Source: Lama glama
Taxonomy: Eukaryota
DNA: 64,000 nucleotides
Assembly (NCBI GenBank): GCA_028534125.1
Contig: CM052816.1
Coordinates: 16,556,001 to 16,620,000, forward strand
Direction of reading: 5' to 3'
The notes beneath the pieces are model-generated. The model was given only the letters and a program-made list of their open reading frames with translations. It did no database searches and was not told the DNA's origin. Of the stretch, positions 1 to 64,000 are shown in pieces. Each line of letters opens with the position of its first letter. Position 1 is the stretch's first letter. Position numbers and translations under genes: made by a program.

Positions 1-521
1 AGACAGGGGTCCTGCCCTAGAAGAGGTTGTGGATTTGTTGTGGAGGGTACACATATCTTGAACAAGTAAAATAGTTCACTGTGGAATGAACAGTCACATA
101 GCATAGAAAGCAACAAAGCAGTAAAGATCTAGTGTGAGCTCTTTGGATCAAAATAATATACGTTCGATGAAATGCTTTCGGGAGAGAAGAAACCAGGAAG
201 ACTTCGTGGAGGAGGTAGCCTCCTGTAGAACAGTAGACTATAATCACAAGGCTCTGGAGTCTCATTCCAAGCATTTCCCAGTCCTAATCCCTTTCCTTCA
301 GGTCCCTTCTTCATTCTCTTTCCTTCCATATCCCAGAATTCCTCTTATTGAATCAGCAAAGTGCAAGGGAATGCCTTGTGGAGAGGTGGGAGCAGGATGA
401 TCAAGGGCAGGTTTGGTCAGTCAGTAGGGAAATGACCTACAACGGCTCTGGTTCCCGAAAATGACCTACAGGCTGAATCTAAATGGAAACTCGGACTCCC
501 CGTCCCAGATCATCTTTGGTT

Positions 522-880
522 AGCTTTTGTTTTTCAATTGAGATATGATTCATGTAGCTTAATACTCAATACTTTAAAACATACAATTGAGTGGTTTTTA
601 ATATGTTCACAAAGTTGTGCAACCATCACCACAATCTAACACAAGAACATTTTCATCATCCCAGAAAGAAACCCTGTGTCCATTAGCAGGCACTCCTCAT
701 TTCCCACTCAACCTCTCTCAGGCCACCGCTAATCAACTTTCTGTCTCTATAGATTTGCCTATTCTGGATATTTGTATCAAGGGAATCGTATAATGTGTGG
801 TCTTTTGTGACTGGTTTCTTTCACTTAGCATAAGTATTTTTAAGGTTCATCTCTACTGTAGCCAGAATCAGTACTTCCAT
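522..880 (-). mobile_element. Old L1 (L1MB-like) 3' end
   Basis: Resembles the reverse complement of the L1MB 3'UTR (gttgtgcaaccatcaccacaatct...ctttctgtctctatagatttgcctattctgga...ctttcacttagcat). Confidence 0.85.
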
Positions 881-1054
881 CCTACTGGTTCCTGGCTCCA
901 ACAGCTTCTTCTTCAGGTAAAGTGGTCTGCATTCTGGGTATTCACCTATCTCTCTAGTTTTCAGGGTGGCAGTTTGTCCTTTGGCCTCAGTTTCTGACGG
1001 ATCTAAGAGAAGCTGTTGATTTTCAGTCTGTTTAGCTTTTTTCTTGTTGTGAGG

Positions 1055-1845
1055 CAGCTGGGATTTTGATAGGAATTGAGTTGAATCTGTAAACTAATCT
1101 GAGGAGTATTGCCATCTTAACTATATTGAGTCTTCCATGAACATGAAACTGAAGACAGATTCCTTAAACTATAACTTGCTTAATAAATAATATCCTGTAA
1201 CCTGCCTTTACTGACTAAGCTCGCTTTGTTTTTGCAAAGTGCATACCCCCTTAGCTTCACAAGGCTTAGACAGTATATCACAAGACTCTTTTAACCACCC
1301 CCTATAGGTAACAACTCTGACGTATGGGTTGCTATAGTAACGATTGCTTAAATTGTTTTTCGAAAACATAGAGCTAGTCTTGCCCAGTTCAAGACTATGG
1401 ACCATTCAACTGGGCCTGCGCAAGTGTCTGATGGATGACCTTTGGATACCAGAGGGCCAAAACCCTCTGAGATCATCATTCTTAAGAAGCCATTTCCTGA
1501 ACATGAGTCTCACAAAGAAGCATGTAACTGAGACACACCTGCACAAAACACCAATTACTTCACAATTTTCTTGCCTCCAATCATTCTTCCCTACGTCTCA
1601 GCTTCTTTATCCTATAAACATCCCCAGCCCCTCACCTTTGGAAAGGTGGAATTTGATAACCTGTTCTCCAGTCTGCTTGGCTGAGTCGTGAGTAAACCGT
1701 TTCTCTGCTGCAAATCTCAAAGTCTCAATGTTGGGCTTCTGCACATCAGGCAAACGAACCTGGTTAGGTAACAAACCTGGGATGTATTTTCATTTATTTA
1801 GGTTTTCTTTAATTTCTTGCAACGGTATTTTATATTTTTCAGTGT
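1055..1845 (-). mobile_element. Old L1 ORF2 fragment split by an LTR
   Basis: gggattttgataggaattgagttgaatctgta...gagtcttccatgaacatg resumes after the LTR as tgggatgtattttcatttatttagg, contiguous antisense L1 ORF2. Confidence 0.75.
1150..1773 (+). mobile_element. ERV1-class solo LTR (MER39/MER4-group-like)
   Basis: TG...CA termini (tgaagac...ggtaaca), TATAAA at 1613, AGTAAA polyA-like signal at 1691, MER39-like motif ccagagggccaaaaccctctgagatcat, imperfect 4-bp flanks aaac/aacc. Interrupts an L1 fragment. Confidence 0.75.
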
Positions 1846-2899
1846 ATCTTCCCTTAACTTTTGTCCTTCCCTGGCTCAGCTGCTGCAGAGCTGAAGGGTT
1901 AAGATGTGAGAAGGGTAGAGGGGATTGTCACTATTTCTCAGCCAGGGGCAAGACCAGGGCTCCCTTGGGATGACCCATGCAGGGTGTTGGGCAGTTATTA
2001 GAGGGCCTTCATGCTGAAATGCTGGGCACAGTTGTTGGTCAGCATGTACTTGGCACTGTCCCACTCTGGGCCACTCACTGATGCCTAGTTCTTGAAATGC
2101 TGAGATGGGAAGTCTTTCAGGCTCATTATTCCAGGAAAGCATCTTCTTGGGCCAGCCTTGCAGTAGCAGCCTCAGTGACCATGAAGTCTGATTCCCAGCT
2201 GCTATCTGCCCTTGGAATTTCTCCTGCCAGGAACGACAAGGTGCCTTCTCCAGGAATATTGCTGGCAGAGAGGACAAGAACTATGCAAACTGTCTTCCCA
2301 AGCCTTTCCCTAATCGTATCAAATTCCTTTACAAGGAGTCTTCTAGCCTAACTGGAGTTTGATAATTACAAATTATTTCTAGTAGAAATGCTGACTGTGG
2401 GAAAGCAGGTTAGAGCAAATTTAATTCATATTAAAGCCATGGTCAGATCATCATGAACCTTCAAGATATTTATTTTTCCATCAGCTTCTCCCTGGTTCCC
2501 CCACCTCCCTTTTTGGCCTGGCTAAGCTGGAGACTTGCCTAATACAAATAACATTAAAATAAAATCATGTGAAAGCTCAGGGGAACACGCCTGAGTAATG
2601 GAGAAGATAATAAGCTTGGACAACCACCTCAGCCCTCTCCTCTTAGTCCCTCAAGGCAGATGAAAGTTCATGACTGATTTGGGATCCCTTCTAACATAAA
2701 TAGGAGGAAAACTAGAGCTTAAGTGGTTTAAGGAAAAAATTGTAATAGTGTACCAGATTGCTTTCACTCCACTGATACTCACTCAGTCCCTGCATCTCTG
2801 AAGTAATTCCCACTCTCTAAGTCATGATAGGGGGAGCTGTGGGTGTTGAACAGAACAAAGAGATACAACCATGAGAAATAAACCAACACAGAGGTAGTT

Positions 2900-3050
2900 C
2901 CGTTCATTCGTTCATTCATTAAACATCTAATTGCTAACTGTCCCAGGCACTGTGCTGGCTGCAGGAGACGCAGAGATGAGGGAGGTGGCAAAACCATCCC
3001 TGCCCCCTAGTTGTTCTTAAGGAGGGAGGTAGATGTGCAGCCAGATAAGC
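2900..3050 (-). mobile_element. L2 3' end fragment
   Basis: ttcattcgttcattcattaaacat...ccaggcactgtgct is the antisense L2 tail. Confidence 0.7.
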
Positions 3051-4099
3051 CACACTACCAGCAAATTTGCTGCTTCCTAGAATCTGCAGCCAATGACTGT
3101 CCCCCTCAGCTTGGGTTGGGGCAGGAGAGGTGATGAGTGGTCATCTCAACCATGTATCTAGGGGCTGGAAATCAGAGCTGCTAATTCATCTTTGAAAATG
3201 AGAAAAAAAGAAGGGAGGGAAAGAGAGAGGAGGGAGGAGGGCTGTCACTGATCTTGCAGGGGAAGGCTTTTCTACTTCTCTTGTAGCTTTGAATGGACAA
3301 CTCTGTTGGTCTCAGAGATCTGATTCTTCAGACATAGAGTCTGGCTGCAGGGGTGAGGGAGGTAATGAAAAGACTATGAAGAAAAAACAAGCAGAGTGTC
3401 TGAACCTAAAAGGTAACACTTGGTAGCAGCTATTGTCTATAAAATGGAGCTCCTCCCTGCTTGCCTTTCCAAGAGTCGATGAGAGTAAGGAAGAAGATGG
3501 CTGAGAAGTGTCTTGAGGTAAGTGGAGAAGTGTCAGGCTGACAGCCCTCACGCCAGCAGCAGCAGCATTCAACTGTGAGCCAAATCACTTGGGGGCAGCT
3601 AGAGGCTGCTTTACCTTATTACCACAAAAATGCCATGGTTTTTATTACTGGGTACAGTGACCATGTTTTTGGCTCCTCCAGGGCCTGGGTGTTTGGTGAG
3701 TCATCCCTCAAATCTTTTCTCAGTGTGAAATGGATTGCTGCATTTTCAGGGCTTAATTGTCTGCACCAGCTAAAAGCTCTCTGCCAGTAATGAAAATACA
3801 TCCACTCTTTTTATCAAGAAAAAAGGATAATAACTCAGCCAGCTTTAGCTTACATTTTATTGAACATCAGCCCAGCTTGTTTCTAAGGACATCTCTGATG
3901 TGAAACACAGAAGGCTGCTTGCTGGGGGGCTGGGGGACTCAGGAAAGGTCGGGGAAAACAAAGGGCAAAAGGGTGCCCAAGGCTGCCCTCCTTACTCCCT
4001 CAGAGTACCCAGCTTTCCAAAATGACAGCTGTCCCTTCCCAAGGAGCTGGAGGATGGTGAAAATTGAAAATCTCTTTGCTCTCATTGAAGATGAATGAC

Positions 4100-4300
4100 A
4101 ACAATAGCAATGATAACTATGGCACTTTACAGTTTTCAAAGGACAAACAGAAACTCTATCATTTGATCCTTGCAACCTCCCTGAAGAGCTAGCTTGACAA
4201 GTGTTACTGTGTCATTGCCATAAACAATGAAACTAAGGCTTAAGAAAGGGAAGTGACTTACCCTTCCCAGCTAGTGCTAGAGTCAGTGTCTGATACCTGA
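4100..4300 (-). mobile_element. MIR-family SINE
   Basis: atcatttgatcctt...gaaactaaggcttaagaaagggaagtgacttaccc matches the antisense MIR core. Confidence 0.65.
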
Positions 4301-4664
4301 GCTGGGAAGCCTTTCAAAAACTCCACACCCAGAGGTGGGGGTGCTTCTTGGGGGGTGGGGGGAAGAGGGACAGCGCTCACGGGAGTAACTGGTACAAAAT
4401 GGGGTAAGACCTCAGGGACTTATGCAGTTCTGAAAGACTACATTTGAAGAACCTAAAACAATCTCCACATTCCCTCAATTCTATCTCCAAAATCTCCTCT
4501 TACACCAGTGCTCCAGCCACACTGTCATCCTGCAGCAATATTCTTGAGCACCAAATTACAGTCAGCCATTCTCCACTTCCTCCTTGCTCACAGAAGCCTC
4601 GTTTTACTCTTAGAAGCCTGATTTTTGTCAGAAATTGGGAGCGCTGGCTCTTCAATGAAGTTCA

Positions 4665-5128
4665 GTAGAAGCTAGACTACTGCTCTGTCCAACTCTAAAC
4701 CAATGTGAGTTGTTCATTCTCCTTGCTAATGACCAATTTAGGAATGCACATCTGATGACATTTTATCACATTATGAGAGGTAAAGGGAAGTCTGTGCAGA
4801 GTCAAAGGAAGGGGTTCCTTGTTCTGAAAAGGGAAGGGTTTCCCCTCTTCCTCTCTTCTTGGACATGGAGGATGAAGAAGCTGTATGAAGTTGGAGCTTT
4901 GGCAGCCATCTTGGCATCTGGAAGGATGTCATCACAAGAGGGTGACTGAACAGAAAGAAGGGAATAGTCTGGCCCTAGATGTTGTTGATTTGCTAAATTA
5001 GCCAACTTTAGAACCCTACATCTCCTGCCCTAAGCTTATTTATATGAGATAAAATTCCTTCAATTTACACCATTTTGAATTGAGGCAACATCTCTTTCTT
5101 CTCACTGAGAACATTCTAAATGCTATAC
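4665..5128 (+). mobile_element. MaLR LTR (MLT1J/K-like)
   Basis: ggcagccatcttg, then ...tatgagataaaattcc...cattctaaatgctata, a typical MLT1J/K 3' half. Confidence 0.65.
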
Positions 5129-5129
5129 C

Positions 5130-5517
5130 TCTTTTCTGTTCCTCAAACCTTCCAAGCCTGTTTTCATTTCAGGGCTGTTCCCACTGTTTGGGACACTTTT
5201 CCTTCAGATGTTCACACGGTTGTCTCCTTCTCATCGTTCAGGCCTCAGCTCAAATTTCACTTTTCCAGAGAGACTTTTTAGGAGCTACCCAATCTAAACC
5301 AGTTGTCCAATCAGTATGTTTTCATCTTAGCACTTACTAGCATCAGAAATCACGTTTGTATTTGTGTTTACTTGTTCATTGTCTATGTTTCTCAGGAGAA
5401 TATAAGTTTCATGTGAGTAAGAATTGTGTCTGACTCCCTCACCGCTGTATCCCTACCAACTGGCACAGAGCCTAGCACATAGTAGGTGCTCAATAAATGG
5501 TGAGTGAGTAAATGAAT
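5130..5517 (+). mobile_element. L2 3' end
   Basis: Ends ...gcacatagtaggtgctcaataaatggtgagtgagtaaatgaat. Confidence 0.85.
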
Positions 5518-6709
5518 CCCAAAGACAATCTCACCATGCTGCTCCCCAGTCTCCCTCTCCCCCATGGCTGGTTTGTGTAATGTTTCTGTACCCTTGGCCT
5601 TTCAATTCCTTTTATAAGAATCTAAATCTCAGGACCAGTAAGAAATAAAGAAGGCAGCAGAGAAGCAGGAAGAAAAACATCATAAAAGCAAAATTATTTT
5701 AGGCTTAAATGTAAAAAGAGAGCAGTCTGATTGCATAACATATGTAGATCTATGCAAATTACCATGCAAGTTAAATACTGGAGAAGTTTGAAGTGGTGAG
5801 AAGTCCAGAGTCCCATGTTGGGTATGCTTTCCTTCCCACCAGGAAGTAGTATCAACTTCCTAGACTTACAAAGTAGGGATGCTAACATACAGTGAAAGAA
5901 AAAAATCAATTGAGAATTACACAAGTAAAAAAGAATTTAATTTAGTTGTTGGGTTTTTCTAAAAGACAAACCTAAAAAACACTCCATGCATCCACTTTAA
6001 AGAGTAGAAATAGGAAGCATAAAATTCTTATTTGGTTTTACATAATAGCTGACTGAGATTACAGAGGAAGAGGGAGAAAGGAAATGGAAAAAAAGAAGAG
6101 AGAGATTTGAGAAATAACCCTGAAGTTACCCACATCCTTCAGAAGCAAGAATCTAATCTATGTAATAATACATAATTCTTTATATTCACAGAAAACAAAC
6201 AAAAACAAACTTCCCACCACCACACACCAACAGCCCTCTGGGTTAAAAAAAGAGAAAATATACATTTTCAGAGTTTGTTATTAAAACTGTTTAAATTCCT
6301 ATCTAAAATATGGGAGAAAGGGTACTCATTCACTTGTTCAACAACTATTTTTGGAGCACACATGTCCTGGGCCCAGAAGTAGGTGCTGGGGAGCATCTGA
6401 GAACAGGATGTGGGGCTCAGCAACTGCCCTCAGGGAGCCTGTATTCTCTCTGCTTCTCTATTCTAATTTTCAATGGGGGTAACAGCCTTTACCTGTCTCC
6501 TCTAGAAAGAAGAGATTACTTGTCTCATTTTACAGAGGAGAAGGTCCGTTTTTTAGAGCAACACGCAGTAGGCAGTCCCTGTGCTGCCATTAAGGATTTG
6601 AGGGCCCTGTCCCAGGGCCACCAGTGGACTTGCCTTTTGACAGAGATCTCAAGAGGACGCTGACCTTATATGCTGGACTTCCCAGGATATTGATGATGTC
6701 AAACATTTT

Positions 6710-7389
6710 GAGCCAATATCTCTCATACTACCAGCTCCTCAGCTATCACTCTGGCCACCACCATATCTCACTTAGTAACCGTAATAGTCTCCTGACTGTC
6801 TCCCTGCTCCTAACCTTGCCTTCCTTCTGTCTGTGCTCCACACAGCAGCCACAGGAGCTTGCCTCTTCTCTGCTCCATCCCTGTGCTGACTTCCTGTTCA
6901 CTCAAGAGAATGATCCGAAGTCCCTACGATGGCCTATAATCCCCCTCCTCAGACCTCCCCTCCTCTCCTTCCTGCTCACTCAGCTCAGGCCACACACTAC
7001 CACCAATCCCACATTAGACTTTGCATTTGGTATACCTCTGTCCAGAGTGCTCCCCTCACACACATACTCCCTCATCCTCAAGGGAGGCTCACTCCCTTCT
7101 CTTTTCAGGGCTTGACTCAGTTGTCACCTTCTCACTTCCCATCTACCCTATTTAAAATCACAAATCCCTCTGCCCTCCACAATCCTGTCTTCTTTTCTGG
7201 CTTTATTTTTCTCCATGGCTCTTATCACTTTCTGACTTAATGCATATTTTACTCATCTGTCTTGTTTATTGTCTGTCCCTCCTCCATAGAATAAAAGCTC
7301 TGAGAGAGCAGGATTTTTGTTTGCTTTGCTCATTGTTGTATCCTCAGTCCCTTGAAGAGTGACTGACAAATTAAAAAACTATTTGTTAA
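6710..7389 (+). mobile_element. L2 3' region
   Basis: Pyrimidine-rich L2 body ending ...gtctgtccctcctccatagaataaaagctctgagagagcagg...tatttgttaa. Confidence 0.8.
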
Positions 7390-7451
7390 ATTAACACAAC
7401 ATTGTAAACTGACTATACGTCAATAAAAACAAAACAAACAAACAAAATACA
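7390..7451 (+). mobile_element. Extremely 5'-truncated young L1 (62 bp) with 17-bp TSD
   Basis: TSD aaaaaactatttgttaa at 7373-7389 and 7452-7468. The insert attaacacaacattgtaaactgactatacgtcaataaaaa plus an A-rich tail is the terminal end of a cetartiodactyl-type L1. Target site is TT/AAAA. Confidence 0.9.
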
Positions 7452-9039
7452 AAAAAACTATTTGTTAAGAGTCCTTTAGTTTAAATTGACTTCATTTATG
7501 GAAAACGTGGCCTCATACTTCTCATTTTTGTGATTTTATAGAGGATCAGTGAAAATTTCATCGAAGGCTCAGCCTCGTCCTCACACTTATGTTTGGGAAG
7601 CCCTGGCCCAGAAGCTGTAAGTCCCTGGAGACAAACCCTGGCTCTGAACCCCTAAAACCAGTCCCAGAAAGGGTGGGTCCTCATTGACACTCAGCTCATA
7701 GCAGTTAGGTGCCTGAACAGCAAATGTCAGAGCCTCCTCCTAAATGCAGGCAGATTTACTTTGCAGACGGCGAGGATGCATTTTAATTTGTTGATGTGAA
7801 ATCTTAATTGAACTAAACTGCTAGAGGTAGTCTCTGTTCTCTGTCATAGTCTTAATTTAGTTGGCAAAACAAGATATCATCAGAGGAAAATCACAGGCAA
7901 AGATGCAGTGCCCAAATGCAAACACCCTGCTGTGTTTGGAGGTGGGCTGGTGTGTGACTGGCACAAGCATGAACCCCATCCACGCAACTCAGAATGCCAA
8001 CTTGGCTTTCCAGGGGTAGTCAGGGCACATCACAAGGGCTCAGATACATTGGCCCTCCCAAAGCAGCCAGGCTAACCACTGCTCCCCTCCTGGTTTCAAT
8101 GTTCTATATTTAGTGTTAGAGCAGAAGAGATAGGGGGTTTCTCACCTGAAGGTACAGAAGTATGGGAGGTGCCAGCTCTTTCGTTCATTGTTAGGGACCA
8201 TGAGCCAGTCACTTCCCCTGGCCTCGGTTTCTCTACCTGTGCAACAAGGAGGTTGGAATTCACATCCCTAAAGGCTTCCATCACAACGTGCAATATATGA
8301 CTCTCCAAGGACCTTCAGGCCTGTGTCAACGTCCAGACTGAGGCTCCTAACTATTGCCCACTAAATCCCTCCTGAGTTCTCAGCCATGGCATATGCTCAC
8401 ACTGATGGCCTCGCTGTCTCCTATGAGGAGTTAGGCTGCAGGCTTTCACTAACATAGCCTTATCCCTGACTGACAGAGTCTCAGGCTGCAATTCTGGTGA
8501 GGAGACAGCCTTAGGAATGATTCTCTTGATGATAGATGCCCCTCCATCTCTTTCCCAGACCTCCACCCCAGGATCCTTTTAGGCATGATATGTGTACCAC
8601 ACCAGCAGCTTCTATCTGCTAGGCCTCTCCATATCTGGAGAAGCGCCCACTGGGGCCTTGCTCCAAGCTCACCCTTGCTGTGGTGCCCCAAAAGGGCCTA
8701 GGCAAATCATCAGTGGAGGCTGGTGGGAATAGGCAACCTGGCAGTCCAGCTCAGATTTCTGTATTATCTTATTCCAAGGATGGTCTCTGCAAGGGAGTTC
8801 CCAGGGAAGTGACTCAGGTCTTGGTATCTGTCACTGAAGCACAGCTGTAAAAGGGCCAGGGGCAGCTTCCTTGAGGGTTAAATTCCTGAGCTGGCAAATC
8901 CCCACTCTGGTGACTCACTGGCTAGAACAGAGGGTTGCAGGTCCCAGTACCTGCATTTAGTCACAGGTTCTCATGCTGGGAATCAAGTGCTGGGTGGTTT
9001 AGCAAAGAGGCAATGCCACTTAAAAGGAAGACCACAGCT

Positions 9040-9230
9040 TTGCAGTAGAAACCACCTGGCAAGTCCCTTCTGCTCACTGAGCTGGTTTCTTCATCTGTTA
9101 GGCAGGGATGGTATTACCTACTTTAGAGAACTGTTGTGAGAACTACATACTATAAAGTTTCTGGAGTGTCTAGTCCTGTGTGTGGTCCAGACTGCACCCT
9201 CCAAATGGCAGCAGTTGATGTGTTATTATT
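9040..9230 (+). mobile_element. MIR
   Basis: ggcaagtccctt...gtttcttcatctgtta...ttgtgagaac MIR core. Confidence 0.65.
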
Positions 9231-9819
9231 ATTAAAGTCCTAGCACAGCATCGTGAGAGGACATGCAGAGCTGGAGATCTCCTTTCAATTCCTGGAGATA
9301 GTGGCAAACTACAGCTCACACAGACACACCCCTGAGGTTCCTCTTTCTCTGAACTCGTCTGTCTTGTTCTGTTTCCCCCTCAGTCTGTGAGGAGGCCAGG
9401 GTCAGGGAACGATGATGGCTGGTTGGTGGAGTCATGGCATTAAGGAGATAAACTATGAGCTCTGCTTCCCTCTACCCTTGGTGGAACTGGATATGGCCTT
9501 TTCCCATCACAGGATGGAAAGTCTGAGGATGCAAATCTAAAGCCAGCAGGCTTCTTGCACAGGAATAGCCTGGACTTATGAGCAGCCTTCCTTGGGGTGT
9601 GGTCCTTTGTAGAGACTGGACTCAGCTTTTAATTAGGTAGGACTCTTTTTACTGAAAGTGTTGGAAACCTCTTTCAAATTCTTAAGTAAAAATTGAGTGT
9701 CTTGATTCCCAGACTTGAGTAGCATTCTAATCGAAGGATCAAGGAAACCCAGAACCAAGGGACTGGAAGCAGGGACTTGGCATGAAAGGACATGCTCTCC
9801 CTTGAAGAAAATCAAACAT

Positions 9820-11620
9820 GGTGTTGCAGTAAAGTCTGGGCCACTTTATGTTGGGAGGTCAGGAAAGGTCAGTCATGGGCAGATCTGTGGATGGGGCCAC
9901 TCCAGGCAGAACTAATACAGCCGGTGCAAAGGCCCTAAGTCAGGAATGAGTTTGTTCAATGAACAGAAGGAAGTTGGTGTGAGTAGAGACGGTGAGCCAG
10001 GAAGAGAACATAAGAGATGACAGCCACAAAGGAGGCAGAGGCCAGAACATGAAGGATCTTGTAGGTCAAGATACGGAGTTTTTACTGTATTCAAAAAACT
10101 GGGGGAAGTCTCTAGAGGTTTTTAAACAATAGAGGGGGTTAACCTAACATATTTAAAAGAAAATTCCAGTTACTGTATGGAAAGGACACCAGGGATCAGG
10201 GTAGAAGAAAGCTTTGGGGGAGACTAAGGGAGGAGCAGATTTGGGCACAGGGTAGGGTAACAGTTCTGTCCTGGTCATGTTAAATTTGAGATGCTGATTA
10301 CAGGTTATGTTATTTCCTTAGGGCTGCTGTGACAAATGACCACAAACTGAGTGGCTTAAAACAACAGAAATTAATTCTCTCCCAATTCTGAAGGCCAGAA
10401 ATCTGGAATCAAGGTGTAAGCAGGGTTGGTTTCTTTCAGGTGCTCTGAGGGAGAATTTGTACAATGTCTCTCTCTTCTAGCTTCTGGTGGTTGCCAGCAG
10501 TCCTCGGCTGGAGATACATCACTCCAATCTCTGCCTACATCTTCACATGGCATTCTCCCCATTTATCTCTATGTCTCTATGTCTTTTCTTCTTCAGTCCT
10601 AATGTATTTAGAGCCCACTGTAATCCATATGACCTCATCTTGATTACATCTGCAAAGATCCTATGTTCAAGTCAAGTCATATTCACAAGTACCAGAGGTT
10701 AGGACTTCAATATATCTTTCTGGGAGCCACAATTGAATCCACAGCAGATATCAAGTGGGCTGGTAAGTATCGAAGGCTGAAATTCAGAGGAGAGGTCTGG
10801 CTTGCAGATACTAGCTTGGCAGTCATAGAAAACCAGCCATGGGACCAGATGTAGATAGAGTACAGAAGAGGTGATAGGTTGAACTCTACAACTGTCTAAT
10901 ATTTAGTGGTTCGTGAATAGAAGGAGTCAGTAAAGGAGACTGAGAAGTGGTCAGTGAGGTAGAAAACCAAGAGAGTACAGTGTCCTGGAAGCCAAAGGGA
11001 GATCATGTTTCAAGACAGAAGTAGCAGTCAACTATGCTGAGAAGCAGCTCTTAGACCTGGCAGCATGCTGACCATTGGTGATCCTGACATTTTAATTTCA
11101 GTGGAGTGGTGAGGATGGAAGAGAGAATATGACAGAAGAAGTAGAGGTAGGAACTATATACCACTCTTTCCAGTAGTTCTGCCATGAAGCATAGTAGAAA
11201 AACTGGGTGGCAATAGAAGGGAGTACAGGGTAACTGGAGGGTTGTTTATTTATGTTTTAAAGCTACAACACATTAGAGAATGTCTGTATGATACGGAGCA
11301 TGTTCTACTGCAGCAGTTGGCTGTTGACGGAAGCAGGGACACTCAATCCACTGTATAAAGAGGGAAGGTAGATCATGTGAGTACACATACAGGTAGGGAA
11401 ATAGAACTGGTGCTAGGAAAATGAGGGAGCAACTCTCTAATTGCTTCTATTTTTCCCATGAGGGATGAGGCAAGATCATCAGCTTAAAGTGAGGAGTGAA
11501 GAGAGGGAAAGATGTTTCAAGACACAGGAGGAGTTATGAAGTGGAAGTTTTGAAGACTGAAAAGTGAATCTATTAAAGGAGTATAGGAAGGTTACAGAAT
11601 AGTAAGTGTCCTCTTTAGAG
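9820..11620 (-). mobile_element. L2 body, interrupted by MLT1C
   Basis: Antisense L2 motifs (tgcaaaggccctaag, catgttaaatttgagatgc, tcagaggagaggtctggc, gtgtcctggaagccaa) continue on both sides of the LTR. Confidence 0.8.
10306..10746 (-). mobile_element. MaLR solo LTR (MLT1C-like)
   Basis: tttccttagggctgctgtgacaaatgaccacaaactgagtggcttaaaacaacagaaatt...gattacatctgcaaagatcctat...aggacttcaatatatc. Confidence 0.9.
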
Positions 11621-11629
11621 TTCCTATTC

Positions 11630-11918
11630 ATACCTGGGACTCTTTCCAGACATCTTTCTTCTGGGTCGGTACCTCCTCTCGGGAAAATGCTCTGGGTGGC
11701 ATTATTTAGGTCTTATGCTTAGCTCTTGTCCAATCACTGTGTCCAGACGATAAGATACTGTGACTAGGCTGATGTGAGTCACAAACTTAGCTTTAAGACT
11801 AGAAGGCTGGTGTTATGACTGGCAGCCCCACCAGAACTACATGCAGTTGAGGGGGAGGCAGTGTTTCCTCAAAGGAAACAGGGGTGTTAGACAGACAGAA
11901 AGCAACAGACATCCACTC
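11630..11918 (-). mobile_element. Old MaLR LTR fragment (MLT1K/L-like)
   Basis: ccaatcactgtgtccag...cagacagaaagcaacagacatccact. Confidence 0.55.
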
Positions 11919-12049
11919 TCTCCTACTGCTCTCACAGGGTTGTCCTGAGGCCCATGAGACAGTATCTGTGAAACTGCATTATGGAATGCATAGCACTACA
12001 CAAGGTGAGGGGTTATTACAGTAACACTTAGTAAATTATGGATTTGTTT

Positions 12050-12910
12050 ACTTATTCACTCAGCAAACAGTTACTGAGTGTCTAAATAAGGCTTTATACT
12101 AGATTTATGAAGGAGAAGAAACAAATTATGAATCAGATGTGATCCTCTCCATGAATGAGCTTGCAGTTTGGTAAAGATATATTAGTTAGCCTTTGCTGGG
12201 TTATGCTGTGATAACAAACAACCTCCCCAAACTCTGTGCTTTGTAACAACAAAGGTTTACTTCTTGCCCATCAGCTTTAGGTTAGTTTTGGCTCTGCTCC
12301 AAGAGTCTAGTAGATGTCATTCTTGTGGCAGAGGGTAGAGAGGATACTGTAGTGGCTGCTAAAGCTTCTGCTCTCATTTGATTGGCTAAAGTAAGTCTCA
12401 GGACCGAACCTGGTAACAATGGGGTAATGAAGTTATCCTCCTTCCACAGGAAGGTGTTCCAAGTCACACGCCAATATCTGGCAATTTATAATACTTTTAT
12501 AGAGAGGAGAAGTGCATAATTGGGAAAAAATATATATTATTACAAAAGGGTAGAAGCGCATAAATACTCATGACACAACAGAAAGTGATCAGAGTCCTAT
12601 GATTCAGGGCATTAGGAGCTCAAAGCGGAGAGCAATACTCTCCAGTTGGGGAGACCAGAGAAGAATTCTTGGAAAAAGTGGTTTTTGGGCTGCATCTTGA
12701 ACAATACTAGAGGATCTAGGTAGGTATAGAAGAAGAAGGCAGGGCATTCCAGCAGAGGAACAGCATGAGAAAGCCATAGAAGATGGAAAGTAAGATGCTC
12801 AGACAGGGAATGGTGAATTGTTTAGACAGCCTAAAGCAGAGAAATTGGGAGGAACTAATGGAAAGATAGCAAAATGAGTATGTCTGATGGCTCTGAGAAC
12901 ATATAGAAGG
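12050..12910 (-). mobile_element. L2 fragment interrupted by an MLT1I-like LTR (~12179-12544)
   Basis: The L2 tail ttattcactcagcaaacagttactgagtg is broken by tattagttag...ttatgctgtgataacaaacaacc...attattaca, then L2 resumes. Confidence 0.65.
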
Positions 12911-13959
12911 TCTGATCCCCACTCCATCCAACCCAGGCCGGGGTTCCTGGATCAGGGAAGTGCCTGCAATTGCTAGTAAATGAGTCTAGAGCAGCTGGGC
13001 CTTTGGCTAGACTCTTCTGTCCTTCTTGGCTTCGTCAAGCCCGGGTCCTAGCCTCTCTCTCTCAACACCTCTTTCAAAGTTTTGTTGGAAATTGGATTCT
13101 TAGTGTTCTTATAAACATGGGTTTTCTACTTGTTTCCTCTGCCTGCGGCAGCCAGCCCCATATCCAAAAGACATCTCCACACAAGGAGATGTTCAAACCA
13201 AAAAAGAAGTCTTCCCAGAAACAGTAGGAGTGACAAGATGACCTGGTAGAGTACCCAACCTTGCAAAGAAAGCCTTGGGCTTCATCCTGCTGGCTTCTCT
13301 TTTCTACTGCAGTAGTAAAATGAGGTTCTGTTTTGTTTAGAATAAGATCCCCAAATTTATTTTGCTCATAATGTTATAAAAGAAAAATATAATGGCTCTT
13401 TATGGTTGCATGTATTACAGTATGAATTTCATTCTTTTTGGATTCAACTTATTACAGCAATGATTTGGGTTAAACATTTATATAACAGAAACTTTCTGCT
13501 TCGTATTATGTGATAAGAATGTGCTGATTAGTAAAAATTAATTCTGTAACAATCTTGTTTGTTTTCTTTGTAGTTATCAAATGCAGTACACAGACGGAAA
13601 AAGCTTTGTGAGAGTGGGTCCCGGCTTGTTGGAACTAATGAGCTGCCTATGCGGTGGGTGTGTGGTCTAAATGATACTGGCCCTGGGCAGGCTTATACTT
13701 TTAATCATTAATGCCCTGCAGCCTGCTAGAAGCATAGAAAGAAACAGGCTGACTAGGACATGCCAGAAGACAGGGGGGGCCACCTGGAGGCCTCCCATTG
13801 CCCTGAAGGCATAAGTGGAGCTCAGGGCCCTGTTACTAGGCACAAACCTTGGTGGTCGTGCCTCAAGAGAGGCAGGATCTCTCCCTTGGGTATAGCCTCC
13901 CATGTCAAACATCTTAGTAGGTGCTAGAGCACAGGCCTGAGGAGAGGCTTGCGTATTAC

Positions 13960-14425
13960 TTATTCCATCATTCATTCACCCAAAAATATGTACTAAATAC
14001 CAACTCTGTGCCAAGCACAGGGTATAGTAATAAACAAGATAGACAAGCTCTCTGCTCTTTCAGTTTCATTTTAGTGTGGGAAGCAGACAATAAACAAGGA
14101 ATAAATCAGCAAGATAAGATCAGTTAGTAATAAGTGCTGTGAAGACAGTAAGAGGGTGATGTGATAAGAGTGCTTGGACCTCTAGTCGGGGGAAGGCTGC
14201 TCTGCAAAGCTGACATTCATGCTGAAACCAGAAGCATGGGAAGGAATCTGCTTTGCAAAGTGCTGGGGGAAAGCCTTCTAATCATTGGGAACAACAGGAG
14301 CAAAGGCCCCAAGGCAGGAAAAGACTGCAGTTATTTGATGGACAAAAAGGAGACAAGTGTGACTGAAGCATAGTGAGCAAGAGGGAGAATAACTGGAGCT
14401 GAGGTTGGAGAACTGAATAAAGGTT
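13960..14425 (-). mobile_element. L2 3' region
   Basis: cattcattcacccaaaaatatgtactaaatacc...gcaaaggccccaaggcagga. Confidence 0.8.
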
Positions 14426-14433
14426 AGATACTT

Positions 14434-15510
14434 AACTGGGAAAAATGAGAAATCACTCTAGGTAGTTTAAGTACACAATTGGGAAACTGGGAAAATCAGA
14501 AATCATTCCAGGTATTTCAAGTAGAAGGAATTTAATTTGAGGAATTGGTAGCAAACATGTTGGAAGAGCTAGAGGAAAAAAAGGAAGGAGATGAAGTTTT
14601 CTGAAGATTAGTAATTACAGGAAGTCACTATCAGCCCTAAAGCTGGAAGAACAAAATAGGAAATGGTTATCACCAGAGCTGAAAATTGCTGTGCTACTGA
14701 GGCTGCTTTTTTTTTTTGTGATTTACCAAGATTTTAATGTGTTTGGAGAGAAATCTTACTGAAAGAATAGCGATGACTATTTTCCAGCAAATAGTGAGTG
14801 AAAAACAATTTTAACCCCAAGCTGAGGTGATAAACCTGCTTTTTGGGGGACACAACTGCTGTAAATGAGACAACTGTAGCAACCATCCAAGACAATAAAA
14901 GAAAGCCTGTGACAATCTGTCCTATTATGGTGAGTGTGCATCATAGTTCACCATGGTTTTTTGTGAGATCTTCCCCATAATTGGTGGCTTGGCTTCCAAC
15001 AAATATGTCCCAGTTTTCCAAGAACTCCTCTCTAGTGAGCTTTTCATCCTTGTTTTTGTTCTACTCATATACTAGGTGCCTGGCCTCGGCCTGTGTGTGG
15101 TTATAGGCTTGGGGGAGGATCCAGTGGTGAATCTTATCTTTGTCCAGCTTCCCATCCTTGTTCAGATCCCAGAATTCATTAAACTTCCCCTGTTCTGACA
15201 GAACTCAGTCTGGCTCTGGGCCGTTCTCCTCATGGGAAAACACATTGGCGATATACTCATTTTGATCCAAAGTCATCCACTGAGGCTGCTTTTAAGAACT
15301 AAGCTGCCTGAGCAGAAACCCAAGAGAAAGCAATGTGGCCATTGCTGGAGGTGCCATGGCTTCTCGCTTACTCCTGCTCTCCAGTCTCCAGCCAGCGGTT
15401 CCAAGTGGCAGAATGTAACAGGAAGCCAAGTCATCAAAGGGATATAGGAAATGTGGATTGCAGGCTCCTAGGTTTTGGGGGACAGTGTAGAGGGCAGATG
15501 TAGAGCTGGA
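14434..15510 (-). mobile_element. Ancient ERVL LTR (LTR33-like) split by the RCN1 retrocopy
   Basis: The minus strand reads ...tggcttcctgttacattctgccacttggaaccgctggctggagactgg, LTR33-like. The sequence is continuous across the TSD. Confidence 0.55.
14711..15278 (-). pseudogene. RCN1: 5'-truncated processed pseudogene of reticulocalbin-1 (EF-hand ER protein)
   Basis: The minus strand translates [106 protein letters not shown], matching the RCN1 C-terminus (...[14 protein letters not shown]). Natural stop at 14941-14943, premature stops at 15205-15207 and 15061-15063, ATTAAA at 14733-14738, polyA at 14707-14717, 15-bp TSD actgaggctgctttt at 14696-14710 and 15279-15293. Confidence 0.96.
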
Positions 15511-15609
15511 CAACAACACTCACCATCAACCAGCGTTAAGGGTCTGGATATCATTCTGCAGGCCCCGTTCATGAGCTTTCCATCTGATATGCAGAACAGG
15601 CTGCAGGGG

Positions 15610-15745
15610 CAATTGGATCACCTACCTCACTTCACATCTGTAAAATAGAAATGACAAAAGTCATGGGTTTGTTATGAGGATTCAGGAACATAACGTATAG
15701 AAAATAGTTAATGCAGTGCCTGCAGTGTAAGGTTCAATGAATGTT
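15610..15745 (+). mobile_element. MIR
   Basis: catctgtaaaatagaaatga...gttatgaggatt. Confidence 0.65.
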
Positions 15746-16043
15746 ATCTATATATGAAACTATACTGAAAGTACAACTAAATCATGTGGGGGACACTCAG
15801 CCTTTTGGATCAAATAAAGTACATCTTAGTACGTGGAAAGGCTGGGAACCAATGGTCTTAGGAGAGCTCAGTCTAGACAAATTGATAGGATCAGACAACC
15901 TTCTTTTCCAGTTACTCCTATAGGGCTCACACAAAAGACTTCTGCCACGCTCTGCTTCTGTAAGCTCTACTTGGCCTCAATGGGAAACACAGAGTATAAG
16001 GAGTTTGATGGAGGAGTTGGGAATCTGGCAAAATAATGAGCTT

Positions 16044-16650
16044 TGTTCCAGTTATCTACTGCTGTGTAGCAAAATACCTGAAAGCTTAAGAGCTTAAAAC
16101 AACCATTTTTCACACTCATGACTCTCTGGATCAAGAATCTGAATGGGTACAAGTAGGGAATAGATCGTCTCTGTTCTATAATGTCTCAGGCATCGGCTGG
16201 TATGATTAGAAGTATGCAGGTCTCTCAACAGCAGGGGGCTGGAATCACTGAATGCTCTTTCAGTCACATGTCTGGTGCCTTGACTTGAAGATGAAGACTA
16301 GAGGCCAGAGCGCCTACACATGGCCCCTCTAGGTGGTTTGGCTTCCTTACAACATGCTGGCTGCGGGCTAGCCAGTCTTCCTATATGGTGGCTTAGGGCT
16401 CTAAACATGAATTTTTCAGCTAACAAGGTGGAAGCAGTATCACCTTTACAACCAAGCCTCAGAAGTTTCTCAGAACCACTTCTGTTGCAACCTATTAGTC
16501 TATAATTTATAAGGAAGCCACAAACCTACTGGATTCAAGGGGAGGTGGGATATACGCCACCTCCTGATGGGGGATTGACAAGGTTCTAGAAGAGCATATA
16601 GGATGGGAAATATTAGTGTGGCCATTTTTTGGAAAATACAATCTGTCACA
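16044..16650 (-). mobile_element. MaLR solo LTR (MLT1F/G/H-like)
   Basis: tgttccagttatctactgctgtgtagcaaaatacc...gcttaaaacaacca...ggaaaatacaatctgtcaca, with TG...CA termini. Confidence 0.8.
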
Positions 16651-17004
16651 GGCCTGCAGGTTAGAACTCACACTTCCCATGGGCCTGGAACCGTGCCAGC
16701 CATTCTAAGAAAGTAAAGTCTGAGCTCCCTGAAGAAGATAGGACCAAAGGCACATGCCCTTGTCTGTGTGCTGCCTTAATCTTCAGACAAAGCCTCCCTA
16801 AATCTCAACAAAAAGGGGAGCTGTGGCCCAGAATACATCCTCAGAAGTCCACAGAGAGTCCACTGGTAAAGACTTGGGGGACCTATGTCACATTAGAGAA
16901 CAAGAGAGTTGCCGGGAGTCTCATCTGACACTGGATAATGATGATGATAGTGATGATAAGATATTTACTGAGTGCCCATTTAGGACCAGGCACTTAAATA
17001 TGCC

Positions 17005-17550
17005 CAAAAAGAAATGTAGAGCCCTAAAAGCATATCTTAGAAAAGAAAGAAAATTGAAAATTAATGAGCTAAGGATCTGTCTTAATAAGTTACAAAAAAA
17101 AAAAAACAGAGCAAAATAAATTCAAAGAACATAGAAGGAAGGAAATGGCAAGATGAGGAATAAAAACTGAAGAAATAGAAACCACATATGCAGCACAGAG
17201 GATAAGCCAAGCCAGAAGCCAATTCTGGGAAAAGTGAAAAATCTCTGATGATACTGATCAAGAAAAAGTTGAAAGAAGACAAAAATAAACAATGTCAGGA
17301 ATGAAAATAAGTATTTCTATGGATGCTTCAGGCATTAAAAAGAAAATGAGAAGATATTATGAATAATTTTGTACCAATAAAACTGAAGATATGTGTGAAA
17401 CAGACAAATTTCTCAAAATACATAACTTACTAATACTGACTCAACTTGAAATAGGAAACCTGAATAATCCTATAATCATTAAAGAAATTGAATCAGAAGT
17501 CAAAAAAAATTCCCATAAAGAAAACCTAGGCTTTACTGGCAAGTTCTAGT
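17005..17550 (+). mobile_element. Old L1 ORF2 fragment (downstream of endonuclease) within a MIR
   Basis: Translates to ..ALKAYLRKERKLKINELRICLNKL.., L1 ORF2-like. Also gacaaatttctc and ttaaagaaattgaatcag. MIR pieces flank at ~16940-17000 and ~17580-17700. Confidence 0.8.
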
Positions 17551-18422
17551 TCTTTAAATACCCAACAGGGGAATTAGTATTCCCTTCTTCAGATGAGGAA
17601 ACTAGAATTCCAAGACTTCAAGCAGCTTGCCTTTAGGCCAGAGCTAGCAAATGTCAAAGCCAATATTTGAACCCTTGCTGGCCTGGCTCCAAAGCCAGGA
17701 AGTTTAGCCATGACACTCCCCAGCCTTCTCTTCAAATGCTATAACTAATAGCATATATATATGAAGGTGAAGGACAAGTCTCTGAAGCAAAAATACAAAA
17801 ACAGATTCTAGATTTCCAGAGATGGAAGGTAAAGCTCCTTTTCCTGGGGAAGCCCTAGAAATAAGAATCTGGTTATGTCCACACAGAGAAGGAACCTGGA
17901 GATTAACCCCAGGACAACACCCCACCATCTTTCAAGACCTATTCAAATACCACCACTGTTCTCCTGCAGGGCACCATAAACACTGCCTAAGCCCCATCGC
18001 TGCCCCGGCCTCCCATACATTTGAACGCCCACAGCACTACATCTGGGCCTCTTCTATACATTGCTGTGTATCATCCTCACTAATGTTTTCCAACCTTGGG
18101 AACACATGACTTCCTAAGAACACAAACTCTGGTTCAAGAAACATGCATTAAAACATTAAATATTGGTACTCTAGGTGATCAGTGAGGCTTTGAAAATTGT
18201 AAGGCAGCTGTCGTAGTCATCTGAGCCATACAGAGTATGTTCTTACTAAAAGGCATGTTTTGAATTTTCACTGAAATAAAAACTAAAAATTTAAATATTC
18301 ACATAGCAAACTTTGTGGTCCCTGTAGATAGATTTTATCTTTGTAATAAGGCATGAACTATCCATGATACAATGTAGGATTTCATTATCTCTTTAAATCA
18401 AAATTAAATTCAGTTTAAATTC

Positions 18423-18866
18423 TGTGGAACACTGGATTATTGTCTCATTTCTTTGCACCCTCCTAGGTAATAGGATTATATATCCACATTCTTTGCCAGG
18501 TAACTTTGCAGGTTCCTCCTGTGCGTGAAGTCTATTTCTCCATGCCTTGACTCTGGGCTTGGCCATATGACTTGTAACCAGTGGCGTTTGATGAGACTTG
18601 ACACAAGCAGAGGCTTAAAATGGGCTGTGCATTGGGGCTGTTACTCTTGTATTCCTCCTGTCTCCATTAGATGAACATTTTTGGGTTAGCCTGCTGGTCC
18701 TGGAAGGAGGATGAGAGATATATGGAGCAGAGCCAAACCACCCCAGCCAAAGCCAGCCTATAAGCAACTAGCCCACAGCTGGCCTCCAAACACATGAGTT
18801 AAATAAATACTTACTGCTGTGTGCACTGAAATTTGGTGGTTGTTATACAGCACTGCTATGACATAG
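18423..18866 (+). mobile_element. MaLR LTR (MLT1H/I-like)
   Basis: ctctgggcttggccatatgacttg...aagcagaggcttaaaat...aataaatacttactgctgt...gttgttatacagca. Confidence 0.75.
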
Positions 18867-19059
18867 TTTACCAGGCCCTCAGTCCATGCCAGTTGCCACA
18901 GCTGTATCCCCTGCCTGGACTGCAAAGCACATCTGAAAGTGAGTGTTCTGAGGCAGCTCCATGCCCTCTGTGACAAGTCCAGCCACAGTGGCCTTTGTCA
19001 AGGCTTCCCAAACTGTGGCCCTTTTTGCTCAAGGCTCACAGGAATTCATGGCCTTCAGT

Positions 19060-19250
19060 GATTGCCTGGGTTTGATTCTCAGATCCATAACCTTGGACAA
19101 TTCATTTAACCTTTCTTTACCTCATCTGTAAAGTGGAAACCATAATAATACTTCACAGGGGTCTTGTGAGAAATAAGTGACTACATATAAAGTGCTTAAC
19201 ACAGTGCCTGACATACAGTAAGTATGCAATAAGTGCCAGCTGTTACTAAT
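19060..19250 (+). mobile_element. MIR
   Basis: cctgggtttgattctc...cctcatctgtaaagtgg...gtgcttaacacagtgcctgacatacagtaag. Confidence 0.85.
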
Positions 19251-20525
19251 ATCATATATTTGTTCACCTAAATATTCTCCCTCCTATGTCCTCCCACCTC
19301 AGAGGACCTGTACTCACAGGAGTGGAGGTCTCTGCTCTGATGGAACTCACACCTCCATCCCCATCCTTCCAACCAACCCTCCTGACCTGGGCCCATCCCT
19401 CTTCAGTCGGAGAGCATTAAGCCTCCAATCCTTATCTCTGTTAAAAAAGGCTGTAAGGAAGCTGACTTCCAGGTAGCCTGGTGCTTGCAACTTTTCCTTT
19501 CTATCCAGAAACACATAAATCCTCATGGGGGTCAAAAAAGTCCAAACCTCAATGACAACACAGTCTGGCTCTCCTCCCAGGAGGGGTGGAATGCTTTTCA
19601 TTCCTTTGAGGTGAGGCTGTAGCTGAGAAAAACTAGACAGGGTTATTTTCTAAATAGGTCATTCTGCTCTGTCTAACTCTCAACAAATCTTCACCACTAG
19701 ACTGTCAATTCCTTGGCTATGCTTTATTTCCTGTGTACCTCCAGAGTTTAGCACAGAACCCACACTTAGCAGGTGCTTGATAAAATGTTGGGTAAATAAA
19801 TGAATGGAGAATATGGGTTATAGGACCAAGACAATTTCCAAACTAGGAATGGGGAAATAAGTATCAGCACTCACTCTGTGCTCAGCCTCATGCCCAAAGC
19901 TGAGGCTCACACAATAAAAGTACTTGAGCCTGGACTCAAGTCCTCAAAGACTTAAAAGTCTACAAAGGAAACAAAGCTCAACCATACAAATCATTTGCTC
20001 TGTTCCACATCAGAGAGAGCCCACAAAGGTGCTTTGTTCAGAAGCTGCTGTGGGCTTGATGGTGCACAGGAGGCTTAGGGAAGAAAGAAGTAGGATGTGG
20101 CCCAAGGTTTGAAGGTCTGAGAGGGGCTCAGGCTCTTAGCAGAGGGCCACCAGCTTATCAGATGTCCAAGAACATCATGACTAAAGGCACAGCACAGGAA
20201 TGAGTTTGCTATTTGCGGGAAAAAAACAAGGAAACCAGGCTGACCTGGCTGTAGGACTTGTGATAAGGAGTCATGGGAGATAAGCTTGGCTATTTTAGGC
20301 TGTGACCTGAGTGTGGAGACATGGAAGTCCAGGCTAGAAGTAGGTCCTGATAAGTCAGGCAACAAAGAAAAGGTTCTGGAGATGCAGTGTTACAAGCATC
20401 CAGTAGCATCAGGACCTCTCATTCCTCTCACTCCAGGACTAGATGAGATTTGAATCCAAGCCAGAGACTCCAGATATGAGCCCATTAGAGGGACAGAGCC
20501 CACAGCTCCTCTAAGAAAGAAGAAT

Positions 20526-20960
20526 TTGTATTGGTGAGAATGTTTGGCTGCAAGCAACAGAAAAATCTAGCTAACTTAAGCCAAAAATGATTATATTCAA
20601 AAGAAATGGGGGTGGCTCACAGAATCAAAGAAAATACTTAAGAGGCTATTTTAGAAAGATGAGAAACCAGAACGGTGAAATCACAGGAGCTGGGACAAAG
20701 GAATAATCTCTTCATGTTGCTTCCTTGGGGATAAATGAATTGCACTTTAACGACATTCCACTCAAAATTCAAGGAAGAAAGACCAGCTGACTGGCCTAGC
20801 TAGTGTCACTCCAATCTCTTGGCCAAGGAATGGAGGGAGTCTTTATTAACAGTTCACAAGATTGTAACTGCTGAAGCAGTGCCCCAAGCCAAATCCCCAA
20901 AACTGGTGCCAGGGAAAATAGGTACTACAGGACAGGCCAAAACTGTAGTTTTCTACTACA
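20526..20960 (-). mobile_element. MaLR LTR (MLT1K/L-like)
   Basis: tgtattggtgagaatgtttggctgcaagcaacagaaaaatc...ttctactaca. Confidence 0.65.
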
Positions 20961-21053
20961 AGGTATGTACACAAGGAAAACCTAGGGCCCAGCTGGGTCT
21001 TGGAGGTTGAAGAGAGAGGAAGGATGGAGGAGTTACCTGAACTGGTATGTATA

Positions 21054-21628
21054 TATGATTGTTAATTTCATTTGTCAACTTGACAGGCACACAAGATTCC
21101 AGATATCTGGTTAAACTATTTCTGGGTGCGTTTGTGAGGGCATTTCTGGAGGAGATTAGCTCTTGAATTAGAGGACTGAATGAAGCAGACTGTCCTCTCT
21201 TTTCTGAGTGGGTAATGATATTTAACCAGATATCTGGGCATCCCATGTCTCAGTCAAGTTAATACATAAAATTAACCAATCTGTTTAAGGCCAAAAAGGT
21301 GGAAGAACGTTGAATTCTCTCTCTTCCTGGCTGTATGAGCTGGGACATTGGTTTTCTCCTCTCTTCTGCTCTCCTAGTTCTCAGGCCCTCAGATCCAGAT
21401 AAAAATCTAGACCATCAGCTCTTGGGCTCTCAGGCCTTCAAAGTATACCACCAACTTCCCTGGGTCTCCAGTTTACAGATGGCAGATCATGGAACTTCAA
21501 TTAAGCCTCCATAATTGTGTGAGCCAATTCCCTATAATAAATCTCATTTCTCATTTTATTTCTACATCTAAATCTATTATCTATAGCTCCTATTGACTTT
21601 GTTTCTCTGGAGAACTCTGAATAATACA
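21054..21628 (+). mobile_element. ERVL solo LTR (MLT2B/D-like) with 5-bp TSD
   Basis: Starts tatgattgttaatttcatttgtcaacttgac, ends gtttctctggagaactctgaataataca. Perfect TSD gtata at 21049-21053 and 21629-21633. Confidence 0.92.
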
Positions 21629-22289
21629 GTATACATTTATGACTGGACCCCTAGGCTTTAGAGCTTAGAGTCCACCTCAGATTCCTCTCTTAGAGGCCTT
21701 CAAAGTGACCAGGGTAAGAAATGAGCTAGTGGGAGGAAGGGACCAACTAAGGCTCAAGGTGGTAACAGGACAGTGTTGAGAAATGAACCCATGGATATAA
21801 TAATTTAATAGTCCTAAGGGGAAGGAGAGATAGACTTATCATTTCCAGGATAAGTCAAGCAGGAACAGATTCTTTCTCACTCTATGAGATGCTGAAAGGA
21901 TCAGGGTGCTCCCCCAGCTTCCCGAAATCAAAATATAATTTGAGAGGATAAGGGTCAGAAACAAGTACCCATGCAGGGGAAAGCAAGGAGAAACTTCCTG
22001 TTTCATCTAGTTGAAAGGGAGTCAGAGACAAGGAAGAGTTTGTTAGTAAAGTACAATTACTCTGCCTGCCTGTTTCTAAAGCCTGGCATGAGGAGAAAGG
22101 CCATCTGGGAATCCTGATGTAGAGTCAGGGCAACTGAAATCCTCCCCACAGGGTTGGAACCTCCCCTGAGCCTGGCCCAGACCTGGTCCACCTCCTCCTG
22201 CGAGATGGGATGGGTTCCGATCATAGGTGGCACAGGGACTTGTAACCCTTTTAGGCATAGGGGTGAATGACATCAGGAGGAAGTGACAA

Positions 22290-22745
22290 GAAGGTTCTTG
22301 ATTCATTCTCCATTCTCTGGTCTGCTCAGTGCCCCAGGAAGCTGACCTCTATGTACAGTATTGCCTTGCCTTCAGCTCCTTTTGGGTTTGGTCAATGGGA
22401 GGCACTGACAGGAGATAAACCAATGGGAGGAGAGAGAGGAAGGGGTATTAATTCCCTACCCTCAGCCCCACAGCTGGGTCTTGGTGTTGGTAGCAGCTGT
22501 GTTCCCTTACAGAAGGCCACAGCTCCTGGGGCAAGGGCTCTCCTAAATACAGCTCTCACCAGGTTCTGGCAACACCAACCCCTCCCTTATCCCTTCCCTT
22601 TCCAGCCTAGAATTGGTGACGGCTTTCTACTGTGGCTAGGCTCTGGGTGCCTCTAGGTCCTCTGCTATTTCCTGTAACCCCACCCAGGAAATATTCCCTT
22701 CATCTGCCTCTCTTCAATTTACTCTGAGTATGCAATCTCATGGCC
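22290..22745 (+). mobile_element. ERVL LTR33-like
   Basis: ttgggtttggtcaatgggaggcactgacaggagat...cagaaggccacagctcct... Confidence 0.75.
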
Positions 22746-23634
22746 TCTGCCAAGTACAGCCTCTCACCGTGTCACATCAGTGTGGAAACCACCAGTCACT
22801 TTGGCCCTTGTTAGGCATCCCTGACCAGGGCTGCCTCATATTAACCAACAAAAATCAAGGAATCTCAATCAAATGTTCTCTGGTATTTGGCAGGGCACTT
22901 AAGAGGTTATTCTGTCATCTCCTTCCCTCCACACATGGAGATCAGTAACAGGGCAGAGACCAGTCAGCCCAGGAAAGGCCATCAGCCAAGCAGAGGCCCT
23001 CTGGCCTCAGCTGCCACCAGAATAGGTTCTCTCCTATTCAGCCCTGCCTCAGTTCCTCTGCTGCAGTCCTGTTCCTTGTCCCATCCATGGACTCTTTCCA
23101 GCAGGAAAGCTGGGTCCCTCTTGGTAATCTACCATTAAACTTCAGCTTGCTTCCACTTCCCTCCTCCTTTGCCCAGAGATAATCCTTTTTTCTGTGCTCC
23201 CATCCCTTCAGAGCACGTGGAGAGCACAGGGGAAGACTGAGACCCTTCTCTGAACCTCACACTCCCACCCTAGACCTTGGTTGCCCCAGGAAGCAGCAGG
23301 CAGGGGGAGGCCTGTCTCAGACTGAAGACAAGACAGCTGCTCATTAGGGAAGCTGAGAACTGAAGGAGGTGACTAATGGTGTCAGGAGCAGAGCCCAGCA
23401 TGAGCAGAGAAGTGAGCAACAGCATCAGAACTGACTGTCGGAGAAAAAGGAGAGGAGAGAAGAGTCAGTGCACAGAGCAGGCAGGGCTCTCACTCCCAGA
23501 GGATTCTCAGGATAAAACAAAACCAGCCTGACCTCTCCTCCCAGGAGCTGTCATCTTAGAAAAAAGGATTACTCTTGTAATCAGCTGTCACCTTGTGTGG
23601 GGCAAGGAGTGGTGGGGACATAGACACAGCCAAG

Positions 23635-24130
23635 GATGTTTGATTCCATTTCACAAACATCTCCTGAGTGCTTACTACATACTGGGGGCCAGCGGTGAAT
23701 CAGACAAACATAATCCCTACCCTCATGGAGCCTGCTTCCAGATGCATTTAAAATGCAAACTCCCTATTCTGGTCCACAAAGCCACACTTGGTCTGGTCCT
23801 CGACCTCCTCTTTACCTGCATTTTGTGCTCCTCTTCCCTTTCTCATGCCACAAGGCCTTCCTGAACATGCCAAGTTTCTTCCTGCCTCAGAGCTCTTGCA
23901 TCAGCTGGCAGTTCCCTCTACCTGGAACATTCTTCTCCCAGATCTTCTGTTCCACGGCTGCCTCCTTCCGGGCATTTAGGTCTCTGCCAAGGGAATTTCC
24001 TAGCAGGGAAAAGCACTCCAGGTGGTGGAGAAAGCTTGTCCAACAGTCTTGAGATGGGAAATAGTTAAAGAGTTGAAAGGAAACCAGCATGGTTGGGATA
24101 AAGCGGGCAAAGGGGAGTCTGAGCTCCCCT
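23635..24130. mobile_element. Cluster of L2 fragments in both orientations
   Basis: Antisense tail (cacaaacatctcctgagtgcttact), a sense body (ttcctgaacatgccaag...cctggaacattctt), then another antisense piece. Confidence 0.6.
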
Positions 24131-24214
24131 AGCCAATCATAAGACAAAGGCTGTGATCCAGGGAGGAGTGGTGAGGGTTAGAGGAATGAGACCAAGGAAG
24201 GCCTGTATGAGAAT

Positions 24215-24595
24215 GTGTGAGTGTATTGTGGAGTTGGTCACAGCTTCAAGTAATCAGGAAGCATTCTCAAGAGATTTATGAGTCGCAGAACCATCACCTG
24301 TGGCAAGAAAGAGGGGAAACACTGATCCAGGGGTTCCCACTTGCATTGTCAAAAGTTGCCCCTATGGTATTATCTACCCTAGGCTTCAGGCTGGAAAGCC
24401 AAGCAGTTCTCTGGCTACAAAGAAGCCCTAGGGCAGAAAGCCAGAGGGGAAGGCCAGGGGCCTGAGGGGAAGGTGCTGTCAGGTCACGGCCACGAACTGG
24501 CTGAAGCTAGAGTGGAGCTTTGTCATAGCACTGGCTGGAATAAGAAGTGAAGTCGAAAGAATTTGAAGTGGGGCACAAGAGGTGTCCCATAGAGT
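24215..24595 (-). mobile_element. ERVL LTR16-family-like LTR
   Basis: agaagccctagggcagaaag...gaagtggggcacaagaggtgtcc. Confidence 0.55.
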
Positions 24596-26479
24596 GAGAG
24601 TAAGAGGAACACAACTTGACGCTGGTGAGAAAGCCTGAAGAAGTGAGGGATGAGCAGTGCCCATCAGAAGAGGAGGGTGGAGGGTAGTCTGGGCAGGCAA
24701 ATGCTCCCAATACAAGTGGAAGAGTGAACTGTGGTGGTCTGAGGCCCCAGGTGGGGACCCCCTCTTTGTGGGTGCCCAGCCAGGCCACTGCCTACTCCTT
24801 TGTATGCCAAGGAGGCCATTTCTCACTTTTGGGGAATTTACTAAATATCCAGTAACATCATCCCACGGAAAGGGTGAGAAGGCAGGGCATTTACATACTC
24901 CTCAAAGTACCCACATGCGACCCGCATTGGTTGAAAGGCTGGGGAGGATTCTCACGGTGTTTATCATGAGACTCTGTCCTAGTGTCAAGTGTGCACATTC
25001 ATTCAGGACTCAGTATCTATTTACTGAGCATTTACTATATACCAGGTACTGTCCCAGGCAGAGGGGATGCAGAGGTGACCAAAAGAGCCAAGGCCCCTGC
25101 TCTCACCAAGCTCATATCCTGGTGAGTGATATGCAGACTTGGTACATTTTCCATGCACATTTCAATGTGTACGTGGTACAAGCATGTGCTGCCTGGTGGG
25201 GGCCTATGATGCTACTTTGCTTCTTCCATAGTCTCCCCCATCACCACACCTATCTCCTTCTCCCCCTAGCCTCACACTGTCGGCCCCAAGCAGGCAAATG
25301 ATTCCAGCCCCCTTGAGCTGAGGGCCAGCTCATTCTCATTTCTCAAGTTTAATTTTGCCAACAGCCAGAGGCAATAACAGCAGCTCTGGAAATCTGGCTG
25401 CTGGTACACTGGGCTGGGATAGGCAGCCCAGAAATAATTGCCTCTTTGAGTGTTTTATTGGAATGTGCACGTGCTTCCTGCTTCTTGTGGGGACTATTCC
25501 CTCCCAGGGCTGCTTCTTAATGTGAGGAATGAATTAGGCCAGTGGGCTGCTTCAAGGAGAGCGTGGAGCATGGGTCGGCCTCAGGGCTGTACCTTGTCCA
25601 TCTCCCTTCCTCCAAAGTCGTGTTATTCAAGCAGGAGTTTGGCGAACACTGCAATCCTGTCTGTCACAGGCACCAAAGCCTCACACTTTGTGGTCATACA
25701 ATTTCCCCCAAGGTCAGCCCCCACTGCCTTGGAAGCCCCTTACTGTGCTGCTAAGAATGGGTGACCCTAAGACTTGGTCTGAGCTCTGAAGACTGCCTTG
25801 CCCTAGAAGCCTCCCCCTTGCTGCTGTCCTTAGCACAGGATGCCTGCTTCTCCTTCCTCTGAGTAGGGAAACAGAATGTTAATGATGATGAGTCCAGATT
25901 TTCCCGGGTGTGGAACCAGCCAGAGATCCTGGCTCAGTCTGCCAGGTCTGTGACTGCACCAAGATGGCTGCCTCCTCTGCAGCTGCTGTCAGGTGTGAGG
26001 GGAGTGAACAGGCAAAAGAGACAGTGGAGGGGAAATGACTGTAACAAAGGAGGAGGTTTCATTTGTCTGCCCCAAATCTGGTGGAGTCTTCTCAAGGTCA
26101 TTGAGAGACTATCTCCCTGACTACAGCCCAGTCAGTGCCTTCCAGCCTCCCTGTGGGGATACCATCCCACACCCCTGACGTGCTGGTGCTGGGCCCTCAG
26201 ATAGGTCAGTGGACACTGCGGGAGGGGCTCCACCTCCATGCAGTTATTTCAGCTCTGTATTCAGCTGAAATCCTCTGTGGTTAAAGGCTCGTTGACTGTA
26301 TTCTCTCTAAAATAATGACCCTTCATCTAGGTTATGATATGGTCTTGAGTGACATAAGGGAATGGCTGTCAGTGTGTGTACAAGGAAACACAGTCCTGTT
26401 CAGTATTCCCTGGTGTGGGACACAAAGACCTCCAGGCCTGGGGAACTCCTGCTGATGCTACTTGCAGCTCCAGTCCTCC

Positions 26480-27400
26480 AGGAGGCCCACAGAAATGCTG
26501 TGCTATTTCATTCCTTTCCTGTCTTGGCTCCTGGAAAACTCCTACTTATTCTTCAAAATCCTGATCAAAGATCATCTCTTCTCTGAAGCCTTGCCTGATC
26601 CCTTTTGAGGCAGAGCTCATCACTCTCCTTTGACTCAATAGTTCACTCTGCAGTAGTTCACTCTGATCTAGAGCAAGTTACTAATTATAATGCAACCTTT
26701 ATAAAACCGGGGTAATGCAGCCTTTGCAGGTTTCGGGAGGAATTAGAGATAATGTATATTTAAAACCTACTATTGTGCCTGGCACATGGTCAGGGCTCAG
26801 AAAATGACAGTTCTTGGAGTGATGATGGCAGTGATCACACTTTTTCAGTGGTCTGTTTACACATCTGTCACCTCTAATAGATGGTGGACTCCTTAAGGAC
26901 AGAGTCACTGTTGAGTCATTGCTGTATGCATAGCACTCTGGCTGGCTCAGAATGAGCACCCAATAAAGGGTAATAAATGTCAGCATTATCATTAGGATAC
27001 TTAAAATAATACTAACTGGCCTTTAGTGAGTGTTTACCATGTGCCAGGCACCGTTCCAAGCAATTTAGCTGGATTATCTCACTTAATCTTCACAGCAATC
27101 CTGTAAGGTGAAGTGTTGTCATTCCCATTTCACAGATGAGTAAAGTAAAGCTTACTGAGGTTATACAATTTGCCTGAGGTCACACTGTAAGAAGTGAGGG
27201 ATAGAGGCAGTTTTAAAATCAGGTCCATGTGACTCCAGGGTTTTTGAACAACTCCACACTTGATTGCCGAGCATACTCTATACTGTGTCAAAGTCCTTAG
27301 TCCAGCTGACAACAGGGCCTGTGTGTGGGTTACTTATGTAGCCCCCGAGCCTCACACAGATCCTGGCATGAAGTAGGCTCACCAGTCAATGTTCTTTGGA
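26480..27400. mobile_element. L2/MIR cluster including a near full-length antisense MIR at ~27005-27260
   Basis: catgtgccaggcaccgttccaag...cccattttcacagatgagtaaagt...ttgcctgaggtcacac, with L2 tails at ~26840-26980 and ~27290-27400. Confidence 0.8.
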
Positions 27401-28339
27401 TAAGTAGATGAGAAAAGGAGAGGGAGAAAGGAGAAAGTCAAGGGGAGGTAAGGCCAGAAGAGGGCCTGGGAGAGGGCTGTGTCCTGGCTGTCAAATTTGC
27501 ACACCCTTTCCAGGACCGGTGCCATTCCCATCATCCTACTTCCAACAGTGTTTGAAACGCTACTTATTCTCTTGGGAACAAACTGAAGCTCAGAAGGTGA
27601 GCTGACAACTCAGGTGCTCCCTCCTTCCCAGGCAGCTCCTCCCCATCCCTAGGACCCCTGACCTGACTTGTCGGGGCAGAGAGAGGTTTGCAGTACACGA
27701 GTGAGCCAGCATTTCGGAGAACAGGAAATAAAAGTAGGCTTCAGCATGTCTGTGCCTCAGAAGACCAGACTGTGGGGACCAGGAATTCAGCCCCCTACCT
27801 CTGAACTCAACATTCAGGGTCTGAGCTCACTCAGCAGGGTCACGTCCAAAGTCGATGGAGGTGACTCTCTCCTGGGCGCAGCGGGAAGGTTTCTGTTCCT
27901 TTTGTCTTTTCAACACCCTATGGTGGTGGTGGGCCCTGCCTGCCCATCTGACCTCAGGGCCAGGGTTGTAGGGACTTTGACCCACTATGTCCTAGCCCAG
28001 TTCTGCTTCTTCCAGTCCAGCTTCCCTCAATTCAGAATCTAGGCAGCTATTTGGACTGCTTCACTGGAATATTCTTTAATTCTGAGTTTCTTTTTCTCAT
28101 TATGGCTCGAAAATTAAAATCTCTCTGCCTTGGGCAAGTGAAGGCTGAGTGAGGGATGGCTGCCGCTGCCGCACATTTCTTATTTAAGTCAATTTGGAAA
28201 CACTGACTGCTTTCTCTCAGGGCAGGTGACCAAGAGAAGAGGACAGGGCAGACTTTAGCCTCCCTCCTTCCCACAGCGTTGGCATTAATCCTCCCGTTAC
28301 TCCCATAGCCCTCACTGACCTGGCCTAATCACAAATTTA

Positions 28340-28490
28340 ATAATACCCTGGCTTGTAAAGCTCTTCCCCATGCATTATTTCCAGCTGATCCTCACAACAG
28401 CCCTGCAAGGAAGGAAAGCAGGTGTTCTTGTTCTTGTTTTTATTAATGAGGGAACTGCGGGCCCAGGGCATTTTACAGATGAAAGAGAAT
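28340..28490 (-). mobile_element. MIR
   Basis: atcctcacaacagccctgcaagg...cattttacagatga. Confidence 0.7.
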
Positions 28491-29599
28491 CCCCTGAAGT
28501 CCTTGGAGAGGGGGTGACAGGGTGGGGGTGTCAAGGTTGTGACCCCTACCATCAGGTCCCCTTGCTTCTGAGAAGTCAGCTGGGGCAAGGCTGCCTCTTT
28601 TCTCATCGCCCCCACAACACTGAAGAGGAGACCCACTCAGGAGCCATGTGACCTAGGGCACCTCCTGTCTCCTCCCTGAGCTTCAACTTCCTTATATTTA
28701 AAAGAGAGGTTGCCCTAAATTACACCTAGCAGCGCACGTGCCCAGACCCCAGGGGAAAGGAAGACGGTTGTTCTCCGTTGCTTTGCTCCATCTCTGTCCT
28801 TGGGTGGTGACCGCTCCTCCCTGTGTGAACACTGAGCTGTCTTTGCCTCGCTCTCTTCTCTTTGCCGATCTCTCCATGATTTGCCCACAGACTCAGAGGG
28901 ATATTTGGTCCACATGGGTTTGTCTCCCAGTAGAGTTCCAGAACATCCCTTCCAAGAGGGGCCTGGAGAAAGTCGGGGGGGAGGGTGCTCCAGGATTATC
29001 TCAGAGCCCTAGCAACGCACTGTTTTTATCAGGAGGTGTCTGAGGCCTTTCAAAGTCTGGAACAAGTTCACTGCACTGAGGGACACAGGGTCTAGGAATG
29101 CAGACCCCGCTGCATCTCAAGCAGCATTAGAAGTTGTGTCTGCCCTATTGGCAAATGGCAGCACCAGCTCTCTAGGGGCACAGGCTCTGGTGGGAAAAGA
29201 AGTTTCCTGTTCTATGTCTGTCTCATCCTCAGCTCCCTCAGTGACCTGGTAGTTTCTGCATTCTTCTATTCTCTTTTGTGGAACACCAGGGAACCAGAGG
29301 CCCAAGGTACCACGTGACCCTAAACTTCTTCAACAACCTCATGTTTTGTTCCTGGTGTGAAATTATAGCCACTCCCACCTGCCTCTCCTCCTCCCTGAGG
29401 AGCGGGAGTTTAGGGCCAGACTACACTCTTCATCACCACCTCAACTCCAGGGGCACAGAGGACTCTAAACCTAACCTCAACCAGCAAGAGGGACAGTCTG
29501 GGCCACCAGGGGCTTCCTGAGGCTGGTGCAGGAGGGAGAGCTGTGCGAGGGAGGAGGGAATGAGAACTTCCTGAAGATAACGGCTTTGGATAGCAACCC

Positions 29600-29830
29600 A
29601 AAATCTTTGGATTGTTGAGGTACAGAAAATTAGACAGATCTGGGGTCAAATTTCAACTCTGCTTCAAGCTGTGAAATCTTAGACAACCTCTGGAAACCTC
29701 ACTTTCCTCTTTCACTTTCCACAATGGTGATTATCCCATATTGTTGTTGCAGGACTGAATGAAATAATGTACATGAGATACTTACCGAGGCCTCCAGCCT
29801 GTATTAGGTACTCAGTAAATAGTTGCTCTT
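29600..29830 (+). mobile_element. MIR
   Basis: agacagatctggggtcaaatttcaactctgc...taggtactcagtaaat. Confidence 0.7.
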
Positions 29831-32127
29831 ACATAGTATTAGTATCAGTATCAGCACTATTGTTGTTGATGGCGGGTTAGGAAGTGGGGATTGAAAACGG
29901 ACTTTCTTGTTTGCAGAAACACTTGGACACAGTGAGTTGGTGGGGGAGGAAATCCCCAGACAGGAGACAGGTGTCTCCACCAGAAGTTCTCTGAGATCTT
30001 GTGAAAGCTCAGCCTTACCTCTCCAGTGCCATCTTGTTGACTCAGACAGACCCACAAAGGCTATTCTGTTTCCTTGTGGCAGCTCACTTTATACTAGGAA
30101 CAAACGGCATCTTGGGAAATTAGAGTCACAGAGACTGGACAGTCAAGTCCCTCTTACTGTCAGATAAAGGAGCCCCTGTTCTGATTCCTGTCGGTAGCTA
30201 GGAATGATGCTCAGGCTGCCACTGAGCACAAGGGCCTGGCCAGAGGGAACAATGGTTGGGCAGTGGCCAAGACCTTAGGAAAAAAACTAAGGTCCCAAAA
30301 GAGAAACCAGAGCTTCCCCAGTGGACACTCCTTTCCTTTTGTGCCTCTTACTCTTCGCTCCTCCCCAATGCCCTGTTTCTAGCCCCACCGAACCCCATCT
30401 CTGACAAGGAGGGTGAGACCAAAGTGAGATCTCATAGGGTAAAAATTGGTACTCCTCTCCTGGGGGAGATAGTTTAGAGTGTTGGGCTTCTCCCCACAAC
30501 ACTAAGTCTGTGAACCTATATGATTGAAGGGCCAAGAAAATGGGGTCGAAATCCTAAGATTCTGAGAAGGGAGAGGCCACAGCAGTCAGTATCACCTCAT
30601 CCCATCCCTCTCCCCCAATCCCAGTTCTTTGTTTCTTCTTTCTCTTCTGACTCTTTTCTCTGCCTCTTTCTCTTTTTCTTTCTTCTCTCCTTATCCAGAG
30701 GCTGGGTTTGCAAGTTTTCAACTTCTGTTCTTAGACCTTCTATACGTGCAGGAGTACGTATAGTATCTCTATACTCTTATCTCTTTTTGTTTTTCTTGTT
30801 CCCTCTCTTTCTGATTGTCTCAGGCAGAAGCAGGGACTCCTGCCTTCTCTGATAAGAGAAATGAGAGAGCTAAGCCCCAGGGTTTAGGCTCAGGCTCCTC
30901 AGGGACACGTGGCAGGCCCGCAGGGACACTGGGCTGTGTGGAAGAGGAAAGCATGAATTGGCACATGAGAGCATAAAGATGGCACAGACAAATGGAATGC
31001 AGTATTGATTGGGCTCTGGATGACTCACTGCCCCAAAGGAGGGATCTAGGAGGATGATGTCATAGCTGGAGCTGATGGTGACACTGGCAGCTGCACCCCA
31101 TCCCTGCCCTGAGACTTCTTCTCTCATGAGCTTCTTTTTGCCTCCCCATTACAGGGCAGGGCTAGGGAAGCAGATTTCACCTTTGGTGTCATTTAGAACC
31201 ACAATGTGGTTTTCTTAGACTGAGACCTTCCTTCCCACATCCTCACCGCCACTTCCTCTGCCTGTCTTAGTAGACTTCCTAATGTGCACGTGGGCATTCA
31301 CCATCTCACACATGTGTGCACAATTTCGAAGTGTGTGTACAGCTTACATGTAAGTATACACACACACACACTCAAACATATTCCCACCTGCCAGCTATTT
31401 CCAACAGTGAGGGGAATACACTGGGCTTGCAAACAATGCTAGGGGACTCTAGGGGCACAATTCTCTTTGGGAGTGATCTGAGAAAGAGCTTTGTGTGCTC
31501 TTGTGTGCTGGCATCTTGATGCCATGTGCCTCTGACTTCAGGGGCCACAAACTTGAGCCAAAGTAAGCCCAGCATTTGGATAGCCATGTGTGTCCTTGAA
31601 TATGTTCATTTCTGACTTCATAATCATGGGGAAAAATTGGGAAGGGATGTGGTTGGCAGGGGACAGGGGTATGTGGAGGAGGGCACTGAGTAGGGCCCAA
31701 GACTTTAGAAACTGACTCCAAGACAAATTTCATGATCATTCCTCTCTCCTGTTCACCACAAATTGACTGTATCTTTCCCTCTACATCCTGGGAAGAAAGA
31801 GTTGAATCTCACTTGTTAATTAAGTCCCAGGAATCCAGCTTAAGCTGGGGCAGAGGAAGGGTTCCAAACATGACTGTGAATATTAACGCTATGTAAATCA
31901 CATGCAAATACATTGAAAGAAGAAACAAATAGCTTGTGGGTCTTAAAAAAGAACAATTCGCCTGAAGTGAAGGGAATGGAGAACCCACAGCCCTTATAAT
32001 GGGGTGACTGGGTGGAGGATGAACCCACTTTAGTCCTCTGGAGATCCTAGCCTGTGGTGGAAATGGTTTGTTTGGCTATAAGCAACCAATTCACATGTAT
32101 TTGTCCAATGCCCATCTGACATGGTGG

Positions 32128-32305
32128 CAGAGGTGGATTTTCCATTAAGCTAATGAAGCTTAAGCTTTGGGGCTACTCACTTGTACAGGCCCCATCGAAA
32201 GCCTGGACTTAATTTTATGCCTATAATTTTGTACTCTTTTTCTTAAAAAGAGCTTCCTCTAATTGTACGAGCTTTGGGACTCACAAAACCTAGGTCTACC
32301 GCCAC
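32128..32305 (+). mobile_element. hAT-Tip100 MITE (Arthur1A/MER69A-like)
   Basis: cagaggtggattttccattaagctaatgaagcttaagcttt...cacaaaacctaggtctacc, ~180 bp with degenerate TIRs. Confidence 0.7.
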
Positions 32306-32579
32306 AGTGAACAGAATAAACTCTCTGTTCTTAATTTAATTAGCAGCCTCCTTTGAGATCATCTGTCTATCAGAAATGCCCGTCTGTTTACATGGCCTTG
32401 TATGTCCCTTACTCCGGGTGGAAGACCCGGATAATCACCAAGGCTGCTCCTGGCTCCAGGACTTCACAGTTTCCTGCCTTGAGGCTGATGTTGGAGGAGG
32501 ATGAAGTTAACTGCTTTGTTGTGAAAGGGAATGTGGCCCTCTTGCCCAAACTCTGAACCTCAGGGAGCAAGTACCTGAT

Positions 32580-33050
32580 AATGAATAATAATTATACCTT
32601 ACATTTCTGGAGACTTTGAGAGTTTCTAAAGGGAAAGTGTCATTTGATCTTCACAACAACCTTGAGGGAGGGAGCACATATATTATGGAGATTTGTTATA
32701 GACAAGGAAACTGAGGCTAAGAGAGGTGATAGTAAAATGGTAAGAGCTCACACTCACAACCCTGTTGTGACAGCAAGAACAATTACATGTATTATTACTG
32801 TGCTCACTTAATCTGCACAATTTTTTTGATGTAGGTACTATTATTATCATCATTTTTAGAAACGGAGAAACTGCACAGAGAGGTTAAGGAACTTGCCCTA
32901 GCCAGACTAAAGAGTAGCAGAGCCAAGTTTCAAACTCGGGCAGTCTGGCTGCAGTTCTTGCTCTTAATCAGTTCACTACCCAAACAACTCGTTTATGTTC
33001 ATAGGCCAGAATTTGAATCCAGATCTTTCTGACCCCAGAGCCCTTTCCCA
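32580..33050 (-). mobile_element. Nested MIR copies
   Basis: Two gaaactg...gagagg cores and MIR-type ends (caagtttcaaactcgggcagtctggc; gaatttgaatccagatct). Confidence 0.75.
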
Positions 33051-34589
33051 TCACCACTAAGCACAACGACCACTTCCCTAAAGAACCAGGAAGTGCCAGC
33101 CGCTTGTGGCCAGAGGCCCAGAGGGAGGCACGAGGTGATTGGCCTAAGGATCAGTGTCTAGCCAGGGAAGGAAGGAAGAGTAAAGTGTTCCTCCTGGACT
33201 GACAGCTCAAGGTGGGCAGCGAGCCAGCAATCGCCAACTTGAGGTGAGTCTGGGGAGGCTTCTTCCCTCCTGGGCCCTCAAGACCCCAAACTATCTGACC
33301 ATCTCTCCCCACGCCTGTTAATTCTCTGACAAATGAGATCAAGATTACAGTCAAGAGGTGTATTTAGGAAGATCACCATGGCAACAAAATAAAGGACGGT
33401 GGATTAGGGGTGAGGTGAGTTAGGAAACAGTTGCAAAAATCCAGAAGAGAAGTGATGAGGTCCCAAACGAAGGTAATGACTGTGGTGTGGAGAAGAAAGA
33501 AGCTGCAGGAGTGAACAAAAGAAGGGTGGACAGGGATGCTTCAAATGACACAGCCTACATTCTGGCTTCAGTGGAAGAAGAGGAATAGAGAATGTGGGAG
33601 GTGTGGGGGAAATAAACAATGAGGCCTGTAGGATGAGGAACCCCCGGAAGCTGCCAGAGGTGATAACACTCTATCTTCCTGCTCTCTGGGTCCCTAGTCA
33701 GGCTGGCTCCCCCCAGGGTCTACTCTGTGTGTGTGTGTGTGTGTATATGTGTCTGTGTATAGAAGTACCAGCCCTGAGGTCTGGGGCCACATCACAGGGA
33801 GGTAAGCTATGGGGAGCATCAGGGAAGCATGATTTAGAGTCTCATTCCCACTGCCCTTCACTGTGCTGCAAGGACAGTTCAACATAATGTGTAATTACTG
33901 CCGCCCAACAAGGCTGCACTGTACACAAAGCTCCCTACCTTCCTCCTGCTCCCTCCTGCCTGCCTTCAGACTATAAATCAGTTTTCAATCCTGAGTGCTA
34001 CCTGTAAATGTTCAAGCTCAGGATTCTCGCCTCACAATCCTGCATCCCTGAGGGGTGGTTCAGACTCTGAGTGGCTGCTCTCCTCCTAGTCCTGAATCTG
34101 ACATCCTTCCTATCCCCTGATTGATGGTAAGAGGGTCAGTGAGGGAGCTGGAATTGGCTCTAGGGCCCAGCACCTGGCTTGGGGAGTGGGGATGAATGTC
34201 TCTGTGTCTACCTGACTCAGCCAGGCCTGAGCTGGATGCTGCCCAGTGTGCATTTTCTAGATCATTTAGGCAAAAAAGGCAATGAAACTGACCCTTCCTC
34301 CCAGAAAGGTACCCTCCTCCCAGTCCTGCAGGATATGCCAGAAGTAGGCAGGTGGGCGCCTTCCCTAGAGAATCTCTAAAAGATAGCACCCTCATCACAT
34401 GCTGATGTGGGGATGAGGAGGCACAAGCCATTGCTTTGCCCTGAGCTGGGATGGGAAATCCCATGGTGTACCTCTGGGGTGATAAAAGGACAAATCAAGA
34501 GGACTTCTTGATTCTTTGAGGACTCTGATTCTCTGTTTTAAAAAAAGATGGATGCTTTCCTTTTCCCCTTCCTGCCTCTCTTTGCTAGG

Positions 34590-35203
34590 ATGACTGCAAT
34601 GGCCTCCTCATCCCCTACCGGCATCCACTAATACCCTTCTAACACACCCTCCTGTTGAACGGAGGTTAGATCATACCTCTCGCATTCCCTGATTAAACAT
34701 CTTTGTGAAATTCCCTCCTCCTTTAGGATAACACTGAATTCCTTCCCAAGGCTTACAAGACCTGACCCTGCCTGTCTTAATCAAACCAACCTCACTGGGT
34801 ACCACTCATTCTCTCACTGCCTCATTCCAGTCACACTGCTTTCTGTTTCTCCAACACTCCTACCACAGGGCCTTTGCACTGGTAGTTCCTGAAACCTGAA
34901 GTGCTCTTCCTCCTACTCTTCCAGGCCTATTTCACCACCCTTCTTTGATTGCTCCATTTGAAGTAGGTCCCCCTTTCTATCTCAGCACCCTGTTTGTTCA
35001 CTTTATAGTACTTACATATTGTATAATTTGTAATTCTGTATTCCTCAGCTGGTTTTCTCACTTTTTGTGGGTTTTCCCCATTAGGCTGGACTCTCTGTAA
35101 GGGCAGGAGCCACACTGTATTGTTCATCACTGTATTCCAGGTGCTTAGCATAAAGCTTGGCACATAGTAGGTGTTAATTAAATACTCTAAATGAACTGAA
35201 TGC
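34590..35203 (+). mobile_element. L2 3' region
   Basis: cacagggcctttgcactgg...gcttggcacatagtaggtgttaattaaatac...aatgaactgaatg. Confidence 0.85.
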
Positions 35204-38200
35204 ATGGGAGGTGGCTGTCAAAGGAAGTCGTATAAATTGAAGCTGATTCCACCTACCCCCATCCATCCCCACTTGCAAACAACAAACAGAGTCATCCTTC
35301 CCTAGAAGATCAGGCTTGTACCCACCCTGAGGGAACTAGAAGGAGTTCCCCAAGGGCCTTGACCTTCCTTCCTCTCCTTTGGGAAACTCTCTTACCTCTG
35401 GCCCCTCCTGGCTGTCCCTGAAGCTGCCCCTCTAACCATGGGTCAGTAGCCAGTGTTCACCCTCTCCTACTCCCCTTCAGGTCCCTGGGTTGCTGCAAAT
35501 GATGGCCCATTTCAAACTGATACCTGTGCCAACTAGTGGGAGCAGAGAGGAGCAGAAGGAAGAGTGGGGGTGTGAGCCAGGGACTCAAAAATGGGAACAG
35601 GGAGGAAGGCTGAGAAGGCAGCTCTTCCACGTATTATATCCATGAAGTAAATGCAAATTAACTGAAAGCACCTTTTGAATAAGCAGCTTTTATTGAGGGA
35701 GCTGTTCTAATCCGTAAATGGCTTTACTGACCACCCGGAGCTTCCTGGTTGGGGAGGGGGGTGGGAAATATAATCGTGCTGTCAGGAATTGCTCCGCAGT
35801 GCCCTTGTCCCTGCGCTTTTAGATTCCAGACATGCTTCTTGTGGCTAATGGAACTTGCAGATCTCTAACCTCAGCTTCCACATTGCACTCCCCTCCCCAA
35901 CCCTGAGTCTGGGGAGCCAGGCCCCTGGGTCTGCGGGAGGCTTAGGCTGCTGGATGCTGCACTGGGTGGATCTAGATGTTGAGTGAATCTCAGGGGCTGT
36001 AAGCAACGGAGTGTGACTACAGTGAAACGGCTCTGGGGGCTCTCTGGTATAGCTCTACACCTGGGCAAGTGAAATTTTCCTGGGCCTGTGTGTAAAGGTA
36101 TGTGTGCTGTGTGTGCCGGTGGGCTTGTGTATATACATACCCTGGGAACAGGCATCACTATATGTCTGTGTGGCTGTGTATGGGTTTGCACCCTCCTCCA
36201 TGTCTCTATCCTTTTGTACTCTCCTCAGCTTGTAGGGGGCTGGCCTCAGATGGGTAGTCATGCTTTTTCAAGGACTAATGATTTTTTATCAGAATGATAA
36301 TGAACTGATGACACATGGAAGCTCCTGGGCTCTGGAGAAAAACCAGAGAAGAACAACTGGGAACAGAAAGGAGGTTGGTGGGCCTTGGGGGCTCAAGGAC
36401 CTTACCTCTGAGAAAGCTCATTCCAGCTCTGTTCAGATTTTAGAGGGGAAGGGGATGGACAAAGGAGGCCCAGAGGATGCTGGAAATACATTATCAATAT
36501 TCCCGGCCTGGCCTACCTGCCTTTTCCAGGAGCCTCCAATCCCTGCTTTGCATCTGTTGCCCTCCCAACACACTCACCTTGACCATGACTGTGAGCTGTG
36601 AGGGCTAAGGCTGGTTATTCCACCCTCCTAGCCTCTGCCCTCTAGCCCTCACTCAAAGCCAAGTCCTGTCCAGAGACAGAAGGGGGCTGCTCCTTGGTAT
36701 CAGATAACAGAATTCTGAGAGGGTCAGGGACAGGTAAGCAGGCCCTGGAGCACAAATGGAACATGGACATGCAGCCTGTCAAGGCTAATTGGCTTCAACG
36801 ATCTTTCATGATGGATTTTGGGCCAAGTGACTTGTCACTGGGGAAAGGAGAGGACAGTCCTCCAGAAGCTTGCAGAACTTCTACACTAGAAGGGTCTGGA
36901 TTAAAAAACAGGAACTTCTCTCATTGGTCAGAGAAGATAAGTGATAGCCCTTTCCTGAAGGTTTCAGAGAGACTTCATGCAGACCTAGATTTACAGCACA
37001 CAGGGGCTTAGTTCACTGGAAAGCCCCTCTATCCCACTGTGCCAATAGGCAGCCACTTTTCTCTAAGCTGGAGAGCTCCAGCCCCCTTAGCAAAGCCTGG
37101 CACATAGTAAGTGTTCAATAAATATCAGTTGATGTGACTATTAGCATAATCTCCTAGAGAAGAGTCTCTGAGGGTGGTCTCTGCAAAGAGGGTTGAACCT
37201 CTAGAACACAGGGAGACAGGAGGGATAGGGGGCATCTGAAGCAGGCATGATGCCAAGATGCTCATCTGGAGCACCAAGGAGGCAGAGGCCTTGGCCTCCA
37301 CTGTGGCCTCTCCTTGCCCAGCCCTTGCTTCCCCGGGCTGTCCTCTCTCAGGGCCCTGCAGGGAGTCCTCCCTCTGTCTCTGGCAGGCCCAGTGACCTTT
37401 CTCTTAAGTCTGCAAATATATTCTTGGCAAGTCTTGGAAATAAAATTGTGCTCAACATTTGTATAGGGCTTTCTGCCACCCAGCCCTTTACAGACATTAG
37501 CTAATTAAATGGAGGAGGATAAGATGGAAGAGGGTCTGGGACTCCAGGCCCTTCTGACCTGAGCAGCTCCAGTCTTATTTCTCCTTTCTTCTTTTTCTGT
37601 AAGGTTCAATTTACTCTATAGAAGTGATTTCTGGGGAGCTGGCCATTGAATCAGAAAGGAAAGGGAGGAAGGAGTTTAAAAATATGTTGAGTAGATAAGT
37701 GTCTCCCTGAGGTCATTCTGTCCTACTGCCAGCCATATCCAGCAACTGGCTCAATCTGAGAGTGCAGATATGTGTCTTCCATGAATAGGTCAGTTACTTT
37801 GTCCCACTTTGGAGGAGGACATGAGACAGACAGTAACTTGGGCCAGAGCACGTTGCCAAAGATCCTTCCCAGAGTGCTAGGTGGACCTCTTCCTGGTCAA
37901 GGGACAGGGCCGACCTCTCAGCTCACAGGTCACAAACCTGGACAGCCCCTAGCCTGGAGAGAAGCACGTAAACCTCTACCCCCTGCTCTTCCTGGCCATT
38001 AGGGTTGGAGGGGAGCCAACCCAGCATCAGCAGAATTTCTTGCACTGCCCCCCAACTACTCCCCACTATCTTCAGACTCTGCCTGTGTCAGCAGTGAATC
38101 AGAGTGGAGCTGCCCTCCAGTGGGCAGCAAGTCAGTTCCCACCTGGAGAGGAGAGATGGGGTGGATGGGGAGAGAAAGGAGGAGAGAGAGAGAGACAAAG

Positions 38201-38919
38201 AGAGAGAGATTATCAGTGACTAGAACTAGCGGAAAGACCAAGAGAGAAACAAGAGACCAGTTATAGAGACTGACCTAAGGAAGACATAGGCCATATGTCA
38301 GACTGAGACTGTGGGAGAGAAGAAAGGAAGATTGGAAAGAGAGAGGAAGGAAGAAGACGATTCTCAGGTGACAATAGTGTTGAGATTGAGGATTTCTTGG
38401 CACAGCCAGAGGCAGCTCCATGTAGAAATACCCCCGGGGGGCCTGGGAGAGCCCTTGGAAGAAGAGCCATATCTCCCAGCCACCAACCCCCTCCCCAAAA
38501 GGACAGTATCCACAGGTGCCCATCTCAGATGTAGGGGCTCTTTCAAGAGGCAGACGATGTGCATTCTCCGGCCTGATCACATCACAGGTATTGCAAGCCT
38601 GGAGACTCAGCCCCTCCCTCCCCAGGCCTGCCCCCGCCCACCCTTTCCCATCAGTCTGCCTGGTGCTGACTGGGGAGTCAGCAATTCTGGGGGCCTCGCC
38701 AAATCCAGCAAAGGAGGGCCTGACCTCCCCTCACCGTAATTATCTGTCTCATAAAAAATAGGCATTGAACTTCATAAAACCAATTAAGACTTCAGGGCCA
38801 GGGCACAGGAGCAAGCAGGAGTCCAGGCAGCTCTGGCGACAGTGGGAGCCAACTCTAAGGGCAGAGCAGTACCTGACAGCTCCCTCCTCTCAGCCCCAGC
38901 CCCAAAGGCTGCAAAGCTC

Positions 38920-39003
38920 CTGCAGATGCAACAGAAGAGGCTGAGGTCAGACCTAAGGAAAAACTGGCAGACTGGCTGGCAAGGGCAGTGAGCACTGGGA
39001 TGG
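38920..39003 (+). mobile_element. Possible L3/CR1 relic
   Basis: gcaacagaagaggctgaggtcagacctaaggaaaaact...cactgggatgg resembles the CR1/L3 3' ORF2 region. Confidence 0.4.
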
Positions 39004-39499
39004 TTTTTTCCCTTTTGTGACCAGCAGTCCAACAGAGCCTGGTTTCTCCCTCTATAGCCCCCGCTCTGGTTCCAGAAAACCTCAAGAGCTTCCCATCGAG
39101 TTACCAAGGCAACCACAGCCCAGCAAGATTCACATTGATGATGGAGAGAAAAAGCAGAAACTGACAGCAGCCCCACGACATGCTGCGAGGGTTGGGGCAT
39201 ACATCCTAGCGTGAGCAAGTGGGCAAAGGCTTTGGGCCAGAGCAGACATCCCCTGCCTCCCTGTCCAGTCAGTTCCAGGACTTGTTTTCCTACAGTTTGT
39301 GGCCAGTCCCAGGTGGGTGAGAAGACAGCATCAAAGCTTCCCTCACTGCAAGAGGGGGATTGTGGCTGGCTCTTCCACAGCTTTCCAAAATGGCCGATGC
39401 TGCGGCTCCCTACCCCTGCTTTTAAAATCCAGTGGGACTCTCTTTCATAACCACCTGCTCTCTCCCTTAGAGAGGCAGTGTTGCTAAGGGATCATGAGT

Positions 39500-39890
39500 A
39501 TGAACTGCTTTATCAGACAGAAGTGGATTTGGCTCTTGGCCTGGTCACTTTCTAGGACTCTGTGGCCTTGGGCAAGTCATTTCTCTCTCAGTCCGTTTCC
39601 TTAGCTGAAAATGGGGATCTGATAAGTCCCCAGGACTTAATAATATCATACATATATGTGCTTGTGCGGGGCCTGGCACTGGGTTAATATAAAAAATAGC
39701 TGATAAAATTTTATCTTTATTATTACTATTTTAATTTTTATTATCATTATGTGCCTCTGTTTACTCATCTGTAAAATAGGAATCATGATTCAATGGGTTG
39801 AAGATTAAGCAAGATAAAGTATGTAAAATGCTTAGAACAATATCTTACACATAGAAAGTACGTAATGGTTCGGAGCTGTTAGTATTATAA
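39500..39890 (+). mobile_element. Two MIR copies
   Basis: tgtggccttgggcaagtcattt...; ctctgtttactcatctgtaaaatagg...gtaaaatgcttagaacaa. Confidence 0.8.
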
Positions 39891-42800
39891 TTTCTACATC
39901 TCCCCCCACCATCACCCCACAAGGCCTTCAGATTATATACCTAGAAGCTATCACTGAGCTGGCCTAAACTCCTAGATTTTGAAGCTTCTGGAATTGTAGT
40001 AAACTTCTAACTCACTTTGGACCAAGAATAACCCTTTGACTTTTACACTCCCTCACTTCCATCTCAGGAGCCTGAGGTTCCCTGAGCAGGCTGATGTCCA
40101 GCTAGATCAGCACCCTGGAGGAAAGGGGTAAATGATCATTCAGAATGGAAAAAGGTTTTGTCCCTACACCGAGGGCCAGATGCCAAGCTGGGGGAGGGGA
40201 CACAAGAGAACGGATGAAAGACCACATGGGTGGAGCTACAGTGCCTCTTAAACGTTCTTTTGCTGGTCCAGCTGAGGCCTCATTTCCATAAGGAGATCTC
40301 GGATATGGTGAGCAAGTGCAGGTTGCTCCCAAACCTTCACCTTCTTCCTGTCTGAAAACACCAACATTCCTCCAGGGCCCAGTCACACTTTAGACCTTTG
40401 AGACCCATGAACAGCCTGGTTTGTGATGCAGTCTTCCTCATCCTCAGCACTTTCCACACAACTGTACCTCACTGGTCCAACTGCACAGGTAGGTGTCCCA
40501 GGGTCTCCAGGGTGTGCTGTAAGCTAAAGCTTGCACTAAAACTGCAGCTGGAAGAACTCAGGTGAAACCTCAGGACAATATCCTAGTTGAAGGAGCTGGA
40601 AGACACAGGGAGAAGACTACAGATAAGCTTCGGAATTCACCTCGCTACAGATTTTCAATCAGAGAAGGCCCAGTCCCTAATGTCTAATGACCTAGAGCTT
40701 GAGAGTCAATGCCTCAGTTTGGGGTGAGTGCGGCTGGGACTGTCCACACTCTTAAGACACTGGAGAAAGTCTCATAAGACATTGGGCAGTTCTCATGCCC
40801 GACCTGGCCAGGGCCTACAAAACTGAGCTTGTTTTTCTCTTTCCCTAACCCCCTTCCTCTGTAGCCTGGAGGACTGCTGCCTTAATGCTCACAGTAAACC
40901 TGAGGCCCTGTGGGATGAAGTGGGCTCTAATGGCCTGGGAATTCCTACAGAGCCAGACTCTAGGGAGGACCAGTAACTTTGAGTTCTGAAATCAGAGACC
41001 ACTTCTGAAGGTGACTTGGACATGTCCTCCCTCAGAATAAATTCATAGACTCAGACCTGTGCCCTCAGCTCTGCTTACCAACAATACCTTTGTCTCCAGC
41101 CCAGAGAGCCCATCTTCTACACCAGTCTCTATATACTGGCCTCCGCCCATTCTTTGGACAGAGAGAATTTCTGATACAGGCATTCTACCCTCCCTATGCC
41201 CATAAGTCGTAACTCACATAGGCCCTGTTACTGGAGAGGAAAAATTTCTGAGGGTAGGTGGTCTTGGGATGACTGGGTGGGGGATGAGAAAGTCTAACGG
41301 AGATAACTGGAAAAAAGCAGGAGTGGGAGCAGGAAAGAGGAAGTCTCCTCTTTCACGGGCTTTTCCTCAAGGCAGCTGCTGCCCCAAAAGCCCCAGCTGT
41401 GACAGCTACAGGTCAGGAATGAGCCACACCCTCACCGACCTGCTCAGCAATCCCTCTGTACCCCATATTCATCAGATTCCCAGACAGGTCCAGGAACAGT
41501 CACAGAGGACTGTATTAGGTCCAGGAAAGAGAGAAAAAGCCTTTTCCCCCCTCCAATGAAGAACCTAGTGGGTAGCATATGGCTATTAGCAAAACAGATT
41601 AATCTGAAAGTCATTCTGAAGAAAATTCAGAACCCCAAAGATAGCTAAAGCAGGGTCAGGTGCTGGGGACTGGCAAGCGGCCAGGAGTTACACATTCCCA
41701 AAACTGGAACCCGCCTGGTCTTGGCTGTGACTCCCAGATAGAGACCTGCCTTACTAACTGATCTCCCAGAGGCAGAAGTCAGGTTCCTTTCATCCTAAGG
41801 AGTCTCAAGGACAGTTTAGAAAAGCCAGTTTTCTCTCAAGTCTCTGTCTCTGCCTGCTAGAAAAAGATTGTTTCCAGTTCTCAAAGGCTCTGTTCTGCTT
41901 ACCCTCAGATTGACAAGTGGACAGACAAAATTTCTAATGTTCTCAGAGTCCAGGCTGAAGATGGTCACCCCACCCCAGATCCTCTCCTGGGATGACCAGG
42001 GAGTGCCCCTGCTGTCTAGTTTGTCTGAGGCCAATTGAGGGTGGAGGAAGGAAGTCCTGTTAGAGATGATTCTAGTTGCCCATGCTTTATGCTGCCCCTT
42101 CTATACACTGCCAGAGCCTGAATCAGAGCTGAATTTTGGCAGGGGTCACCGAGGAGGGGAACTTCCAGCAAGCAGTCAACTTGGGAGAAGGACAACACAC
42201 TGGAGCCCTGCGGCCTGGCATCTGGGCGCATGCCCAGAGCTCAGAGGAGGACTGGACTGTCCAGTCTCCAGATGACCCTGGCTTCAGAAAAAGTCATGTT
42301 CCACGTACCAAATCAGCTGCCTCCTCTGAGCCTCAGAGAGAAGATGCTGTGCCAGATTCAGTGAATCACCTCAATGAGTGCGTGGTGGGAAATCTGCCAG
42401 CCTCAGGGAGCACAGGCGAGACCTTGCTTCTCCTCAGCAACTCCCTCAGCTGCCAGTGAAACTCGACCAAATTTACCACTGATAATACACATAATAATAG
42501 CTGTTTCGAAGAGGACCTCTGGCTCCAACGTCTATCAGCTCAGGAGAGACTAGAAGACTCTTCAGGTCTCTTTAGCTCCGACATTCTGTGAGCCTATAGG
42601 ATTCCACAGCCCACCCCTAGAGGGTGCCTTCCCTCCTGACCACCCATGACTCCCCACTCCTGGTTCTTTCTTTAATCTGATTTAAATCCATCTTGCTGCA
42701 TCCTAAATAGTGGCAGCTAGAAGGGAAGGTCTTCTTCCAACACCTCCTGTTTTCAAGATCAGAGCTTGAGGAAAGGGGAAAACAGATAGGACACTGAGAA

Positions 42801-44149
42801 ATTCAGGGAAGAGAAAGAGCAAAATAAGGAGTGGAGAGATGCCAGCTAAGACTCAAGTTAGTATCTGAAAAAAAACCATCTGATTGGCTGGAGAGGTAGG
42901 GAACAAGCCTCAGCATTGTCTCCAGTTGTTTTCCCTCTAAACATTTCTTCGTAGCTGCATCTCTGCACTCCCACCACACGTAGGTGTGAGTGTGCATGCA
43001 CATGTACACATATGCGCTTAGCCTGTGGGGAAGGCCTAGCTGTGTATGGGGCTACAGAGGGCAGCAATCCTCTCCTAGCCAGAGAATTCTGTCTCCAACT
43101 GCATAATTATCTCCCCCTTCCACATCTCCCACTCCTAGCCTCCAAGCCTTTAGCACTAGGTCTTTGTGATTTCAAAACAGCTCCCTCCGTGAGTGCCACA
43201 TCCAGGGAGTGCTAAGTTGGTCGAATGGAAGGAGAGCCAGTCCTCTTCCCTCCAGAGCACTATTCCATCAATCTCCCTTTACCTCCTCTTCCCTCCCCCT
43301 CTTTCATCACTGCTGATGACAACTGCAAAAACAGTCCTCCTCACCCTGAGCCTTGCCATGGACTACAGGGGCTATGCCTACTTGTGGGGTGGGGGCGGGG
43401 TGGGGGGGTGTCTGGGCACCAACATTCCTAGCAATGCCAATACCCTCTGCCTCCCTTCTCCCACAGTTAAAGAAACAAAAGGGAAAGCCCTCCCAGCTAA
43501 TCTCTAGAGCCACTTGGCAGTTACCCCAGCTTCCCCAAATCCCTGCCCAGGCTGCCCCCAACCCTGCCCTCCCAAGGTAGCCTGTATTTCTCAGACCTTG
43601 GAAAGTCACTGCAGGATATCTCACCCTGAAAGACAGATGTGCTCATGGGATGCAGGGAGACAGTGATGAATTTGCCCACACACTAGCAACCTACTTCCAT
43701 TAACTCCTGTGTCCAAATAATTTCTTTAAATCACCAAAGATGAGGTTGGGGGAGGGGAAGGTAAATCTGTGACATCAATCTTCAGTGGGGATTCCTCCTT
43801 CAAACCTGGTCAGGGCTGGGCAGGAGAAAAACCCTGTATGCACATACTCTGAGGGCTTCTGGGGCAAAGGGATGGAAATGAGACTCCCTCCTCTCCCCAA
43901 CCCCTGATGCTGCCCCACAGCATCTCCTGTAACCTCAGTTATCTTCCAGCCATCCCACTCCCTTGGGGCCTTGAAGAAACAACACAGATATGGGCTTATG
44001 CACACCTTCCTGGAGGTTTCAGGGCTCTGGCTACTCCTGGATGGGGTAGGGCTGTCCTCAGAGCATTCTGACCCCTCAAGGCAGACAAGAGAGCATCCCT
44101 GTGTGATCAGAATCCAGGGGGACCCAAAAGGGCAGGGCATGAGAAGAAT

Positions 44150-44310
44150 AACTAAGATCTGTACTGCAATTCCCAGTTTACTTGTTCCTTCTCAAACTAC
44201 CTCATTTTACAGATGAAAAAGTAGAGACTCAGAGGGGTTGACTTGCCCAAAGCTACCAGCTAGAAAAGAGACAGATTTGAGTCAAGCACTGTTCTTCTAT
44301 CTCCAAAGCA
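44150..44310 (-). mobile_element. MIR
   Basis: ctcattttacagatgaaaaagtagagactcagaggggttgacttgcccaaag. Confidence 0.75.
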
Positions 44311-46487
44311 TCCTTCAGGGAGCTCATGTTCTGGTAGGATAGGAGGCCAGGAAACAGATAACATTTCAGTTGCTAAGTATGTCCACCTACCCTTGCTCTG
44401 GAACATAGTATCATCAGCTCAAACTACAGTTCTAGCCCCTGCCCTGCTTATACTGCCTGCCTCCAAGCCAGCTCCAGCTGGGATGTTTGTACATCTTGGG
44501 AATAGGCCAGATGGGGCCCAGAAAGCAGAAGGGACAAAGAAGGGAAATGCTGGCATTTCTCCAGGGCCCAGGAGCAGGGCAGATGGGCCTGAACAGACCA
44601 TGTGGGAAGCTGGGCTACAGGAAAATAGTGGGCACAATGTGGCCTGGCTGAAACATGGCTTTGCCCAACTGGCAACAGAGCACTTCTCCCTTCCTCCATT
44701 CTCACCAACCCTCTCCAAACTGTCTGCTTCAGATGTGATTCCCCCCTCCCCAACAAAGGGGCTGGCATGTGGAGGGATGTTGTGAACAATTACTGACATC
44801 GTAGCCTTCTTCCAGCAGCAGCAGGCTGGGGAGCTGGCAACCCAGACCACAATAGAAACAGTTTGAGATGGTATGTTCCAGCAGATTGGAGAGGGTTCCC
44901 CATGGCTCAAACCTGAGGCTAAGGGGCCAGAATGGAAAAAGCAGGAAAGAGGAGGCCTGCAAACTCTTGGCCAACCAGTCAGCTTATTGATAGACTGAAA
45001 TGCAGGCACCCATTTGGGCTCTCCCTGCCTGAAAGGAGAAAAGTCAGCATTATCCAGCCTGTGATTCTGATGGCTGTTGAGGCTCAATGTTTGAGTCCCC
45101 CTTAGAGGTACTCAACCTGTCCCAGAAACGAGGAGAGGGCAAGCAGGAACTAGTCGCTGGCACATGCTGACTCCCTTCATTCCTCTTAATAGAAGAAACT
45201 CATCTCCTCTCTCAAGTATTTCACTGAAGGAGGTAGTAGAGGGAGAATATCTTTCCTTCCCAGCATCTTGAAGAGCTGCCAGTAGTCTGAATTATCTAGT
45301 GGAACCAAGCACATCATGAGATGCCAGGAAGAGCAAGAGACAAATACTTTGAGATTGGATTCAAGGCATGGCTTCATCTCTGAGAACATTATCTGGTTAC
45401 CCTTAAATCAGGGCATTCCAAATACTCATTCCATAAATCTAAACCACAGAACCCAAATTCTTTAAGATCAGCTGCAGAAGTAGCAGCCAACATAGAACTG
45501 TAGAGTCTTAGAGCTAAATGGTCCTCAGGGATTTCTCAGATTCCAGGCCAAAGGCCCTCATCATCTGTTTGGTGACAAAACAAAGTCTGGTCTTTTAGAT
45601 TTTGAAGGGGGAAGCAGGTGATGCAGGAGAGAGACTTTCATGTACAGAGGTGCTCAATAAACTCTGGATGAGGACCATTGGTATAGGAATATGCTTCCAA
45701 AGAAGCTCACTGTCTTCTAATGTAGGAGAGAAAAGACTATAGAGTAGGAGTGGGGAACTCTTGCTCTTTTAGCCAAGGTGACCAAGGGACCTACTCTGCA
45801 TTTCTATCAAAATGGAGGTAGGAGGACAGGTTACCATTAGATGGGCCTCCTACACTGGCATGAATCATTCTCAGGACACCTCTGAGCCTGCCTAGGCCCT
45901 GATCTTTGTCTTGATGCTTCTTTCTAGCTGAGGCTGGGAAGCTGGTGCAAACATTCACATCCTCACTCTTCACAGCGCTGCCATTAAGGAGCCTAATTAG
46001 CAGAGCCCCATGCTGGGCTGCTAATGGGTTGGAGACATTAAGTATAAATGGTTTCCCAGTCATGGGCAAGAGCAGAGCTCAGGAAGAAACAAATATTTTA
46101 ATCTCAAAGAAATCTAGGAGGGGAAGGGGTTCCCTCTGCATCTATTGTTCTCCCATCCTCCACCAGCAACAGTTTCTGCGATTCTTAGATTCAGGAATTC
46201 CCTGCCTGAGGAGGGCCTCCCCCCACCTCCATGCAAGGCAGGCAGCTGTGGGGAAGAGATCTGAATTCCCCTAATATGGGAATAGAAATCAATTCTCAAA
46301 GATTCGCAGGGAGGTTTATTCCTGGGACTAAGGCCCTTGGCCAACAAACCTGATGGTCAGGAAACCCTCAACATCTAATTTAATTTTGTGATAACTCAAG
46401 GCCCACTTTCCTGTAGCTGGGGAACTGGGGAAAGGACTGCAGTAGAAGGTCAGGGATGGGACAACTGTAAACCCGAATTAGTTGCTC

Positions 46488-46677
46488 TAGTGTTTCTCCC
46501 AATGCGGTTGGGATAAGCAGCAGCAGCAGCAGCAGCAGCAGCTGGGAACTTTGTACGAATGTAAATTCTCAGGCCCTACCCCAGACCTACTGAATTAGTA
46601 AATTCTGGGTGTGATGACCAGAAATCTTATTTTAACAAGCCCTCCAAGTAGTTCCAATACTTGTTTAAGGGCCACTG
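46488..46677 (+). mobile_element. MER5A hAT-Charlie MITE
   Basis: tagtgtttctc...aaattctcaggccctaccccagacctactgaatt...ttttaacaagccctcca...ccactg, ~190 bp. Confidence 0.88.
46516..46542 (+). repeat. (AGC)9 / (CAG)8 microsatellite
   Basis: Perfect 27-bp trinucleotide run inside MER5A. Confidence 0.95.
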
Positions 46678-47743
46678 CTCTTGGCTCTACCTCTCAGATG
46701 GGAGGGGAATGTTAAGAGAAGAAAAAAAATTAGGAGGGGATGCAACAAGCAGCTTCATCCAAAGGAAAAGAAAAATGGAGCTTTCCCAATGTGGAAATCC
46801 AAAGCTAGGCCTCTGAGGAGTCCTCTGATCTCGGACTATAAATGTCAGAGCAGTGTCTAAGCGGCTCTGCATGGAGGAGTCTGGGGAAAATAACCAACCC
46901 TGAACTTTTGCATTTTGCCCAGAGCAGGAAAAGATAATGGAACAACGGTTTCAGGTAATTTATCTCCTGCTCAGCTTTTCTGAGCTACCTTTCCCTCCAG
47001 CTGGGCACCCCCTGAGACTCCTATCCCTCCTTTCCATCTCCCCAGCCCTCTGGCCACTCCCTGTGTCTTATGTCTTTTCCCTTCATGCGCTGAATGAGAA
47101 CTATTTCAAACCGTTTCTTAAGCAGACCAGCAATGAGTGAGGCCCTACTCCATGTGGAGTAAGAGAAAGAAGCCCATCATAACGTAGAACTGTAACCTGT
47201 AATGGGGCAGCCTCTCTTCATATCCACCCCTCTTTCCCCACCCAGGCCACACCAGTTCACAGTGCTGCCACAGAGAAAGAGAGGAGCCACTCTTTCCCTG
47301 ACCTTTTATACTGCTCCTGAATGGCAGACGAGCAAAGTTAAAAAAAAAAAAAAAAAAAAGAACAAAATAATTTAGGCTTCTAACCAACTTGTAAGTTTCC
47401 TGAGGGCCAGTACTGATCTATAGCTTTTTCTCCTTTTATATCCACCATACTAGATACCTGTCATACTGGCTGCCTAATGAACATCTGATAAATTGAACTG
47501 CTGAAGGGAGTGCCCAGAAGCAAGAAACTAATGAGTCTGTTTCCAAACTGGAACCACAACAGAGACCAAGAAATAAGTCCTCCCTGAAATGATTATGAAA
47601 GAATCCCCATCCTGCTGCCTTTGAGCCCAGGCACTGCCATCTTGGTCCATTCATTCACACAAGAATTTATAGCACACCTGCTCTGTGTGGACCCTAGATC
47701 TTAACAGTCTAGAAGGGAGGAACAGATATAAAACAAGTAAACA

Positions 47744-47999
47744 GTGAGAAGGGACAAATTGGCAGTTTGAGATTTGCAGGTACTAACTACTATATATAGA
47801 ACAGATAAACAACAAGTTTATACTGTATAGCACAGGGAATTATATTCAATATCCTATAGTAACCAATAATGAAAAATATGAAAACGAATATGTATGTATA
47901 TGTAAGACTGGCCTATTATGCTATACATCAGAAACTGGCAGATTTTAACCTAACTATATTTCAAGAAAAAATTAATTAATTAAATAAATAAAATAAAGT
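47744..47999 (+). mobile_element. 5'-truncated lineage-specific (cetartiodactyl/camelid-type) L1 3' end
   Basis: gaagggacaaattggcagtttgagatttgcagg...aaacaacaagtttatactgtatagcacagggaattatattcaata... with an A-rich tail. TSD aagtaaaca at 47735-47743 and 48000-48008. Confidence 0.92.
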
Positions 48000-49256
48000 A
48001 AGTAAACATGTATTTCAGGTGATGCTAATTGTCTTGGGGAAAAAAAGTAGTGTAAAGGGGTTAGGGATGGTGGGAACAGGAGTCAAGAAAAGCCAGCTTG
48101 AGGAGGTAGCATGTGAGCAGACACCTGAAGGCAGTGAAGGAGCTAGACCTGCTATCAGGAAGAGTGTTCCACGCAGAGAGAAAAGCAACGCAAGAGCTCT
48201 GAGGTGGGGGCATTTTGCAAGGAGTCCAGCATGGCTGCAGTGGAATAAACAAGGGGGAGAGAGATAGGAGATGAGGTCAGAGAGAAACTGGTGCTCAAAT
48301 TATATAGGGCCTTACAGACCACAATAAGGATGTTAGGAAGATGGCAGAGTGTAGGACCATGAGCTTGTCTCTCCTCGTGACTACAACGAAACCACAACTG
48401 AATGCTAAACAACCACCGAAAAAAGACTGGAACCTAGCAAGAAAGGTCTTCTGCAACTTAAAGAGGGAACCACAGCAGGACAGTTGGAGGGGTGTGCTCA
48501 TGATATAACTGGGCTCCATACCCCTCCTGTGGGCGACCCACAAGCTGAAGATTTATTAAGTCACAGAGGCCCTCCCATAGGAGTAAGGACTCTAAACCCC
48601 ACATCAGGCTCCCCAGCTCAGGTTCCGGCACTGGGAAGAGAAGAAGACCCCAGGACCTCTGGTTTTGAAGGCCAGAGGAGCTTGGCTCTGGGAGCCTCAT
48701 GGGACTGAAGAAAACAGAGACTCCATTTGCTTGGGAAGCGTACACGGAAAGTCACGTGCACCAGGTCCAAGGGCAGAGGCAGTAATTCCACAGGAACCTG
48801 GGCCATACCTGTCTGCTGGATTTGGAGGGTCTCCTGGGGACGTCAGGGATGGCTGCAGCTCACTCAGGGGATATAAAAGCTGGTGGCGGACATTCCAGGA
48901 GTATTAATCTACATGAGCTTTTCTGGAGGCTGACATCTTGATTGGATCATTAGTACCAAGACCTAGCCCCACCCAACAGCCTGTAGGGAAGCCTCAGGCC
49001 AAACAACATACAGGGTGGGAACACAGCCCTACCCATCATCAGACTTCCTAAGCCACAAAGGTAGACACAGCCCTACCCACCAGAGGTCCAGGACGAAGCT
49101 TCTCCCGTAAGTGGTCAGGCACCAACTCCTCCTGCCAGGAAACCTGCATAAGCCTCTAGTCCAGCCTCATTCACCAGGGGTAGATACTAGAAAAAAGAAA
49201 ATAATAATCCCAAAGCCTGTGGAAGGAATCCACAAACACACAGAAAGATAGACACT

Positions 49257-50138
49257 ACGAGGCGGCAGAGGAATATCTCCCAGGCCAAGGCACAAGATAA
49301 AATCCCAGAAGAAATAAGTGATGAGATAGGCAATTTATCTGAGAAAGAGTTTAAAGTAATGATGGCCAAGATGTTTAGAGAACTCAAGAGGAGTATAGAT
49401 GCACAGAGAGAAGTTTTCAGCAAAGAGTTGGAAAATATAAAGAATACTCAGAGTTGAAGAATAAAATCACTGAAATGAACAATACACTAGAAGGAACCAA
49501 AGATAAACTAAATGAGACAGAAGAACAGATCAGTGAGCTAGAAGACAGATTAGTGGAAATCACTACTTCAGAATAGAAAAAAGAAAAAAGAATGAAAAGA
49601 AATGAGGATAGGTTACTAGAACTCTGGGATAACATGAAGCACACTAATCTTTGCATTATAGGGGTCTGAGAAAGAGAAGAGAGAGAGAAAGGAGCTGAGA
49701 AAATTTTTGGAGAGATAATCACTGAAAACTTCCCCAGCTTGGGAAAGGAAACAGTCACCCAAGTTCAGGAAGTGCAGAGTACCACACAGGATCAACCCAA
49801 AGAGGAACACACCAAGGCACATAGTCATCAAATTGACAACTATTAAGGATAAGGAGAAAATATTAAAATTACCAAGAGAAAAACAACAAATAACATACAA
49901 GGGGACTCCCATAAGGTTATTAGCCGATTCTTCAGCAGAAACTCTATGGGCCAGAAGAGAGTGGCAAGATACATTTAAAGTGATGAAAGGGAGAAACTTA
50001 CAACCAAGAATACTCTATCCAGCAAGGCTCTAGTTCAGACTTGATGGAGAAATCAAAAGCTTCACAGATAAACAAAAGCTAAAAGATTTCAGCACCACCA
50101 AACCAGCTTTATAACAAATGTTAAAGGACCTTCTCTAG
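49257..50138 (+). pseudogene. Disrupted L1 ORF1p (RNA-binding chaperone)
   Basis: ACG at the expected start position. N-terminus RRQRNISQAKAQDKIPEE..EIGNLSEKEFKVM, C-terminal ITYKGTPIRLLADSSAETLWARREW...LQPRILYPARL...TTKPAL. Several stops and frameshifts. Confidence 0.93.
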
Positions 50139-50197
50139 TCATCAAACCATAAGAAAAGAGAAGAAAAAGAAAAGTAAAAAAAGAGAGACCTACAAAA

Positions 50198-50698
50198 GAT
50201 TGCTTTGGCTGTTTGGTGTCATTTGCGGTTTCTTATAAATTTTGGAATTGTTCTAGTTCTGTGAGGAATATCGTGAGCATTTTGACAGAGGTGGTGTTGG
50301 ATCTGTGTATTGCTTTGGGTAGTGTGGCCATTTTGATAGTGTTGATTCCTCTAATCCAAGAGCACAAGAAATCTTTCCATTCCTTTGTGTCATTTTGGTT
50401 TTCAGAGTATAGGTAACCTCCTTGGTTAAGTTTACTTCTAGGTATTTTGTTGTTTTTGATGTAATGGAAATGTCTCTGCCAGTTATAAAATTCTGGTTTT
50501 TGAAGTGAAAAAAAAACAAACAAACCAGTGAATGAAGGGCCACAAATGGCAAAATACCCTTCTTTTTTTATGGATGAGTTGTATCTGCATCTTCATTCTC
50601 TATTCAACTATTGATGTGCACTTAGGATGCTTCCATATCTTGGCAATTATAAATAATGTTGCTGTTAACAGCAGGGTGTATGTATCTTTTTGAATTAA
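50198..50698 (-). mobile_element. Two antisense L1 ORF2 fragments inside the composite element
   Basis: 50198-~50472 encodes on minus ..DTKEWKDFLCSWIRGINTIKMATLPKAIHR..FLTELEQ (post-RT ORF2). ~50537-50698 is the antisense ORF2 C-terminal region. Confidence 0.85.
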
Positions 50699-50811
50699 TT
50701 CTTATTTTGTGGTTAGTTTTATTCCTTTGATAACTATGTAAGTTTAAAAAGCTAAAGCGCTAAACATTCTTAGAAACAATGAACAGTACATGTATGTAAA
50801 TTAAAAAATAT

Positions 50812-51340
50812 ATGTGCAGTAAAAAAAAAAAGATCAAGCCATGGAAGACATGGAAGAAACTTAAAAGACATATTACTAAATGAAAGAAGCCAGTCTGAAA
50901 AGGCTACAAACTATATGATTCCGACCAAATGACATTCTGGAAATCGCACAGCTACAGAAACAAGAAAAAGATCGTGGTTTCCAGGGGTTTGGGGAGAGGG
51001 AGGGAGGGATGAACAGATGGAGCACAAGGGATTTTTAGGGCAATGAAATAATTCTGTATGATACTAGAGTGGTGGCTACATGTCATTATGCATTTGTCAA
51101 AGCCCACAGAATGTACAACATCAAGAGTGAACCCTGATGTAAACTATGGACTTTGGTTGATAATAACATGTCCATGTTGGTTCATCAATTGTAACAAATA
51201 CGCCACAGTGATGAGGGATGTTGAGGATAGGGAAGTATATATGTGTGGGTGGGGAGGGCTATGTGCGAACTCTCTGTATTTTCTGCTCAGTTTTGCTGTG
51301 AACCTGAAACTGCTCTAAAAGAATAAAGTCTATTAAAAAA
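50812..51340 (+). mobile_element. Old L1MC1-like 3' end forming the tail of the composite element
   Basis: aagccatggaagacatggaagaaac...gtgaaccctgatgtaaactatggactttgg...ttttgctgtgaacctgaaactgctctaaaagaataaagtctatt. Confidence 0.85.
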
Positions 51341-51482
51341 AATAAGGATGTTAGATGAGTGAGAAAGAAGTGATTAGAAAGCTCTGCACAGAGGAGTGAG
51401 AAGTCCTGATTTTACAGAACTACTCTGGATGCTGTGTTCAGAACAACCTGTAGAGCAGAAGCAGGAAAACCACTTAGAAGGC

Positions 51483-51966
51483 TGTGGCAGAGCCCATTCA
51501 TTTTCCCACAAATTCAGTCTCTCTCCATTTTAGCTGGGCAAAAGGCTGCTCAGAAAAGGGACTACATTTCTCAAGCCCCCTTGCAGCTAAGCATGGCCTT
51601 GTGACAAAACGTTGGCTGATGGGATGAGCAGAATGGATATTTGTAATTTTCAGGTTATGTTCTTAAAGGAAAGGGACTGCTATCCACTTCTTCCTTCTCC
51701 CTTTTCCATGGGCTGGAATCTTACGGACTCAACAGCGTTGGAGCAGCTATATTAGGCCATAAGATGGAAGTTGTATGTTGAAGGACAGAGCAGCAAGCCA
51801 TGCATGAGAAGCTAAGATCCCTGATACTGTGGAGTGACTGTATCAATCCCAGACCACCTATACACAAGTTCATACTTGAGAAAGAAGTAATCTTCTATCT
51901 TGAAAATAAAACATTGTATCTTGGAGACTCTGATACAGCAGCCTAATGTGTAATGTAACCAATCTA
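51483..51966 (+). mobile_element. MaLR solo LTR (MLT1J-like)
   Basis: tgtggcaga...gactacatttctcaagcccccttgcagctaagcatggccttgtgac... Confidence 0.8.
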
Positions 51967-53738
51967 GAGGTGCCTGCAATTGCCTAGGCAAGTGATGACA
52001 GTGGCTCTAATGAGGGCGGGCAGGGTGTAACTGAGATAAGTGACCAGAATCTGGAGATAATCTAAAGGGTAGGACTGACAGCATTTTCTGAGGAATTGGA
52101 TAAGGAGACATTAAAGAAAGAGAAGATCCAGGAATGACCCCAAGGTTTGGGACTTAATAGAAGAGAGATGCAATTATTGCAGTGGAGAAGACAGTGACTC
52201 TGAGTGGACTCTGAGCGACATTCACATGGAGATGTCAAGTAGCAGCTGGATCTGAGTCTAAAGTTCAGGAGAGATATAGGGGCTGAAGATATCCATTTGG
52301 GATTTATCAGTATATAGCTGACTTTATCCTGAGATAGATGGGATTACCTAGGGAGCGAGAGTAGATAAGAATACAGGTGCAGTGACAGTCCTAGGGGCTC
52401 ACAGATGGGGGAAATGAGGAGCCAGCACAGGAGACAGCAGAGGTAGGAGGAGAAATAAGAGAGGAGTGTCTGGGAAGCCAGACAAAGAGGATGTTTTCAG
52501 AAGAAATGAGTGACCATCTGTGTCAAATGTTGCTGCTAGGATAAGTAAGAGGAGGACTAAGAGATAACTGCTGAAATGAGAAGCCATTGGTGACACTGAC
52601 AAGAGAATTTTCAATGGAGCACTGAGGACAAGGGAGACTGAGAAGAGAGGAAGTGGAGACAACCCTGAATTCCTGGCAGGTAGAAATCACTCCAGCAATC
52701 TGACTCCCACCCTTCCTATCCCAGTTCCAAGCATTCTGAAGGACAGGAGGGTACCCAGCAACTCTTCCCCACGTGTCTGCATGACCCTGCCATCTCCCCT
52801 CTCCCAGCTTCCTGGGGCCTCCGTGCAGCTCTGCCTCTGCCCTACTGGCTCCCAAGGCCACTCTCAAGGATTGCTTGGGCAGGCCAGGCAGCCAGGCCTG
52901 ACACTTCTGGATCATAATTAGTGCTGCTGTTAACGATGTTTGGCCCCTGTGGAACAGCAGCTTGGGAAATTCTGATACTTACAATTTTCCCCCTCAGTGC
53001 TTTCTGGGATGCAATTTCTCAGCCAGTGCCCGTGCTCCAGCCCTGGGCCCTCACTGCCTCCCCACCAGGGAGAATTAAGGCAGTGCCTCAGATGCCATTC
53101 TAGAGGGCCTAATCAGTTAGCTAAAGTCATCTCCTGGCCATTATCACAGCACTGTCATATTAACCCAGGCACAGCTTTAGGGGAGGCAGGGAGGAAGAGG
53201 TGGGGGCACGAAGCCAGCTCCACAAAGCATTCTTAGTGCTGTGACCAGAAAACTTAGAGAAAAAAAGGAGCCCTCCTGGAAGAGTTCTGGAATTTCTAGC
53301 AGAGATGCGGCTCAACCATCCACTTTTCCCTGATAAGGAGTCTCTCTGGTGCTCCTTTGTCTAGGGAGAGAGCCTCAGCAGTCAGAGACCTGGGCACTGC
53401 CCTGTAGCCCGGCATCCTGAGGCTGGACCTGGGCAAGTCTGAACCCAGATCTCCTCTGCCCCAGCAGCTTCCAGTCCTGGCCTCTTACCCTGGGAAGTGC
53501 TCAGTTCATAGCTGTGTCCTGATCTCCCAGGTCTGGGGACTTTAATTCATTGCCCTGATGGGCTTCTAGCTCTCTAGGACAGGAGGCTGTGGTGGGCCCC
53601 ATGCCTCAGGGTCTTGGAGGAGAGCAGCCTTGGGTTAAGGGCACTGGGACTGACAGGACCTTGGCTTCTACTACAGGGGATAAAGACAGAAACCAGCATC
53701 TACAAAGCACTTGGTACATGGGAGACCAATGTAAAGTC

Positions 53739-53922
53739 TTTTTTTTTTTTAATGTAAAATATACATAACATAAAATTTACCATTTTAACCATTTTTAAAT
53801 GTACAGTTATGTGGCCTTAAGTACAGTTACATTGTTGGGCAACCATCATCACTACCATTCCTCTCCGGAGCATTTTCATCTTACCCAACTAAAAGTCTGT
53901 ACCCATCAAACACTAACTCCCC
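53739..53922 (-). mobile_element. Old L1MB 3' tail inserted in a MIR (~53690-54100)
   Basis: PolyT followed by aacataaaatttaccattttaaccatttttaa...gtacccatcaaacactaactcccc. Degenerate TSD caatgtaaagtc / caacgtagggtc. Confidence 0.82.
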
Positions 53923-54439
53923 CAACGTAGGGTCCTGTATATTTACCTCTTCTAATCTTTATTGTGAGGTAGGAATTTTCCCCATTTTTACCAATGAGGA
54001 CACAAGAACAGCCTAGGAAAGCAGTGCTGCCTTTCTCAAGGACAGACAGGCAGGAAGAAGGTTTGAATCCAAATCTGCCCAATTCCAAAGCTTATGCTCT
54101 TTGTAGTTCCCCACCCTGACCTGCCCAAGATCTAGAGCCTTTGTGGGAACAGCATCACTGAATGATGTCACTGAAGACTAGTTACTTCGTATATGATGTT
54201 GCACACCAAACTGTAACTGGCAGTGGGAGGGCTTCTGGCCAACATGGTATGTAATTCTCAGGAAGGATTCCCAAATCAAGGCCAGCCACTATTAATCAGT
54301 CTTTTGACCTCTTCACAGCACCCAGCAGTAAAGGGTTCTACACATATCCTTCTTTAACTTGGTACCCTTCTCCAAAGTTGATTGTGTTCATTCCTAGGGT
54401 GTTGGACGTTGACACTGTGCAGGAACTCCCCCTCTGCAG

Positions 54440-55240
54440 TGTGGAATAATCAAAGGAACAGGCTGTGCAGTCAGATGAGCTTGGGTTCAAATTCTGCCTA
54501 TCTGCCTGTCACTCTATAACCTTTTGAGTCCAACTCTAATGGGAAAAGAGAAACCTCTCAAGTTAGCTCAGGCATAGAAGGTTAGTGTCAGATACATGAG
54601 GAGCCACACTGGGCCTCTCAGGACAGGGGCAGGCATCAAGGCTGGGGAGGAATCTAGATTCAAGGCGCCCTAGCAGCTCTTCCTTGTCATGCTCCCCTTG
54701 CCCCCAGTGTGATTCAGCCACTCTGGGCAAGTCTGCTTCTCTTGCAGGCTCTGATCGCTGCTGGGAACTCTTTGCTTTAGGCTGAAGTTTCTAATAGAGG
54801 TAATCAGATTGGCTCAGCTCTTTTCTTTTTTCCACCAGGCCATAAATTAGAGGTTACTGGCCAGTCCATGTACTGACCGACCTTGGGTCAGAACCTCCCT
54901 CTGGGTCAATCACCAAGGGCAGAGGAGGATGGAGGTGGGTAAGTGATAGTTTAAGAAGTTAGAGGGATGTTATGTGGTATATAACATGGCCTGCAGCCAA
55001 GTTTTGACCAGTACAGAGTCACAAAGGGGGCTGTGGAATGAGTAGTTAAACAGATCTAATACATTACGCTGTGTTACTTATAAAGTTATTTAACTTCTCT
55101 AGGCCTCAGTTGTTTTCTCATCTATACAAAATGGGACAGTAATTCCTACCTCATATGGTTGTTGTAAAGACTAAATGAAAGAACAAAAGTCAAGTGCCTG
55201 GTAGTTGCTTAATTACACAGTGGAGTACTTAGTAAACACT
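54440..55240. mobile_element. MIR (+) split by an antisense MaLR-like LTR (~54527-55063)
   Basis: MIR 5' part cttgggttcaaattctg. LTR-like aatcagattggctcagc...ccttgggtcag...gggtcaatc. MIR 3' part ttatttaacttctctaggcctcagt...cctacctcatatggttgttgt. Confidence 0.65.
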
Positions 55241-55769
55241 GGTATCCCTTCCCTCCTCTAGGAAAGACCACTTCCAGTGCTATACTGATGTCAGCTAAAA
55301 ACAAAAAGACAAAAAAACCAACCAAGACAGGGCTCTGTCTTCTGCTGCAGATTGAAGTCTCCCTGAGGACAAACATGACTCATTCTCTTTTTGTTTCCCC
55401 TTTGGCACCTCCACTTGTTATATTTTATTCTCTTTTGCGAAGATGAGACTCTTAGCCAAGCACCTAGTGGGAGACAGAGATGTGTCCTTTTTTATATTCC
55501 TGAAGGGTCAGAATTGCTAGCTAACCCTCATCAAGAGCCATTGGCAGCATGAGTGATAGGGAGCAAAGAGGGCTTCTATGTCAAAAGGAAGATAAATGTG
55601 CCCCCACGCTTAGGAGGATGCTTTGATGGAAAGCCTCAGACAAGGCACCATTTTTCTTTGAAATGCTATGAGACAATAAAAATAAAAATAGGTCTTCCCC
55701 CAACTCAGAGGCCTGGGGCAGATGAGTTATTTTTCAGTGGTTAATCTATGCTCTAAGGAGTTATCCTAG

Positions 55770-56555
55770 GCCTCATTCAATTACCAACTCAGTAAATATT
55801 TATAAGATGCCTGCTCTCATGGAACTTATAATCTCATTAAGGAGGGAACTTACAGTCTAATCAAACAATCCTACTCATGAATACATAAGTACAAACCATG
55901 ATGAGCATTATGAAGGAAAGGAACATGCTCCAGGACAGCATATACCAAAGAATCTGACCTACACTGGGGAGTCAGACCATGTTAAAGATTATGACCTTCA
56001 TTCTGAGAGCAATGAGAGGTCACAAAAGGGTTTAAGCAGAGTTTTGGCAGGATCAAATATGTGTTTTGAAAAGATCACTCAGCTACAATGAGGAGAAAGG
56101 ACTGAAGGGAGATTGTAATTCCAGCAAGAGATAATGGTGCCTTTAACTTTGGTAGTGGTGGTGGTAGTAGCAATAGAGAGAAGTTATGGACCAAAAAGAT
56201 AATTGGGAGGTAAAATTAATAGAATTTGGTGATTTAATGGATATTGGGGTGGCTGAATGTGCTGAGGACAAGGATTCCAGCTTGCATAACTGGATGGAAG
56301 ACAATAAGGGAGATGACCTCAAGTGAAGTCTTAGGTCGCCCTTGAGGAACCTCTGAGACATGCAATGCCAATGCTGAGTTAGCAGCAGGATGCATGGGTC
56401 TTGAGCTCCAGGGAGGGGTCAGAGCTAGAGACAACAAATGTGTGGGTCATTTGCTCAGAGGTAGTTCAAAGGCAGATGAGTTTGCCTAAGGGGAGAGCAG
56501 AGAGTGAGAAGAAAAGAAGACTTTGGGTCAAACCCTGAGAAATTTGGACACATCA
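55770..56555 (-). mobile_element. L2 fragment
   Basis: cctgctctcatggaacttataatct...tgttttgaaaagatcactc...gggtcagagctagagac. Confidence 0.75.
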
Positions 56556-56562
56556 TCTAGGG

Positions 56563-57966
56563 CAGTGGTTCTCCAAGTATGATCCATGGACCCCTGGGAG
56601 GTAACCAAGATCCTCAAAGTCCGTAAGGTCAAAGCTATTTTCATTATATCATTAAGACATTATCTGCCTTTTCACCGTGTTGACGTTTGAACTGATGGTA
56701 CAAAAGCAACAGTGGATAAAACAGCTTGCACCTTTGCACAAATCAAAGCAATGGCCCTAAACTGTACTAGTAGTCCTTGTATTCTTCACTGCAGTAAAAA
56801 AAAAAAAAAAAAAGTTCACTTTCACTTAGGATTGTCCTTGACAAAACTGTAAACATTATTAATTTTTATTATATCTCAACCCTTGAGTAACATCTTTTTA
56901 ATATTCTGTCTGAGGAAATAGGAAGCATACATAAAGCACTTCTGCTGTATCCTAAGTACAATGGTTGTCTCTAGGAAAAACACTTCAGCAATTTTTTGAG
57001 TTTCAAGCTGAATTACCTGAAACATAATTTTCACTTGTTACAATGACTGAAAGACAAAGTAAGATTATCCAGATGTGAATGTTTGGTAGACAATTTCCCA
57101 AAAAATGAACAAAGAGAGCCTGTCACTTCAAGGAAAACAACTGACAGCATTTGTTGCCAATGATAAAATTCAAGCTTTCAAGTGAAAATTAGAATTTTGG
57201 AACACATGTATCTGCCACCATGAATTTGATGGCTTTCCATTGCTTAATGACTTCTTTGATGAGATTTATGGTGATACAATGAATGTGATTTTTAAAATAT
57301 TGTACAATGAAATGTATCATCATTTAGAAGATCTATGTAACTCATAGGATCTATATTTTCCAAATGACCAATGCATGACAGTTACAAAAATCTACTCAAA
57401 GTGCAAGGTAAACCAGTGGATTTTAGTGTAATAGCGTAGGGATTCATTGATATGGTTTCAGATTCCACACTGCAATCCACCTTTAATAAATTACCATGTG
57501 TTGAGTTTTGGTGTACTATCAAAGAAAAATATCTACAATTATTTGAAAGCCAAAATATTCTTTTCTTTTCCAACAGTATGAGGTCAGACTTTCTTCATAT
57601 ACTTCAACTAAAACAACATATTGACACTGGTTGAAAGCAGAAGTGATAATCCAGATGCTTTTAAGATGAAGTTAGATATTAAAGAGATTTGCAAAAATGT
57701 AAAACAAAACAATCTTATCACTAATTTTTTTTTGTTTTGGAAAAATACATTTTTTCTGTCACCAAAATATGTTATTTATGTTAATATATAGTGGTTTATT
57801 GTTCTTATTTTAAAATGGATTAATAAATACTTTTAATTTCTCAATATTCATTTTTAATACAGTAAATGTTAATAGGTATAGCCCACACAAACAAAAGCTC
57901 TGAGAGGCCCTCAATAATTTTTAAGAGTGATAGGAATACTGAGACCAAAAAACTTGAGAACTGCTA
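56563..57966. mobile_element. Charlie1a-like hAT DNA transposon (non-autonomous, ~1.4 kb)
   Basis: TIRs cagtggttctc ... gagaactgcta, flanks atctaggg / atctatac (TCTAG-type hAT target), internal decayed transposase-like sequence (ttcaaggaaaacaactgacag...gccaatgataaaattcaagc). Confidence 0.88.
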
Positions 57967-60059
57967 ATCTATACACTGAAATGTCCTCATTTTAAGAGGT
58001 CATTCTATCCATCTCCATCAACAAACAGCTTGGAATAAGGTATCTCTCCTGGTTGGCAAACATCTCTAGGGAAGAGGAAACATTACAACTCATGTATCCT
58101 CTCAGTGTTTCAGAGCTGCAGAGATGGACCCCATAAGCCTCCTAAAGAATCTAGTGAAAGCCCCCCCATCAGAAAGCCCTCACCCTGTCCTTCTCTCTTC
58201 CCCCAAAAGGTAATGGCTCAAATGAGTCAGTCAAACCCAAGATCTAAATCCATCAATGCCACCACCTCTTCCCACCAGTACATCCTACCCTTGATTTTTC
58301 ATCTGCTGCTAGTGGAGGCAGTGCTAGAGGAAGGGAGCATGAAGGGGCAGATAGGGTCAGATGTATTTCTGAAATGCCAGCACATTCAATTTGTTGGGTA
58401 TTTTGCATGAATTTCCTCTTGAGTTCACAGGCTCCTAACTCAGCAGAATTAAAATGGAATGAAGTAATTAGAGCAGCGGGCTGTGAGGATGTTCTGGACC
58501 TGGCATCACAGGAAATGTGGGGCAAGGGGAAAAGAAAAAGAGAAGAGAGCCTTGAAGAGAGGGCTAGGCAAGAGACCCATTCCAAGGGTCAGTTCCTCGG
58601 GAAAGCCTCCCCCATCCACCCTAGTCCCTGGGTCAGCAGCTCTCTCCACAGCTTTGCTTTCTAAGAATCTATCCTGGTCTGATCCCTCACAATCAAGCTC
58701 CAACCTCCCTTTCTAGTCCCCTTTTCAGACACTTCCACCACACGTACCTTACCTTAACTCATACGAAACTCATCATTCCCCCTCACTCCACAGTTGTTCA
58801 TGTCTTTGTACATGCATTTATTACACTGTACTGAAATATTTGCTTTCCTATCTGACTCTCCCACAAGACCAGTGGCTCCCCAACCTCTGGATTTCATACA
58901 TGCATTGCATCCCAGTCACTAAGCAAAATGCCAACTCACAACAAGATTTTTTCTGTTTCGTCCCCAAACCGATTCCTAAATTAGTTCAAACCCATAAGCC
59001 CTAAATTACAAACAGGATGATGCAGTCTTGGTATAATGCAGTAGTCTGAGTTTAGGTGCTAATGTTTTGTTGATCGAAGAAGTATGAATGGCTAAGTGAT
59101 ATGATTAAAGGGATTGGTGGGTGGGTTATTTGTGCCTGACCATGGAAACCTGAATGCCTGGTTAACTTTAATAAAAGCTAATGACCACATTCCATTATCC
59201 CTTAAAAGATAGAGCCAGAGGCTCCTCACTCTGAGGCAGACCATTCCTGTTTCTCTAGATTTTCTTGTTACACTTGCTGGATCTCTCTGTAGAGGATCTC
59301 TGACTGTCTTGGGACCAAAGACCCTCCATTTCCCTTCTTTCTGCACGTAGGTGGGGTTGGAAGTGGCATAAGAGCCTGCTTTTGTCTCAGTCATGACTGG
59401 TAAGTCCATGTTCTCTGCGTAGGTCCACTTCTTTGGATGAAAAAGGCCTTCTCCTAGTGCCACTGTTGGAATGAGGAAATTAAACTCTAACCAGTAAATT
59501 TCCCTCACAGACACAATTTTTGAGACATAACAAAAGATTACCGAGTTTTCATTTTGCTAAGTAAGTAAACTTAAAACAAAAAAACTACCATAATAAAAAG
59601 GAAAAAAGGAAAAGAAAAAAATCCAACAATCTACTATCATCTTTTCAGTAAAGTGTGAAGATCTGAATAATAATCTCACATTAAAGAGAAGTTTTATTAG
59701 TACATTTTTAGCCTTATTTAAAGACTCATTACATTGTTCTTGTTTTTTCTCATTTCACTATGGTGATGAAATGGACCAGTGAATACTCTAGTATGGAGTT
59801 TGGGAATAACTAAGCCAGAGCTTCTCTGAGCAGGGAATGGTTTTTATTCATTTGTATTTTCCCAAGACCTAACTCAGAGCCTGGTTTATGATAAATGCCG
59901 ATCACATTTTTGTGGAGTAAAAGAAGAGAAGAATGGAGAAAGGAAAGAATTCCTCAGTTGAGGACCATGATAGGAGACAGATGTCAAGCCCTAACATACG
60001 TGGGACCCTGCAGCAAACTGTCACCACCCCAACTCTTCTCTGGAACCTTTTCATAAAGC

Positions 60060-60575
60060 AACGAGTGCTTACCCTACTCCTTCTTTAACAGCCTTCAGTA
60101 GCTCCCTCTTGCCTATGTGTTCAAGTCCAAACTTTCCGGCATAATACATCAGTCCCTTCACAACTGATATCCAACTTCCATTTCTAGTCCTCTTTTCAGA
60201 TATTCCTGCAAGATGGCCCTTACCTCTACTCATACAAAACTCATCATTCTCTGCATTAACCATGGCCCTTTGTGTCTTTGTAATTTCTGTTCCCTCTATC
60301 TGGAATCTGCTTTTTCCCCCGTTTCAGATTGGCCAATTCTCAACTCACCCTTTAAGAAGATCCATCCAGCTTAAGTGCCTCTTTCCCTCCCTCCTTCATG
60401 TTAGGTGTTCCCTCCTCTGAGATCACGTTACCTGTATAGTAGCAATTACCAACTTGGATTGTGATTATTTCTATGCCTGTCTCCCCCACTGTGCTTCTTG
60501 GAGGACAGGGACCATAATGTCCCATTCTCACATTTCCAGTGTCTGGCACTGTTTGTGAATAAACGAATGAATGGG
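60060..60575 (+). mobile_element. L2 3' region
   Basis: ...gcctgtctccccc...ggacagggacca...gtctggcac...gaataaacgaatgaatg. Confidence 0.75.
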
Positions 60576-63379
60576 GGCAAAAAAAAAAAAAAAAACAATG
60601 GACCAACCAGCTAACCTCCCTTTCTTGCTGTGCAGTCCAGAGTTAGAGGGGCAACTGTGAATTAGAGGAATAAATTCAAGTTCCTTCTCCCATAGGGTTT
60701 GAAAAGCCATCTGAGACAATCCCACTCCCTGATTAAAACCCCAGTGCATACTTCTTTATCTTTAGTACCTAAGGCACTGCTGAGGCTGAGCAAGGAAAAC
60801 TCAGGGGTCATTTTTCCCACAAAGGCACTTACACAAACCCATTCAACTCTACCTTTAAGTTACTAATGTCAAGAACACGAATAGGAGCCTTGGTGTTCAG
60901 TAAAGGAAGAGTGTCCGGGTTGAGGGCTTCAAATTTAGGTTTTGTTGAAAATGAAATTGTAGCTGAAGAGTCAGTAGAGTCTGGGTGTGCTGATCATTCC
61001 CAAACACTCACCAAATAAAAAATGTGGGAAAACATAATATCTTACCCATGAAACTATCCTTTCCTGTGGTCTTTCTCTGCTTGTTCCTAATTATTATTAC
61101 AATTTTAATGAGTCATCCATCATCCCCTATCATTCCATATCAACTTGTCCCATGCCTTTTGATCATTAGACTTAAAAAGCAGGAGCAGGACATGCTTCTT
61201 GGCAGGTATCTTTAGTACCACTTGGACATAGCTAAGACTCCTCCTGCCTTTGATAGATTAGATTAGTTCGTTCAAGCAGTTTCTAAACTCTGGAAAATCA
61301 GGGCTATCTGTGCCTTTCCAGGTCTAGACACAAGTGCAGGGCAAGAGAATTTTAACCTCCCGGAGGCCTACAGCAATCTGGAGCAAACAGTTTATCATCT
61401 TCCCAGGGCAGGAGGGAAGTTAGGAAGACCAAGAGACACAGTACACAGAGGTTTGGAAGGATCAAGTGGGAAAAGGAGCACAAAGATATTCAGAAACGAA
61501 AATGACCAAAGGGACCAGGAAAGGGTGAGAAATCAAAGGGGACAAGAAGAGAGGAGGGAAGGGGTAGAGACAAAGGATTACATAGGTGAAAACAATGAAA
61601 AAGGAAAAGTCTAAAGGAGAAGGAGCCAATGTCATCAGAAGACACATTAATTTCCTCGAGAGTAGGGGCAGTCTCATATTCTTCAATGCATCCCTCATAT
61701 AATGTCCACAAGTGCTCAGCAAGTACTTATTGATTCCAGCACTGTTTATGATCATGGCTTTCAACAGGAGAATCCAAGTATCTAGTCCGTCAGAATCCTG
61801 GGACTGGGATTCTGGCATTCATAGCACCTTTTAATTTCTCTTCCCATCCCAGGCTCTCCATCTTGTCTGTTACAGGCATGATTTCAGACTGTGTAGACTT
61901 TGAATCAGCAAAATCTACCCCAAGGGCAAAACTGCTCCCTGTACTGGGCCTGTACACTCCAAAAAAGGCCACAGACCTTGGTTAACCCAGCAAGTTGTGG
62001 TATTTGCCCACTTCTTCTAACTATTAATAAATAACTCCCTTCGGCTAGATACAGAAGAGTCAAATGAGGAATTCTGGATGAGGATGCCTGGTCTCAAGTG
62101 CAAACTCTGCCTGTCTCCCCTTGCAGTGAATGAGTCTTCACAGAGAACTTACAAATTTCAGCATAGGGGCTGCTTTCCCAGGCTGTGTCCCTGAGTCAGC
62201 CTTTCTCTCCATCCCCATCAGGTACTATTCACCAAACCGCCTCTCCCCCCTGCTCTCTGACCTGGCTTCTTGTAAGGGAAGGCCTGAAGGCAGGACTGCT
62301 TCAAGTATTCTTTGCTCTGCTAGGTTTCTCAATGTTTTGGTAAAGGTGTTTCAAACTCTTTGCCTTCTAGATACCCCAACCAATCTACCCCTAAAGTCAT
62401 CCTGGTGGAGACCCCAGCAGCTTATAACCTCCTCTCTTAGAAATTCTTACTTGATCTCCCTTCAGTTTTGTATTTAAATCCAATGGTAAGAGTGAAATGT
62501 AAAAAACAAAAACAAAACAAAAAAAAAACTTCAGAGACTAGACAACTAGTCCCTAACTTCCAGCCCTCTTTCTTATAATGAAAATATTCTAGAGCCTTTG
62601 AGTTTTCAGTACAGAGCCCGCTGGAACCTGTCTGAACACGATCATTTATCTCTAGAAAAGCACTGAATACAGCAAGAGGCTAAGGGCATGCTGACATCTG
62701 CTCATCAGCAGGCCAGAAATGATGGCTTCAATTTCCTTTCTCGTTTCATTTATTCCCAGGCTGCTTCCTCCCCACCTTCATAAGCCAGTTCTTATTTCAA
62801 AAAGTCAAAGTAATAAAGCTGTTCTCCATTATTCATTGGGTTGCATGCTTCCTCCCCATCACACTATCCCTCACACCTTCCCGTCTAATTCTTCCCATCA
62901 CCTTCCTTTTCTGCCTCTGCCTCCTTTCCCTCACCCCTTCCAGAGAGAGTTCAGGGTCACTGCCTTTCTTCAAAGTCCTTAGGCTTTTTCTAGAATCTTC
63001 TGAGGTCATTCTTAGCTGGGTTGATGGTCACAGTGCTAAATACATACTTTATGAAAAGCTTTGCATTCACTGATTTCCTCATGCCAAAGTCCCATGCCAA
63101 AGATAACCCTCCAAAAATCTGTCGTCCTAATGAGAATTGAAAAATCCCAATGGGATTCATGCGCCATACCCCAGCTAGGTTATTCTCCCCCATCTCAACA
63201 ACAGGAATTATCATCTCTGGGCTGGGCTGATACCAAATACCAAGGCCCTGTCCTTGCAGACTGGGTCTGGACCAGGAGCCAAGAATTCTATGGGGACAGC
63301 CCTCTGTAGGCACCTGCATAGTCATTCCTCTTGCTGCCATGTTTTGACATCCTTGGACAGTAAAATATAAAGGGATGCG

Positions 63380-63610
63380 ATAGAGCATGTGGGATAAGGA
63401 TGGGAGTTTGGAGTCAAAACCCAAATTTAAGTTCTGCCCTGATACTTACTACCTACATGACCTTAATTAAGCTATTTAACTTCTCTATGTCTTAGGTGTA
63501 AAGTAACAGTATCTCCCTGGTTGGAATGACCAAATGAGAACTGTATGTAAAGCATTTACTGCAGTGCTTGATGCATAAGGAGCACCCAATAAACATCAGA
63601 AGTTATTATG
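63380..63610 (+). mobile_element. MIR
   Basis: tttggagtcaaaac...atttaacttctctatgtctta...tatgtaaagcattta...caataaac. Confidence 0.75.
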
Positions 63611-64000
63611 ATCATATATGAGTAAACACCAATAAGTCAGAAAAACTTTTCAAACCCATTATAGGCTTTTAAATAAAGAAATACAGCCTTATTTTTTTTT
63701 TAAAGTTTTGCCTCTAGGAGTTGCTTTAATGAATTGCTAGAAAGGAGTGATTTATAAGTACCATATTGTTGGAATGCAAATAGATACTTCAAAGAGGTGA
63801 AAACTTGTTTTCTTGAGTGGGATAAACATTCCCCTTGGGATCTTGTTTACAAACTCAAATAATTTGTGAGCGAACAGTACTAAAATGTACTGCAGCCCTT
63901 ATTTAGGTGAAATGGTAACAGAACTGTATTCCTGAGCTTTTTGAGTAAATGAGGTTTTTACCCTTTCGAAAAGGAACCATTACTCAAATGAAATGCCCTA

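What the first reader, a model, noticed from the sequence alone, without database searches (positions are those of the whole stretch)
48323..51354. TSD-bounded ORF1-only chimeric retroelement: candidate half-L1 (HAL1-like) family or complex L1 transduction
Seen: one perfect 14-bp TSD (aataaggatgttag) brackets 3004 bp. The contents are an intact-looking L1 5' end (gaagatggc), a ~0.9-kb 5'UTR and a decayed ORF1 (49257-50138). Where ORF2 should follow there are antisense ORF2 scraps, ~110 bp of AT-rich unique DNA, and an older L1MC1-like 3' end supplying AATAAA and the A-tail. The host L2 resumes after the TSD, and I see no internal TSD or polyA for the young part. Established: HAL1 elements encode ORF1p only, borrow ORF2p in trans, and arose independently several times in mammals. 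Standard twin-priming inversions lose the 5' end, which is retained here. Inference: the whole unit moved as one RNA. It is either a copy of a lineage-specific non-autonomous ORF1-only family that captured a genomic mosaic as its 3'UTR, or a one-off retrocopy of a rearranged source locus.
Basis: partly seen in the sequence, partly recalled or inferred. Interest (0 to 1): 0.78.

Follow-up and report, generated by a model that had tools for sequence, protein, structure and literature searches.

The report
Dead half-LINE-1 retrotransposon copy, patchwork tail
This 3-kb stretch is a decayed copy of a jumping gene that kept only the first LINE-1 gene and picked up a patchwork of older LINE-1 debris as its tail; a second, separately aged copy with the same patchwork suggests a family, which is a known way of life (half-L1) that seems to have arisen again in this lineage.

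Summary
A perfect 14-bp duplication brackets 3004 bp inside an old repeat that is continuous across the site. Inside: L1 5'UTR, full-length but dead ORF1, a break in the spacer just before ORF2, two out-of-order antisense ORF2 scraps, unique DNA and an old L1M-type 3' end. New evidence: one unnamed database protein (P0001) reads across the same spacer/scrap junction, linker and internal deletion at 115 of 142 residues (about 8-12% DNA divergence), far above camel-alpaca divergence (2.5%). Both copies share 13 of 50 decayed ORF2 positions, so the patchwork existed before they parted. Best reading (0.75): a copy of an ORF1-only HAL1-type family in a probably camelid genome. Its head is of the same lineage as pig HAL1_SSc (3016 bp), but its tail differs, which points to a separate origin. 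Not shown: copy number, a second copy bearing the L1M tail, selection on ORF1, absence from Dfam/Repbase. This scan noted the same architecture before in another genome (e1-7856012, unchecked). New member of a known kind; modest interest.

The parts
48323..48336 (+). 5' target-site duplication (14 bp)
   Evidence: cut site reads 5'-TATT/GT on the bottom strand, a variant of the YYYY/RR site described in PMC4859970
48337..49256 (+). L1 5'UTR, nearly full length, cetartiodactyl L1A-type
   Evidence: GC 0.50-0.54; homologous by eye to the heads of pig L1A1 and HAL1_SSc, whose 5'UTRs are 941 and 944 bp
49257..50138 (+). ORF1, 294 codons, dead in this copy (ACG at the start, 2 frameshifts, 4 premature stops)
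   Evidence: C-terminal half up to 81% identical to database ORF1 proteins
50139..50197 (+). Inter-ORF spacer remnant; ends about 8 codons before where ORF2 starts in relatives (junction J1, 2-nt overlap)
   Evidence: P0210 and P0213 continue into ORF2 here; pig L1A1 spacer is 68 bp; P0001 crosses the same junction
50196..50472 (-). Antisense ORF2 scrap A (region after the RT domain) with an internal deletion; already decayed when captured
   Evidence: deletion and 13 derived residues shared with P0001
50473..50539 (.). A-rich linker between the scraps
   Evidence: present in P0001
50540..50698 (-). Antisense ORF2 scrap B (ORF2 3' end); order relative to A is not that of one inverted L1
   Evidence: and by-eye comparison with pig L1A1; its edge to 50583 is covered by P0001
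50699..50831 (+). AT-rich unique DNA with ATTAAA (50800) and A11 (50821-50831): possible earlier 3' end
50832..51340 (+). Old L1M-type 3' end (last ORF2 codons plus 3'UTR), AATAAA at 51322, six-A tail
   Evidence: the subfamily name L1MC1 is recalled, not tested
51341..51354 (+). 3' target-site duplication (14 bp)

Best explanation
A dead copy of a non-autonomous, ORF1-only LINE-1 derivative (HAL1 way of life). Inferred history: a cetartiodactyl L1A-type element lost everything from just before ORF2 onward and became joined to genomic DNA littered with old L1 debris. Transcription from the L1 5'UTR ran through ORF1 and the debris to a polyA signal (first perhaps ATTAAA/A11 at 50800-50831, then or always the AATAAA of the old L1M end). 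The RNA made its own ORF1p, borrowed ORF2p from full L1s, and was inserted by target-primed reverse transcription into an old repeat, leaving the 14-bp duplication. Shown: anatomy, TSD, continuous host, a second copy of 50146-50583, decay of scrap A before the copies parted. Inferred: trans use of ORF2p, need for ORF1p, many copies, camelid host.
For: TSD and continuous host. No sense ORF2: the break lies in the spacer; 0 of 120 listed ORF1 relatives cross it into the mosaic. P0001 crosses J1, scrap A, its deletion, the linker and enters scrap B; it is the only one of 150 listed hits with those junction motifs. 115 of 142 aligned residues identical; simulation fits 8-12% DNA divergence, and 0 of 500 runs at 4% fell that low, whereas alpaca and wild camel differ by 4,720 substitutions in ~190 kb, 2.5% (PMC6726744 Table 3): not a camelid orthologue. 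Of 50 conserved ORF2 columns, 13 are changed alike in both copies, 6 in the window only, 0 in P0001 only, 1 in both differently. The scrap departs from ORF2 at 20 of 50 columns, ORF1 from its relatives at 17 of 112 (Fisher p 0.001): scraps older than the head. A perfect 14-mer pair survives with probability 0.05-0.24 at 5-10% decay per copy but 0.002-0.011 at 15-20%, so the TSD is not that of the old tail. Precedent: pig HAL1_SSc has the same head lineage and size.
Against: Only one other copy was found, known as protein only, with no flanks, organism or TSD. No second copy across 50700 or 50835 (6 candidates, 0 scored). No copy in viral, prokaryote-genome, metagenome, phage or plasmid collections, which hold little mammalian DNA. 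Copy number was not measured. The A-tail is only 6 bases and the cut site is a variant. Selection on ORF1 untested.
Confidence: 0.75

Rival explanations
1. A rearranged source locus that threw off only a handful of retrocopies, like a processed pseudogene driven by an L1 promoter; ORF1 is a passenger and there is no self-propagating family.
For: Only two copies are in hand; no copy number; ORF1 dead here.
Confidence: 0.14
2. A single old insertion; P0001 is its orthologue in a slowly evolving distant cetartiodactyl, or a segmental (DNA-level) duplicate.
For: P0001 has no organism or flanks; a divergence of 12% is not excluded (8% of runs exceeded the observed identity); nearest named ORF1 relatives are from pig and narwhal.
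Against: At 15% divergence 0 of 500 runs exceeded the observed identity; P0001 has 0 private changes in 50 conserved columns; no ENA host-type hits carry the junctions although such hits dominate the ORF1 list.
Confidence: 0.08
3. Nested or inversion artefact: an old L1MC piece sat here first and a younger L1 landed at its edge, or twin priming inverted part of one L1.
For: An A11 run lies just before the old tail; antisense ORF2 is typical of twin priming (PMC4859970).
Against: No duplication of the 5' flank follows the A11 run (only 2 matches); the perfect TSD encloses the tail and is too clean for the tail's age; the 5' end is in sense; scraps are out of order and were decayed before capture; the same junctions exist in a second copy.
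Confidence: 0.03

Closest known systems
HAL1_SSc (pig; L1A6 in PMC6501411)
   Same: ORF1-only, 3016 bp against 3004 here; 5'UTR 944 and ORF1 906 bp against about 920 and 882; head homologous by eye to the window's.
   Different: Its 3' third, read by eye in the supplement, is a long spacer, AT-rich DNA and an artiodactyl-type L1 3' end; it shows no antisense ORF2 scraps and no L1M-type end. Not the same family. No tool alignment was made.
HAL1 class (Smit 1999; Bao and Jurka 2010, seen only as cited in PMC5753468, PMC5786205, PMC3627910)
   Same: Non-autonomous L1 derivative encoding ORF1p only; described as arising independently several times in mammals.
   Different: No camelid member is named in the passages and supplement rows read; the tail here is a mosaic of old L1 debris rather than the parent's own 3' end. 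Maintained ORF1 coding, reported for guinea-pig HAL1, is untested here.
L1 3' transduction (PMC4859970)
   Same: Read-through to a downstream polyA signal; two A-runs inside one TSD pair (A11 at 50821 and the terminal run).
   Different: The element has no ORF2 and lacks its parent's 3'UTR; the source-locus TSD cannot be identified.
Camelid Repbase L1s L1-1_Vpa, L1-2_Vpa, L1-3_Vpa
   Same: Probable host lineage; a likely source of ORF2p in trans (inference).

Membership tests
HAL1 (half-L1) | L1 5'UTR and full-length ORF1 retained | tested here: met
   ORF1 is decayed in this copy
HAL1 (half-L1) | No ORF2 in sense | tested here: met
   break in the spacer before the ORF2 start; only antisense scraps and the last few codons of an old ORF2 in the tail
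HAL1 (half-L1) | L1-type insertion marks: TSD, polyA signal and tail, endonuclease-type site | tested here: met
   14-bp TSD, AATAAA at 51322, six-A tail, TATT/GT variant site
HAL1 (half-L1) | Many interspersed copies sharing the structure, each with its own TSD | tested here: inconclusive
   one further copy covering 50146-50583; none across the tail junctions; no genome held; copy number unmeasured
HAL1 (half-L1) | ORF1 kept under purifying selection in the family | not testable with these tools
   needs many DNA copies
HAL1_SSc (pig) | Same 3' region as the consensus | tested here: not met
   by-eye comparison with the supplement sequence
Catalogued Dfam/Repbase camelid consensus | Match to a deposited consensus | not testable with these tools
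   no Dfam or Repbase library; Zoonomia curation deposited 8263 models in Dfam, supplements not seen
Twin-priming inversion | 5' part inverted, one block, same age as the rest | tested here: not met
   5' end in sense; two out-of-order scraps, older than the head
3' transduction | Two A-runs and the source TSD inside the insertion | tested here: inconclusive
   ATTAAA plus A11 at 50800-50831; may instead be an expanded A-rich stretch of the old L1; source TSD not identifiable

The most novel reading that the evidence does not exclude
An uncatalogued camelid-specific HAL1 family born from the same cetartiodactyl L1A head as pig HAL1_SSc but independently, converging on 3.0 kb, and built in two steps: a 2.5-kb form ending at ATTAAA/A11, then a 3.0-kb form that took over a far older L1M 3' end by read-through. 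The pig-camelid pair would be a natural replicate for asking why this L1 head breeds ORF1-only parasites, whether cis ORF1p is selected, and whether any polyadenylated tail suffices.
Probability: 0.3. Interest if true: 0.5.

Novelty: new member of a known kind. Interest (0 to 1): 0.33.

Why it matters
HAL1 elements are the natural evidence that ORF1p made in cis helps an RNA hijack ORF2p. A further independent origin, with a tail made of unrelated old debris, would support the view that L1 machinery needs a polyA tail but not the parent's 3'UTR. Practically, repeat annotators would split each copy into four or five fragments of different apparent age, which distorts repeat landscapes in this lineage. 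The mechanism class is known and this copy is dead, so the gain is mostly for transposon curation.

Tried and rejected
No assembly is held for this window, so no genome-wide BLAST. No read-depth data were obtained, so copy number and insertion-site diversity stay open. Junction patterns: 0 matches in viral contigs, 0 in prokaryote genomes, 1 in metagenomes that is a bare 21-mer with no other similarity, i.e. chance. P0001 found no locus in viral (9 candidates, 0 confirmed) or genome contigs (89 candidates, 0 confirmed). Tail region: no match in plasmids or phages; protein search across the two 3' junctions, 6 candidates, 0 scored. ESM Atlas gave only generic hits with a recognition value below the reliable range. 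Weak Pfam hits of P0001 and P0002 (E 0.07-0.08, below cut-off) are chance; neither scrap B nor the tail hit Pfam. Top-scoring ORF1 hits P0151-P0154 owe their score to internal duplication, not to crossing the junction. No second family copy in the window. Look-ups of earlier findings by sequence, place and other words gave nothing. Bao and Jurka 2010 is not held. Rejected: twin priming, simple nesting, identity with pig HAL1_SSc, P0001 as a real protein-coding gene (it is a chance frame over debris) or as a camelid orthologue.

Full report
Observation. The 14-mer occurs exactly twice in the window, at 48323 and 51341; 0.05 matches were expected and 0 of 100 shuffles gave two. The repeat is exactly 14 bp and encloses 3004 bp. 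The flanks, joined, align across the join to another old repeat at 23597-23990 (nhmmer E 9.4e-9; blastn reached only into the TSD), so the host repeat is continuous; its name, L2, is recalled. The cut site reads TATT/GT, keeping the pyrimidine/purine step that PMC4859970 (passages) calls nearly universal. AATAAA lies at 51322 and six A's precede the second TSD.

Anatomy. 48337-49256 is GC-rich and homologous by eye to the 5'UTR of pig L1A1 and HAL1_SSc (PMC6501411 supplement 1, part 1 of 56). ORF1 spans 49257-50138, hits PF02994 and PF17490 above cut-off, and is dead: ACG at the start, two frameshifts, four premature stops. The sense L1 stops in the spacer at 50197; relatives P0210 and P0213 run on from there into ORF2 about eight codons later, and 0 of the 120 listed ORF1 hits (of 3641) cross into the mosaic. 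Then come antisense scrap A (50196-50472, ORF2 after RT, with an internal deletion), a linker, antisense scrap B (50540-50698, the ORF2 end), AT-rich DNA, and an old L1 3' end that is 62% identical over 268 nt to another old L1 piece at 586-851. On the minus strand B precedes A, the reverse of their order in L1 (by eye against pig L1A1). It may be an earlier 3' end or an expanded A-rich stretch of the old L1.

Host. Not given. Twenty of 24 listed runs, under three organism labels and 10 studies, hold 0.67-0.71 of the words of 47400-52400 and have about 2.0-2.15 Gb of contigs. Flanks are 39% of that stretch, so about half or more of the element's words are held too, which implies the insertion is shared by the three; one run may be the window's source and nothing was laid. 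The window shows no young high-copy SINE (one repeated pair in the self-comparison), camelid SINEs are nearly all MIR (PMC8605555 table), a neighbouring L1 3' end resembles the pig type by eye, and named ORF1 relatives among the hits are from pig, narwhal and, for an internally duplicated protein, a bat. A camelid is inferred.

A second copy. Searching with the antisense frame over 50233-50589 returned one protein among 5.8 billion, P0001 (E 1.6e-44), also the top of 2054 hits among 1.84 billion representatives. It is unnamed, from a 1027-bp NCBI contig. A frameshift-aware alignment runs from 50583 to 50146, through scrap B's edge, the linker, scrap A with its deletion, junction J1 and the spacer, at 115 of 142 residues. 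It is the only one of the 150 listed hits with these junction motifs; that library keeps one protein per 50% cluster. Simulation puts the DNA divergence at about 8-12%: 0 of 500 runs at 4% and 2 of 500 at 5% fell that low, and 0 of 500 at 15% rose above it. Alpaca and wild camel differ by 4,720 substitutions over ~190 kb (PMC6726744, section 14), so P0001 is not a camelid orthologue. Of 50 ORF2 columns conserved among the other 149 hits, both copies keep 30, share a change at 13, the window alone differs at 6, P0001 alone at 0, and both differ at 1 (columns with under 40 rows or under 60% agreement were left out). The scrap thus decayed before the two copies parted, and it is further from its relatives (20 of 50) than ORF1's C-terminal half is from its own (17 of 112; p 0.001; different protein regions, so a rough test). 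Against the reading: P0001 has no flanks or organism, could be a DNA-level duplicate, and does not reach the tail; a search across the two 3' junctions scored none of 6 candidates. Copy number was not measured.

Mechanism. Shown: one insertion event with L1 marks; no sense ORF2; a pre-formed, pre-decayed mosaic present in at least two sequences. Inferred: an L1A-type element was cut before ORF2 and joined to debris-rich genomic DNA; its promoter drove an RNA ending at a borrowed polyA signal; ORF1p came in cis and ORF2p in trans, as proposed for HAL1 (PMC3627910 and PMC5786205 passages; PMC4859970 notes that 3'-truncated ORF1 RNAs can be mobilised). A perfect TSD pair has a 5-24% chance at 5-10% decay per copy but 0.2-1% at 15-20%, so the duplication dates from the young unit, not from the old tail. 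I give the family reading 0.75, a low-copy source 0.14, a single insertion with an orthologue or duplicate 0.08, and nesting or twin priming 0.03.

Comparison with what is known. It works like HAL1, a class that arose several times in mammals (PMC5753468 passage; the primary paper is not held). Three structural criteria are met; multi-copy status is inconclusive and selection on ORF1 untestable, so membership is probable, not proven. The closest entry seen is pig HAL1_SSc: 3016 bp, 5'UTR 944, ORF1 906, same head lineage but a different 3' third (by eye). Five paper searches and term searches in camelid papers (PMC8605555, PMC6675863, PMC6726744, PMC10362595, PMC12849490; passages; supplement rows, of which only the first few places were shown) turned up no camelid-specific HAL1; in the casein table all 6 HAL1 entries are short hits to tree-shrew or bat consensuses. 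PMC3183009 and PMC13756887 (passages) list HAL1 in other mammals only. The library lacks most subscription papers, and Repbase, Dfam and the supplements of the Zoonomia preprint (passages only) could not be seen; a deposited consensus may well exist.

Verdict. A real feature, correctly read in the main: most likely a dead copy of a lineage-specific half-L1 family with a patchwork tail. New member of a known kind; interest 0.33.

Noticed in passing
window 47735-48008: [quoted passage not shown]
   Followed up: partly
window 586-851 (-): Another old L1M-type 3' fragment, 62% identical over 268 nt to the element's tail.
   Followed up: partly
window 23597-23990 (-), 14164-14411 (+), 5169-5283 (-): Old repeats related to the host repeat around the insertion (nhmmer E 9e-9 to 0.004), probably L2 pieces (name recalled).
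   Followed up: partly
window 58699-58778 and 60170-60249: The only repeated pair at E below 1e-6 in the filtered self-comparison, 80% over 80 bp; not identified.
   Followed up: no
window 47337-47359: A long pure A-run (about 21) 1 kb upstream, with no element identified in front of it.
   Followed up: no
window ~1140-1790: A stretch that by eye looks like a solo LTR; recalled resemblance only.
   Followed up: no
L001 4001-4021: Chance 21-mer match in a metagenome contig with no further similarity to the window.
   Followed up: yes
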